A stretch of DNA of 63,915 bases, counting the filler, from Perkinsus chesapeaki ATCC PRA-425 (taxonomy: Eukaryota > Protista > Perkinsozoa): NCBI GenBank assembly GCA_013115145.1. It is 7 parts of 7 records of this genome, joined end to end, with 100 filler letters (N's around TTAATTAATTAA, not from the genome) between each part and the next. Parts side by side here need not be neighbours in the genome. Positions count along the whole stretch, not along the records: positions 61,308 to 62,425 come from JAAPAO010002188.1; 6 more parts are not named here. One strand, 5' to 3'. Positions within the stretch are counted from its first letter, which is position 1. Each line of letters starts with the position of its first letter. The notes under the pieces were generated by a model. That model was not told the origin of the DNA, did not search any database, and was given only the letters and a program-made list of their open reading frames with translations. The translations under genes were made by a program, and so were the position numbers. Shown in pieces: positions 1-63,915 of this stretch.

Positions 1-422
1 AGATAATAATAATATGGTAGTATTACTTAATGTGGTCAAACATAACAGACTATTGTCCTATTCCTACTTAATAATTATCTTGTTGCGTAGTAGTACATTT
101 GTTAGAAAATACTAAAGTAAGCTCACTCGCGCTAAGAAGGCCCCTCTTAACAAGCATGTTCCTTACATCAAATGTGATCAGCAAGTTACCTTCTTGTCGA
201 GGCAGCTTCATACTCGTCAATCCATCGTTTATCAATTTATCGATCAACCATAAATACTTTTTCATAATCGTGTTTTTCTTTTGATTAAGTGACCTATCCA
301 AGGCTTATGCCCTCGAAGCGAAGGGGTGAATTCAAACCGCTTTTAAATGAACGGTGTAATAAAATACAGGGAACCTCCTCAAATATGATAATATCATTAT
401 CTTCTACTGATGTTTATAATCA

Positions 423-541
423 TTGTCGCGTCTGGCAGCTTCAAAGGTGTTTCGAGTCGAAACCTTCAACCCTATGGATTTGTCGTGCTTGGCAGCTTCA
501 AAGGTGTTCCGAGTTGGAATCTTCAATTTTATGGATTTGTC
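423..541. repeat. Imperfect tandem duplication, ~57-bp unit x2
   Basis: Core TGGCAGCTTCAAAGGTGTT...TATGGATTTGTC occurs twice in tandem. Confidence 0.8.
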
Positions 542-613
542 TTTCGAAACGATGGTGGTGAATAAACACTAACCACATCAATAGAAACCAAGTAATTTAC
601 AGCTTCACACAGG

Positions 614-2162
614 CTAGTTGCAATGATCCTCCTTATCGACTTCATCCATGAACTTGAGAAGTGTTTGGGCCTCCTGGAACATCTCCTCCTCGGTGCGAGG
701 CTTCCGTTCATCATCGGAGGGTATATCCATCCTGACGCACTGCCTTTCGTTGGCTTCGATGGCTGAAAGCAAATGATACGCATTTGAAAGATCAATCAAA
801 TCTCTCTGTTGTAACGATGAGATTGCGGACACCATCACAAAATACGTAAAAACATCCGCAATAGGTGCTGAAGCTAGAGAGGGCAAATTTCAACGCGAAA
901 ATGATTTTGGCAATTTCTCCAGCAACTTTCAGGTATTCGGAAGACTGACGTTTTATGGAACGTCGGGTTCTGAAATGTTGAAAACTTATGTATCCCCGTT
1001 TCGTTGGAGTTTTTGCCGCCCTTTCTCGGGTGAGGAATAGAATGTCCTCGCCAAGTCTCCAATCTAATATGCTACGCTACTATGTCCTACTTACACCTAC
1101 CTGTTTAATGTTAATTCTGTTTCAAAGAGCATTTCACGGAAGTTTGGTAGAAGTTCTCACCCTCCAAGACACACATAGGCGAGCACACTGGCTTCAAATG
1201 GAGTTCAGGGAATAAGATGATCGATGCCCCGCTGTAAACAAATCGACCAACCAGAGACATACCATCGTAGACTTGGTCATTTTCCCCTTTCGAATTGAAA
1301 ACATCCTTCGGTCCTCTCGGCATGACATGAACATGTACATGATGGACGGTTTGTCCCGCAGAAGGACCGTCCTGAGGAACAGTGGAAATGAAGCAAGACT
1401 AACGACACAAAGTAAGGGACAGGTAACACAAAGAAGGCAGCCGACACAATTCCTTCATCATCTGGAGTTGCAGATACAAAGCAGCTTACCTGCACTGCGT
1501 ATGTGCTGGAGTCGGCCTCCGGGAAAGCTTTCAATAGGCATCTGTCAACCTTGGTCGCTAACTGCCACAGATCCGATAGTTCTACCGGTGAGAGTTCATG
1601 TAGTCGGGCAACTGGTCTTCGACTGCATACCTGACAAGCGAATACCACCATAACAGAAGGGCAAAAAGATTCCACATGGGAGCGCACTAGAAAGAATGCG
1701 GAGTGCAGCGGAGCAACGAAGACCAAGTGAAGGCATGGGAGTATAGCATATATTTTTACGGAATCTCGGTCGATTCTTGCGTATCCAAGGTTAAAGCATG
1801 CACAAAGCTCAGATGCTCAGGAAGCCTAAAGGATACTCGTAACATAAAGTCATATTGCCAGATAGTCGTAAAGCAAGATGAAACGGTTTTCTTTTCCGCG
1901 AGTGGCACATATTATTCTATACCCAACTTTTCATTGTATCTCCGCGCTGCCAACATTCCGACTTCAAAGAGCACATTTTCCCGAAGCTGTAAGATTCCCC
2001 GCCCCCACTCACCAAAACATGGCCCGGCACGACTGGTTTCAGATTAACTAGGGCATACGAGTGTTCAGTCAAACCAAAGAGTTCCCGCTTTGACACGGTG
2101 TACTGGCCAAACGGTAAAGTGTCAACTTTGAGTGCTGACAACATTGCGCGGGAAGACGACAT
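614..2162 (-). CDS. FHIT: Bis(5'-adenosyl)-triphosphatase, FHIT branch of HIT family; 4 exons (2162-2013, 1630-1490, 1371-1263, 762-614)
   Basis: Manual splicing at GT-AG sites with matching phases gives ...LVNLKPVVPGHVLV|CSRRPVARL...YAVQ|DGPSAGQTVHHVHVHVMPR...|...RKPRTEEEMFQEA. HIT motif HVHVH and FHIT-type N- and C-terminal motifs are present. Confidence 0.92.
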
Positions 2163-3884
2163 GGTCCGAGGATTCTGCAACCTATCAGTGTGATGAGAAA
2201 AGCGAATTCTCCTCGACAGGAAAACAGCCTCTCCAGCGAGGTGAATACGATTTCGAGTTTTCCTTCGCGTTCTGTTTCCTTCCACTTTTCAACACAAATT
2301 CTATCCCCATAGAAATCTCAATAACAAGTTAAATTCGACCAAGTAGCAGAAGCTCAGCATTTGTTGACTATCGTCTATTCCTCTTCCTCAATATCATCAT
2401 CAGATGACTCTGAACGGTCCCCTGCCTGCTCTTCGCCTTGCAGCGTCGCTGCGGCCATCTCCCCCAGTAGAGGCGGTGCCTCAGTGTAAACAGCTTGCTC
2501 GGTCACGCTCCCTTCCGGCACCTAATAAATTTATCGAAACACTTGGTGTGTTTAATAATTTCCATGTATGTGGCAGCTCTCAGATACCCAAGCATCGCGC
2601 TAAACATAAAGTTTTGTCTTTTACTTTTAATATATCTCCATAATTACATATACGCTGCTTTTGCATTCGTTGTAGAAGTCGGTAAAAAGTGTCACGTTAA
2701 CATGGCCGAGCTAGAGTGCAACCTCGGTTACTATCGGACAAGGGGGGTCGACTGGTATAACCTTCAGCCAGTTCGTCTGGAAACGAGCGACCGTGAAAAA
2801 ACAACAACCATCATCAATCACCGTTCGTTCACTGTTGTACATTAAACATATTTTGAATACCGTTATCTTATCTGTGTTGCTCTTGTTTCTGATAACAACT
2901 TTTTCTTTGCGTGATTGCGTATGAGTGATGCGATGAGATATAATGTAACCTCCCTTTGTTGAGCGTTCTATCATATCGAGGAGCTTTACGCCTCTGGTGA
3001 AAGCAAGGTGGGAGAAATTCTTACAGAAAACCTACTACACCACCAGACAGAGAAAATTGCGTCTTAATGTTTCAAGCGCTTTGCACTTGAAAACTCGGTC
3101 TCATTTTCACCACTTGCCTGGGCCTTAATACTGGGGACTTATTAAGAAATTCTAACAGACGTCAGCTTACAGGATCGACTCTTCTAGTCCTGTTTTTGCC
3201 CCCAGTATGAGCAATAGCGATCGAGTACGCTCTATTGAGCACTTGGTGGTCCTTGGTTGCCAGTACACTACTGCCATACCTGAAACATACAACGACGTGC
3301 TTAATCATCACCGGACTCGTAATTGACTTCTTTCATTGGTAACATATTTCCTATCAAACTCCTTTCTATTATATCTCCTCCGTATCACTACACCATTTCA
3401 AGATATTATTAGTAAAAGCCCAGACCAATTTCGTGATGAGAGTGGATGGAGGCTCAATCCACCATCAGATATCTATTCTGCGGTGAATGCTTGATACGCC
3501 TCATCTGTCATCGTTTGCCTCAGTCAATTCTCATCACTTCCCACGTGATGACGGGGGTTAGTAACCTATGTCATCACCTCGGTAACCTCATCTTACCCCG
3601 TCAAAGGCAATAGGTTGATCACAATTCATGACTCACAATCGGCGGAGTTCTTCGGACCAAATGGGTTGCGGCCTGCAACCCATTTACCGTACGTGATGCA
3701 CATGTGCGTGAAATGGTATAGGTGGCTCCATCGACATCATGGTTGCTAAATTGATCTGGATTATATTAATTTGTTCTGGGCTTTCACTAATTTGATCTTG
3801 GCTTTTACTAGTTAGATCTTGAAATGGTGTAGTAAAACGTTCTCATATCGACTCCTGACGTCCCTCTATTCCAAACATGTCCCG

Positions 3885-6280
3885 CTAAGGAAGCTGTACG
3901 TACGAATCTCCGCGCAAGTATCCAACATTCACGCCCCCACATAATCCCCACAAACCTACTTCGACAGTATATCCATACCACTCATCATCACTGCATATGA
4001 GCTCGACGTCATGCTCATCAGGCCAAGGCCATCAGATAGCAGCCACGCAACCGGATACAGAGACCAAGTCACCACTGTGAGATCTGCTATCAAACGGAAC
4101 CTGAATGCCGACCTTACTCGTCGAATTTTTCAACGCAAAATTTCCTCGCCCCAAAACAGTCGACAACTACTACAGGTACATTCGCCAAATGCTGCAAAAA
4201 CTGTGATTCGTCCGCCCGAATTTCAGTGGTAAAATAACAATATCAAGATCGAACTCCACTCGCCCACCTTCCCGCTAGTTCTCTATCTCCATAGCTCTTG
4301 CTGACATCTCTTAACCGATACCCAATATACCATATCAACGGCACCACACCCAGCCCCAAACTTATCGAATATAACGCAACCTTGGCCCACATGGGAGAGG
4401 ACAGAAATAGGGAACCTGAAGACCACCTTGGGAGGGGAAGTAAAAAATGAAAAAATAATGAATGGAAATCAATGTCTTTTACTTTTAATGAGCTTGATGA
4501 AATGCTACTTGAGTAAATTCATTTGTTTACTAACAAAATTTCGGATTGTCAAATGATAGGAACCATCCATCATGAACATCGATAAATTTAACAAAAACAA
4601 CAGCAACGATGATCGAGAAAAATAACAGAAAAAATAACAGAAGAAAATAACAGAAAAAATAACAGAAAAAATAAGAGAAGAAAATAAGAGAAAAAATAAG
4701 AGAAAAAAATAAGAGAAAAAAAACAGAAAAAATGATAGGGGAAAAGGGAATTATTAGTGAACTAGCTTTTCGTAAATATATTTCTTGGTTCAGTCCAGAT
4801 AATGAGATTCTACCCGCAAATCCGATCCCATAAAGTACATACTCATTATTTCCGAATCACGCAGAAGCCGTGAATACACTATCATTGTTATCGTTAATGC
4901 GTCCCATGTTGAATCTAGTATCACTTGCCTTCCCACTTACCAAACTCCCCACCAATCCATATACCATTTGCCACTATAGCAGGCACCACAGCCTTCAGGC
5001 CAGCACCACTCATAAAGCCAGCGTTCACCAACATCAGGGACGAACTAAACGCACAACTCTGAGAGATCAGCCAATCTATCCCCTAGTTGTTCCAGAAAGC
5101 ATTGAAACTTGCCATCCAGCTAAAAGTCTTTGAGATGGACGGAAAGTTTCAGTTTTCTTTGGGTCAAAGAGGACGATATATATCCGAAGCAGTGGCGAGG
5201 CACGGACGACCAATCAATGTTTTTCCTCTTGGTGGAGTGCCATTTTCTCTAACCACACTTCCGACTCATTTCCCCCTCCGCCACAAAGAAGGCTACACAA
5301 CTCCTTCGCACTACCAACTGCCATATCATCACGAGATCGTCCCCAATCTTTCTCGAAATAGATCATCACCACGACTGAACCCGATATGGTAAGACAAACT
5401 AGGCCAGCAACCATTTCAGTGTAGTCCCGAGCAAGCACAAATCCATCCCCCCATATATCACAACTATACAGGCAAGAGATAGGACAGAACAAACTGTAGT
5501 AAATATCCCCACAGCAACAACAACAACAGCTGCCTGACGACTTAAAAAGTGAAATACCTCCCTGCGCCGAAAAGGCATCCGAAATACCCAGTTAATATCA
5601 ATAAGCCGCCGGAAAGGGAGGCAGTGACAACCTTTGAAAAACTTATTACCACAACTTCAGCTACTCTACCAAAATGCGACAAGTCGCCGGTGCGTTTTTT
5701 ACTACTTTTTTCCTGGACCATCACGCCCATTCGAGTTACTCGGGAAGAGATATATTATTACCTCGTAAACCACTCTACATATTTCACCGGGATTATTGAC
5801 ACCACATGATGGCCGAGCAACGATGTACCAGTGAAGACGGGGAACAGGGAGAACAACTAATAACATAAATATAGCACAGTCATGAATATCCAAGCTTCAT
5901 GCGTGCACCCAATAAGTAATTGCCTATACACGGAAAACCTTCAATCTATAACTTGTACCAAATCAAATGACTCTCACACTTCAAAATAACGGATCACAAT
6001 ATTAGAAAATATCCAAGCTTCAAGCGTGCACCATATAATTTATCATCCCAGCTTCCCAGCGCACTGATTTCTTTAACAAACTTTATTTACATAATATCCT
6101 GTCCTGATACCCCCTCTATTACCTGTGCCAGATACCCAAGGGCCGTGGTGCCTGTTACGGCGGCAGCTACATAGTACACCGGCCTACCACTGCCGACTGG
6201 TACTGATCTTCCTCGTCGAATGAAGCCAAGTGATGCTGATAATGAAAAACATACAGAGATAATAATACCAACGGCGGACC
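3885..6280 (-). CDS. Type-1 (microbial) rhodopsin-like 7-TM protein; exons 6280-6123, 5856-5762, 5044-4941, 4415-4268, 4100-~3885; 5' exon and exact 3' end unresolved
   Basis: Phase-compatible GT-AG splicing gives helix B RPVYYVAAAVTGTTALGYLAQ; helix C/D PVKYVEWFTSSSLMLVN...AIVANGIWIGG (gapless vs bacteriorhodopsin RYADWLFTTPLLLLD...ADGIMIG); helix E KVALYSISLG; helix F TVVTWSLYPVAWLLSDGLG (BR TVVLWSAYPVVWLIGSEGAG); helix G MDILSK (BR LDVSAK). TAG follows the Lys codon; adding one A gives KVGLWGL, ending at 3885. Confidence 0.8.
4600..4735. repeat. Low-complexity tandem repeat (AAAAATAACAG / AAAAATAAGAG) inside a rhodopsin intron
   Basis: About 9 near-identical ~11-13-bp units read directly. 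Confidence 0.85.
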
Positions 6281-6339
6281 CTATGGTTTAGGGAGCTGTA
6301 GAGGGATACCGAGAAACGAGCCCGCTTCCCCATGACAAC

Positions 6340-6583
6340 TAGTAACATATTTCCTATCAAACTCCTTTCTATTATATCTCCTCCTCCTCCGTATCACTAG
6401 TAACATATTTNNNNNNNNNNNNNNNNNNNNNNNNNNNNNNNNNNNNNNNNNNNNTTAATTAATTAANNNNNNNNNNNNNNNNNNNNNNNNNNNNNNNNNN
6501 NNNNNNNNNNAACTCCTTTCTATTATATCTCCTCCGTATCACTAGTAACATATTTCCTATCAAACTCCTTTCTATTATATCTC
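6340..6583. repeat. 52-bp minisatellite flanking an assembly gap; solo copy at 3339-3390
   Basis: Unit TAGTAACATATTTCCTATCAAACTCCTTTCTATTATATCTCCTCCGTATCAC is repeated on both sides of the gap and recurs once at 3339-3390. Confidence 0.85.
6455..6466. other. Artificial contig-join spacer (N-run + TTAATTAATTAA + N-run); also at 33101-33112, 55343-55354, 59539-59550, 61252-61263, 62470-62481
   Basis: An identical palindromic 12-mer with stops in all six frames sits inside six N-runs. Confidence 0.95.
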
Positions 6584-9500
6584 GTTCGGCCCAGGAAATA
6601 TATTTTTATCTTATTAGCGTAATTTTCCCATAATTTCGCACCGAGCCTTAATCTCTACATAGGTAGGCTTTCATTTCACATTCGCTGTATTACCGATCTG
6701 TCGAATATAATTTCAGCTATATTACTACTTTACATACAGTCAGATATGAGCTCTCTTTTTCTCGAACAGTCAGGAGCAAATTTAAGATGTCTAATAAAGT
6801 ACAATAAAATCATGCTCATGAATCAACGTAAAGATATTCTTTAATTGTACTCCAAAATATTTTACCTTTGGGGAATCCTTCATCAGGTGTCTTCTGTTGT
6901 TGATAGGGTGGATAGTGTTCTCATTTCGGTAGTGGTTCATATTTTAAAATTATTAACAATTATTTTGCTTGCAGTTTTTTATATTGCTTTTAACAAATTA
7001 TTTGCTTCACGCACATCACTGTCACACGAAGTATAGGTTTCTACCAACGTAATAGTATCTTATATAATCTAAATAGTATTAAGACTCGTATGTTGTCTCA
7101 GAATACATCTCCGCGGACGGAAACATTCGAGCTATTAATATCATCAAGCTTGGTTTAAAAAATTCAATTCCGAGCGTAGTACTAGTTTTAATCTGTCAAT
7201 TTGTATGTTTCTTCAATACGCAGTGATTGTGTCACATGATTAGCTTTGATTCTCAAATCTTCAGGACTAAACCAGTGTGGCGTCCACAAGTGAATGGTGA
7301 ATACGCGCTAGCTGCCGGAGTAGCAGCAGCAGGCCGAGGGGAGGCGTAGTTGAAGAAATGCCCGATCTGGCAAGCTCTAACTATGAGGTCTGTGAAATCG
7401 TCAAGGTTTTGTAGATTTTTCACGGTCGGTTTTGTCCCGATTTTGTGGCCATTTTTACAGTGTGAAAAAAGGCCGCAAAATTTCGACCGAGATAAGGGGT
7501 AATATTTTTTGTTTTAAGGTGTTATTATTCCTGTTTCATCGTACCGTACGGGTTTGTTAGTGTATCTGTAATTAACGGGCGAAATGAAAAAATAAAAACC
7601 TTGAAGTTTTCACACTTCAGATTTGGTTGATCGGGGGTGAGCCGAAAAAGGGGTTGGCACCGGCATGTGTGAGCTATAAAAAAGGAATAATAGAGATTAT
7701 TCAATAAGGGTGATCGAGAAAATATGGCTCTCCGTAAGAGATTGCCAGACGAGCGCAGGTGTCATCTTGGAGCCCTCGTCCAGCTGTTTTCAGAATATGG
7801 CAGTAGTTAGGCGGCATGCGGAAAGAGGTCGACGAGTGTCCCCTTTTTCCATTACTCCTTTCTTCTTTTTTACTGGCCATATATTAGTTACGCATGGTTT
7901 CGAGTATCTTCTGGGTCGTGCGGAATCTAAAAAGTTTTTGTTGAGTGTTGTTTGTTGTTCTCTTATTTCTTGTCTGCACTTCATCGATTTAAGATGCGGT
8001 TTTTCGAACGTCGACACGTCTTTCCTCATGATTGGGAAACATGTAATACTGAAGGGGAAGCGGTGGTCGATTGGTGGGATATACTAGTTGCTGTAGTTGG
8101 GAGTTGCGCATGATCGAGAATTTATTCTAAACGAAGGTATATTTATTGACGTGTTTGACATGTTCTAATAGTTCCATCTCGAAGTCTTTGGCGCTTGTCT
8201 AATCCATGGCGTAACTAGGAAATCCAGGGTCACCTCATCATTGTCCAATGATTCGAAAAAGTACTACTCTCCAAGAAGTACTTTCGGTGAATTCACAGAG
8301 TTACAGTCTGGGACTCCCAGACTCTGGGAGCCCAATCTGTCTGGTGCAGTCTGGTGCTCAAGTCCTCGGCTTCTTTTCGTTGTCTGAGAGGGGATTCTCC
8401 GGCCAGCAACAGCGAAATTAATGAGAGTCGAATCGTCGCTCTCGTGATCTCCGCTTGAACGTTTCCGCGCGAGAGCAGGTGCGCCAGTTCATGCTTCAGC
8501 CCGGGAGCAGCCCGGAGGTCGAGTTTACGGTATATTCCGGGCATAGGCCAGGTGGCCTCCACTTCATTGAGGTACGCCCTATCTAACCACGGGGAACCTG
8601 GTTCCCGGAAACCGGCGATTGGTGATTCCCGGAATCACCAATCGCTGGTCTGCCGAGGAGAGAACCAGCTGGTTCAATCCAAACCGAGATCACGTCATCC
8701 CAAGGACTTTCTCCGTCAAGCTGGGCTACATCGGTACTATCCCAACTATCTCAACCACCCGTACTATCCCGACCGACGACCGCTCCCTTCCCCCCTACCC
8801 TCCGCTTCTCCCCCTCCTGTTCAGTCCGGCCGCGGGGGTAAAACACCCGATTGGGTAAAAAATGTTGAGGAGGGTGGACTCCATGGAGCTTGTCACAGGG
8901 TGGGGAAGGATGCATACAAGCAATTGGGGGTGTGAGAGGAGAAGTTCTGGGAAGCCAACGATGAAAAGGCCGGATAGCAATCAATCTACAACATGGCTCC
9001 CTATCTGACATTACTTAATTTGCATATCCTCTTCTTTGAGAGCTCATGTGATAGTGCAGCTTGATCCAGCAACTGGTATGCTGCTAAGCATCTCTCGATT
9101 GCTGTTCCTTCACAAAAGTACACTAAAATCTCAACGTAGCTCGCGCAGTAGTTACAGTTGTCAGCCGTGTTCATGGTTGTCACTCCATTGTTGTGTTCCA
9201 TGTTACTGTCTCGTGATAGTACGGGCTTTGCCGCATCTGACCGAAAATAAAAACATAGTATGAATTAAAAACTCGCATGTCGTTCTAACAGAATGATGCG
9301 AAAAAATGTGCAGAATACTCTGATTTGACCAAAATTGTTTATTGTCAGGTACGTCAGCTTGGTGGGCGAAGTACCCGAATCCTGACCAACCACATGTTAA
9401 AAGAACAGACACTGTATATCGTAACATAGATAAGGAGGATCAAGTGGGCAATGAGTTGTAAAGTAGATAAATCAGGGCGCATTTCAGGTTCTCCAAGTTC

Positions 9501-10352
9501 GCAGAATTTTCGCGTTAGATTACCAAATTCCAGATTGGATTCAAAAACTGTTGCCGAAAATGCAGGTAGGATCCGCAAGATCGATTGCGTGATCACTTTT
9601 GAGTTAGGGATATGCAATGGAAGACACCACTGTCGATTTAAAAAATAAAAAATTAACTGCTGTCGGTCGGAATCTCTCCTTCAGTAAGCCCGAGGGGAAG
9701 TTGAGGCGGTTTTTATTTCCAATCTCTAGGTAAGATATGCCAATCTCGTGAAGTTATAACGTACGAGCAGGACCCTAACGATCCATCGTAAGTTCGTTAA
9801 CAGCTTCTTGTTTAGATAACGATATTACCCGGGTATATGATGATAGTACCCGGATTCTGGAAGTATTTTTTATAAGTGTTTGTGGACTATGTTTGGAAAT
9901 TGAACGAACTCCCGATCGTTAGCATGTTGTCATATTACGTTAATAGGTATAATTTTCAAAATTATTTACATGACAATTAATATATGAGAAGTAAACTCTG
10001 CCATATCTACGTCATCCATACGGTTAATATGAAACTTGCTGTAGAAAACTCAAGTCCTGTAACGAGGAACTGCATTCTGTAATGTGGATCAATATAAACG
10101 AAATTGATCTCTAAATCGAAGCAGTCTCATACTGTGCGGAAATACGCAGTATCTTGTTAGCACATTCTATAGTGTAGTATATAGTATAGAACCTAGTAAG
10201 TTGTATATAGTACTACCTGTACAGTATACAATCTGTGTAATACGAAGTGGTAAAAATGAGGAATTTGAATCTCTTAAATAATTCACATTGTAATATGTTG
10301 TAGATGTCATCCTGTTTTTTGTTGTTGTTAGTAAAACTATCTATACCCAGCG

Positions 10353-11298
10353 TATGAGTTATTCGATCAATGGCATTGGTGCAGTTCTTGGTCGTAAAGC
10401 GGAGAGGGCAGCAACTGACTTCTCAGCTAAGAAGGCTCAAGCCGGTAAGCATTTCTTGTCTAATAGACGACTGCGTCTAACTCATGTCCATGTCGGGTTT
10501 CATTATAGAAAAGTGCGGTTCTGAAAGACTGCAGGAACTCTATATCGCAGGTATTCAGAATTCGATAGTAGGGTATTAGTCGATATTAATATCCATAGTA
10601 TTCTGGGTCGTTATACACTAACCCTAATAAACCAATGGTTTATTAGGGTTTAAATGAATGGTTAAAACCATACCTGTATACGCATGGCGTATTGCAGAAG
10701 CATCATTTTTCTGGGACCAATATGAGATCCAAGAGCCTTAATTAGGACTTGGGGAAGCACTCGTCGGCTAGGATCGGTCAGGATTTCGCGAAGTTGAGCG
10801 ATTGTCCTGATGTCTCTGGTTATCTCAGGCGATGCTGTTATGACTAAGCGTATTGACAGCTTGGCCGCCACCGATTGGAGAAATGATACGACAACTTGGA
10901 GACAGAATGTGAGTTGTAGAGTTGATCTAACTAATGGTGCTTCCGTATTTTACATTTCTGGATTAATAATCATTTTAATAGCCGTGTTCATATGGATGCA
11001 AGCGATCGTCATCTGGCTTATCTTTGTATATTTCTTAGATAGTTGGTATGCTCAATCTGGCTGTCTCCCATGGACGTCTCACAGCGTCACAGGCATCGGA
11101 TCAGCTCAGAGCGGCTCAGGCTAGATTGATGCGAGCAGCGGGGGATCCGATGGTGGCGAGACTTGGACGAAATGCAGTAAGGGGTCCGTTCAGCACATTT
11201 TCCCGCGTACTTCCCGCTGAAATCTGCTATACTGTGTTGTTATTCAAGTACCTTTCTTGAGCGCTGAGAACCGAAATTTTCAGTTGGACGGAGCAAGC
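10353..11298 (+). CDS. Small hypothetical multi-exon protein
   Basis: Open segments bounded by GT/AG: MSYSINGIGAVLGRKAERAATDFSAKKAQA, GDAVMTKRIDSLAATDWRNDTTTWRQN, IVGMLNLAVSHGRLTASQASDQLRAAQARLMRAAGDPMVARLGRNA. No family recognised; ends approximate. Confidence 0.4.
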
Positions 11299-12109
11299 TA
11301 GCGAGAAGAAATCTCCGGTTCTTCGTGGAGTTAGTCTGCGAATTCATTGAAGTTTTTCATTCGTTGCCGAAGTTGGGTAAAGTAAAGAAGAATTAGTACT
11401 GGAATGGCTTCCATAAACTATTCCTGTATAGTTCCGAGAGCGTCACCTCAGGGAGTCTTGTGTAGGACAGATCGGACCATGTTGTGATTTCAGAATTTAT
11501 TTATAGTTGTCTAACTTTCAAGGTTCGTTGTGAAGATATTCCCGATGATTCGTCACAATCGATCAGCAGGAGCACTGTAGATTCTATCATACCAGAATGT
11601 CCAGATTTCACAGGTGCCATATAGCACCACTCCATTCACTGCCGCTGTTTCTGTCACTCTATATTAGAGTTGACCACCACTGTACTATGATGATGTTTCT
11701 TCGAGCACTGTTAGTCAATTGTTAGTGTCTTTGTCAATCTATTGGGAGCACGTTACGTGGCAAGCTTGGGGAGTGCACACTGCTATTATGCTTTTTCTTC
11801 TTATCGTTCCTCGGGCAGGGCACGGCCTACAAGTCCCTACAGCCGCCGATGCGATCTCTGCGAATGGCGATGTCGTGTTCAGCAGCTAAATCTCAGCTGA
11901 TCATTTCAACGGAGTTGACCACTCCTTTTACAGAGATCATGAATTTTCAATAGTAGTGAATTTTATCTTCTCGTTTGTAGAAGCCCAAATGCAAGGGCAA
12001 ATTCGCATGTTTTCTGAGTCGGCTTAATCCCACGCTCGCAAGCGTTGCTGTTATCAATATCAAGTCGTACTGTGCAAACTGATCAGTTAGCGAACAAGGC
12101 TTATTAGTG

Positions 12110-25200: not shown

Positions 25201-25990
25201 TCCAATGGACTTTAAGCTTATCTTACCTCCTTCAGAAGGGTAAACAATAGCCATGCAAACCATAGGAACTTTATCCCTAGGACCAGGAATGGAGTAGGAG
25301 TTTACTAGAAGTCTGCAACCGTATCCGGCGAGCTTCGTGCAAAACATTGCATCAGTGAGTGTCTCATCTATCAACTCTTTGGCCAACTGGTTCTTCAGCG
25401 ACTCGCAGCGATGCTGATTTATGATTGCCTGTCCGGCTGATATTTGGAGGCCGTCAAGGACAAGGCTTGCACCCGGTTGCTTGGGAATAATTACCGCCCG
25501 GGTAATAGGCGATAAACTGAACTAAATTGAACTGTAGTATCACCATTGAAGCCTGTCTCATTTATGAGGGCTTGGAGGACGTCGGTTGGTGCGGATACGT
25601 ATCCCCTCCCCACTGCACAGCTGCTGTAGCTCTACAAGTACATGGAATCTCATGACCGTTGCGGGCTTTATAGCGTTTTTTGACAGCTTGTAATCACCAG
25701 AACTCAATCAGGAGCAACTTGGCAGACCTTATGAGCAGTAGGACCAGCAGGCGTAGTAGTAGAGGTATTAGTTTAAGGAGCTTGAGTAGTTTCAGTATTA
25801 GTAGAGCCCTCCGCTTTAACCGATTGGTTAATGTCAGCAAGCGAGACGTGCTTATATGAACATCCTGAGCGATTACAAGATTGCCCAGCACTTGAGCATG
25901 TCCAAGAGTCGAATATCATTGCCACCCAGTCTGTTGACGTAAGGTCAATGACGTTGCTACTCACATAATGCCATTACGAGAGTAATGCCA
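22300..25990 (-). mobile_element. Decayed retroelement-like polyprotein (stops and frameshifts); boundaries approximate
   Basis: About 3 kb of intron-free broken ORFs on the minus strand: a C-x6-C-x4-C-x3-H finger (CSSAGQSCNRSGCSYKH) like the finger in the 59-kb element; weak RT motif-A-like VSLSDIDQSYRKV; RNase H-like GYCDSTAV. No YxDD motif found. Confidence 0.4.
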
Positions 25991-26098
25991 TAACTAGCGA
26001 TATTAGCCTAGATTAGCCTAGCTCTGGTATTGTGTGGTACACAGAACGGCATTGCCAATATAGATTATTCTACTAAGGCGTGCGAGCGGCATTCTGGC

Positions 26099-29000
26099 AT
26101 GTCTTCTTCAGAATTATTATCAATCTCACTATTGCATATGATACCATCTAATTCCGATTCGACTGTCACCGCCACCCTGAGCGAAGGAAAACTCGCTCTG
26201 GTATTCGCTGTACTGGTATGTCTGCTCGAGTCTTCATACCCACATAGTTTCTCGCTTAGCTAGTATCAACTTTCCTCGTATACTTTGCCGCGAATCGAGC
26301 TAAACAGCGAACGATGGAGGATGCCGATATGATAAAGTAAGCGTGTTTTCTGGTTCACCAAAATTCTTGATGCGATGATTCATCACAACTTCGGTACTGT
26401 GAGTGAGTCGGTAAATACGAAGTAGAACGATTGGTCATCGTTTATGGGTCAATGTTAGTCATCATGACTCGATGATCAATCATTTCCCATTTTCACCTGC
26501 CTGCCGCTCATTCATCTAGACTGGTGTAATTAATCGCACACTATGCCTCCTCAGGTCCAATAGAGTTTCCTTTTCGCTTCATCCCCTACAAAGGAAGTAT
26601 CTTACGGTCTATGTTTTGGCCATGCTCAGTGACTGGCTTCAAGGACCGTAAGGTCTCACCCGTTTAATAGTTGATTTCCGTTTCATTGACCGCGAATGGT
26701 TAACTCCCGATGCTGTTGAAGGTGGCTCTCAATTAGTTGAGAACTCTAGAATTCCACAAATTCCTTACGAACATTTTGTCTAGCTCGATTCGCACCATAG
26801 ACCCTGATGATGATCATTCTAGTGGATTAGTTTCACTGGAGTCATTCCGCATCTGTTCCTGTATCTTAGTTACGTTTATGCTCTCTACGAGTCCTATGGT
26901 TTCGATCGTCATCAGAATGCCAGTCTATTCGTCTGTGGGTTCGCAAGTTCTATGATCCTCGGGACATTCGTTGGAAGCTTTGCTGATAGGTGGCTTATGA
27001 AAAAAAACTTCCGCTTGAATATATTCAACCAGATACGGACGCAGGAGGTTCTGCCTGCTATACTGCTGGCTCTACATCGCATCATGCCTCACCAAACACA
27101 TCTCGCTTTATCCAGTTCTTATGATTGGTCGATTGCTGGGTGGCACGGCCACCAGTTTGTTGTTCAGGTGGGTGCCATCGAAATGTTCAGAGTGAAAATT
27201 GTTGGGGATTCTTCCAAGTGCAATCCGGCAAACCGTGTCACATTCCCATACTGAATCAATATTTCAAGTGTGATCTGCTAGAAGCAATATAGTATACTAG
27301 TAAAGACTAACAGCATGCATATTGCGTCCGCTGTGGTAGTATCACAGAATATGTACTCCGGTCACCAGAGTCTCATATCAACTCCATCAGATATCACTTC
27401 TTGACAAAACTTAAGCCCATGAGGATATCCAACAGGAACGTTGGTGTAAAAGCCTTCAACAATACTTTAAGGGCCATATATCTCCTCTGATTGCCGGCCG
27501 CATTTTCCCAATATAAAACGTGTAAATCGAGAATCTCGATTCGAGATAAACCCATCGTGGCTCTAGGTTGATCTACTAAGGTGGAGAGAATTGCTGACAA
27601 AAAGCTCCGGTTTTCCGGCTGGAATCACATTAGAATTAATCCTATCTAAGTGCGTATCTACCATCATTCAGTCTATCGTCTTCAGTGTTTTCGAATCCTG
27701 GTTCATCTGCGAGGCCACTACATCCAACCAGAGCGATCTCGTTCCTTCAACGCTCGGTGTGGCTGTGGCACTGAACTCCGCCACTGCTATACTTGCTGGA
27801 GGTATGTCCTGCGGGGCGTACAGCGTGAAATGAGCTCAAGCAACAAGGGCGCAGGAGGTATGTGAGCCCAATAATTAATGATTCTGAAGAGATCAGATGG
27901 TAGAAACGTATTCAGCACTGAAACTGTCTCTTCCCAATTAGCGAGAGAAGCTCCGTTATCTGATTGGGCATCAATAACTGATATATCTAAGATCAGCATT
28001 ATATGAAAAAATCGTTTTATAGGCTATGAATTACTGCAAGTCCAGGCCGCGAAAGCTTCTATCTGTTCCAATAAACCAATCTGATCGTTCATTTACGGGG
28101 GCAGTTGACCGGATTCCTCGACTGACACTGTCGCCGTATTATTGGTGCTTCAGTCCTGGCCCAAGCAAGCGTATCCCTCGCCCCGATGCGGGAGATAACT
28201 CCAGTCTTCAAAATCGCCGGGTAAGTTTTATGGTCCCATTATGGAACTTCTATACCAGTTGGTGAAAAATCATGAAAAACCACTGGTCACCAAAAGGCAC
28301 TCGTAAACGAGGACCCGCTCAACGAACGGAGAATCCAGCGGGAGAGTGCATCGATGGCTTATCATCTTGCTGAATTCGTGACTGATTAAACATCATTGAA
28401 TGTGGATTTAGCACCCTCTCGCGATTCAGTATTTCCCGTTAACCTTTGCACGGTTATCTTACGCAAGATACTGCAGTCCGTTCGATTTGTCGATTATATC
28501 GCTTATGCTAACTGCTGTATTCATAATGATTACGTGGAAGGAAAATTATGGCACAAATGACAGGGTTGAGGATACCACTGGAAGAGCTTTCATAAGGGAA
28601 TGGATCAGAAGTGAGCAAATGACCTCGATTATTTCACATCATCTCCATGGATTGCTCGCGCCAGTTCGTATTTTCGTCAGGTATATGGCAGTGCATCCAA
28701 GCCAATCGTTGCATCATCTGTCTGGGCTGCATTCAAGCCTTATATGAATCCTCCATGTACACCGAGTCGTATCGATTCATATCGTCGTCTAACTCGCGTT
28801 TCCAGGGTTTCATCGGAAATGGACTCGACATGAGATGCCGCATCTTTCTCGGATTCCTGGTTTCGAACGCACGGTATGTTATTCAGTATTATCTGATACG
28901 ACTTACAGGTACATCTTCGTATTCATGTGGACGCCTGCGCTGGAACAAGCCAACAGCGGCGTGACCGTCTCCCTTGGTCTGGTATTCGCCTCGTTCATGA

Positions 29001-30818
29001 CATCGTGCACACTAGGTTCACAGATATTCAGGTGAGCCGTACTAACCAGCTCGCAGTAGTACAGCCCTCCCCAATGAAATAGAATATTCCGTATTATCAC
29101 GATTTACGATTATTACGAGAAATCGTAATAATACGGAATATTCTATTTCATTGGGGAGGGCTGTATACTGCCTGGCCAGTTGGCTAGGCTAGCCCTGAAA
29201 CCAGTTGGTTAACTGCTACTTGGCCGAAAAGTTTTCGGCGAAAACAAGAAAATCTAAGTAGTGCTTAGTATCCACCACTGGTGGACAACCAGTAGTGGCC
29301 CACCATGGTCGATGACTGTTAGTCGTGACTAATGGCTAGCTGTGCTATTGAAAAGTGTTCATAATGAACAGTTCATTACGTTTAATCGTCTCGAATAATT
29401 CACCCGAACAGCTCTCCACTTCGCCTCGACAACATCGACAAACTCCCATACGGTACTTAGATCTAGAAGGCGTGAAAATTACCGCGATGCTTCCCAAATT
29501 TTATGTATGTTTTCCTCCAGGTATTCCCGTGTGGTTCCATCGTTCAACCAATCAGTTGTTGGTACTCTCAGAATTGTATGCCTGCTTGCTCTCATCTCTC
29601 AAGCAAGCGTTCTCATGTGAGTAGTCACTACTTGGTAGTGCACTGTGTCTTATTGGTCGCGGTTCTAGAGCCATACAACGAACTCAACCGATGCTATTGA
29701 ATGTGTAACTGCTTTCTTTATCGATCCGATATAAACCATAAAATAAATAACATATACGATATTATCGATTATTTCGGGTTTTGAAAACTCTAGTTTTGAA
29801 ATCTCGCAACAGCGCAATCTTCCTGCCCGGGAATTCCTTCCGTCACGCGACAGTTTCATCGCGTGCACGAGAACGAACTACTTCTAGCGTCGTTGGTGGA
29901 GACCAGCCACAATATTATTAGACATTTTCTTGGACGTGTCGCGTCATGTAAGCAAAAGCTTCCTTTTTTTTGAAAATCCGTTTTTCCTAGCAGCACCCTC
30001 CAGTACGTCGCAGCTCGGGTCCAAATTTCTTGCTAGGGTTTTGCTGCAGTGGCGAGCGCGATCGAGGTGAATGCAAATAGCCACATAACATGGGGGAGCA
30101 ATCATCCTTTCGCTCCGACTTCTTGATCACGAGAACTTATACATGATTTTAACCTTCTCATCAAATCATCATGCATTAATTGAATGCAAATTTTCTAGAT
30201 TTCCTTAGAAATTCTTCTCGACGTGAGCGGCAACACGTGCATCATTCCCGCGCTGCCCTTTCTAGGTGGCCGTCATTGCCTTGGTCTGTTATGGTATGCT
30301 TCCTTGCATTCGAGGCTTCAGTCGGTGTCTACTATCCCACAATGGGAACTCTGAAGGCCCAGATAGTGCCAGAGTCCCATCGGTCGACCATGTATAACTT
30401 GTTCCGGGTAATGCAAGGTCTGATCCAGCTGCTTTGGATTAGCCGGTCTGAGTTCGTACAGACGTGCGAGGCTTTGGTAGCTGTGTTTTGTCATTAGAAT
30501 CGTCACTGATGTATTTCAACATTGATATCAGCTGATCATCAAAATAGAAATCATTAGTTTTCCGTGAGCTGAACCTTATTGAAATTTATAACTTAATCTA
30601 TATTTTTCTGACTTGGTTCTGTTCACCAGGTCCCATTGAACCTCATCGTTGTTGGCGCTCTTCTGGTAAAACTAGAAGTAGCGGAAGCATTCGCCGTAAC
30701 ATCAGTGCTCCTGTTCTGCGCGTTGGCGTTGAGTCTCCGGATCCAGAATCCCTCTCAGACTGTGAGATTCTGCGAACCTCACCTTCCACTGCTGCGTGGT
30801 AGACAGGAGGTCAGCTGA
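26099..30818 (+). CDS. MFSD5: MFS transporter, MFSD5/MOT2 (molybdate-anion transporter) family; multi-exon, 3' end approximate
   Basis: Exons give LQRKYLTVYVLAMLSDWLQGP, LFVCGFASSMILGTFVGSFADR, GRRRFCLLYC, GRLLGGTATSLLF, VFESW, WKENYG, QALYESSMY-IFVFMWTPAL, GLVFASFM, FEASVGVYYPTMGTLKAQIVPESHRSTMYNLFR-VPLN. Confidence 0.9.
29060..29165. mobile_element. MITE-like fold-back element (Tc1/mariner-type TA...TA), intronic
   Basis: Perfect 38-bp inverted repeat TACAGCCCTCCCCAATGAAATAGAATATTCCGTATTAT / reverse complement with a ~30-bp spacer; ends are TA-CAG...CTG-TA. Confidence 0.7.
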
Positions 30819-31399
30819 GGCCTACTTGGTCTGTAAGAGTATCCTAATTGAACTGTTCTGTTTTTCTGACACCTCTAGCTAGCCATTCCCAGTTGACTGC
30901 GGTGAACAATTGCACAGTTGTACCTCAATTCTGATCCCGTTTTTCACTAACTTTTTTGAGTTGCCTAATAAACCTATAAACTGTCTATAAACAAGTTGTG
31001 TTCAGACGTTCATCAGAACTGGTGGTGGAGAAGAAATCTCATCCTCGAAAGACTAAAGAGACATGTGATCAAATGCGTTCCGTTAAATCTTGTGTTCTAA
31101 GTGAACGGCACACGAGCAAGCGGGGCCTTCCTGCCGGAAAGTGTACCTTAGCGGTACTGAGCGTAGCTCTAGCTATAGTATAATCTACGTATCAACACAG
31201 TACTTGAGGAGAAGGACGTAGTGTCTCGATTGTACGTCGAGTAATGACTCATTACTGTATTAATGAGAACACAGTGACTTTAGTCTAGCTTTAGCTACAA
31301 CACGGAATCATATTTGCCGTGGCGCCATCATCGCGCCACATATGGTCCCTCACTGAGGGGCCCTCAGAGTCGTGTCTTACGACCTGTTGGATGTAATAC

Positions 31400-31780
31400 T
31401 GGATCTGATAGTGGGCCTTGTCACTTTGGATACAGAAAGAACCAAAGTCTCAGCCCACCACTGGGCCGGAACCAAAGTTCGGCTTTGTTAGTGGCCCTAG
31501 CCAATTTGAATACATAAAGAACTAAGGTCTCAGCCGATCACTGGACCGTAACCAAAGTTCGGCTTTGTTAGAGGGCATTCAATGCCATCTACTCTAATGC
31601 TCTCTGATTTGGCAATTTGCTAAATCAAATTCGTAAAGAACTATAAGTATCAACCTATGACTGGGACAGCATCGAAATTCATGTTTGTTCAGAGGCCCTT
31701 ACCAATTTGGAAGTATAAGGAACTGAGGTCTCACCCCATCACTGGGCCATGAGCAGAGTTCGATGCTATTGCGTGACTCT
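31400..31780. repeat. Degenerate tandem repeat, ~80-82-bp unit, ~4-5 copies
   Basis: Unit starts AA(A/G)GAAC.A...TC..CC...CACTGG at 31436, 31516, 31635 and 31717. Confidence 0.7.
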
Positions 31781-33361
31781 TAAGCTTAACTCTTAGCTTC
31801 AATGATACTAAATCAGTGCCTATCAATGCGTTAAGTTAATACGAATCGCTAGGACATAGCGGTCCCTCACGGGACCACGCCTCTAGCCTGTGAATCCTGT
31901 AATGCATGCTCATTTCGTGATGTCTTGTACACAAATGCAATACTGTATTTAAATTTTGTGCAGTACACTATTATCTTGCAAGTGCGGTCGTGTGACGCCA
32001 CTCCTATCAGTCGCACTCCCCTTACTTCACGTATTTTTTACTGCCGCTGCGTTACTCTCCGCTCTCAATAATTTATTAGGCGGAAGCTCAACAGCTACAG
32101 ATAAAACGGTCGCCAGTGGCGAGCAGGCTGGCACTGGTGGTGCAGATAAATCGAAGGGAAGTGTCGGTGGGGAGCCTAGTCGGAGGGCAGGTTCTTGAAT
32201 TTAGGTGCCTCGCTGTACTATAGGTAACTTGTAGGTAACGACTCGGTTTTCGAGAAATCGCAAGGGGACTGCGGTGGGGAGCTGCCTCGACAATGAAGGT
32301 AACTTCTACAGTTGGTCGCTTGAGGTCTCGTCGATCGAGGATACCCGGCTGTAGTCTACTGGACTCTCTCAGATCGGCCTCCTTCTGTGGAAGACAGTTC
32401 CACTGTTGCCGCGTGTCAGAAGATCATCTTCAGAAGATGGCGATGGACGGGTTGTGCGTCCCCAAGTGAGATATCTCGGCTCTTCGGAATCCGTGGAAAT
32501 TCCGTGGATTCGAAGTTAGTAGTTCTGAAGTTCGGATCAATAGAATTTCAACTTTGCTTACTCACGTCACGCTTGGCATACTGGGGTGATTTATTATGAC
32601 TCATGTCTATCAGCCAACCGGTACTCCCGAGGTGCATCATGCACCACAGATCTCAGGCGTGCATGGCAGTAGTGTTCCTCATGATCAAATAGGCTTGGAG
32701 TCTTCTCTGGGCTTCTTTTTACACTTGAGTTAGGCTCCCTTTAATTTGGCGCAGGATATGCGTGGTGCCTGCCTTGCTCGTAGTTTTAACCAGGGTTCTG
32801 CGCAAGGGGAACGCAAGGGAATTCTCACGAGGTAATTCCAGCACGGGAATGGGCAATTTGCCAGAGGGTGGGGGAATCCCCCAGGGGGATTCCCGGGAAA
32901 TTCCTCACCCGCGCGAAAAAAATCGTTTTGTGCCGTTTTCACACATTTTCTTGCGCAAGGAAGACTGGCCGTTTTACTGAGGCTGAAACCTTCGCGTCAG
33001 GGGACAGTGACACAAACAGCTGAAGCACTCAAGCTAGTTATCCCGCGCCTCCTCAGNNNNNNNNNNNNNNNNNNNNNNNNNNNNNNNNNNNNNNNNNNNN
33101 TTAATTAATTAANNNNNNNNNNNNNNNNNNNNNNNNNNNNNNNNNNNNNNNNNNNNCATAGACAAGGCAGATTCCGAGGCATCGGATAGCACCTGTGGAA
33201 GCTTATGAGGTGTGAGAGAACAAGTCTACTTACCACTCTAGACGGTTCCGCATACTTTGCACAGTACATCCCCGCGAGCCCTTGCCCACAACCGACTTCC
33301 AGTACTGACGAATTCCTGAGAGAATAACAGCTGGCCTATTTGAGCATCTTCGGATTCGTCC

Positions 33362-33433
33362 GCGCCGCTGGTCTAAAGGTTACGACATCTGTCTGCCAAG
33401 CGGATAATCCGGGTTCGATTCCCGGGCGGCGCA
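33362..33433 (+). tRNA. tRNA-Gly(GCC)
   Basis: GCGCCGCTGGTCTAAAGGTTACGACATCTGTCTGCCAAGCGGATAATCCGGGTTCGATTCCCGGGCGGCGCA: 7-bp acceptor stem, GCC anticodon, GTTCGATTCC T-loop. Confidence 0.95.
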
Positions 33434-33574
33434 GTTTATCGGGAAACGTAAAGTTTCGGCACGTGAAAAGAATAGAGTTGCCTCAGCCAGAGCCGAACAT
33501 GAGGAAAGGACTTTTAGCCAGCAGACCTTTACCTTATTATTCCTCAGCTTACTTTATTTCGGGGCATTGGTCTA

Positions 33575-34851
33575 TCAACCAACAGAGTGCTTTTGTGGCT
33601 CCCACCCATATCGTTTTATATGTTGCATCCGGATCACTCGACTCCTTCTCGAGGATTCCTTCTTGCTCTCTGTTTTTGTATCGAATGCCGCGCCCAAAGG
33701 CCAACTCAATGACTTGCGACATTTTGATGATTCCCCTTTACGATAATGTGAGAGTTTACTATACAAACACAATATAGTACTTGAATGAATAACGTTTGGA
33801 TTGAAGCGTAAGAAACACAGCTGATGAACCGACGCCGTCACCCTCACCGCGATCTGTTCAAACGCGGCCTTTGTATCGGAACCTCTGGTTGTACCTGCAA
33901 GGTGACCTGTGAAAATTCTGTGTTGGAGCATCGCCTTACATTTGAAGCATCTGCTTAACTTTCTCGCGTGAGGAGTCACTACCTGCTGAGGCGAAGAGAT
34001 GGAGAACCTAACCAAGATGAAACCGATTGACGACCAGCAGCAACGAAGATCGGGCGAATTCTGACCGTTTTGCTGCGGAATAGAAGGGAGCTTCCGAGAG
34101 AGTAGAGAGAGCAGTTTGTGCGCTTCAGAGGATGACACTTACATCATCAGACTTGTATGAAGCAGCATCGCCAGCTATCCGTTTTGTTGCCGCTGATCCT
34201 TCACACAGCAACGGATACAACGTCGCCGAAACTACTTCATCCACCTTGTCATCGGCTAAATTTTCTGACAGTAAAAACCCATGGTACGGGAGTGTGGGAA
34301 GGGGAGAGCACCGAATCTCAATTAAGTTATAATTCGATGATTGTTTGAGAGATTGGTGCTATCCATGTCTACGATGGTATTATGAGTAATGGCAATACTC
34401 TTGTCCATTTATGTAAACCAGTTTATTAACCATCGAGAGACATCTCCCTACCTAGGATTTTAAAAAAAAAAATAATTAACAAACAACCTTGTTTGGCCTC
34501 AACATAACAGTATTTAGCCCAAAGCGGTTCATGAACATCGATTGCGTATTGTGTTTGGGTGTACGTGCATCACAATGATCTGCACGCATGCACTCACCTC
34601 CCCGCGGGTTTTTACTATCGCTACGTTGCACTGCGCTATCAAGAAACATCAGCGACATCCGCCTTCTACGATGATGGGTACCTCCAGCGATATCGATCCT
34701 CTGCTTCTTCTTGCTCACCCAGTGCCTCGATATAAGTTCTGCGGCAATCACTGGTGAATACTTGCGAAGCGCTGCCGCTGGGACCGTCTTTGTTAACTTC
34801 TCTAAATACCGCGCTAAGTAGGGGATCCTGATAGGAGATTACGTCGGCCAT
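33575..34851 (-). CDS. Hypothetical multi-exon protein
   Basis: ATG exon MADVISYQDPLLSAVFREV...RYRWR, internal exon NLADDKVDEVVSATLYPLL...YKSDD|gtaagt, basic C-terminus KKESSRRSRVIRMQHIKRYG. No family recognised. Confidence 0.5.
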
Positions 34852-35169
34852 TCAAGTGTCTGATTTGGAGCACTCACCATGAAAGTTCCTCCATCTCATC
34901 CCTTTTCCGTTTTCCGGCCGCACGCAATGCGCTCGTCGCGCGAACTCCGATCAAACCGAGTGTGCTAATTAGCCACTCCGACGGTGCAGACGCCAGCACA
35001 GTCCACAGCAAAGCGAAGCCGTACAAACTGGCATCATCACTGAAAAGACGAATGCTTCATTGGCGAAATCATTCTGTGAAACTTCTACTATCCTCTTGGA
35101 CACCAATTAATCATATATAGTGCAGGTGACGAGAAACGCGCGAGTCCATTTACTCATGAACTTATCCGT

Positions 35170-38100
35170 TATCTGGGAACATCAGATAGAGTCATCAGCA
35201 ATAGCAAAGCCCGACGGATGAAAAATAATACTCGCTGAACAGCGGATCGTTTGCCTTCTCTACTGGCTCGCAGAGGGTACTCGTCATCTCACCTATCGCC
35301 TTCCTCCAACAATCTTATTCCAAGCCGTATCATCGCGCCATGAATGCCACAGACTGCGGTACCGTTTGGTGGCATGGATGGCGACAACGAATGATGGATA
35401 GATAACAACACCCTACACCTGGAAAATGAGACTTAACTCACCAGCATGCTGAGAAAAAGCGTTGAAGACTTCCCAGCCGAGTTCTCGAGCTCCCATGCAA
35501 GCTTGGATACGCTTGATTAGAAACCTTTTCCCATCTCTGATGTGCGCCACAAGAACTCCACAAATGGTGATTCATTTCGACCGATTTATCATACCGAAAT
35601 TTCGCAAAAATTTTTTATATTTCCCGTGTGATTGGCCCGAAGATACAACTACTTAATTGGCGCGCTGGAGTAAGAACAGTCAGCAGAAATGATTCATCCC
35701 CAGGTCGCCTTTGTGAATAAAACTACAATACACAGTATCAAAGTTTACCAGTTGAACGTTCAATTTTACGTAGCATCTACAATCACAATTGCTATTCCGT
35801 AAAATATCGCAGTTATCCGGCTATCCCAGAAATATGTTATGATATTAATTATTTAGTTATATATTAATGTGTTCATGCATTTGGTATACCAACCTCGGCA
35901 CATGAGCTAGTTAACCATCAACACCATCCTTACCTTTCAGAGCAATATTCTTCTTCTCCTAATATCGCCAATCCACCCAGAACAATCTCAACGTCTCGTT
36001 CGGTGAGCTGGTGATACCTAATAATTGGAGTGAACTGTCGGCATTTAATGACATTCAACTTTACATAGTATCTTCAATCACAACTGCTATCCCGTACAAT
36101 ATCGCTGTTACTCGGCAATCAACCATCTCACTGTGGGAGCATTCCCGGACCAACGCTGGCACCTGTAGGACAAGCAGCTTACCAATAATACTGTTGCGCG
36201 GCAAACATGAGTAGTATTAAATTTTCCATGTACTACAGTGTTCGTAAGGATACCACCCTGCGCATCATATATGGCGAACGAGCTAGTGTCCTCTACGCGT
36301 ATCACTGGAAAGCCAACATGTACTGCTGCACTGTCACAATATTATATTTTCTAACTGTTTCTTACTTTGCAAAGACAACTTCAATACCGATGAAAATCTC
36401 ACGTGGCTTGATAACTCATTCAAGGTTGTAATATTTTGTTATCATCACTCAACATCTTATCATTATAGTTCTATTATATTATACTTACAATCAACCTTAG
36501 AAGACCTCTCCTGGCAGAACCTCCGCATTTCGCCAATGCAACCCAACACTTGTCAACCGATCTACCAACGCTCGACGGCCTGTCTGTGCCTGACGATGTG
36601 CACTTCCACCACATCGAGCGACGAAGAATAAGCAGGTACCGAAACTCGGATTTTAATAATAACAACGAGGCAAATGATATCACATAAATGTCTATGAATA
36701 AATGTGAATGTATGATAATATATGAATTCACTGTAGTTCACGATAGCTATATAAATTATATATTATGAATATATAAATAAATAATTTATGATATATAGAT
36801 ATGTAATAAAGCTAATCATTGCAATATTTATATTAACAGGTATTCGTAATTAATAATATAAGGTTGATACGGATAAATATATATTTTTCCACGGGCAGTT
36901 CTTCTCCTCTTTTCACCAGACAGCAGACAACAACCAGTACAGGAGTACAGCTACAGGCTCAGTCAGCCGTAGAAGGCCGAGCAGCCCTACGAAGCGTAGG
37001 AACAATATTATGTGCCATAATAATACTCGAGTTATATTCCCAAAATATAGTAATAACGACTATAACGAGATTATATTTAATTAACTTATCCTCCTGGGGA
37101 GATATCTTACACTTTTCCGCGCCGACATTCCATTAGTAGATCTCACCTTCAGAAGGGCTTCCTTCCTTTACCGATAGTAGAAGGCCCTTAGGCAGCCACC
37201 ACACTCCCCTGTGACGCGCCATCGCGTCACACGTCACAGAAATCACATTCTCGAGCATTTCGCTTGTCGAAACGTCTTCTCGAGTGAGCAAATGTAACAG
37301 CACTGCCGGGGAGCTCTTGGCGATCGATTCTATCGAAGCTTGCCTGGACAATTTCGTGGCGCGTGAAGGCCAATGTAGGGGTATCTAAAAATGAGACAGT
37401 GCGAACTTAAGCTGACACGGTAATGTCTTCGTTAGACCGAAATAGAACCGACACTCCGTAGAGGAAGAACTGGTCGATCTTTCAAAAAGCGACCAGTGAC
37501 GCATTAAACAGTGACACTTATAAAACTCTTCCTTGCCATTCCAACACACGGACATATACCGAGTAAAGCGCCACCATGCTTTCTTAGCGAACACGCGGCG
37601 AGAGCGGTATGAGAACTAATCTATTCTCACCTCGTTGGTCAGTGCCGCTCCTATAAGTTCATCGACAGCATCATCCTCCTTCGTATCATCGGGAAGTACG
37701 ACTTCGCAAATTTCTCTGCACACTCGCGGAGCTTCCGGAAACATCTTCGCCAGTAGCAACATCTTCCTTCTTGGACATGACGCAGATAGATCAACGCGGA
37801 CACGATCATCATCATCGACGACGAGCTCCTTAGGCATCTATCGGGTACAATGATACTGTGCAAAGGAGAACAATTCCAATCACTGGGGTGCACTACAAAT
37901 GTATATACAAATAGTCCCATGGAAACATCTAAAGCCTTGAAAGAAGATATGGAATTTTGCAACTGGCTGCCCTTTTACAAAGTTCACTTCAACTATATAA
38001 ATCACACAATTCCTGTCTATCGCAAAACTGCCGTACTATCGTATTACTAGCTTTGTCAACACTCTTCACTGCCCTTTCTCGCGACTAGCTATGAGCCCAA

Positions 38101-41100
38101 TCTATAATTGTTGTGTTACAACGACTACGCTATCCCCAACCAGTCGGCTCAGAACTGGTAGCATTCTTCAGTATGAGGATGCTGATGATGATCGAGTTTT
38201 TACGAATCTACCAGTCTCCAGCTATGGTCATCTGCATTCTGCAACGTGCGGTAATTAACTCGTTTTAAAAGCTTCCAAGTGAAGTCCAGCACTCCACAAC
38301 CATTTACCTTTAGTAACGCTTGCAGCATTTCCACTGGGGCGGTATCATTTCCATCGCCCCTTAGAACTAGGGAACACGCGGACGCTGCTATGGCGACCGT
38401 GATCTCCTCACTTTCTACTTCATCCCTCAACCATGAGAGATGCTTCTTGGACCATCTCAAGGAGGTACCGATGGCACTGGGCGAACCTGATCCATGAGAC
38501 CCCTCATATGACAATACATCTGATGAATTTGTGATCACGCGGGCAGCTAGCAACCTCACCGAAATCTCGTCGAGAATCAAATAGTTCCACCAAGGTAGGA
38601 GAGCTACAACAGGAATTTTACTAGTAACCTAATTCCTAGTAAGCATTGATGGCATTCGCCCTGGACATGTATCTGATGCTCTTTTATGACTATATCTATA
38701 TTTAGCAGAGATAGTATCTTACGGCATCGACATGAAATGAGGTCGATTGTTGAACTATATTATAATATAAACTCCCCCCACCAGCCTCATCCAGCTCAAT
38801 CGACCGATGGGCGGGGCTCCTCGTAATCGTTTCAGAATCGATCCACGGTGTTTAGCCAGTTGCTTACGTAAATCTTCCTGATTGATAGCAGCCAGCAGCT
38901 CAACCCGACCAGCAGTCAATGAGCCGCTGTCAACAGGAAGAAGGTAATCGGGGAGATCCTCCGTGGAGAAGTTCTTCAAGGATAGGTACACAAACGAGGA
39001 ACCTAAAGGTGTTTTCAACATGAATGTGCCGACGGAATCTCCGTAGAGCAATATAGAATTGCGAGCTGATTCTCACCTGCAGCGGCCTGGACCGCTCTCT
39101 TGACCGTATCGTTAAAATCAGCATATTGCACAACTTTTTCTCCAACTGCTAGAGAGAGCACTTCTGGCCATGACCGCCACTCGAAGGGAAGCTCCTAATA
39201 ATAAGCCGTGGATACGGGATACCGAGAGATGGCTATAAGGGCTATGAGCTTTCCCCTTGTAATATTCACATTGCGAAGCCTCTGTTTAATTGCGATGATA
39301 CGCTTTACCGATCTACAAGTACTCCGGTAATATATGATATTATAGCGGCGTTGTAAATAATAAATCCTAATATGATACATTTCACGACGAAGAGTGCAAA
39401 GTATCCTTCATCGGGGAGCAGAAGGACTCATAGCCACTGGCAAGCTGGTGCTACATCTTCCAACAGCTCCACGGCAAGGACAGCAGCCAACGGAAAATTG
39501 TCTTCCTTTCAAGTTTACCTTCTCAACAATGACTTCCGCAATGTCAGATATGGTCTCTTCCTCAGCAGCATTTACGATAGCATGGAGATTGGGATTCTGA
39601 GAAGGAACTTCGGAGAAGGTGAGACAGTGAAATTTTCAAAGAGACAAACTACACTGGCCAACGTACGAGATATAGCATAATTACATTTCACCTGAGCCAG
39701 GTAAAATCCACACGTGAGCCAGGTAACCAGGTTAACATGCTTGTGGATTTTGAGAGACTCAAGTCAGAATCTTTCACCACAGTCAAGGAGTAGCTCAACC
39801 TCAAAGATACCTTCGATGATGATCGTTCGCCGCGTTTCTTCGAACGAGCTATATAGCTTCTTGAGGTTCATAAAACAAACCTATTTCTCGATGATTTCTA
39901 GATGACTGGTTTATAGGCAGGAGGCCCGTTGTGGGAAAGGAGGGATACAATTTACCGCGACTATCAAGTTGGAATCAACTTGCATTTGGAAATGGACGCG
40001 AGAGTGTCGCCAGTGTGTGAAGATGTATACTATTGCGAAGTCCCAGCTCCTCCAAGGCAGTCGGAAATCTAGATGCACGCAAAATCTCGATAACATACAA
40101 TTTGTACACATTTGAACCCCTAAAGATCTCCACACAAGAAAATATTTCCCTCGAGGAAAATGGAGAAAAAATTTCCACTTACCAGCTCATTCTTCCAAAT
40201 AAGCTCCGAGGCTCCCAGTTGCCAATGTTTCCGCAGCTTACTAACGCACTTGCGCATCGTAGAGTCATCATAGCTGGACGAGTTCAACGAGGCAAGGATG
40301 CTCACCTGACACAAAAGGAGACAGCCGGTGAAATACGCCAATCAACAGGTGCTCTTCAACATTTTCATGAAGCTCTCAACCTCCTACTGAGACAGTCCTT
40401 ACCAGTAGTGCATCAGCCGAGTGCCCCAATTTTGCGGTTTTTCCATCAGAAGTCTCCTCATCGGTCGGTAGCCTCCATCCATCCAACCGCTGCCGAGTCG
40501 CCAGAGCTGCAATCGCCAAAGGCCTGCATTTCGTGGGTGGTAATGAGTCCACCAGCATGCGGACCTCGGCAACTTGATGCTCTTGGGGACGGATGCCTTC
40601 GAGGACGGCACCTACACCGGGACGAGTTACGAAACAAACGAGACTGTTATATGTTGTTGCATGGCAGGGAGCTGCCAGTTTCATCTGAATCAATTGTCTG
40701 GAAATGAGGCAATTAGTTTGAAGTCCCGTAACCCAGGTAAAGTCTCAAATTTGGTAATCCAGATAAAGTCTTAAACCTGCTAATTGGCAGCTTTAAACTC
40801 CTTATTCCACGTACTATCTCGATCAATCAGGTCCATGCGTTAGTTCAGTTTTTACTATGGCGGCAGCGATGGCGGTGGAAATATAAGTTCTTGTCGTTCT
40901 GGTGCAGTAACATCCACCAGGAGAGAGGCACTATAGGAAATGGTCATCTGGTACGAACACTGCTATGAGATAACTCCAAGTGAGAGGCAGTAAAATGAGC
41001 CAGTTTTGCGCCCTCCGTGTCAGGTTAATTGGCAGGTACTTCGGTAAAAGAGGAGTATCAACCTCCGATGAGCTTAGAATCACCCAATTCATGCTACTAA

Positions 41101-42893
41101 TCACTCCACAACTGCATTTCATATGCACTGGATATATCCCATCACCAGGAGGCATGACACGTCCACGAAAATCATTAAGTTAAACAAGCAGCCCCGCCTA
41201 CCCGTAATTCTCTCCACCAGCTCTCCTTCCCCAAAATGCTTCTGGAGCATCTTCACCGACTCCACACTTTGCTGAACCACCGCTGCCTGCATGGAGCCCT
41301 CTGCTCGCACTAATAACTCGGTAACAGCTTTAAACCACTTCTCCGAATTAGACAACTCCTTCGCGCTCGCCGATTTAGTGCTTCTAACAAACGCTTGGAA
41401 ATATGCGACCAGATCACCCTTCTCCACCAGCGCTCTCATCAGCTCCAAATGCGCCTCCGCCGTGCCCGGTGCGTCGAGCGCCCAAACCTCCCTCAATAGG
41501 AACTCCAGGTGACTCACAGCGTCCACTGCCAGGCCTGTCACCACCCCCCTGGGGAAGTTCTTATCGCAACTTTGCCGCATAAATCGCTTCAAAGCCTCCC
41601 TCTGCGACCCATCATTATCTTCGCGCAATCTGTACTTGTGATTTTTCGAAACCATTTCCCACAGATTAGCCTTCAATTCGAGATCATCGGTCAGGGCCGA
41701 GAGCCGCGCGAAGAACTTGAAGCCCTCGGGGGCGTCCGCTTGGAAATATCTTTCCAGAATGATCGGCAAGATTTTCGCCCGAACCTCCTCGGACAGATTT
41801 CCCGCAGCTTCAAACAGATGCTCTTGTATCGGTCGCTGTCCCTTCGCCTCGGGATCATTCAACAATCTCACATAACCGTCCCAATAGCTCTTATCGATCA
41901 AGTGATCGATTACCATCTCCGAGCCTGTTCCCGTGAATTCTCCCAGATGCTTTACCACCGCAAGAAACGGCTTCTTGCCCGCCGCTTGGCTGTCCAGCGC
42001 CAACGACAAGTGCCTCATCAGCTCCTCACGGATCTCCTCCGTCTTCGCCGATCCAAGAATCCTACACACGCTCTCAACCGGTGGAGCCCACGATCCTCCA
42101 CATTGCTCTCGTAGGGCACAAAGAAGCTGTCTGGCTTTACCAGGGCATACCGTTAAAGTCGTCGCGATGAGAGAGAGCAGAGCTGTCGCATGGAAGGGAT
42201 GGACTACTATCAAACCGGTTGGAAGGGACGTCAGAACCTGACAATTATAAGTCAATCAACTCCGTTTGGCATTTCATAGAGATGATATTTTATACACTGA
42301 AAATGACAGTTCATCTCTGCGTATACAGATATACTCCCTACTAGCGACCGCTGGATTAGTGAATCGGTTCAGCCGTTTCGATCAGCTTCTATAGAGTTTC
42401 TTTTGTGATTCAGTTCGTACATCTGGTCAGAGAAGACGTACCGGCATCCTTACTCCTTAGGAGCTCCGCACGCAGTTCTAGGGGGGGGGGTTGATGATTC
42501 ATATCAATACGAATAATATTTCACACACTTGAACTCCAAATTTTGAAGTAATACTTTATTGAAATATATAGTAAACAATCTTGAAACCGCTCAAAGATGC
42601 AAAATAGCTCAACTTGTTCACCTCGGTCGCAAGCTCGACTGTGTCCTCTGCTGTTGCAGCATCCAAACGCTTCTTATTCAACACCCAGCTCTGCACCAAC
42701 CACTGCCACAAAGCCGGAGACATGGCGATTTTGCCGACCGTCTGAGATAGAAACCAAATCGATCACGTGATCGATTCTGGTTCACTCACCTCATCAGCTT
42801 TGAAGCTCCTGAGAACTTCTCCTGGAGTCGTCTCCGTGTCGCTACCGATGACCATGCACGGCAAATCAACCCTATTGGGACTTCCAACCACAT
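35170..42893 (-). CDS. Large uncharacterised helical (ARM/HEAT-like composition) protein; may be more than one gene; ends approximate
   Basis: Chain of Leu-rich open exons with GT-AG ends, including the 378-codon ORF 41119-42255 and ORFs at 40376-40693, 38755-39051, 38200-38580, 37616-37837 and 37133-37351, plus smaller exons down to ~35170. No diagnostic motif recognised. Confidence 0.55.
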
Positions 42894-43013
42894 CGAGAAA
42901 TTACAATACTTCCCGTACAAAATCCGTCCCACACAAAACTCCACCAACTCGGGGCGCCAGCCGTCCCAGAAACTAATTTGTTCAGAAACACGTGTGAATT
43001 GATAAATGAATTG

Positions 43014-46000
43014 CTATTTCCCTGCGGCTATCGATCCACCCGGGTTCGATTCCCGCATGGAGCGTTCTAGGCGAGTTCGCAATACTGCAAATGCTGGTCC
43101 TTGCGGAAGCACTGGTAAAACCGGTGATGTTCTCCGAGGAGGTGGAGAAGGAGGAGGTATAGATGTGGTTGTCGGTAAGGCATCATTCGTATCTTTCTCG
43201 CTTGCACCGCGCCCTGGAGTTTTGCCGCTCTTTTTGGATGCCTTCTTCACATCGCACTCTGTAGGTTTTCCACCATTTTTAGGAATCCTCTTCTCACCGC
43301 ACTCTGAAGATTTTCGAGAATTTTTAGGAATCCTCTTCTCACCGCACTGCAAAGATTTCCCACTCGTCACATCTTCGCACTGCGGAGATTCCTCTACCCC
43401 AGGCAACCTCAACGTCCAATGCTTCAGTACCGAATCCTCATCGCTCGCGCACACCACGTTCATCTCAATGATATCCAAAACCTTCCACTTTAGCGTTTTC
43501 CCCTTCCTCAAAAATTCCACACATTTTTCATTTATATCGACCACGTTGTCCGCTCCTATCTGCTCCAACGACACGCTCTTCGAGTACCCCACCAACGGAA
43601 CGAACACCTCAATCGCATTCTTGGTACTTTTGCCGCTCTCCAACTTTTTACCAGGGAAAATTTTCGTCACCACTAAATCGTTCAAATTCAAACCTGTCTT
43701 ATCGGAATAATTCGCCCGCACATAATCGCTGAAGAAGTAATACGCACACTCTCGATCTGCCTCTAAACTCCCCTTCCGAATTTGATTGCATCTTGCTGTT
43801 GCCTGTATTAACTCATCCAAGCTATGCCTATACAAAGACTCCTTCCCCATCGACACCAAATCAGCCAGCAGCCTGTGCACCAGCACGTCCGCGTACCGCC
43901 TAATCGGTGATGTGAAGTGCATATACCGTCCCAACCCAAGCGCCCAGTGCGAGGTGCTCTCCTCGGTGTCCTCAACAACGACATATTGCGCCATTTGGAA
44001 CGCCACCATCGCTTCAAAAGATATCGCCTTGAAAACCGCATCCGGAAGAATTTTTCGAGCCGCATCTAAAAGTTCGGCCAACTTGCGGCCCTTCCATCTC
44101 TCAGTCGACCAGTCCATCCCCGCACATCCCCGCTGCAAAACCGGCAATATAGTCTCGATGACCTACCGTTGAGGAAATGCAAGATTATTCAAGATTGCAA
44201 GATACCTCTGCCTCCGTATTGGGATGCTGCCTTAATATTGGCGGCAGCGATTTCCCGTTCATCTCGATCCCCTCGACCAATCGCTCTGCCACCAATCGGT
44301 TCGCCAACACCTGCGGCGAACGTTTACATATTCTCATTTGATCTTCGAGTCTAAATTGACTCGAGCTGAGCTTTTGTTTCGTCCAAGTCAGACTCGTGAG
44401 AGACAAGACAACCTTCAGAACGTTTTATAATTCTAAAACCTCATTTTTCTAGCTCATCCTACTCCTCCCATAAGACCTACTACTAAGCGCCACCACCTAC
44501 ATAGAGCACAGGAAGCCTCCCGACTTTCGGAAGGCCGAAGATTAACTCATCCTTGTTTAAATTTCATTCGGCATTCCGTCCCTGCATTCACCATATTAAA
44601 CTATCCTCGCCGATAGCAAGCTCACAAAGTCCTTCTTCGTTTGCATGCTTTCGAACCTCTGCGCCATCAACACCATTTGGGGATTATATAAATTTCCAAT
44701 TCAAAGCTCCTGGAGATGCATGGATCGAATTCACATCTTGAGTCAACGAACATCTCAAGCTCCCGACAGAAGTTTCAAATACAGTTTTCCAATCTAAACG
44801 GTAAGCGAGACTAAGCGGACTTGGGCAAACGTCTCAGTGTAGTCTTATGGAGTTCACAATTGTCCCCCTTGCAAATGATATACAAGTCGTTACTAGGAAC
44901 GACCAACTATCTCAAACTTTTGCAGAGAGCATGAGATGTTCTTCTACCCAAAATGCAAATTCATGATGAATGCATTCCAATTAAACCAGTCATCGCCAGT
45001 TGAAGGTGCCTACCATAAATTCCTCAATTAAGCCATGACTATTCCCCTCTTCCTCCCCATAAGAAGTGTCCATCGGCGACTCTGACCAACATCTCGTAGG
45101 AGTGAAAGAGTCTGGTGACGAGAACTCGAACTTCACCTTACGGCAATGCAACTAGCGCGCGCCCTGATGATCGATTTCAAGCCCACCTTGGAAGAACCAA
45201 CTCGGATGGTATCTTTAGCTCGACTTGAGCTCCTCCGCTTAGCTGCCACTTCCCATAGCAACTTAATGTCCGCTAGAACATCTATATCTAAAAAGATGAA
45301 TTCTCACGCGCCACGAAATGCCATCCAAAGCAAATGACTAGTTTTGTCGCGAGCACGGAAGTGTTGTGGGCGACGCGTAGAGTTATCAAACCGAGTTGAG
45401 CCATGCCGAAAATGGGATGCCCTAATGCTGCGATCCTTTTCAGAAGATATAATAGTAAGAGCAAGTTAAAACATTAGGAATATAATAATATTAGAAATAG
45501 GCTACATGACCACGCACACGTGGCAGGTTCTCTATAAGTAGTCCAAAGCTTCATGTTCGATCAGCCCCGACTGCCCGAGTCGCCGGCTTACCTATATCGT
45601 GCTCCCCGCCTCTCATAGCCTCATCCACTTCATCGTAACTCAACCGCGCCGAGCTCCTAATTATGCTCTTTCCGAATTCAACTCGTTCCCCTTCGCAAAG
45701 TTCACCTAAAAATAAAGTCCGGCGAAATCCTATCAGCCCCCATCACCAGTGTGCTGATCAATCACGAAGAAAACCGTAAAAGCCAATCGATCGACATCCG
45801 GCAACAGAGAGCAAAGATTCTCGGACAGGTGCCTCGGAAGCATCGGATACGTCTGACATGAAGAGCAAGGTCGTTGGGATGTCTATCGGCTGCCAGCTGC
45901 TCTGCCCACCTTGTGAGGCATGTAAACCGTGATGGCCCTCTTGGCGGCTTCTTTGTCCAGTTGGGAGTGTGCAGGAACAAAGTGGGACACATCAGCAACA

Positions 46001-49000
46001 TGCACCTAAAAAATTAATAAGTGCGCCAGATAAACGATAAACGCATGTCGAGGACATCGCGACACTCAACGGGAAAAGCTAATGATGCTCACTTCAGACA
46101 TGAGAGAATGTAAACTGCATTTCTATTATTTTAATTATAAGCATAATTATTCCCCTCAAAGATATGTCCACTATACCGTTATGCGGCTAATATAGGCTAT
46201 GAATAGGGAGTTCTTATATAGGCAATCCTGCAGCAGCAGCAGCAGTCGGCTACAAGGCTATATCATTCAACATAGAAATGAAAATAAATATATATAATGG
46301 AGACTAAATCTCGTAAATGAATTTATTTTTATTCATCATCATCGATGATGATATAAGATCTCGCAAAACTGTTACCATACAGTATTACAACAGTAATGAA
46401 AACCAAGCAGTTGGAGACAGTAAGACCCATGCAGGCATCTACGACGCTAAACGTCGCCGAACATGCTCGTGGGCTGCTTAATCTCCCTAACCGAGAGATC
46501 CAAGATTTCCGATCAACTGCAATCTTCTTCTTTTCTATAAAGAAAATATACAAGGAAGATAATGCTCCCTTTTCTATATAACCCATATTGTCGCCACTTA
46601 ACCCATGAGTATCTTAGGTCCCCGGTTCGATCCCCGCACCCTACACCTATCCTCAGCCTTTCATTTCCCAACACCTCCACCGACAATGCATCATCCAAGT
46701 CTTTCGCAGTTGGAGGATCGATCGATACAACTCGATGAGCTACCAACCAATAAATCTTGCCCATCTTGCTCATCCTTACATTTCCTCAAATCCCATCTCT
46801 TCGGTCCTTTTCCATTCAGTACATCCCTCACAACTGCTTCCGAAGATGGCCACCTGTCCGAAAATGACCGATAAAACCTACACCACTTCAAATTCGCCCC
46901 GAAACCCTCGGCAACTTCGCCAAAAAATACGCGCCGTATTTTTCCAAAAATCCGCCGAAATTACGGAAAATTCCGTAAATTTTCCGTCCTGTAACTGAAC
47001 ATCTCGCGCTGAACTGAACGGTGAAATCTTCTGTAACATCTGGATAGAGAGTCAATATATATAGTATACAAAGTATACAGAGTTAATATATATAGTATAC
47101 AAAGTATACAGAGTTAATACATATAGTATGCAAAGTATACAGAGTTAATATATATAGTATAGAAAGTATATAGAGTTAATATATATAGTATAGAAAGTAT
47201 ATAGAGTTAATATATATAGTATAGAAAGTATACAGAGTTAATATATATAGTATATAAAGTATATAGATACTAAAGCAGATGACTGTATGGTCTTTGCTAG
47301 TAATACGCTTCCCCATTTCTATTCAGCATTCACTTGGAGTTTACAATAATAAAAGCCATGACTGTCATCATTCCACCATTCACGGTAGCATACTCCGATT
47401 TCCTCTGCAGAGTATGACAACCAGCTTAACTTCCCACCACATCGATAGCCGGAAGCCTGGTCGAAGGGGACAATTTGCACAAAAAGGAGAAGATGAAGAA
47501 ATGACAAAAATTTACACCATATAACAGTCGTCGATCCTCAACTTGTTATTCAAGAGCAGCTCCCTTCCCTATTACTCCCTCCTCAACCCTTCCTCCACCT
47601 CCTCTGCATACTCCGTACTAGTTAATCCGTACCGTTCCATTATAGCTCTATGTTCAGCAACTCCACTGCCCACCGGACCGAAGTGCTCTACCTGAACCAT
47701 TATCTGCTTCATAATCATTATATCTTATTTTTGAACGATGTACATATACATTTCTCATCGGCAGCCCTTCTCCTACTTTCACCAGACAGCAGACCGTGGC
47801 CAGCATAGGAGTACAGCTACGGGCTCACTCACCCGTAAAATGCCGATCAGTTCAGCGAAGTGTAAAGACGAAACGAACGGATATATATTAAATGATGGGA
47901 GGATTCCTATTTCTACCCAACAGATCCACCATCTATCCCCACGGAAATGTGGTCCAAGTACGGAGAAGATGTAATAAATCTTTAGCTGTAAATATGTTCC
48001 TGGACTGCCAAAACAAAATGTACTCCCTCTGGATAGCCTAGCATCATCTGCTGCCCCTCTCCTACCCATTACCAGCTCACACACCGGATTCACACTATCA
48101 TCTGCCCATTCGACTATCCGGCACGTTATCAACTGGATCCCAGTTGAGATACCCTTCGCATCGAATCTGCCCGCGACTTATCATTCATCACCACCAACAT
48201 TCCTACGGTTTCTCGAGCGTCATTGCTGGAAGTCTCTGGTCTCTTGGTTGGACCTTAGTCTCACCGGGCCGAACTAAACCGACAACCGGTCGCTCATTTC
48301 TCGAGATGACCTGAACCACCTCAGATCCGTCACTTAGGAAAATGAGGAAACTATTCGATAACGAAATTGTACCAACCCGTAAGAAGTAATAGTAAAACTC
48401 TTCCTCAAGTAGCTAATAAATCTCTCTTGAGATAGTTTTCCAGAACGAAGCCAACGTGTATCAATTATATCTTATTAAACACAGAGGTCCACAATTCCCA
48501 AGCCACTCCTTTACCCATGTTATATATCAATACAGGTCATCTATACTTTTAGCAAATCTATCCCGCGCAAATCTAAGCATTAAGAATATAACTTTGGCGG
48601 ATAGGGTTAAACTTGTATAGTTTTTCTAAGGTGCAGAGAGGGGGAATAGATCATGGGATGTCATAACTTCTTCGGAACTTAGGCCATCGGTTGGTTTTTA
48701 GTCTATCCAGTGCCAATATGCATCTCCAATATAGAAAAGAACAGCGGCTCCTTTGCCTACTTCAAGAAAAGCTCAACGTGAAAATTCCCACGAGACCACC
48801 AGTCCATAAACTCGCCACGATCACCTCCTTTCCCAACGCGAGCGCGTTAGAACCGTCAAATGCCAGCAGAAAGATTCGGCCCATTTCCCCTACTACCGCA
48901 ACCACTCGCGCTCGAGCATCCCCCAGTTTTCCTGATGGACTATCTTCTTCCATTTCCTTATTATCTCTCTTATAGGCTTTCCACATCAACCTCGCCTTTA

Positions 49001-49998
49001 AAAACACATCCGACCTTCATATTCCATATCCTTTATTACCATTACACTGTCACCGTGCAGCGCTCTATTACGTGCCATGAACCCAGGCACCCTCACACGG
49101 ACCTTCCCCTCCTTATCGTCCTCCAACTCTAAGAACGCCTGATTGGTCTCGAAAGCCGGCACGTGCAGGCGACCATAGCGGACCTGAAGCACCACCTGTT
49201 AATCCCTCTCACTCAGCCTCATGCTTCACGAGATTTTATTCGGTCAGATCGTCCTGCCTTTCCCGCCTCTCCATTTCCAGCCATCACAGATTTAATCATC
49301 CTAATTGTTAAAGTAACTTTGTCGATCTCCAGTGTAAATATAAGCAACAGAATTGCTATGAAACTCATATCGTCCCTCCTCCAACAGCACCCACTTCACC
49401 GGACAGGCAGTAACAGGTACGGGCGATTCAGTCACTCTTAAAAATGGGATACCGAGCGCTACGACAACTTCCCGTGGGGCTCGGCAATATTTTCATCGAA
49501 GAAGAAATTTTTTTTGCCAGCAAAAGCCACGAGGCGCCCATGCCAGGCGGAAAATGTGCCATTTCGTTCATTTCTTAATTACCCTCCTTCCAGCCCCGGC
49601 CCCTCATCACCTCTCCTCTCTGCAATGCGGCCTCGATATCTTTCTTTTCCCACCATGGTTCGAATAAGCTACTTATTTTACCACTTGATGAGTCCTCCAC
49701 GTCGGGTTGGCTAGGAATCTTCGAGAAGCTCCGCACTGTGAAGATTCCCGGGCAGCTGTAGAAAACCAATGTCCCGTGAACTATGCAATTCACCATCAGC
49801 CTCTTCCATCTCACAGGAATGAGTTCCTACTGCGGAGGGGATGCAGCGAAAATGTGTTCCTAGACCCAACTTGACCCCCTTCCACCTCGCCTACCCCAAA
49901 GCCATCCGCAATGAGCCCAGTGCAAGAAGTCTTCCACCTGCTCCTCCAACAGCCGCTATGAGTAATGAAGAGGGCTTCACCGATGTGACCGAAGACAT
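43014..49998 (-). CDS. DIS3L2: RNase II/R-family (RNB) 3'-5' exoribonuclease, DIS3L2-type (no PIN domain); multi-exon
   Basis: Exons give [57 protein letters not shown] (catalytic Asp cluster), [56 protein letters not shown]. Start codon approximate. Confidence 0.88.
47054..47266. repeat. 31-bp AT-rich minisatellite (AATATATATAGTATACAAAGTATACAGAGTT), RNB-gene intron
   Basis: About 6-7 near-identical copies. Confidence 0.9.
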
Positions 49999-50899
49999 GA
50001 TGGGAAGGATTTAAAAACTACAACAAGTGTTAAAGGTATACAAAACAGCTAATAGACTTCCCGGTTCATCAAAACAATTCTGGAATTCAGCATTATTGGT
50101 TTAAGAAAAGTAATGAGTTGTGAAAGGAGCGGTAGGAGTAATGGTTATAACTGCCCCCAGTTCATTAAATCCATACCGGGATTCAGAATCGATTCCAGCA
50201 CCGCATTTTAGGTGTAAAAAGCAGTTCTGAAATCGATTCTGGACTCCAAAATCGGTTTATCGAACGACCTCTGAGATTCCCAAATTCCGATTCATTCCAT
50301 TTATTAAATACAAAGGGACTACTTGTTAATAACTACAAATTAATAAAGCGGAATGCAGACCCCTCCATGTTCGTAAGATTCCCGATCCTCTAAAGATATC
50401 TGCCGTCTCAGAAGTATCTTTTAGTCGAAATTTCCCCAGTAGGTTGGTGACTGAGTTTCAGAAGGCCTGCCCCTTCAATCCCGACGCACGCCAAGAGAGG
50501 GGACTCTTCTGAAGAATGTAAATCCTGCAATTCCAGACCGTCCGTCTCTCCATTTGTCGTACTACCGAAATGCCTCTACATTGTGCGCCTCGAGTCAACC
50601 ATAAAGGTGAACGTCATGAACTAACATCAGCGAAGCGTTGATAAGTAAGCAAAAAAGTAAGTAAGAGCAGGAAGTAGAAAAGCAAAGTAAGCAGCATGAA
50701 AATATTTACCAACAGTATATTAGACTAATCGATAATAAGAATACTAATTTAATAGATATCAATATTATTTATTATTTTATTAATATACAGCTTACTCATA
50801 TTAATAACATTATACATTACTACCATGCTTGTCGCGCACCGAGGAGCTAATCTTAATGCCCTGCCATGAGCAACCCGAATCAAGAGCAACTCTACTTAT

Positions 50900-53800
50900 C
50901 ATGTGCAAGCTATGACCAGTATGTGATAATCAAATAATTCCGACAACGAAAAGGCACACTTCATCAAAATATGACGCCCAGTGCTCGAAAAGATATCCTT
51001 CAAAAAGTTTCGGATGGCGCCGATTCCGAATCCGCGGCCCATTTTATCCAAGCCGGTCTTCCCGGAAGTAAGCCGTTCCTAAACGGCTGCTTGCCTTACC
51101 CACGCTAATGGCCCTGACGGCCAGCGAGTCGGGCCCCCCTGGTGAAGCTAGAATGCATACTAGTGATTGCCGACTAACAATGATGGTAAGAACAGAAAAC
51201 TCGCTGAACTCCACGCAAGATTCCCCTCTCCCCCCAGCTCACCGACGCAAGCGCCTTCGACAGGTCATATTATTGGGCGATCTGGCGATGCACCCCTGTC
51301 TTCAACATGAATTAATTTATTATATGTATAGATTCATAAAAGTCCGCAAAGTCTCACCTTGTTCTACCACCACTAACAAGATCTGCACGCATGCACATCG
51401 GCCCCGGCCGCGCAGCATTAATGGCACTCGCACTTTGATTGGCCTAGCGGATCCCAAAGTGATTGATACGAAAGCCAGCTTCTGATTACTCGTATAACTA
51501 ACCGACGAAATAACTGGGCTTGAGAAATGCCAGCGCTGGCGGCTGTGTACCTTCATTAACCTCCTCTACGGCATCCTCAGCCCACCGTATAGGCACGAAA
51601 CTACACTATTTCAAGGCCGAAATTCAACCTAAATCTTGCAACTATTCCCTTCCTCATCAACACAAGCGACCAAGCGACGTGGAGATGTTCGTAATAATAT
51701 TCGTTAAATGTTACGGAAATTATAGAAATTTAGGAATTTATAATTTCTAATAATATTTAAAACAAGTGTCATATTGCCACACTCCACAAGGGCATGCTAC
51801 CGTTCGCGCGCGCTCCCTGCTTGTGCATGCGTGCACAGCTAATCGTACACATCATAACCTTTACGCAATAGGAACAACTTTCCGAAAAAAATGGACATAA
51901 ATATCCTCAACTCTAAGATGGATTCAAAGGTCCTGAAGAACCCTCTGGGCTACACAAACTAGAAAGTAGCTCGACGACGTTGATATGGGACTCTTCGCCG
52001 TCCTCACCAGCAAGGGTCGGCGGCGCCGTAAGTCTTCTAAATCCGTACTGTCCTAACACAATCGATGTTGTCCTACTACCCGCAAGACAGTATTAATAAT
52101 AACTCCATCTAAATCCACAGAAAAGGCTTCCTATTGCGGAGGAAATATAATGAACAGAACGAGATCCATCGCTTTTTACATCGCCCCACGTACTAGCAAG
52201 GCGCGTAAAACCAAACAGATGAGAACTGAGACCGTTGACTTTTAAAGAACTCTTCAGTAGTATGGAGATTAGATGTCAGACAGTACGATGAATCCCTCAA
52301 TAGGCATTGTGTCGTATTGAAGAATTCACAGCTTTCATAGGCCCTTGATGGCCATTTTGGCAAGGTGGACCAGAATGCAACCGTTTGACGACGGGGATAT
52401 GGGAGAGCTGACGCTGCTCTTGAGCTGGACTGTAGCTAGGTGAGTGCTGCTGCTGGATCGCGATGATGCTACCTTCTTACCGCTGATGCAGTGACAACCG
52501 GATGATGGAATAAGGGATACAGGCGGACGACATTGGAGAGCGCCAGCATTAACAGAAAGGATGACAGCCTGCAGGGCTGGAGGGAGCTTCTTGAAACCGG
52601 AACAATCACACTGCCTTCGTCTCCGAGTCTTAGATTTAGGCTGAGCATCAGAGGAACATTGAGAACAATTGACATCTTGATGATTGCCTCCTTATCTTAC
52701 TTTGGATAATAGTACAGCCTGATACTTTCTCCGACCGATTGCATCTTGAGGGCATATGCCGAGTTCCGTCTTCCCGTAAACAGCAGAATCCTCGGCGGAG
52801 GTCGGTGGAGACGGCGGCGGCGGGGGCATTGGAACCTTCTAAACAAAATTCTGCTAGTGAAACGCCAACGAGGGACACTGAAATCCTTGATATTTCATAT
52901 TTCGACCATCATCAAGGACTGGCCAACCAACTGACATAGACAGAGGGGCGGCGCTGATGATGCCCACCACGTTCATCGCGTACACATATTCAAGCGGCAG
53001 CTTCGCTGTGCCGACGTATGCAGTATTCGGATCGGCGCACGCCCGTGACCGCAAGATGTCACGGAACGCGAGCAAGCACTGTGATCACCCCATCAGACGA
53101 CTGCTTAATGCTACTAGTGCGTCACCACTACACATGGAATCATCGAGCAACGTGAAATACATTGAGAGTTGCATTAACGTTTCTCTCCCTCTTAGCTTCC
53201 TTACAATGTAGATCGACTTACGTAGTTGCGTTCCACGACGAACGTAGGAGCATGAAAGCGTGCCTTTCACTGCGTAAATAAATCCACTCAATTTCAGGTG
53301 TACTGCCCGAGGGGAAAATGACGTGGTTGCCTGCGCGTTCGTTAAGCCTGCGGAAGGTGTAGAAACGTTATTGATGTCCTAGAGCCCTATGAACCCCAGT
53401 TGAGATATGACTGCTGCTGCTGCCACAGTGATCCTTAACACTTACTAGAAGAAGACATGGGAAGAGTTGGTAAAACTGAATAGCTGATGATCTCCAACTT
53501 ATTTGCACCAACTACACAGATTTTCCTATTTCACTTTTTAATCCTCGTATGTCGAACTACACGAGCTATCTAGAGCCCAAATAACCTCCCTTAAATCGAC
53601 GGCCAATTAAGCCGTCGATTCGATCCTTAAGGTCCTCAACGATCTTAACGGTCCTTAAGATCGCCCAATTGCTATCCTTGTCGTTGCCCTGAGACTCCAT
53701 TGGGTCCTAAATCTGCCAAATGCATGAAGTTCGGCGGGTTCCAGCAGAAGAAAAGCGCAATACTTCTCCGCAGCCTCAACAGTGTAAAGCGCGTTGCCTT

Positions 53801-54900
53801 GTCATTGTGCATTGGGACAACAACGTCTACCCGTACTTGTCTGTATTAGGATGACCAATGACAGATAGCCATCAGATTTCACTAAGAGGAACACTTGTCA
53901 GCTTTTTTTTCCATCAATCTTTCGTCACTTTCAAGGAACGCGGCTCAATCTCCTAAAATATAAAATATGATACGTTATAATAAAACAATTACATTATATA
54001 TTCACTCTAAATAGCTACCCGCGCTCGTCGGGATATTGCAACGCTCAGTTCACAGTAGCATCGAGTGCCTGAGGAGGCGAAGCGGTAGCGGTCCAGCAGC
54101 GAAACGTTGGTCGAGGCAGTCACCTTGATCTAGTCATCTCATAAGAGATGGCAGCAACGCCGGCAAGTTCCTCAGCTTCCTATCAAGAATTCTGCTGTTT
54201 GGCATCGTGGAGGAGCGGCGAGTACATCCTTTCGAGGATTATTCATTGAAAACTTATACTCCCTATTATTAGAGTGTGGCGATAGTCGAGAGGATGATCT
54301 CCCAGCGATGTGTGCGTAGATTCCTCTTACCAGGATTGTTATTACATTTAATAACTTTTACGCAATAGGAACAACTTTCCGAAAAATTGGACATAAATAA
54401 CCTCAACTCTAAGATGGGGTTCTGTGACCTTACCAGATAGCAATAACTGCATTCAAAGGTCCTGAAGAACCCTCTGGGCTACACAAACTAGAAAGTAGCT
54501 CGACGACGTTGATATGGGACTCTTCTCCGACGACACCTTCTTACCACTACAGAACCGGCAAGCGCTCGAGGGGATGAGCGAGACCGGAGGACGGCACTTA
54601 ATAACACCAGCGTTAACAGAAAGGATGGCAGCTTGAAGGCCAGGAGGGAGCTTCTGGAAGCCATAACACTCACACTTGTTGGAGCTATGAGTTGCGGACT
54701 TCGCCTGTGGATAAGAAAGAGAATGATCAATAGATATTCTCGAGCTCACATTTATTCTTGATGATAGAACAGCCTGGTACTTCCTCCTACCAATTGCGTC
54801 TTTGGGGCAAATGTCGAGTTTACTTCTACGATGAACGCTGGAGCCTGTGGTAGTTGTAGAGGACATTACAATATTGATTAAACCAAAGATTCGACGATAC
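50900..54900 (-). CDS. Hypothetical multi-exon gene(s) with an internally duplicated module; limits approximate
   Basis: Exons occur twice: ICPQDAIGRRKYQAVL / ICPKDAIGRRKYQAVL; CDCSGFKKLPPALQAVILSVNAG / CECYGFQKLPPGLQAAILSVNAG; EESHINVVELLSSLCSPEGSSGPLN in both copies. Other open exons lie at 53075-52930, 51500-51355 and 51070-50900. Confidence 0.5.
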
Positions 54901-55445
54901 TACTGCAGAATACAGGGCATTTGATGACAGCTCCAAGGCCACCATTAGAGCAGAATCGAGAGTCATGCGTGCACATCACTAGCTCAAAAGATATCATATA
55001 TGGCAATAGACGGAGCCATAGTGTTAACAGAAAGTGGACAAGAATGGGTACACGTCGAGCATCACCGGTAGAAGTAAGCGTTAAGTGAATAAATAAGTAG
55101 AAATGTTTCCGAAAATTCCAAAATGCGAAAGAGTTTCAAGTCCAAGCAATAGTCTAAGCAGTAGTGTGAATTCAAGCCCGCGAGTTGAATGATTAGAGCT
55201 TTGCCGACATTCGTATATGGTTTGCAACGGTGCAATCGAATTGAGCAACCTGACTTTCTTGCTAAACTTGCCAACCTGCTCAATCCTACATTCTCTGCNN
55301 NNNNNNNNNNNNNNNNNNNNNNNNNNNNNNNNNNNNNNNNNNTTAATTAATTAANNNNNNNNNNNNNNNNNNNNNNNNNNNNNNNNNNNNNNNNNNNNTA
55401 ACTAGTAGGTAACTCAAATCATCTTCAGCTCGTGGGAAAACATAC

Positions 55446-56609
55446 TCAGTAGCGGCTGCCAACACCTCCCTTGCGTGGCTGACCGTTGCTGATATGTTTC
55501 CCCGTTGTTCGGCTGGAGCGGGCTTTCTTCTTAACGTTCTTGGCCGCGACTCTACCGAGGATGGGGGCGAACTCTAGGTTCTCGATTTTACGACAGTTGA
55601 CGTATTCCTTGAACGAGGTGCTGCGGGTACCCTGGTGGGCCAGAACTTGCAGTAGAGTGGCATCGCCTCCGCCAGTTGTGAAGTCCTCAGTGGAGCCTCG
55701 CCTGAACGAGTGGGAGCCGTAGGCGTGGGTATTTTTCACCCCGAAGGCTTTGAGAGTAGACCGTAGGTGCTTGTTGAAGAACTTCAAGGAGAATGGGAAC
55801 CACCTCGATGTTTTTGGTGATACACAGCTGTCATGCCCAACGCTCATGTTACCTTGCAGCTCCAGTAGCTTATGGTAGGCGCAAACGTTACTTCCCGCTT
55901 CCTCACAAACGCAAGGTCTCGTGATCCTCGACCTGTACCTCTTATTCTTCCGAGTGGCTAGGGTCACTGTGAAGGACTTGTTCTTGAATGAGATGTCTTT
56001 ACGTTGCAGACGGAGGAGTTCATCTTGGACCCTTAGACCACAGCTATACGCAACCAGACAGCCCACACCAAACTTGTAGGCGCGGCTTGCCTTGGACATT
56101 CTTTCCTTCTTTCTCAGAGCTTCGACAACCGTCTCCGTTTGCAGCATGATCTTTTTCAAAGCGTCGAAGTGGATGCCCTTCATTTTCTTCGTAGGTGGAC
56201 TTCTGAGCTTGATAGCCCGTTTAGTTGCGTTGATCGCATCCGAGTTGAAGGGGGAGCTAGTAGAGTGTACCGGGGCCAGTAGGTTGGCGAAGAACCTCAG
56301 GCCAGTGTTATAATTTTTCATTGTATTCTTGTTGTGGAAGCTGAGCAACCATAGACATAACTTGTCCGAGTGGATGGGGAAGGCCGGGAGCTCTAGGGTC
56401 TTAGTGAAGGCCACATAATGTCTAGCTCCCTGCAGATAGGTTCTCAGGGTGGACGGCCGAATACTGAGTAGGGAGGTGAGCATGCGCTCCGTCTCCAGTG
56501 TGGCCAGTAAGGCATTGCCGGTGGCACCTGAACATAGAGTAAGTCGCATGCGAGTCATCTTCAGGCCGCGGGGAGGGTTACCATCCCCATGCACCAAATA
56601 GACTCTCAC
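55446..56609 (-). CDS. Tyrosine recombinase of YR retrotransposon
   Basis: Complete catalytic set: GLRVQDELL (R), TRKNK (K), SHSFRRG (HxxR), LAHQG (H), FKEYV (Y). N-terminal STLRTYLQGARHYVAF core-binding-like region. Confidence 0.9.
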   Translation of the reverse strand: MRVYLVHGDGNPPRGLKMTRMRLTLCSGATGNALLATLETERMLTSLLSIRPSTLRTYLQGARHYVAFTKTLELPAFPIHSDKLCLWLLSFHNKNTMKNYNTGLRFFANLLAPVHSTSSPFNSDAINATKRAIKLRSPPTKKMKGIHFDALKKIMLQTETVVEALRKKERMSKASRAYKFGVGCLVAYSCGLRVQDELLRLQRKDISFKNKSFTVTLATRKNKRYRSRITRPCVCEEAGSNVCAYHKLLELQGNMSVGHDSCVSPKTSRWFPFSLKFFNKHLRSTLKAFGVKNTHAYGSHSFRRGSTEDFTTGGGDATLLQVLAHQGTRSTSFKEYVNCRKIENLEFAPILGRVAAKNVKKKARSSRTTGKHISNGQPRKGGVGSRY

Positions 56610-56785
56610 AAGGCCTGAGTGGTTAACTTGGCGGGTTAAGCGGTCTCACTTAAGCCTCGTCCCACGTTATTCCCTGCGGGTAGCCGCAATCCTTAATTGA
56701 GGTGACCCAAGTCAGTACACACAGTTGAGTATACGAAGAGAAACCAGTCAGCTAAGATGTGTTGTATCGTAGCAGATAGGCGAAT

Positions 56786-58925
56786 TTAGCCAGATAACCA
56801 CGATCTCCACGATGGGTTCGGCGTTGTAGGTGATCTCCTCCAGCCCTGCAACCGAAGTTGGTCCCACTTCTTCCTGCTTGGGAGGTCGGCCGGGTTTGCG
56901 GCCGACTCGACTCTATCAAACCATATATCGATGTTGTTCAAGGCAGTGAACTTCCACAGCTCCTTGGCGATGAGGTTCAGGTCTCTGCATTTACTGTATC
57001 CTTTACGGAGGCAGCCTTCGGCAACGGTAGAGTCCACGTAGCAGTGAACACTACAACGCCCCGCTCGTCTGAGCAGTCGGCCTATAGGTTCCTTCGTGCC
57101 GGAGTAGTGCTCTAGGCATACTAGAACCGCAAGGGCCTCGAGTGGCTNNNNNNNNNNNNNNNNNNNNNNNNNNNNNNNNNNNNNNNNNNNNNNNNNNNNN
57201 NNNNNNNNNNNNNNNNNNNNNNNNNNNNNNNNNNNNNNNNNNNNCGACCGAACCAACATTGGTAGCCAGGACGCCGCCGATACAACCCCGCTTGCTGGGT
57301 GAGTCGTCAGCGCTAGAGAACTCAGCATCAGTGTAGAGTATTACCCGTGGGGTGTCTGTTCCTAGGAGGAACATCTTCCTTGGGCAGGCGTGTATAGCCC
57401 ATTGGAACCATTGCAGGGCTTGCTTGATCTCGTCGTCGTCTGATGTGGCTTCAGACCATGGAGCAGGGCGGTTTGCCCTCCGAAAAAGCGACCTCAGGAA
57501 AGCTCTCCCATTCCTTCCATGGAAGGCTGTTAGGGCAAAACCCAGCTTGCCCGCCAGCCGAGCCGCGTCGGCTGGCCGTAGCCTGTTGCTGGTGAGCGCG
57601 TCGTCGATCTGGGCGTTCAGTTCAGCTTGGCGTTCATCGTCAATGTCCAACAATACAGCACCGTTTTGTAGGCGGACTCGGATACCAAGTAGCTTCAAGT
57701 CAGTGCATGGCGTTGTACTTTTGGCCTGCTTGAGGCTGAAACCCAGAATGTGGTTGAGCGTGACTGCTATTTTATAGCACACGTCTTCTTCATCCCTGGG
57801 GCAAACGGCGAAGAAATCGTCGATGTAGCAGAACGCCGAGACCAGGAATTCCTTCCTGAGGACGGCCACTATAGCCCTCGATACTCTAGTGTAAGCGTGT
57901 ACCGACGCTCTTGCGCCGAAGGGAAGGCATCTGTGGATGAAGTAGCGGTCGGAGTCCTGACGACTGGGGCACCCAGGCAGAGTGAGGCGAACAGCAAGGA
58001 TGTCATAATCCCTAGGATTGGTCGGGCACTGCCGATAGGCTTGGGCGTGGTCTAAACGGAACATTGAATGGTGTCGAGGGACCTTACCTCGATGTTGGTC
58101 TTGCTGGTAGGCCTCTCTTAGGGCGTATATGACATCGTCAATTGTGTCCAGGAACAACTTCTCGGGGACGGCCGTGAGGGAGTTAACCATAGACGAAGTC
58201 AGATCGTCAATCTCTCTTATTTTGTCGCTCTCTGTCTTGGGGAAACGCTCCGAGAACAGCCACCGGTCGCCGAACAAACTGTCCATTTGCTGGCGCGTGT
58301 ATGGTCCTTCCAGTCGATGTCTGTCAACGTCCTGCACGGCCATGTTCCAGAGATCAGTCACCAGGGGGTCCTCGGGATGACGGCGACACTTGGACGTGAT
58401 AAGGCGAATCTGTGGTGCACGGTCAAGCAGCTGGTCCTTGTCGACTGGAGTGACCTCGGGGGAGGGCTTGTAAACACCATTAGATGATAGCGTTCCGCTG
58501 ATGTCGAAACCTCTTGCCATCTCGCAGGGAAGGTCGGCGTCACAGTAGTCGATAGAGTCTAGCAAAGCCTTGAACAGGGCAAGGTTCTTACCTTGGAGGA
58601 CTTGCTGGACTGCTGCAGGCGCTCGGCTAAGCATGTCTAGATTCCTCTCTCTCACCTGGGCTGACTGCCCCTGCAACTCCCAGATCCGGAGTTTGAGGAG
58701 CCTCCACTTCTGCAAGTTCTCACCCATGTCATTGGCCTTAGTGATGGTGTCACGTATGGCGGATCGCTCTGCTGTAGGATCAAGTATACGACTCTCGTCC
58801 ACGGCTTGACGAAGGTGCTCTACTCGGGCATCCGTGTCAGCCGTCGGTGGCACCGACTCGGTGCAGCATTGTACACGGGGGAGCGGACACAGAGGGGCGG
58901 ATAAGGCGGGGCCGCCGCATAACCG
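56786..58925 (-). CDS. Reverse transcriptase + RNase H (pol) of YR retrotransposon; interrupted by an N-run
   Basis: RT motifs RLDHAQAYRQ, CLPFGARASV, FCYIDDFF; RNase H motifs ILYTDA, EALAVL, CYVDSTVA, VESAANPADLPSR. Confidence 0.92.
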
Positions 58926-59494
58926 TCAGGTGTTAGTCTTAGGGTTTGACTGAGAGTCCGTCTTACCCCTATTAGCTGTCAGCCTGACAGGTTCAGTTGG
59001 TGTCGACTTAGAGGCCGCTTCCGTCGGAGGTTTCTTGTGCTGTGCAGCGCCGTGCTTGTAGCTTCTGCAGATAGAGCACCGGTGGGTGTAGTTGCAGTTG
59101 GGTCTTTTACATGCACCTGGGCCGCCTTTGCTGAAGGCAAAGCAGAAACGGGATCCCTCCTGTTTGTTGCCCTCCCGCAAAGAACTTCTAACCATGATGA
59201 GGCATTCCAGATCGATCTGCCTGGCAGCTTGGTGTAGGTTGAAAGAGTCGTCGAAGATGCTGCTCGAAGCCCACCTCGATCTCACCGCTTCATCATACTT
59301 CAACGCCACTGACCAACCATCCTGTCCCGCGACCTTGGTGATACAGTTCATTAAATAGTTGAAACCATCAGCTAGCGACCACACATCGATAACCGCGTAG
59401 GACACAGCCATACATCCGCACCGGAGCATGACGGACGAGGGAGAGTTGTCGTTATTGGAGGAAGGATGGGAGGGCATGCAAGCTGGAGTAAAAC
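58926..59494 (-). CDS. gag-like ORF1 (3' part) of YR retrotransposon
   Basis: GWSVALKYDEAVRSRWA and zinc fingers CFAFSKGGPGACKRPNCNYTH-RCSICRSYKH. Truncated by a gap; ORF 59543-59794 may be its upstream part. Confidence 0.75.
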
Positions 59495-60009
59495 NNNNNN
59501 NNNNNNNNNNNNNNNNNNNNNNNNNNNNNNNNNNNNNNTTAATTAATTAANNNNNNNNNNNNNNNNNNNNNNNNNNNNNNNNNNNNNNNNNNNNTAGTTC
59601 ACGGTGGGAAGCTTCTCAATTGTAGATAGCCAAACCTCGAATCCGTCCTTCGTGCAGCGGGATATACTTCGCGGGCCGAGAGTGTTGGGTCCCAGCTGGT
59701 GGGGCAGGTCGGGGTTCGACGTCTCGTTGGCTAAGCGGTTACTAAGTTTCTGTATTTCGGGCTGCAGAAGCACTTCGTGCAGCAGAGGTACCACACAGTT
59801 TAGTTACACATATGCATACGCGAATATATTGCTCCGGGCGATGTGCTCCGATGGAGCGTTCTCTGCAAGCCGGAGATCGGGAATCTCAAATGGCGTCTAC
59901 TAGCCCGAGGCGCGCGCCGCGCGGTGCCATGGAGGCGTGACGCCGATTCAGCCCGGTGACGCCTTCAATCCGACCGCCTTTTCTTAATCTCATATCTCAT
60001 ATAAATCGG

Positions 60010-60207
60010 ATGCCTTCATTCTACGCTATGCTAATTCTGCTCTTAACCGCCACGTCAAGGTTCGTATTGGGCAGTGGCGGAGGATGTTCGGGAGACCGCT
60101 GCATTCTGTACTCTATAACAGGTGGTTACCGATGCGACTTTTCATCGGGTTACTGCTGGGCTGGACCATTCGGTATGGGTTATGGAACAGGCACAAGGTG
60201 CTGCTAG
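60010..60207 (+). CDS. Small secreted Cys/Gly-rich peptide (65 aa)
   Basis: MPSFYAMLILLLTATSRFVLG (signal-peptide-like) followed by SGGGCSGDRCILYSITGGYRCDFSSGYCWAGPFGMGYGTGTRCC*; six Cys; CATATAAAT just upstream. Confidence 0.6.
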   Translation: MPSFYAMLILLLTATSRFVLGSGGGCSGDRCILYSITGGYRCDFSSGYCWAGPFGMGYGTGTRCC

Positions 60208-61308
60208 TCCAGCTGCTATAACGACATTGGTATTGCACGCAGACCACGAGTGAAGCAATACACATTTAACCTTCCAAAGGCTAGACTTACTGGATAGCTG
60301 CGCAACAACAACAACAATCTTGGGTATCGTTTTCTACGATTTTTTATCACTCTTCAACGCAGTCGGTTGCAGTTCTGGATAGTTTTTGAGATCCCCATTG
60401 AGAATTGTGTTGTGAAATGGGAGAGGCTCTTATGCATTTCGTTTCGCTTCGGCGCACACTCGAGGAAGATGTATTTGTTCGAGAAATCCTGACGTTCGCG
60501 TAGTTCCTCATCAATGACTACACTATTCGTGGTATGAAGTTTATGTCAGAAGTTTCACTACTGAAACGTAACACCTTGCGGACGTAATGGAAACTTGATA
60601 ACTTCCATGATACTTGCTAAAGACAATCGCAAACCTTTGTCATACAGCAGCGATATATTGCCGTTCAGCCGCATGCCGCTCATTTGGAGTGGCGTATGGG
60701 AGTGCCAAAGAAGTATTTCTACTATTTTCCTAACACGTGGCACGCCAAAGGATGAAGGACTGCTCACTGCACAGCCATGGGTGCGCCTATTCTCGGCGCT
60801 GCAGGGTTTCACCTGTAACAGTTATACTAGCCGGTCACTGGGAACGGCGTTTTGGCTGCGTCGCCAAATCTTCCGGTAGAATTTCGGTCATCTGCGATTG
60901 AAGGAACCTGTTGATATTAACATTCAGAGTTTATTGAGTTATTAACCAACTTCAAGTTGATATAAAAAGTAGTCCCGACACCTCGGAGATGCTCCAGTTG
61001 CAAACCGCCGCCGAAGTATCTAGATAAAATCTATGCTGTCGTCTATGGCCTATCTTAGCAGCACTCACTTGATATAATGGCGAGCCACCGGTAGTCCGAA
61101 ACCCCCTGCCGCTTTAGGCATCTGCAGCTCTGAGCTCCACGGCGAACAGCTCTGTGTTATATTCTCGACTGGGTCGTAAGAGCTGCAAGCAATATATTTC
61201 ATCGATGNNNNNNNNNNNNNNNNNNNNNNNNNNNNNNNNNNNNNNNNNNNNTTAATTAATTAANNNNNNNNNNNNNNNNNNNNNNNNNNNNNNNNNNNNN
61301 NNNNNNNT

Positions 61309-61407
<99 letters not shown>

Positions 61408-61579
61408 TTAGTGTTTTTCGGAGATACGAGAATGATGCGAAAACTTCATCTCGGCGGGCATGCTCGTGGAGGTAGATTTTCTGATGGAAAAAGAGTAAAA
61501 TGAGTGGATAATGAAAACAATGTTCATCGGAGAACTGGTGTTCACGGAATGGAAGCCTGAGTTATATATGAATAAGGAT

Positions 61580-61595
61580 GGCGTCGAAAAACGCC
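61580..61595 (-). promoter_or_regulatory. Histone-type 3' stem-loop downstream of H1
   Basis: Minus strand GGCGTT-TTTC-GACGCC (6-bp stem, 4-nt loop), 55 nt after the stop codon. Confidence 0.7.
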
Positions 61596-61650
61596 TTGCA
61601 ATGCTTGTAAGGACTACAAGAAGATACCACCACTATACAGAGGAGGCATT

Positions 61651-62148
61651 TTACTTCTTGGTGGAGCGCTTTGTGGCCGCCTTCTTGGTCGTGGTCTTTT
61701 TGACCTTGGGGGCAGCAGGCTTCTTTGCTGCCTTTTTACCGGTCGACTTCTTACTGCCAGGAGCTTTCTTGGGCTTGGAAGAAACCTTCTTAGCCTTGGG
61801 GGCTGCCGGTTTCTTCGCAACCTTCTTCGCCGAGGCCTTCTTGGTGGACTTCTTCTTGGTAGCGGTCGGCTTGGACTTCTTCGCTGCAGCCGGTTTCTTT
61901 TCTACAACCCTCTGTCCGGCAGCCAGCTTGTAGGAAGCCTTAGCTTGGCTCACGTGGCCAGCGTCAACAAGGGACTTCAGAGCCTTGTTAAGAGCGGTTT
62001 TGTTCTCGACTCCGTAGTTCTGCTTGATGAAACTGAGGATGGCTTGACGGCTCATCTTCTGGAATCCCTTGCATGTGGTCAAGGCCTGTCTGACCATGGC
62101 AGAGTAGTTCGGGTGACCAGCTGATTTGGCACTAGCTTTTACAGTCAT
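61651..62148 (-). CDS. H1: Linker histone H1 with H15 winged-helix globular domain and Lys/Ala/Pro-rich tail; intronless
   Basis: HPNYSAMVRQAL...SRQAILSFIKQNY...LNKALKSLVDAGHVSQAKASYKL followed by a KKPAAPKAKK-type tail. Confidence 0.92.
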   Translation of the reverse strand: MTVKASAKSAGHPNYSAMVRQALTTCKGFQKMSRQAILSFIKQNYGVENKTALNKALKSLVDAGHVSQAKASYKLAAGQRVVEKKPAAAKKSKPTATKKKSTKKASAKKVAKKPAAPKAKKVSSKPKKAPGSKKSTGKKAAKKPAAPKVKKTTTKKAATKRSTKK

Positions 62149-62301
62149 TACGTTATAAGTCGGGAAAAGACTATTAGTAGGTAAGGATGGTGGCTAGGAC
62201 AGAATTTCACCTCGCACCACTAAATGTCACTTCTGAAAGAAAAACCGTAAAATAGGACAATCCCCAGAATTCGAACGATTCACGAAAATAAATGTCAAGA
62301 T

Positions 62302-62317
62302 GGCGTTGAGGAACGCC
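62302..62317 (-). promoter_or_regulatory. Histone-type 3' stem-loop downstream of H2B
   Basis: Minus strand GGCGTT-CCTC-AACGCC (6-bp stem, 4-nt loop), 37 nt after the stop codon. Confidence 0.7.
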
Positions 62318-62354
62318 TTGAAATTGTCAATAGCTCATTGAGGAGTACAAGAAC

Positions 62355-62425
62355 TTAGGCGGAAGTGAACTTGGTCACAGCCTTAGTTCCCTCACTGACA
62401 GCGTGCTTAGCGAGTTCGCCGGGCA
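62355..62425 (-). CDS. H2B: Histone H2B, C-terminal fragment (rest lost in gap)
   Basis: Translates to PGELAKHAVSEGTKAVTKFTSA*, the near-invariant H2B C-terminus. Confidence 0.93.
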
Positions 62426-62935
62426 NNNNNNNNNNNNNNNNNNNNNNNNNNNNNNNNNNNNNNNNNNNNTTAATTAATTAANNNNNNNNNNNNNNNNNNN
62501 NNNNNNNNNNNNNNNNNNNNNNNNNGCGAGAGGCTACATTAAACTTTTCGATATGGACGCGATCCATCGTATTCGCCTGTCTTGCCAACAGTTTTTTTGT
62601 TCCGCACAAACATGCGCCGCGCACAAGTATATTGTTGGAATTTGTGCGGCGATGGCGTGATACTAGGCCATGCATGCAGTGATATACCGTGCTGCGCTAC
62701 GAACTTTAAGACGGTTAGAAACCGAGCAGAGCACTGAATGCTCTCCTTCACAGATGATCTCGTAAGCTGGGTAAGTCGAATGAGAACAGCGTCGATTTCG
62801 ACGTCTACGAAGTAGATGATCTCATCCAGCCACACAAGCACACGAAGCGTGGGACACGCTCCGTGGCGATGAATTGCTCCGCTGCGCAAGACACACCGCA
62901 CCAACAGTCATTGTTCATCGACGACACGGTACAAT

Positions 62936-63352
62936 ATGAGAGTTATCATTGTAACCGCTGCTTTAACCGCGGCCCTAGCTGGTCAATGTTCCAAGTCGGA
63001 TGAAGCCTTTTGGAAGAAGTATGGTGTGCACTTCAGTAACTTCATGGCTGGATGTGTTATGACCAGCCTTGGTCAGAAAGCTTCGATCGAGCAATGTATG
63101 AAAGCCGACAAACACTGGGCTAAATCTGCCGGGTGTACCGATTGTTTCGCTACATTTGGCGCCTGCACCTTCCCTAAATGTTTCACAACATGCTCCACCT
63201 ACGGCGTTGGTGATAAGAGGTGTTGGGATTGTAACATCAAGACCGCTTGCCCTAAGGCTCTATATGATTGTACCGGTTATGGTCTATCACAGCTCCCTCC
63301 TAATCAGACTGGAACAGAGGCTCATCTCCCTGATATGCGCCTGATGCTGTGA
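62936..63352 (+). CDS. Secreted cysteine-rich protein (138 aa, 12 Cys), intronless
   Basis: Signal-peptide-like MRVIIVTAALTAALAG; CxxC pairs (CTDC, CWDC) and a terminal CTG motif. Confidence 0.8.
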   Translation: MRVIIVTAALTAALAGQCSKSDEAFWKKYGVHFSNFMAGCVMTSLGQKASIEQCMKADKHWAKSAGCTDCFATFGACTFPKCFTTCSTYGVGDKRCWDCNIKTACPKALYDCTGYGLSQLPPNQTGTEAHLPDMRLML

Positions 63353-63915
63353 TATCTCTCTAACAAGGAGATACTAGCCGTCTTCACGACACAGAGCATC
63401 TATGTCCTCAATAAATGTTTTCGTGGTCGATATACCCCCATTGATACTTTTTAGTCTACAAGTAAACCGAGCGAGCTTCGAGGAACTTTCAAGTGTCGCG
63501 TTGTTTGTTATTCACAGTGTATTTGAGTGTCACACACAAATGCAGCTTGGACACTCGCATACCAAGACAGGCTCAAGTTGCTAACGAACACACCAGCATA
63601 CTGAGCATGTTCTCAAGTTGAACTATGTGACACACGTATGTTGTTCAGATACGCAAAAGTGCGAGATGCTAGACAACCCACATAACATTTATGGACGTGT
63701 AGGTACTTGAAACGACTCTCGACGTGAAACAGTATTGAACTACTCGACTGCCAACTTTTGGAATTTCAAAATTTAAATGCCAAGTGGGGGAGCCTATCAA
63801 TCCTGCTGCAGGATCCTTGCACTGAGAAGCAGTCAAGCTACGTCGTGTTGTACTCGCCGGCAATAAGCCCTTGCGAAAAGATAGGACTGATCAGCATATT
63901 CCCCTGCAAACACTG

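Follow-up and report, generated by a model that had tools for sequence, protein, structure and literature searches.

A contig of 6410 bases from the nuclear genome of Perkinsus chesapeaki carries, with a probability of roughly 0.85, the last seven exons (6235 to 2375, minus strand) of a divergent type-1 rhodopsin gene, which is cut at its 5′ end and has already been annotated. The contig is part of the window, the whole stretch of 63,915 nucleotides (filler included) that was analysed, and positions are counted from the first letter of the window. P. chesapeaki is a non-photosynthetic alveolate parasite of oysters and clams with flagellated zoospores, and Perkinsus, a sister lineage of the dinoflagellates, is a commercially important parasite of molluscs.

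The translation of the seven-exon model (Table 1) is letter for letter that of the GenBank protein KAF4651302.1 ("rhodopsin, partial [Perkinsus chesapeaki]"). The original prediction had called the gene hidden, but the locus is no new gene: the GenBank annotation already gives an identical structure. Its P. marinus counterpart has for a long time borne the name "Cruxrhodopsin-2, putative", and PF01036 is present in the P. olseni copies. A full-text search of the literature found no paper discussing a Perkinsus rhodopsin.

Exon structure

The original prediction joined five minus-strand exons, in what it took for an intron-rich protist, into a complete seven-transmembrane (7-TM) protein. That description fits P. 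chesapeaki, and the spliced structure is supported. The minus strand and the internal junctions were recovered; the two proposed ends, and with them the completeness of the 7-TM protein, were not. Junctions 6123/5856, 5762/5044, 4941/4415 and 4268/4100 all have GT-AG sites with matching phases, and the exons of 95, 104 and 148 nt lying between them have the length and phase of those in the P. olseni orthologue. Splicing of these segments in the predicted phases gives the motifs KYVEW...SSSLMLVN, VANGIWIGGEFG, TWSLYPVAW and MDILSK. The core observation, a spliced hydrophobic rhodopsin-like protein, is real and far beyond chance. The 47-residue product of exon 3960..4100 by itself matches PF01036 (E 3.6e-7, 30.3 bits, above the curated cut-off) and also the bacteriorhodopsin (BR) helices F-G in the PDB.

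Table 1. Exons, intron 5, repeats and the proposed 5′ extension of the rhodopsin locus
Feature	Position	Strand	Length and phase	Content	Basis
Exon 1 of those on the contig	6123..6235	-	113 nt, entered in phase 1	End of helix A, A-B loop and helix B (SLGFIRRGRSVPVGSGRPVYYVAAAVTGTTALGYLAQ)	Acceptor ...cattatcag/CA at 6237-6236; donor CAG/gtaata; counterpart P. olseni exon 13, equal length and phase
Exon	5762..5856	-	95 nt	B-C loop and start of helix C, with K82 Y83 V84 E85 W86	GT-AG sites; length and phase as in P. olseni; tblastn 67% identity
Exon	4941..5044	-	104 nt	Remainder of helix C (S89 S90 S91 ... N96) and helix D (N115 W118 E122)	GT-AG sites; length and phase as in P. olseni; HwBR alignment
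Exon	4268..4415	-	148 nt	Helix E and E-F loop	GT-AG sites; length and phase as in P. olseni; 75% identity
Exon	3960..4100	-	141 nt	Helix F (W182 Y185 P186 W189) and helix G as far as the Schiff-base Lys216 codon; ends after D212 ... AA/, bases 1 and 2 of this codon	Donor AA/GTAGGT; length and phase as in P. olseni exon 17
Intron 5	3280..3959	-	680 nt, phase 2	Splits the Lys216 codon AA/G	
Exon	3171..3279	-	109 nt	Base 3 of the Lys216 codon, end of helix G (YGSSVLAT), conserved juxtamembrane segment KDHQVLNRAY...	Acceptor tttcag/G, donor CCT/gtaagc; counterpart P. olseni ...SKYGGSTLVTKDHQVLDRAY, equal length and phase
Last exon	2375..2521	-	147 nt including the TAG stop (2377-2375)	Acidic C-terminal tail with conserved AVYTE.PPLLGE motif	Acceptor ttattag/G; 73% identity to P. 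olseni across the AVYTE.PPLLGE motif
5′ extension of the original prediction	6236..6280	-	45 nt (15 residues)	SAVGIIISVCFSLS...	
High-copy MITE-like repeat	about 3339-3839			Inside intron 5; inverted arms 3381-3436 and 3784-3839	
Second copy of the intron 5 repeat	6342..6410			Contig end	43-nt exact direct repeat with 3339-3381

Six exons are comparable with those of P. olseni; their lengths (113/95/104/148/141/109) and phases (0/2/1/2/2/0) are identical in both species, and 204 of the 277 aligned amino-acid positions are the same (74% overall). Identity at codon positions 1, 2 and 3 is 78%, 92% and 42%, respectively; 66% of the four-fold degenerate sites differ, and the introns are unalignable. 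With dN of 0.18-0.22 and dS of at least 1.9, the dN/dS ratio is 0.06-0.12, which indicates that the spliced reading frame is under strong purifying selection. We infer that the P. chesapeaki gene is transcribed and spliced.

Ends of the gene

The original prediction started the gene at 6280, but the first exon of the gene on the contig begins at 6235. The orthologous exon, of 113 nt and phase 1, fits exactly the acceptor ...tttttcattatcag at 6237-6236, and KAF4651302.1 likewise begins at the start of the 6235 exon. The proposed extension (6236..6280) is most likely the non-coding 3′ tail of an intron, a translated polypyrimidine tract. Its product does not resemble helix A of the P. olseni and P. 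marinus proteins, which reads VPN(I/F)IMAATAY(V/I)M(V/I)K, and an in-frame TAA lies directly upstream of 6280. The segment stays in frame, so use of an alternative acceptor at 6280 is possible. The first exon on the contig has no ATG; the bulk of helix A, like the start codon, sits on one or more upstream exons past the contig end. In P. olseni about 12 exons precede the 113-nt exon, one of them coding ...VPNIIMAATAYVMVK. A mini-intron of 29 nt linking an ATG at 6331 to 6280 was rejected, as it has the wrong phase and a size unlike that of the other introns here.

The repeat in intron 5 reaches word depths of 29,000, against 55 for the gene, and the summed word depth is about 150,000 in the last bin at the contig end. 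The copy found there is the likely reason for both the break in the assembly and the 5′ truncation of the gene. Scans of the contig with Rfam and for tRNAs were empty.

At the other end, the original prediction closed the reading frame at 3885, which is a stop codon of another frame and not of the frame of the gene. In the latter a TAG (3958-3956) follows the Lys codon directly, so 3885 can be reached only through a frame slip, by which part of intron 5 (3959-3885) was taken as coding. The next frame reads GLWGLCGGVNVGYL, which resembles the rest of helix G and probably explains the slip. Past ...LDLLSK, the P. olseni protein runs YGGSTLVTKDHQVLDRAY...AVYTEPPPLLGE, and both stretches have counterparts in the window, at 3279-3171 and 2521-2375, each preceded by a good acceptor. 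From these downstream exons and the continuation of the orthologue it follows that the Lys216 codon is split AA/G, with the donor AA/GTAGGT after 3960. In the AlphaFold2 model of the P. olseni domain, helix G extends eight residues past the Lys (YGGSTLVT; YGSSVLAT in the window) and is therefore complete, and a short extra helix (DHQVL.RAY) comes after it.

Two other explanations of the AAG/TAG site were rejected. A frameshift or sequencing error is contradicted by an independent k-mer assembly (Logan contig), which corresponds to 3762-6366 with zero differences at a depth of 55, so the bases around the split codon are not an assembly error; the orthologues, too, have a phase-2 intron there and a conserved downstream exon. 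The acceptors at 3865 and 3854 gave continuations without a homologue.

The stop after Lys216, together with the missing start, could also be read as the mark of a pseudogene or an assembly artefact. The in-frame TAG, the first exon devoid of ATG and the high-copy repeats within and beside the gene would agree with such a reading, which is nevertheless scarcely credible. The TAG is intronic, the orthologues have an intron at the same site and phase, the downstream exons continue the protein, and the start is missing because of the contig edge. With the conservation of the exons, the dN/dS ratio of 0.06-0.12 and the exact GenBank translation, it is in effect refuted.

Family and fold

The assignment to the microbial (type-1) rhodopsins in the original prediction was borne out by the PF01036 (Bac_rhodopsin) search, with an E-value of 3e-15 and 56.8 bits against a cut-off of 24.6. 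KAF4651302.1 covers positions 20-218 of the 224 of the profile, and the P. olseni orthologue covers positions 4-212. The best solved relatives are haloarchaeal proton pumps, namely Haloquadratum walsbyi BR-I (E 6e-13), deltarhodopsin and BR, and helix C aligns to haloarchaeal bacteriorhodopsin without gaps across junction 5762/5044, as had been predicted.

The window encodes only the end of helix A and helices B-G, and the fold was judged on a model of the P. olseni orthologue. The AlphaFold2 model of its residues 236-560 has seven TM helices with pLDDT 70-85, and a Foldseek comparison with bacteriorhodopsin gave a TM-score of 0.82 (normalised to target length) with probability 1.00. The orthologue is thus predicted by the model to have a BR-like 7-TM fold. 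Cruxrhodopsins and the fungal CarO and NOP-1 are the reviewed proteins nearest to this model.

Neither the full-length P. olseni protein nor KAF4651302.1, whose C-terminus is complete, carries an enzyme or other fused domain; PF01036 is the only domain that the searches found in each. Helix B reads RPVYYVAAAVTGTTALGYLAQLF and has no Glu; the glutamate row of chlorophyte-type helix B (E82, E83, E90, E97 and E101 in ChR2) is absent from the protein of the window. The lack of a fused domain and the Glu-free helix B argue against enzymerhodopsins with a cyclase, phosphodiesterase or histidine kinase, and against the bestrhodopsin and chlorophyte channelrhodopsin types. For a light-gated, channelrhodopsin-like ion channel, helix B is again the point against, and sequence and fold searches put pumps and sensory rhodopsins first. 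In its favour are the Glu at position 85, as in the chlorophyte channelrhodopsins, and a feature search of a protein atlas with a channelrhodopsin cluster in its top three neighbours; the score of 0.91 is no more than a lead. We consider a channel quite improbable.

Active site and retinal pocket

Residues were assigned from ungapped motif alignments and the HMMER alignment, with BR numbering taken from established knowledge. KYVEW and TWSLYPVAW align gaplessly to BR and HwBR. The residues given in the original prediction (K82, Y83, E85, W86, S89, S91, N96, N115, W118, W182, Y185, P186, W189, D212 and K216) are correct. Y57, Y83, W86, S141, W182, Y185, P186, W189, D212 and K216 are kept as in BR, and the changes relative to BR are R82K, D85E, T89S, T90S, P91S, D96N, D115N, M118W, G122E and W138Y. 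G122E and W138Y were missing from the earlier list, which also passed over the effect of M118W. These residues are alike in P. olseni and P. marinus, except for L182 in P. marinus. In MDILSK the Schiff-base Lys has D212 four residues earlier, an arrangement kept in both of these species. All three Perkinsus species have Asn at 96, with no carboxylic donor there. Arg82 is replaced by Lys, and the E194/E204 release group of a BR-type pump is lacking: the pair has D at 194 and no Glu at 204, where an ungapped register from D212 places Tyr/Ser.

M118W, G122E and W138Y together would reshape the ionone-ring end of the pocket, and the bulky W118 and charged E122 could hinder binding of the chromophore. 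These changes, along with W182L in P. marinus and the lack of a retinal-pathway gene in the window, would suit an opsin-related membrane protein (chaperone, scramblase or other) that works without retinal or independently of light and is kept in a seldom-lit parasite. Such a role has in our view a small chance, given that Lys216, D212, W86, Y185, P186 and W189 are conserved despite saturated synonymous sites. The Schiff-base Lys is usually missing from known opsin-related proteins that have no light function, and here it is retained, unlike in the fungal opsin-related proteins of the ORP/HSP30 type.

Orthologues and relatives

In an exhaustive HMMER search, the 47-residue exon had only two Perkinsus orthologues as close relatives, a P. 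olseni protein of 606 residues and a P. marinus fragment of 162 residues. A third match, P0003, is a repetitive non-rhodopsin sequence and was rejected. In a set of 5.8 billion proteins, profile searches returned only Perkinsus proteins, sensory rhodopsin III-like proteins of haloarchaea and a single Tara metatranscriptome protein (E 6e-5), with no closer eukaryotic relative outside Perkinsus.

The P. olseni protein, KAF4733315.1 (606 aa, annotated with "ion channel activity"), has the exon lengths and phases of P. chesapeaki; the P. chesapeaki copy, unlike it, is cut at the 5′ end, and synonymous sites are saturated between the species. The P. marinus protein ("Cruxrhodopsin-2, putative", XP_002785084.1) has 60-83% identity per exon and differs by W182L and a partly duplicated locus. 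The motif K82/E85/SSS/N96/N115/W118/E122/D212/K216, the C-terminal tail and a HIT-family neighbour are common to the three Perkinsus species, the HIT gene being downstream, on the same strand and syntenic in 3/3 of them. The HIT domain seen in some P. olseni models is a fusion with this neighbouring gene.

The full-length P. olseni protein has an acidic N-terminal extension of about 315 residues that begins with MGCG, possibly a dual-acylation signal. Extra hydrophobic segments before helix A may give this protein an 8-TM topology; the N-terminal part of the model, which would include the additional helix, has pLDDT below 50.

Among known systems, the haloarchaeal BRs (H. walsbyi BR-I, H. salinarum BR, cruxrhodopsins and deltarhodopsin) match with E-values of 6e-13 to 1e-8 and a TM-score of about 0.8 for the orthologue model. 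They share Y57, Y83, W86, W182, Y185, P186, W189, D212 and K216 with the Perkinsus protein, at only about 20-25% identity, and the Perkinsus gene, unlike theirs, belongs to a eukaryote, is spliced and codes for long extensions at both termini. The haloarchaeal sensory rhodopsins have the most exact words in common with the query in a large protein database; Haloarcula sensory rhodopsin III and SRII share with it an identical stretch of 12 residues in helix F (DLTVVTWSLYPV), and these proteins also have no carboxylic residue at 96. On the other hand, they keep R82, D85 and P91, are less than 30% identical overall, and signal via Htr transducers. Htr transducers are not known from eukaryotes. 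The fungal opsins (Neurospora NOP-1, Fusarium CarO and Leptosphaeria LR) are eukaryotic members of the BR-like branch and are among the top fold matches, but they have a D-T-E/D motif, R82 and P91, are pumps or slow-cycling pigments, and possess no long acidic N-terminal extension.

Possible function

In the proposed mechanism, Lys216 would bind the retinal and E85 and D212 would serve as counter-ions; with all three residues retained, binding of retinal and photoisomerisation are expected. Given N96, the lack of E204 and Lys in place of Arg82, reprotonation, proton release and hence the photocycle should be slow, and a slow cycle would suit signalling more than energy capture. The C-terminal tail, which is cytoplasmic and conserved, and the long N-terminal extension of the P. 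olseni protein might relay the signal, maybe in free-swimming zoospores; KDHQVL.RAY, AVYTE.PPLLGE and the acidic extension are candidate interaction sites. No retinal-synthesis gene is present in the window. A sensory or slow-cycling role, as put forward in the original prediction, agrees with these conserved replacements and would be more likely than that of a fast bacteriorhodopsin-type pump; we hold this view tentatively, at a little under even odds, having arrived at the sensory role purely by exclusion.

The protein may instead be a light-driven ion pump, which would either export protons slowly with no carboxylic donor or work on another ion or in another direction. Among solved and reviewed proteins, the nearest to it are haloarchaeal proton pumps and pump-like opsins of fungi, the carboxylates at 85 and 212 and the Lys at 216 are retained, and BR D96N and donor-less rhodopsins can still pump. 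Against this, N96, K82, S91 and the lack of E204 are conserved in three species and remove the elements that make BR an efficient pump, and the organism lives mostly inside host tissue, with little light. We regard a pump as rather unlikely, and prefer, tentatively, the sensory or slow-cycling role.

The Perkinsus rhodopsins may also represent a lineage-restricted and functionally new class, possibly a novel light sensor of zoospores, a proposal that we consider doubtful. Its features would be the Lys82/Glu85/Ser89/Asn96 active site, the M118W, G122E and W138Y pocket, maybe with unusual colour tuning or chromophore handling, and the long acidic N-terminal extension known from the full-length P. 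olseni protein.

As a gene discovery the locus adds nothing, being already in GenBank under the correct name. The combination of K82, E85, S89-S91, N96, W118 and E122 is unseen in characterised rhodopsins and strongly conserved in Perkinsus, and the remaining interest is this unusual conserved retinal-pocket motif in a non-photosynthetic parasite. If a pigment forms, it would point to light sensing in Perkinsus, perhaps in the zoospores, and would provide a data point on how residues 82, 85, 96, 118 and 122 shape the function and colour of rhodopsins.

Rhodopsin loci in other Perkinsus species and a marine relative

The P. olseni orthologue (locus L001) is full length and carries an N-terminal extension of about 315 residues that starts MGCGASS, a possible myristoylation/palmitoylation signal. 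Asp and Glu together make up 28% of its first 235 residues, and Ala another 18%. Hydrophobic segments at residues 243–285 and 296–314, ahead of helix A, hint at an extra transmembrane helix, which would give an 8-TM topology; the predicted structure has low confidence in this part (pLDDT <50).

In P. marinus (locus L002, GG672691.1), the annotation of the rhodopsin locus is broken into several short models. The exons for helices A–G are present twice, at 9193–10488 and 12733–14039, about 3.5 kb apart, and the upstream exons (residues 238–333) sit between the two copies; this arrangement reflects a tandem duplication of part of the locus or else a misassembly of haplotypes. In both copies, the normally invariant Trp182 is replaced by Leu.

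The best match outside Perkinsus and archaea was P0011, an unnamed marine rhodopsin of 257 residues from the Tara metatranscriptome ERR1712137. It shares ADLTVV.W.LYPVAW with the Perkinsus rhodopsin, retains R82, D85, and P91, and has His in the position-96 column.

Gene order and repeats around the rhodopsin gene

The features located in this analysis are listed in the table. The HIT/FHIT-like gene contains the histidine triad HVHVHV, and the rhodopsin–HIT gene order is kept in P. olseni and P. marinus. In the P. olseni gene models P0006 and P0007, these two genes are wrongly joined as one.

Features of the rhodopsin region and of the P. olseni orthologue locus
Feature	Position	Strand	Remarks
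Exons with retinal-pocket substitutions	window 4941–5044; 4268–4415		helix D; helix E
HIT/FHIT-like gene	window ~2162–626	minus	directly 3′ of rhodopsin stop
HIT/FHIT-like gene exons	window ~2162–2013, 1630–1490, 1374–1258, 763–626	minus	
MITE-like element	window 3339–3839		within intron 5 of rhodopsin gene
Further copy of the repeat	window 6342–6410		contig end
Tandem array, 12–13-nt units AATAACAGAAAA / AATAAGAGAAAA	window 4593–4752		intron 3; A-rich on plus strand
36-nt repeat pair, 86% identical	window 5885–5920 and 6008–6043		within intron 1
57-nt unit, two tandem copies, 82% identical	window 423–536		3′ of minus-strand HIT gene
Full-length P. olseni rhodopsin orthologue	L001 8001–11846		outside window

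The MITE-like element has inverted arms at 3381–3436 and 3784–3839, with 84% complementarity, and its stretch of 43 nt at 3339–3381 is repeated exactly at 6342–6384. The summed word depth in Logan contigs was about 29,000 in the bins of the element and about 150,000 at the contig end, against 55 for unique sequence; therefore, this repeat is very abundant in the roughly 44-Mb assembly, and it was probably the cause of the contig break that truncates the rhodopsin gene. In the region of the intron 3 array, the GC content drops to 0.29.

At the start of intron 5 (3885–3959, minus strand), translation with a two-base frame offset yields GLWGLCGGVNVGYLRGDSYVQLP followed by a stop, which resembles the hydrophobic end of helix G. 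Neither P. olseni nor P. marinus has a counterpart downstream of the donor; the resemblance is therefore a coincidence. This out-of-frame reading probably misled the original prediction, which had ended the gene at 3885.

Retinal pocket

The retinal-pocket substitutions M118W, G122E, and W138Y (bacteriorhodopsin numbering) are kept in all three Perkinsus species. In combination, they bring a Trp and a carboxylate to the pocket's ionone-ring end, and could cause a colour shift or an altered chromophore fit.

Follow-up and report, generated by a model that had tools for sequence, protein, structure and literature searches.

A putative histone 3' stem-loop with a genus-specific stem in Perkinsus chesapeaki and its relatives

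Do the clustered histone genes of Perkinsus, a genus of oyster and clam parasites, carry the kind of 3' hairpin that marks replication-dependent histone mRNAs in animals? Animals have clustered, stem-loop-bearing, replication-dependent histone genes on the one hand and dispersed, polyadenylated, replication-independent ones on the other. The question is raised by a window of 63,915 nt of P. chesapeaki DNA (the whole stretch that was analysed, along which positions are counted here), in which the 3' untranslated regions (UTRs) of an H2B gene and an H1 gene each contain a small hairpin. An initial annotation of the window read these two hairpins as a histone-mRNA 3' stem-loop with a lineage-specific stem.

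Both hairpins lie on one piece of the window (61308-62425), which is the whole of contig JAAPAO010002188.1 (1118 nt) of the P. chesapeaki assembly GCA_013115145.1. The contig contains the 3' end of H2B, H1, and the 5' end of H4, all three on the minus strand. The H2B coding sequence (62355..62425), cut by the contig edge, retains its last 22 codons and a TAA stop (62355-62357), and its translation matches the C-terminus of P. olseni H2B at every residue. The linker histone H1 gene is a complete open reading frame of 165 aa (61651..62148, stop 61651-61653), whose product matched the Pfam Linker_histone family (E 2e-13) and shared 93% identity with P. olseni H1 across the globular domain and 51% with an H1 variant of P. 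marinus. The H4 coding sequence is represented by its first 31 codons (61308..61401, ATG 61399-61401), also cut by the contig edge, with a translation identical to Perkinsus H4. The closest relatives of the contig were P. olseni and P. marinus. Because its H1 is 93% identical to that of P. olseni and JAAPAO is P. chesapeaki (PMC11513098), the contig can be assigned to Perkinsus and not to a host, in agreement with the earlier argument against animal-host contamination. Two DNA runs of the organism have contigs that cover the piece (61308-62425) at k-mer depths in the thousands, which fits a tandem histone array of high copy number. Several polymorphic positions were seen across the piece in the DNA runs, none of them within either stem. 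All sequencing runs that contain the sequence were DNA runs, and the piece had no coverage in two runs of the species that may be RNA.

Both hairpins are encoded on the minus strand. In the H2B 3' UTR the hairpin reads CAA GGCGUU CCUC AACGCC AUC (62299..62320, stem 62302-62317), and in the H1 3' UTR it reads CAA GGCGUU UUUC GACGCC AUC (61577..61598, stem 61580-61595). Recomputed from the stop codons, their distances were 37 nt past the H2B stop and 55 nt past the H1 stop, the same values as given initially. The pattern common to both is CAA-GGCGUU-NNNN-RACGCC-AUC, with a 6-bp stem, a 4-nt loop, and identical flanks, and folding reproduced this form for each copy, with -8.6 kcal/mol per 42-nt context for both hairpins (z = -3.6 and -2.1). 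The A-to-G difference between the H2B and H1 copies turns the top pair of the H1 hairpin into a U-G wobble, and pairing is kept, as had been annotated. When up to two mismatches were allowed, the hairpin pattern occurred twice in the contig and in none of 200 dinucleotide-preserving shuffles. On the piece, the Rfam Histone3 family (RF00032) matched the H1 hairpin with 22.0 bits (E 0.0025) and the H2B hairpin with 19.9 bits (E 0.016). A covariance model of the Perkinsus copies (R1, see below) scored the H1 hairpin at 49.7 bits (L001 821-860) and the H2B hairpin at 48.2 bits (L001 99-138). Downstream of either hairpin, no AAUAAA was present on the sense strand in the window.

The two UTRs had been described as otherwise unrelated, and this held for all but a 13-nt stretch upstream of the hairpins. 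The stretch, UUCUUGUA[C/G]UCCU in mRNA sense (61610-61622 and 62341-62353), is identical at 12 of 13 positions in the 3' UTRs of H1 and H2B. It was not visible in the H2B UTR of P. olseni, and the likeness is possibly due to chance. Two other signals at the hairpins were set aside. A bacterial-style terminator scan re-found the H1 hairpin, a kind of scan that is irrelevant for a eukaryote, and a match to SNORD109A that overlapped the H2B hairpin on the plus strand was rejected as noise (15.7 bits, E 5.8).

The comparison set consisted of 28 further Perkinsus loci, obtained by exact look-up of H1, H2A, H2B, H3, and H4 proteins in at least four P. olseni assemblies, P. marinus GCA_000006405.1, P. 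chesapeaki, and a single Logan contig that is almost identical to P. marinus. In the P. olseni histone array, the genes are on the same strand in the order H3, H2A, H2B, H1, H4, with which the gene order in the window agrees. Hairpin presence was counted for the recovered clustered histone genes that had 80 nt or more of sequence downstream, a total of 41 genes from three Perkinsus species. The hairpin was located 35-59 nt past the stop codon in every case (9/9 H1, 4/4 H2A, 9/9 H2B, 11/11 H3, and 8/8 cluster H4 genes), and it always had a GG-initiated, 6-bp/4-nt form followed by AUC. The scan of histone loci therefore extended the pair of the window to H2A, H3, and H4, and the lack of the motif at these three classes, named initially as counter-evidence, was not observed. 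Copies from P. marinus were recovered after H1, H2A, H3, and H4, with the stem GGCGUU as in the window and GGUGUU in the case of H4.

The covariance model R1 was built from an alignment of 18 distinct copies (A1). In 142.6 kb, searched on both strands, it found 37 sites with scores of 37-52 bits, and the next best match had 16 bits. All 37 sites were on the histone sense strand, directly after a histone gene or, once, a gene fragment. The Rfam Histone3 model matched these hairpins and nothing else in the loci that it scanned, with 16.5-25.5 bits for all Perkinsus copies scanned, compared with a gathering score of 34. A metagenome scan for environmental relatives with the 22-nt motif yielded 120 single matches. 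These were rejected as chance matches, being on GC-rich (median 63%), prokaryote-like contigs without histone genes.

Some peculiarities of the P. olseni loci were also observed. In one assembly, the last H3 codons and the H3 3' UTR hairpin follow ~20 nt past an H1 stop (L006 1148-1263), a junction that reflects either a chimeric assembly of the repeat or a true rearrangement of the array unit. In the gene models deposited for P. olseni, the neighbours H2A and H2B, or H1 and H4, are fused (L002 2914-3943 and 4157-5141; L005 1-533 and 747-1779), an example being the 247-aa 'Core component of nucleosome' P0002. The fused models look like annotation errors arising from the tight same-strand spacing of the genes. 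The terminal H4 of a P. olseni array departs from H4 past codon 92 into unrelated sequence (L002 5117-5141), which is probably an array boundary or a truncated terminal copy.

The 18 distinct copies could be aligned without gaps, with the consensus CA(A/C) GGYGUU NYUY RRCRYC AUC. Within the hairpin and its flanks, the 5' CA, the stem bases G1, G2, G4, U5, and U6, the third loop base (U), and the 3' AUC were invariant. The invariant G at the second stem base corresponds to column 12 of the alignment. The first loop base varied (A, U, C, or G), and the 5' flank was either CAA or CAC. All stem cells of the 18 copies were paired (108/108), and when the pairing register was slid by 1-3 columns on the 3' arm, pairing fell to 23-69%. 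The cluster H4 stem of P. olseni and P. marinus, GGUGUU/AACACC, carries a compensatory change from C-G to U-A at pair 3, while the H2A stem of the same two species, GGCGUU/GGCGCC, contains two U-G pairs. In total, 13 of the 108 stem cells were G-U or U-G wobbles, which on the antisense strand would become C-A mismatches. P. marinus also has a duplicated piece of the H4 3' end, which comprises the last ~21 codons with changes (L024 361-492). Its hairpin, GGUGCU AUUC AGCACC (L024 453-492), shows a second double change, from U-A to C-G, with pairing kept in what is apparently a gene fragment. The covariation evidence amounts to few independent events, and the three species are closely related. 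At the level of sequence comparison, these patterns demonstrate selection on the element as a sense-strand RNA structure.

Not all histone genes of Perkinsus are followed by the hairpin. It was missing from seven solitary H4 genes, two of them at L012 and one each at L011, L013, L014, L016, and L018 (six loci in all). Six of the seven genes encode a protein identical to that of the cluster H4 genes. The solitary H4 genes are at about 5001-5312 in most of these loci, and several adjoin a 2OG-Fe(II) oxygenase gene. The hairpin was also missing from a convergent pair of an H1-variant and an H3-variant gene (L003 and L004, about 10001-11620). As far as the recovered loci demonstrate, the hairpin is specific to the 3' UTRs of clustered histone genes. 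From their clustering and by analogy with the animal split, we infer that the clustered genes are replication-dependent, and by the same analogy the solitary H4 and the H1/H3 variant genes are likely to be replication-independent copies. A different, wobble-rich 6-bp/4-nt hairpin is common to the two solitary H4 genes that lie in tandem in P. marinus, 82-99 nt past their stops (L012, stops at 5310 and 6783). The two copies, GCUGUU UUUU GAUGGC and GUUGUU UCCU GACAGC, differ at three stem positions, all of which preserve pairing. They have neither the second-position G nor the CAA and AUC flanks, and were matched neither by R1 nor by Rfam Histone3. This hairpin may be a relic or a product of chance.

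We consider it very probable that the window hairpins are the P. chesapeaki form of the 3' stem-loop that replication-dependent histone mRNAs carry, an SLBP-type signal with a genus-specific stem. The main claim of the initial annotation, a histone-mRNA 3' stem-loop with a lineage-specific stem, is borne out by the occurrence of the hairpin after all five histone classes in three species, by the complete pairing of its stems, and by the invariant G at the second stem position. This base, G7, is the only one contacted specifically by SLBP, the protein that binds the stem-loop (PMC10388802), and all 18 aligned Perkinsus copies satisfy the G7 requirement. Under the proposed mechanism, an SLBP orthologue would bind the hairpin, and cleavage of the pre-mRNA would fall a few nucleotides past the stem on its 3' side, in or immediately after the conserved AUC. 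Cleavage would yield mRNAs without poly(A), and the cluster histone mRNAs would be processed, translated, and degraded in step with S phase. Ordinary polyadenylated mRNAs would be expected from the solitary H4 and H1/H3 variant genes, which have no hairpin. A k-mer comparison of the 80 nt past the hairpins revealed no purine-rich downstream element, in that no 6-8-mer was common to all classes. Because no such element is common to all classes, U7 may not direct the cleavage here, unlike in animals. Rfam U7 had no match in the Perkinsus loci scanned with Rfam. Counted against the SLBP-type reading are the Rfam scores below the gathering score, the variable first loop base, the AUC flank, and the lack of a common downstream element.

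A second motif accompanies the clustered genes on their 5' side. In the window, a T-tract followed by TCAGAA is located ~85 nt upstream of the H1 ATG (62231..62253, minus strand), and a T-tract followed by CATCAGAA is located ~80 nt upstream of the H4 ATG (61479..61501, minus strand), the two forming direct repeat D7. In its general form, a T-tract and then (C/T)(A/T)TCAG(A/T)(A/T), the motif is upstream of the ATG by 69-84 nt in most clustered histone genes of the three Perkinsus species (also seen at L002, L005, L010, L019, L020, and L022-L029), and it was absent before the solitary H4 and the H1/H3 variant genes. Of 78 overlapping matches to the pattern, 54 were within the 40-120 nt before a histone ATG, a zone that makes up 1.7% of the sequence. 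The motif is a candidate for either a spliced-leader acceptor or a histone-specific initiator or promoter element. Perkinsus uses spliced-leader trans-splicing (PMC3101222), and the array could be transcribed as one long precursor from which mRNAs are freed by cleavage after the hairpin, coupled to spliced-leader trans-splicing at the T-tract/CAG motif. The acceptor would then lie ~70-100 nt past a hairpin and 69-84 nt before the next ATG. Were this so, histone genes would have their own equivalent of the trypanosome system, in which polyadenylation is coupled to trans-splicing, and it would operate with no U7-type downstream element. We regard the long precursor as doubtful and speculative.

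The hairpin could instead be a conserved stability or translation element, possibly acting through SLBP, that does not define the 3' end, in which case poly(A) would be added downstream or a polycistron would be resolved by trans-splicing. The genes of the array are packed on the same strand with only about 200-260 nt from a hairpin to the next ATG, a layout that would suit such an element, as would the lack of a purine-rich downstream element common to the classes. A stem-loop and poly(A) can reportedly occur on one histone mRNA, such cases being said to have been described by Davila Lopez and Samuelsson in 2008. The T-tract and CAG before most clustered ATGs resemble a trans-splice acceptor, in a genus that trans-splices with a spliced leader (PMC3101222). 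However, the AUC directly 3' of the stem and the spacing of 35-59 nt from the stop fit the layout of a histone stem-loop that forms 3' ends, and the window has no sense-strand AAUAAA after either hairpin. The existence of hairpin-less paralogues also speaks against a purely regulatory role, as in animals such a split separates non-polyadenylated from polyadenylated mRNAs. We consider a regulatory element of this kind unlikely.

Palindromes might also act as DNA in a tandem array, as sites of recombination or gene conversion or as protein-binding sites. The high copy number of the array, with its k-mer depth in the thousands in two DNA runs, and the P. olseni contig that joins an H1 stop to an H3 3' tail near the hairpin (L006) could be taken in favour of this explanation. 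The details of the hairpin point elsewhere: the 13 wobbles among 108 stem cells pair in the sense-strand RNA only, and the flanks are asymmetric (CAA on the 5' side, AUC on the 3' side), and for these reasons we regard the hairpin as an RNA element and not a DNA palindrome. Likewise, all 37 sites are in the sense orientation of the upstream gene, and the compensatory change in H4 preserves pairing, not sequence. A function as DNA is highly improbable on these grounds. As for a chance likeness of two short inverted repeats, the motif is indeed short, and a 22-nt pattern does arise by chance in very large, prokaryote-rich metagenome collections. This explanation is nevertheless refuted by the absence of matches in the 200 shuffles and by the conservation of the motif after 41 histone genes in three species, and its remaining probability is negligible. 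An SLBP-type 3' stem-loop is the reading that we retain.

The metazoan stem-loop (RF00032, consensus CCAAA GGCUCU UUUA AGAGCC ACC) has the same architecture as the Perkinsus hairpin, a 6-bp stem and a 4-nt loop, and about ten of the sixteen hairpin positions are common to both. As in metazoans, the Perkinsus copies are a few tens of nucleotides past the stop and are present on all five histone classes, and neither the solitary H4 copies nor the H1/H3 variant locus has the hairpin. The stem has GGC at its start and GCC at its end, its second base is an invariant G, its top pair is U-A, and the third loop base is U; A residues directly precede the stem on the 5' side, and one A directly follows it on the 3' side. 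The determinants in animals are a U at loop positions 1 and 3, an A-rich 5' flank, and an ACC(C)A 3' flank. Perkinsus differs in having G-U and not pyrimidine-C at stem positions 4-5, top pairs that may be U-G, a variable first loop base, a 3' flank of AUC and not ACC(C)A, and a 5' flank of CAA or CAC and not AAA. It also differs in that no recognisable purine-rich downstream element was found and in its Rfam scores (16.5-25.5 vs 34 bits). Every Perkinsus copy scores below the Rfam gathering score, and therefore surveys with RF00032 at its default threshold call the genus negative. Such false negatives would be remedied by the genus consensus or by model R1.

A 3' stem-loop signal of this kind is already reported for the genus. 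According to the 2019 review of Gornik et al. (PMC6723414), where Gornik et al. (2012, Curr Biol) is cited, histone mRNAs of P. marinus carry 3' stem-loops and those of dinoflagellates do not; no Perkinsus SLBP is reported in that review. The P. marinus stem-loops are the same element in the same genus, and the window adds the sister species P. chesapeaki. What is added here is the genus consensus, the covariation in H4, the wobbles that pair on the sense strand only, and the contrast with hairpin-less paralogues. The hairpin separates clustered from solitary H4 genes that encode an identical protein, which provides a handle on S-phase-coupled histone supply in a shellfish parasite. Among protozoa more widely, 214 of 310 species were found to have stem-loops downstream of their histone genes, often with a diverged sequence and the 6-bp/4-nt shape kept (bioRxiv 10.64898/2026.10.14.759114); Perkinsus is not named in the text of that preprint. 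In several of the protist groups described there the stem-loops are more distant and less conserved, whereas the Perkinsus copies are near the stop and very uniform.

A further comparison is with the dinoflagellates, the sister lineage, which are related alveolates and, like Perkinsus, use spliced-leader trans-splicing. Their histone mRNAs are reported to be without a 3' stem-loop, polyadenylated, and trans-spliced (PMC6723414), whereas Perkinsus keeps the ancestral hairpin, and the loss of the hairpin can therefore be placed on the dinoflagellate branch. The dinoflagellates are nearly free of histones, and their sister lineage Perkinsus retains an intact replication-type histone set marked by a 3' hairpin.
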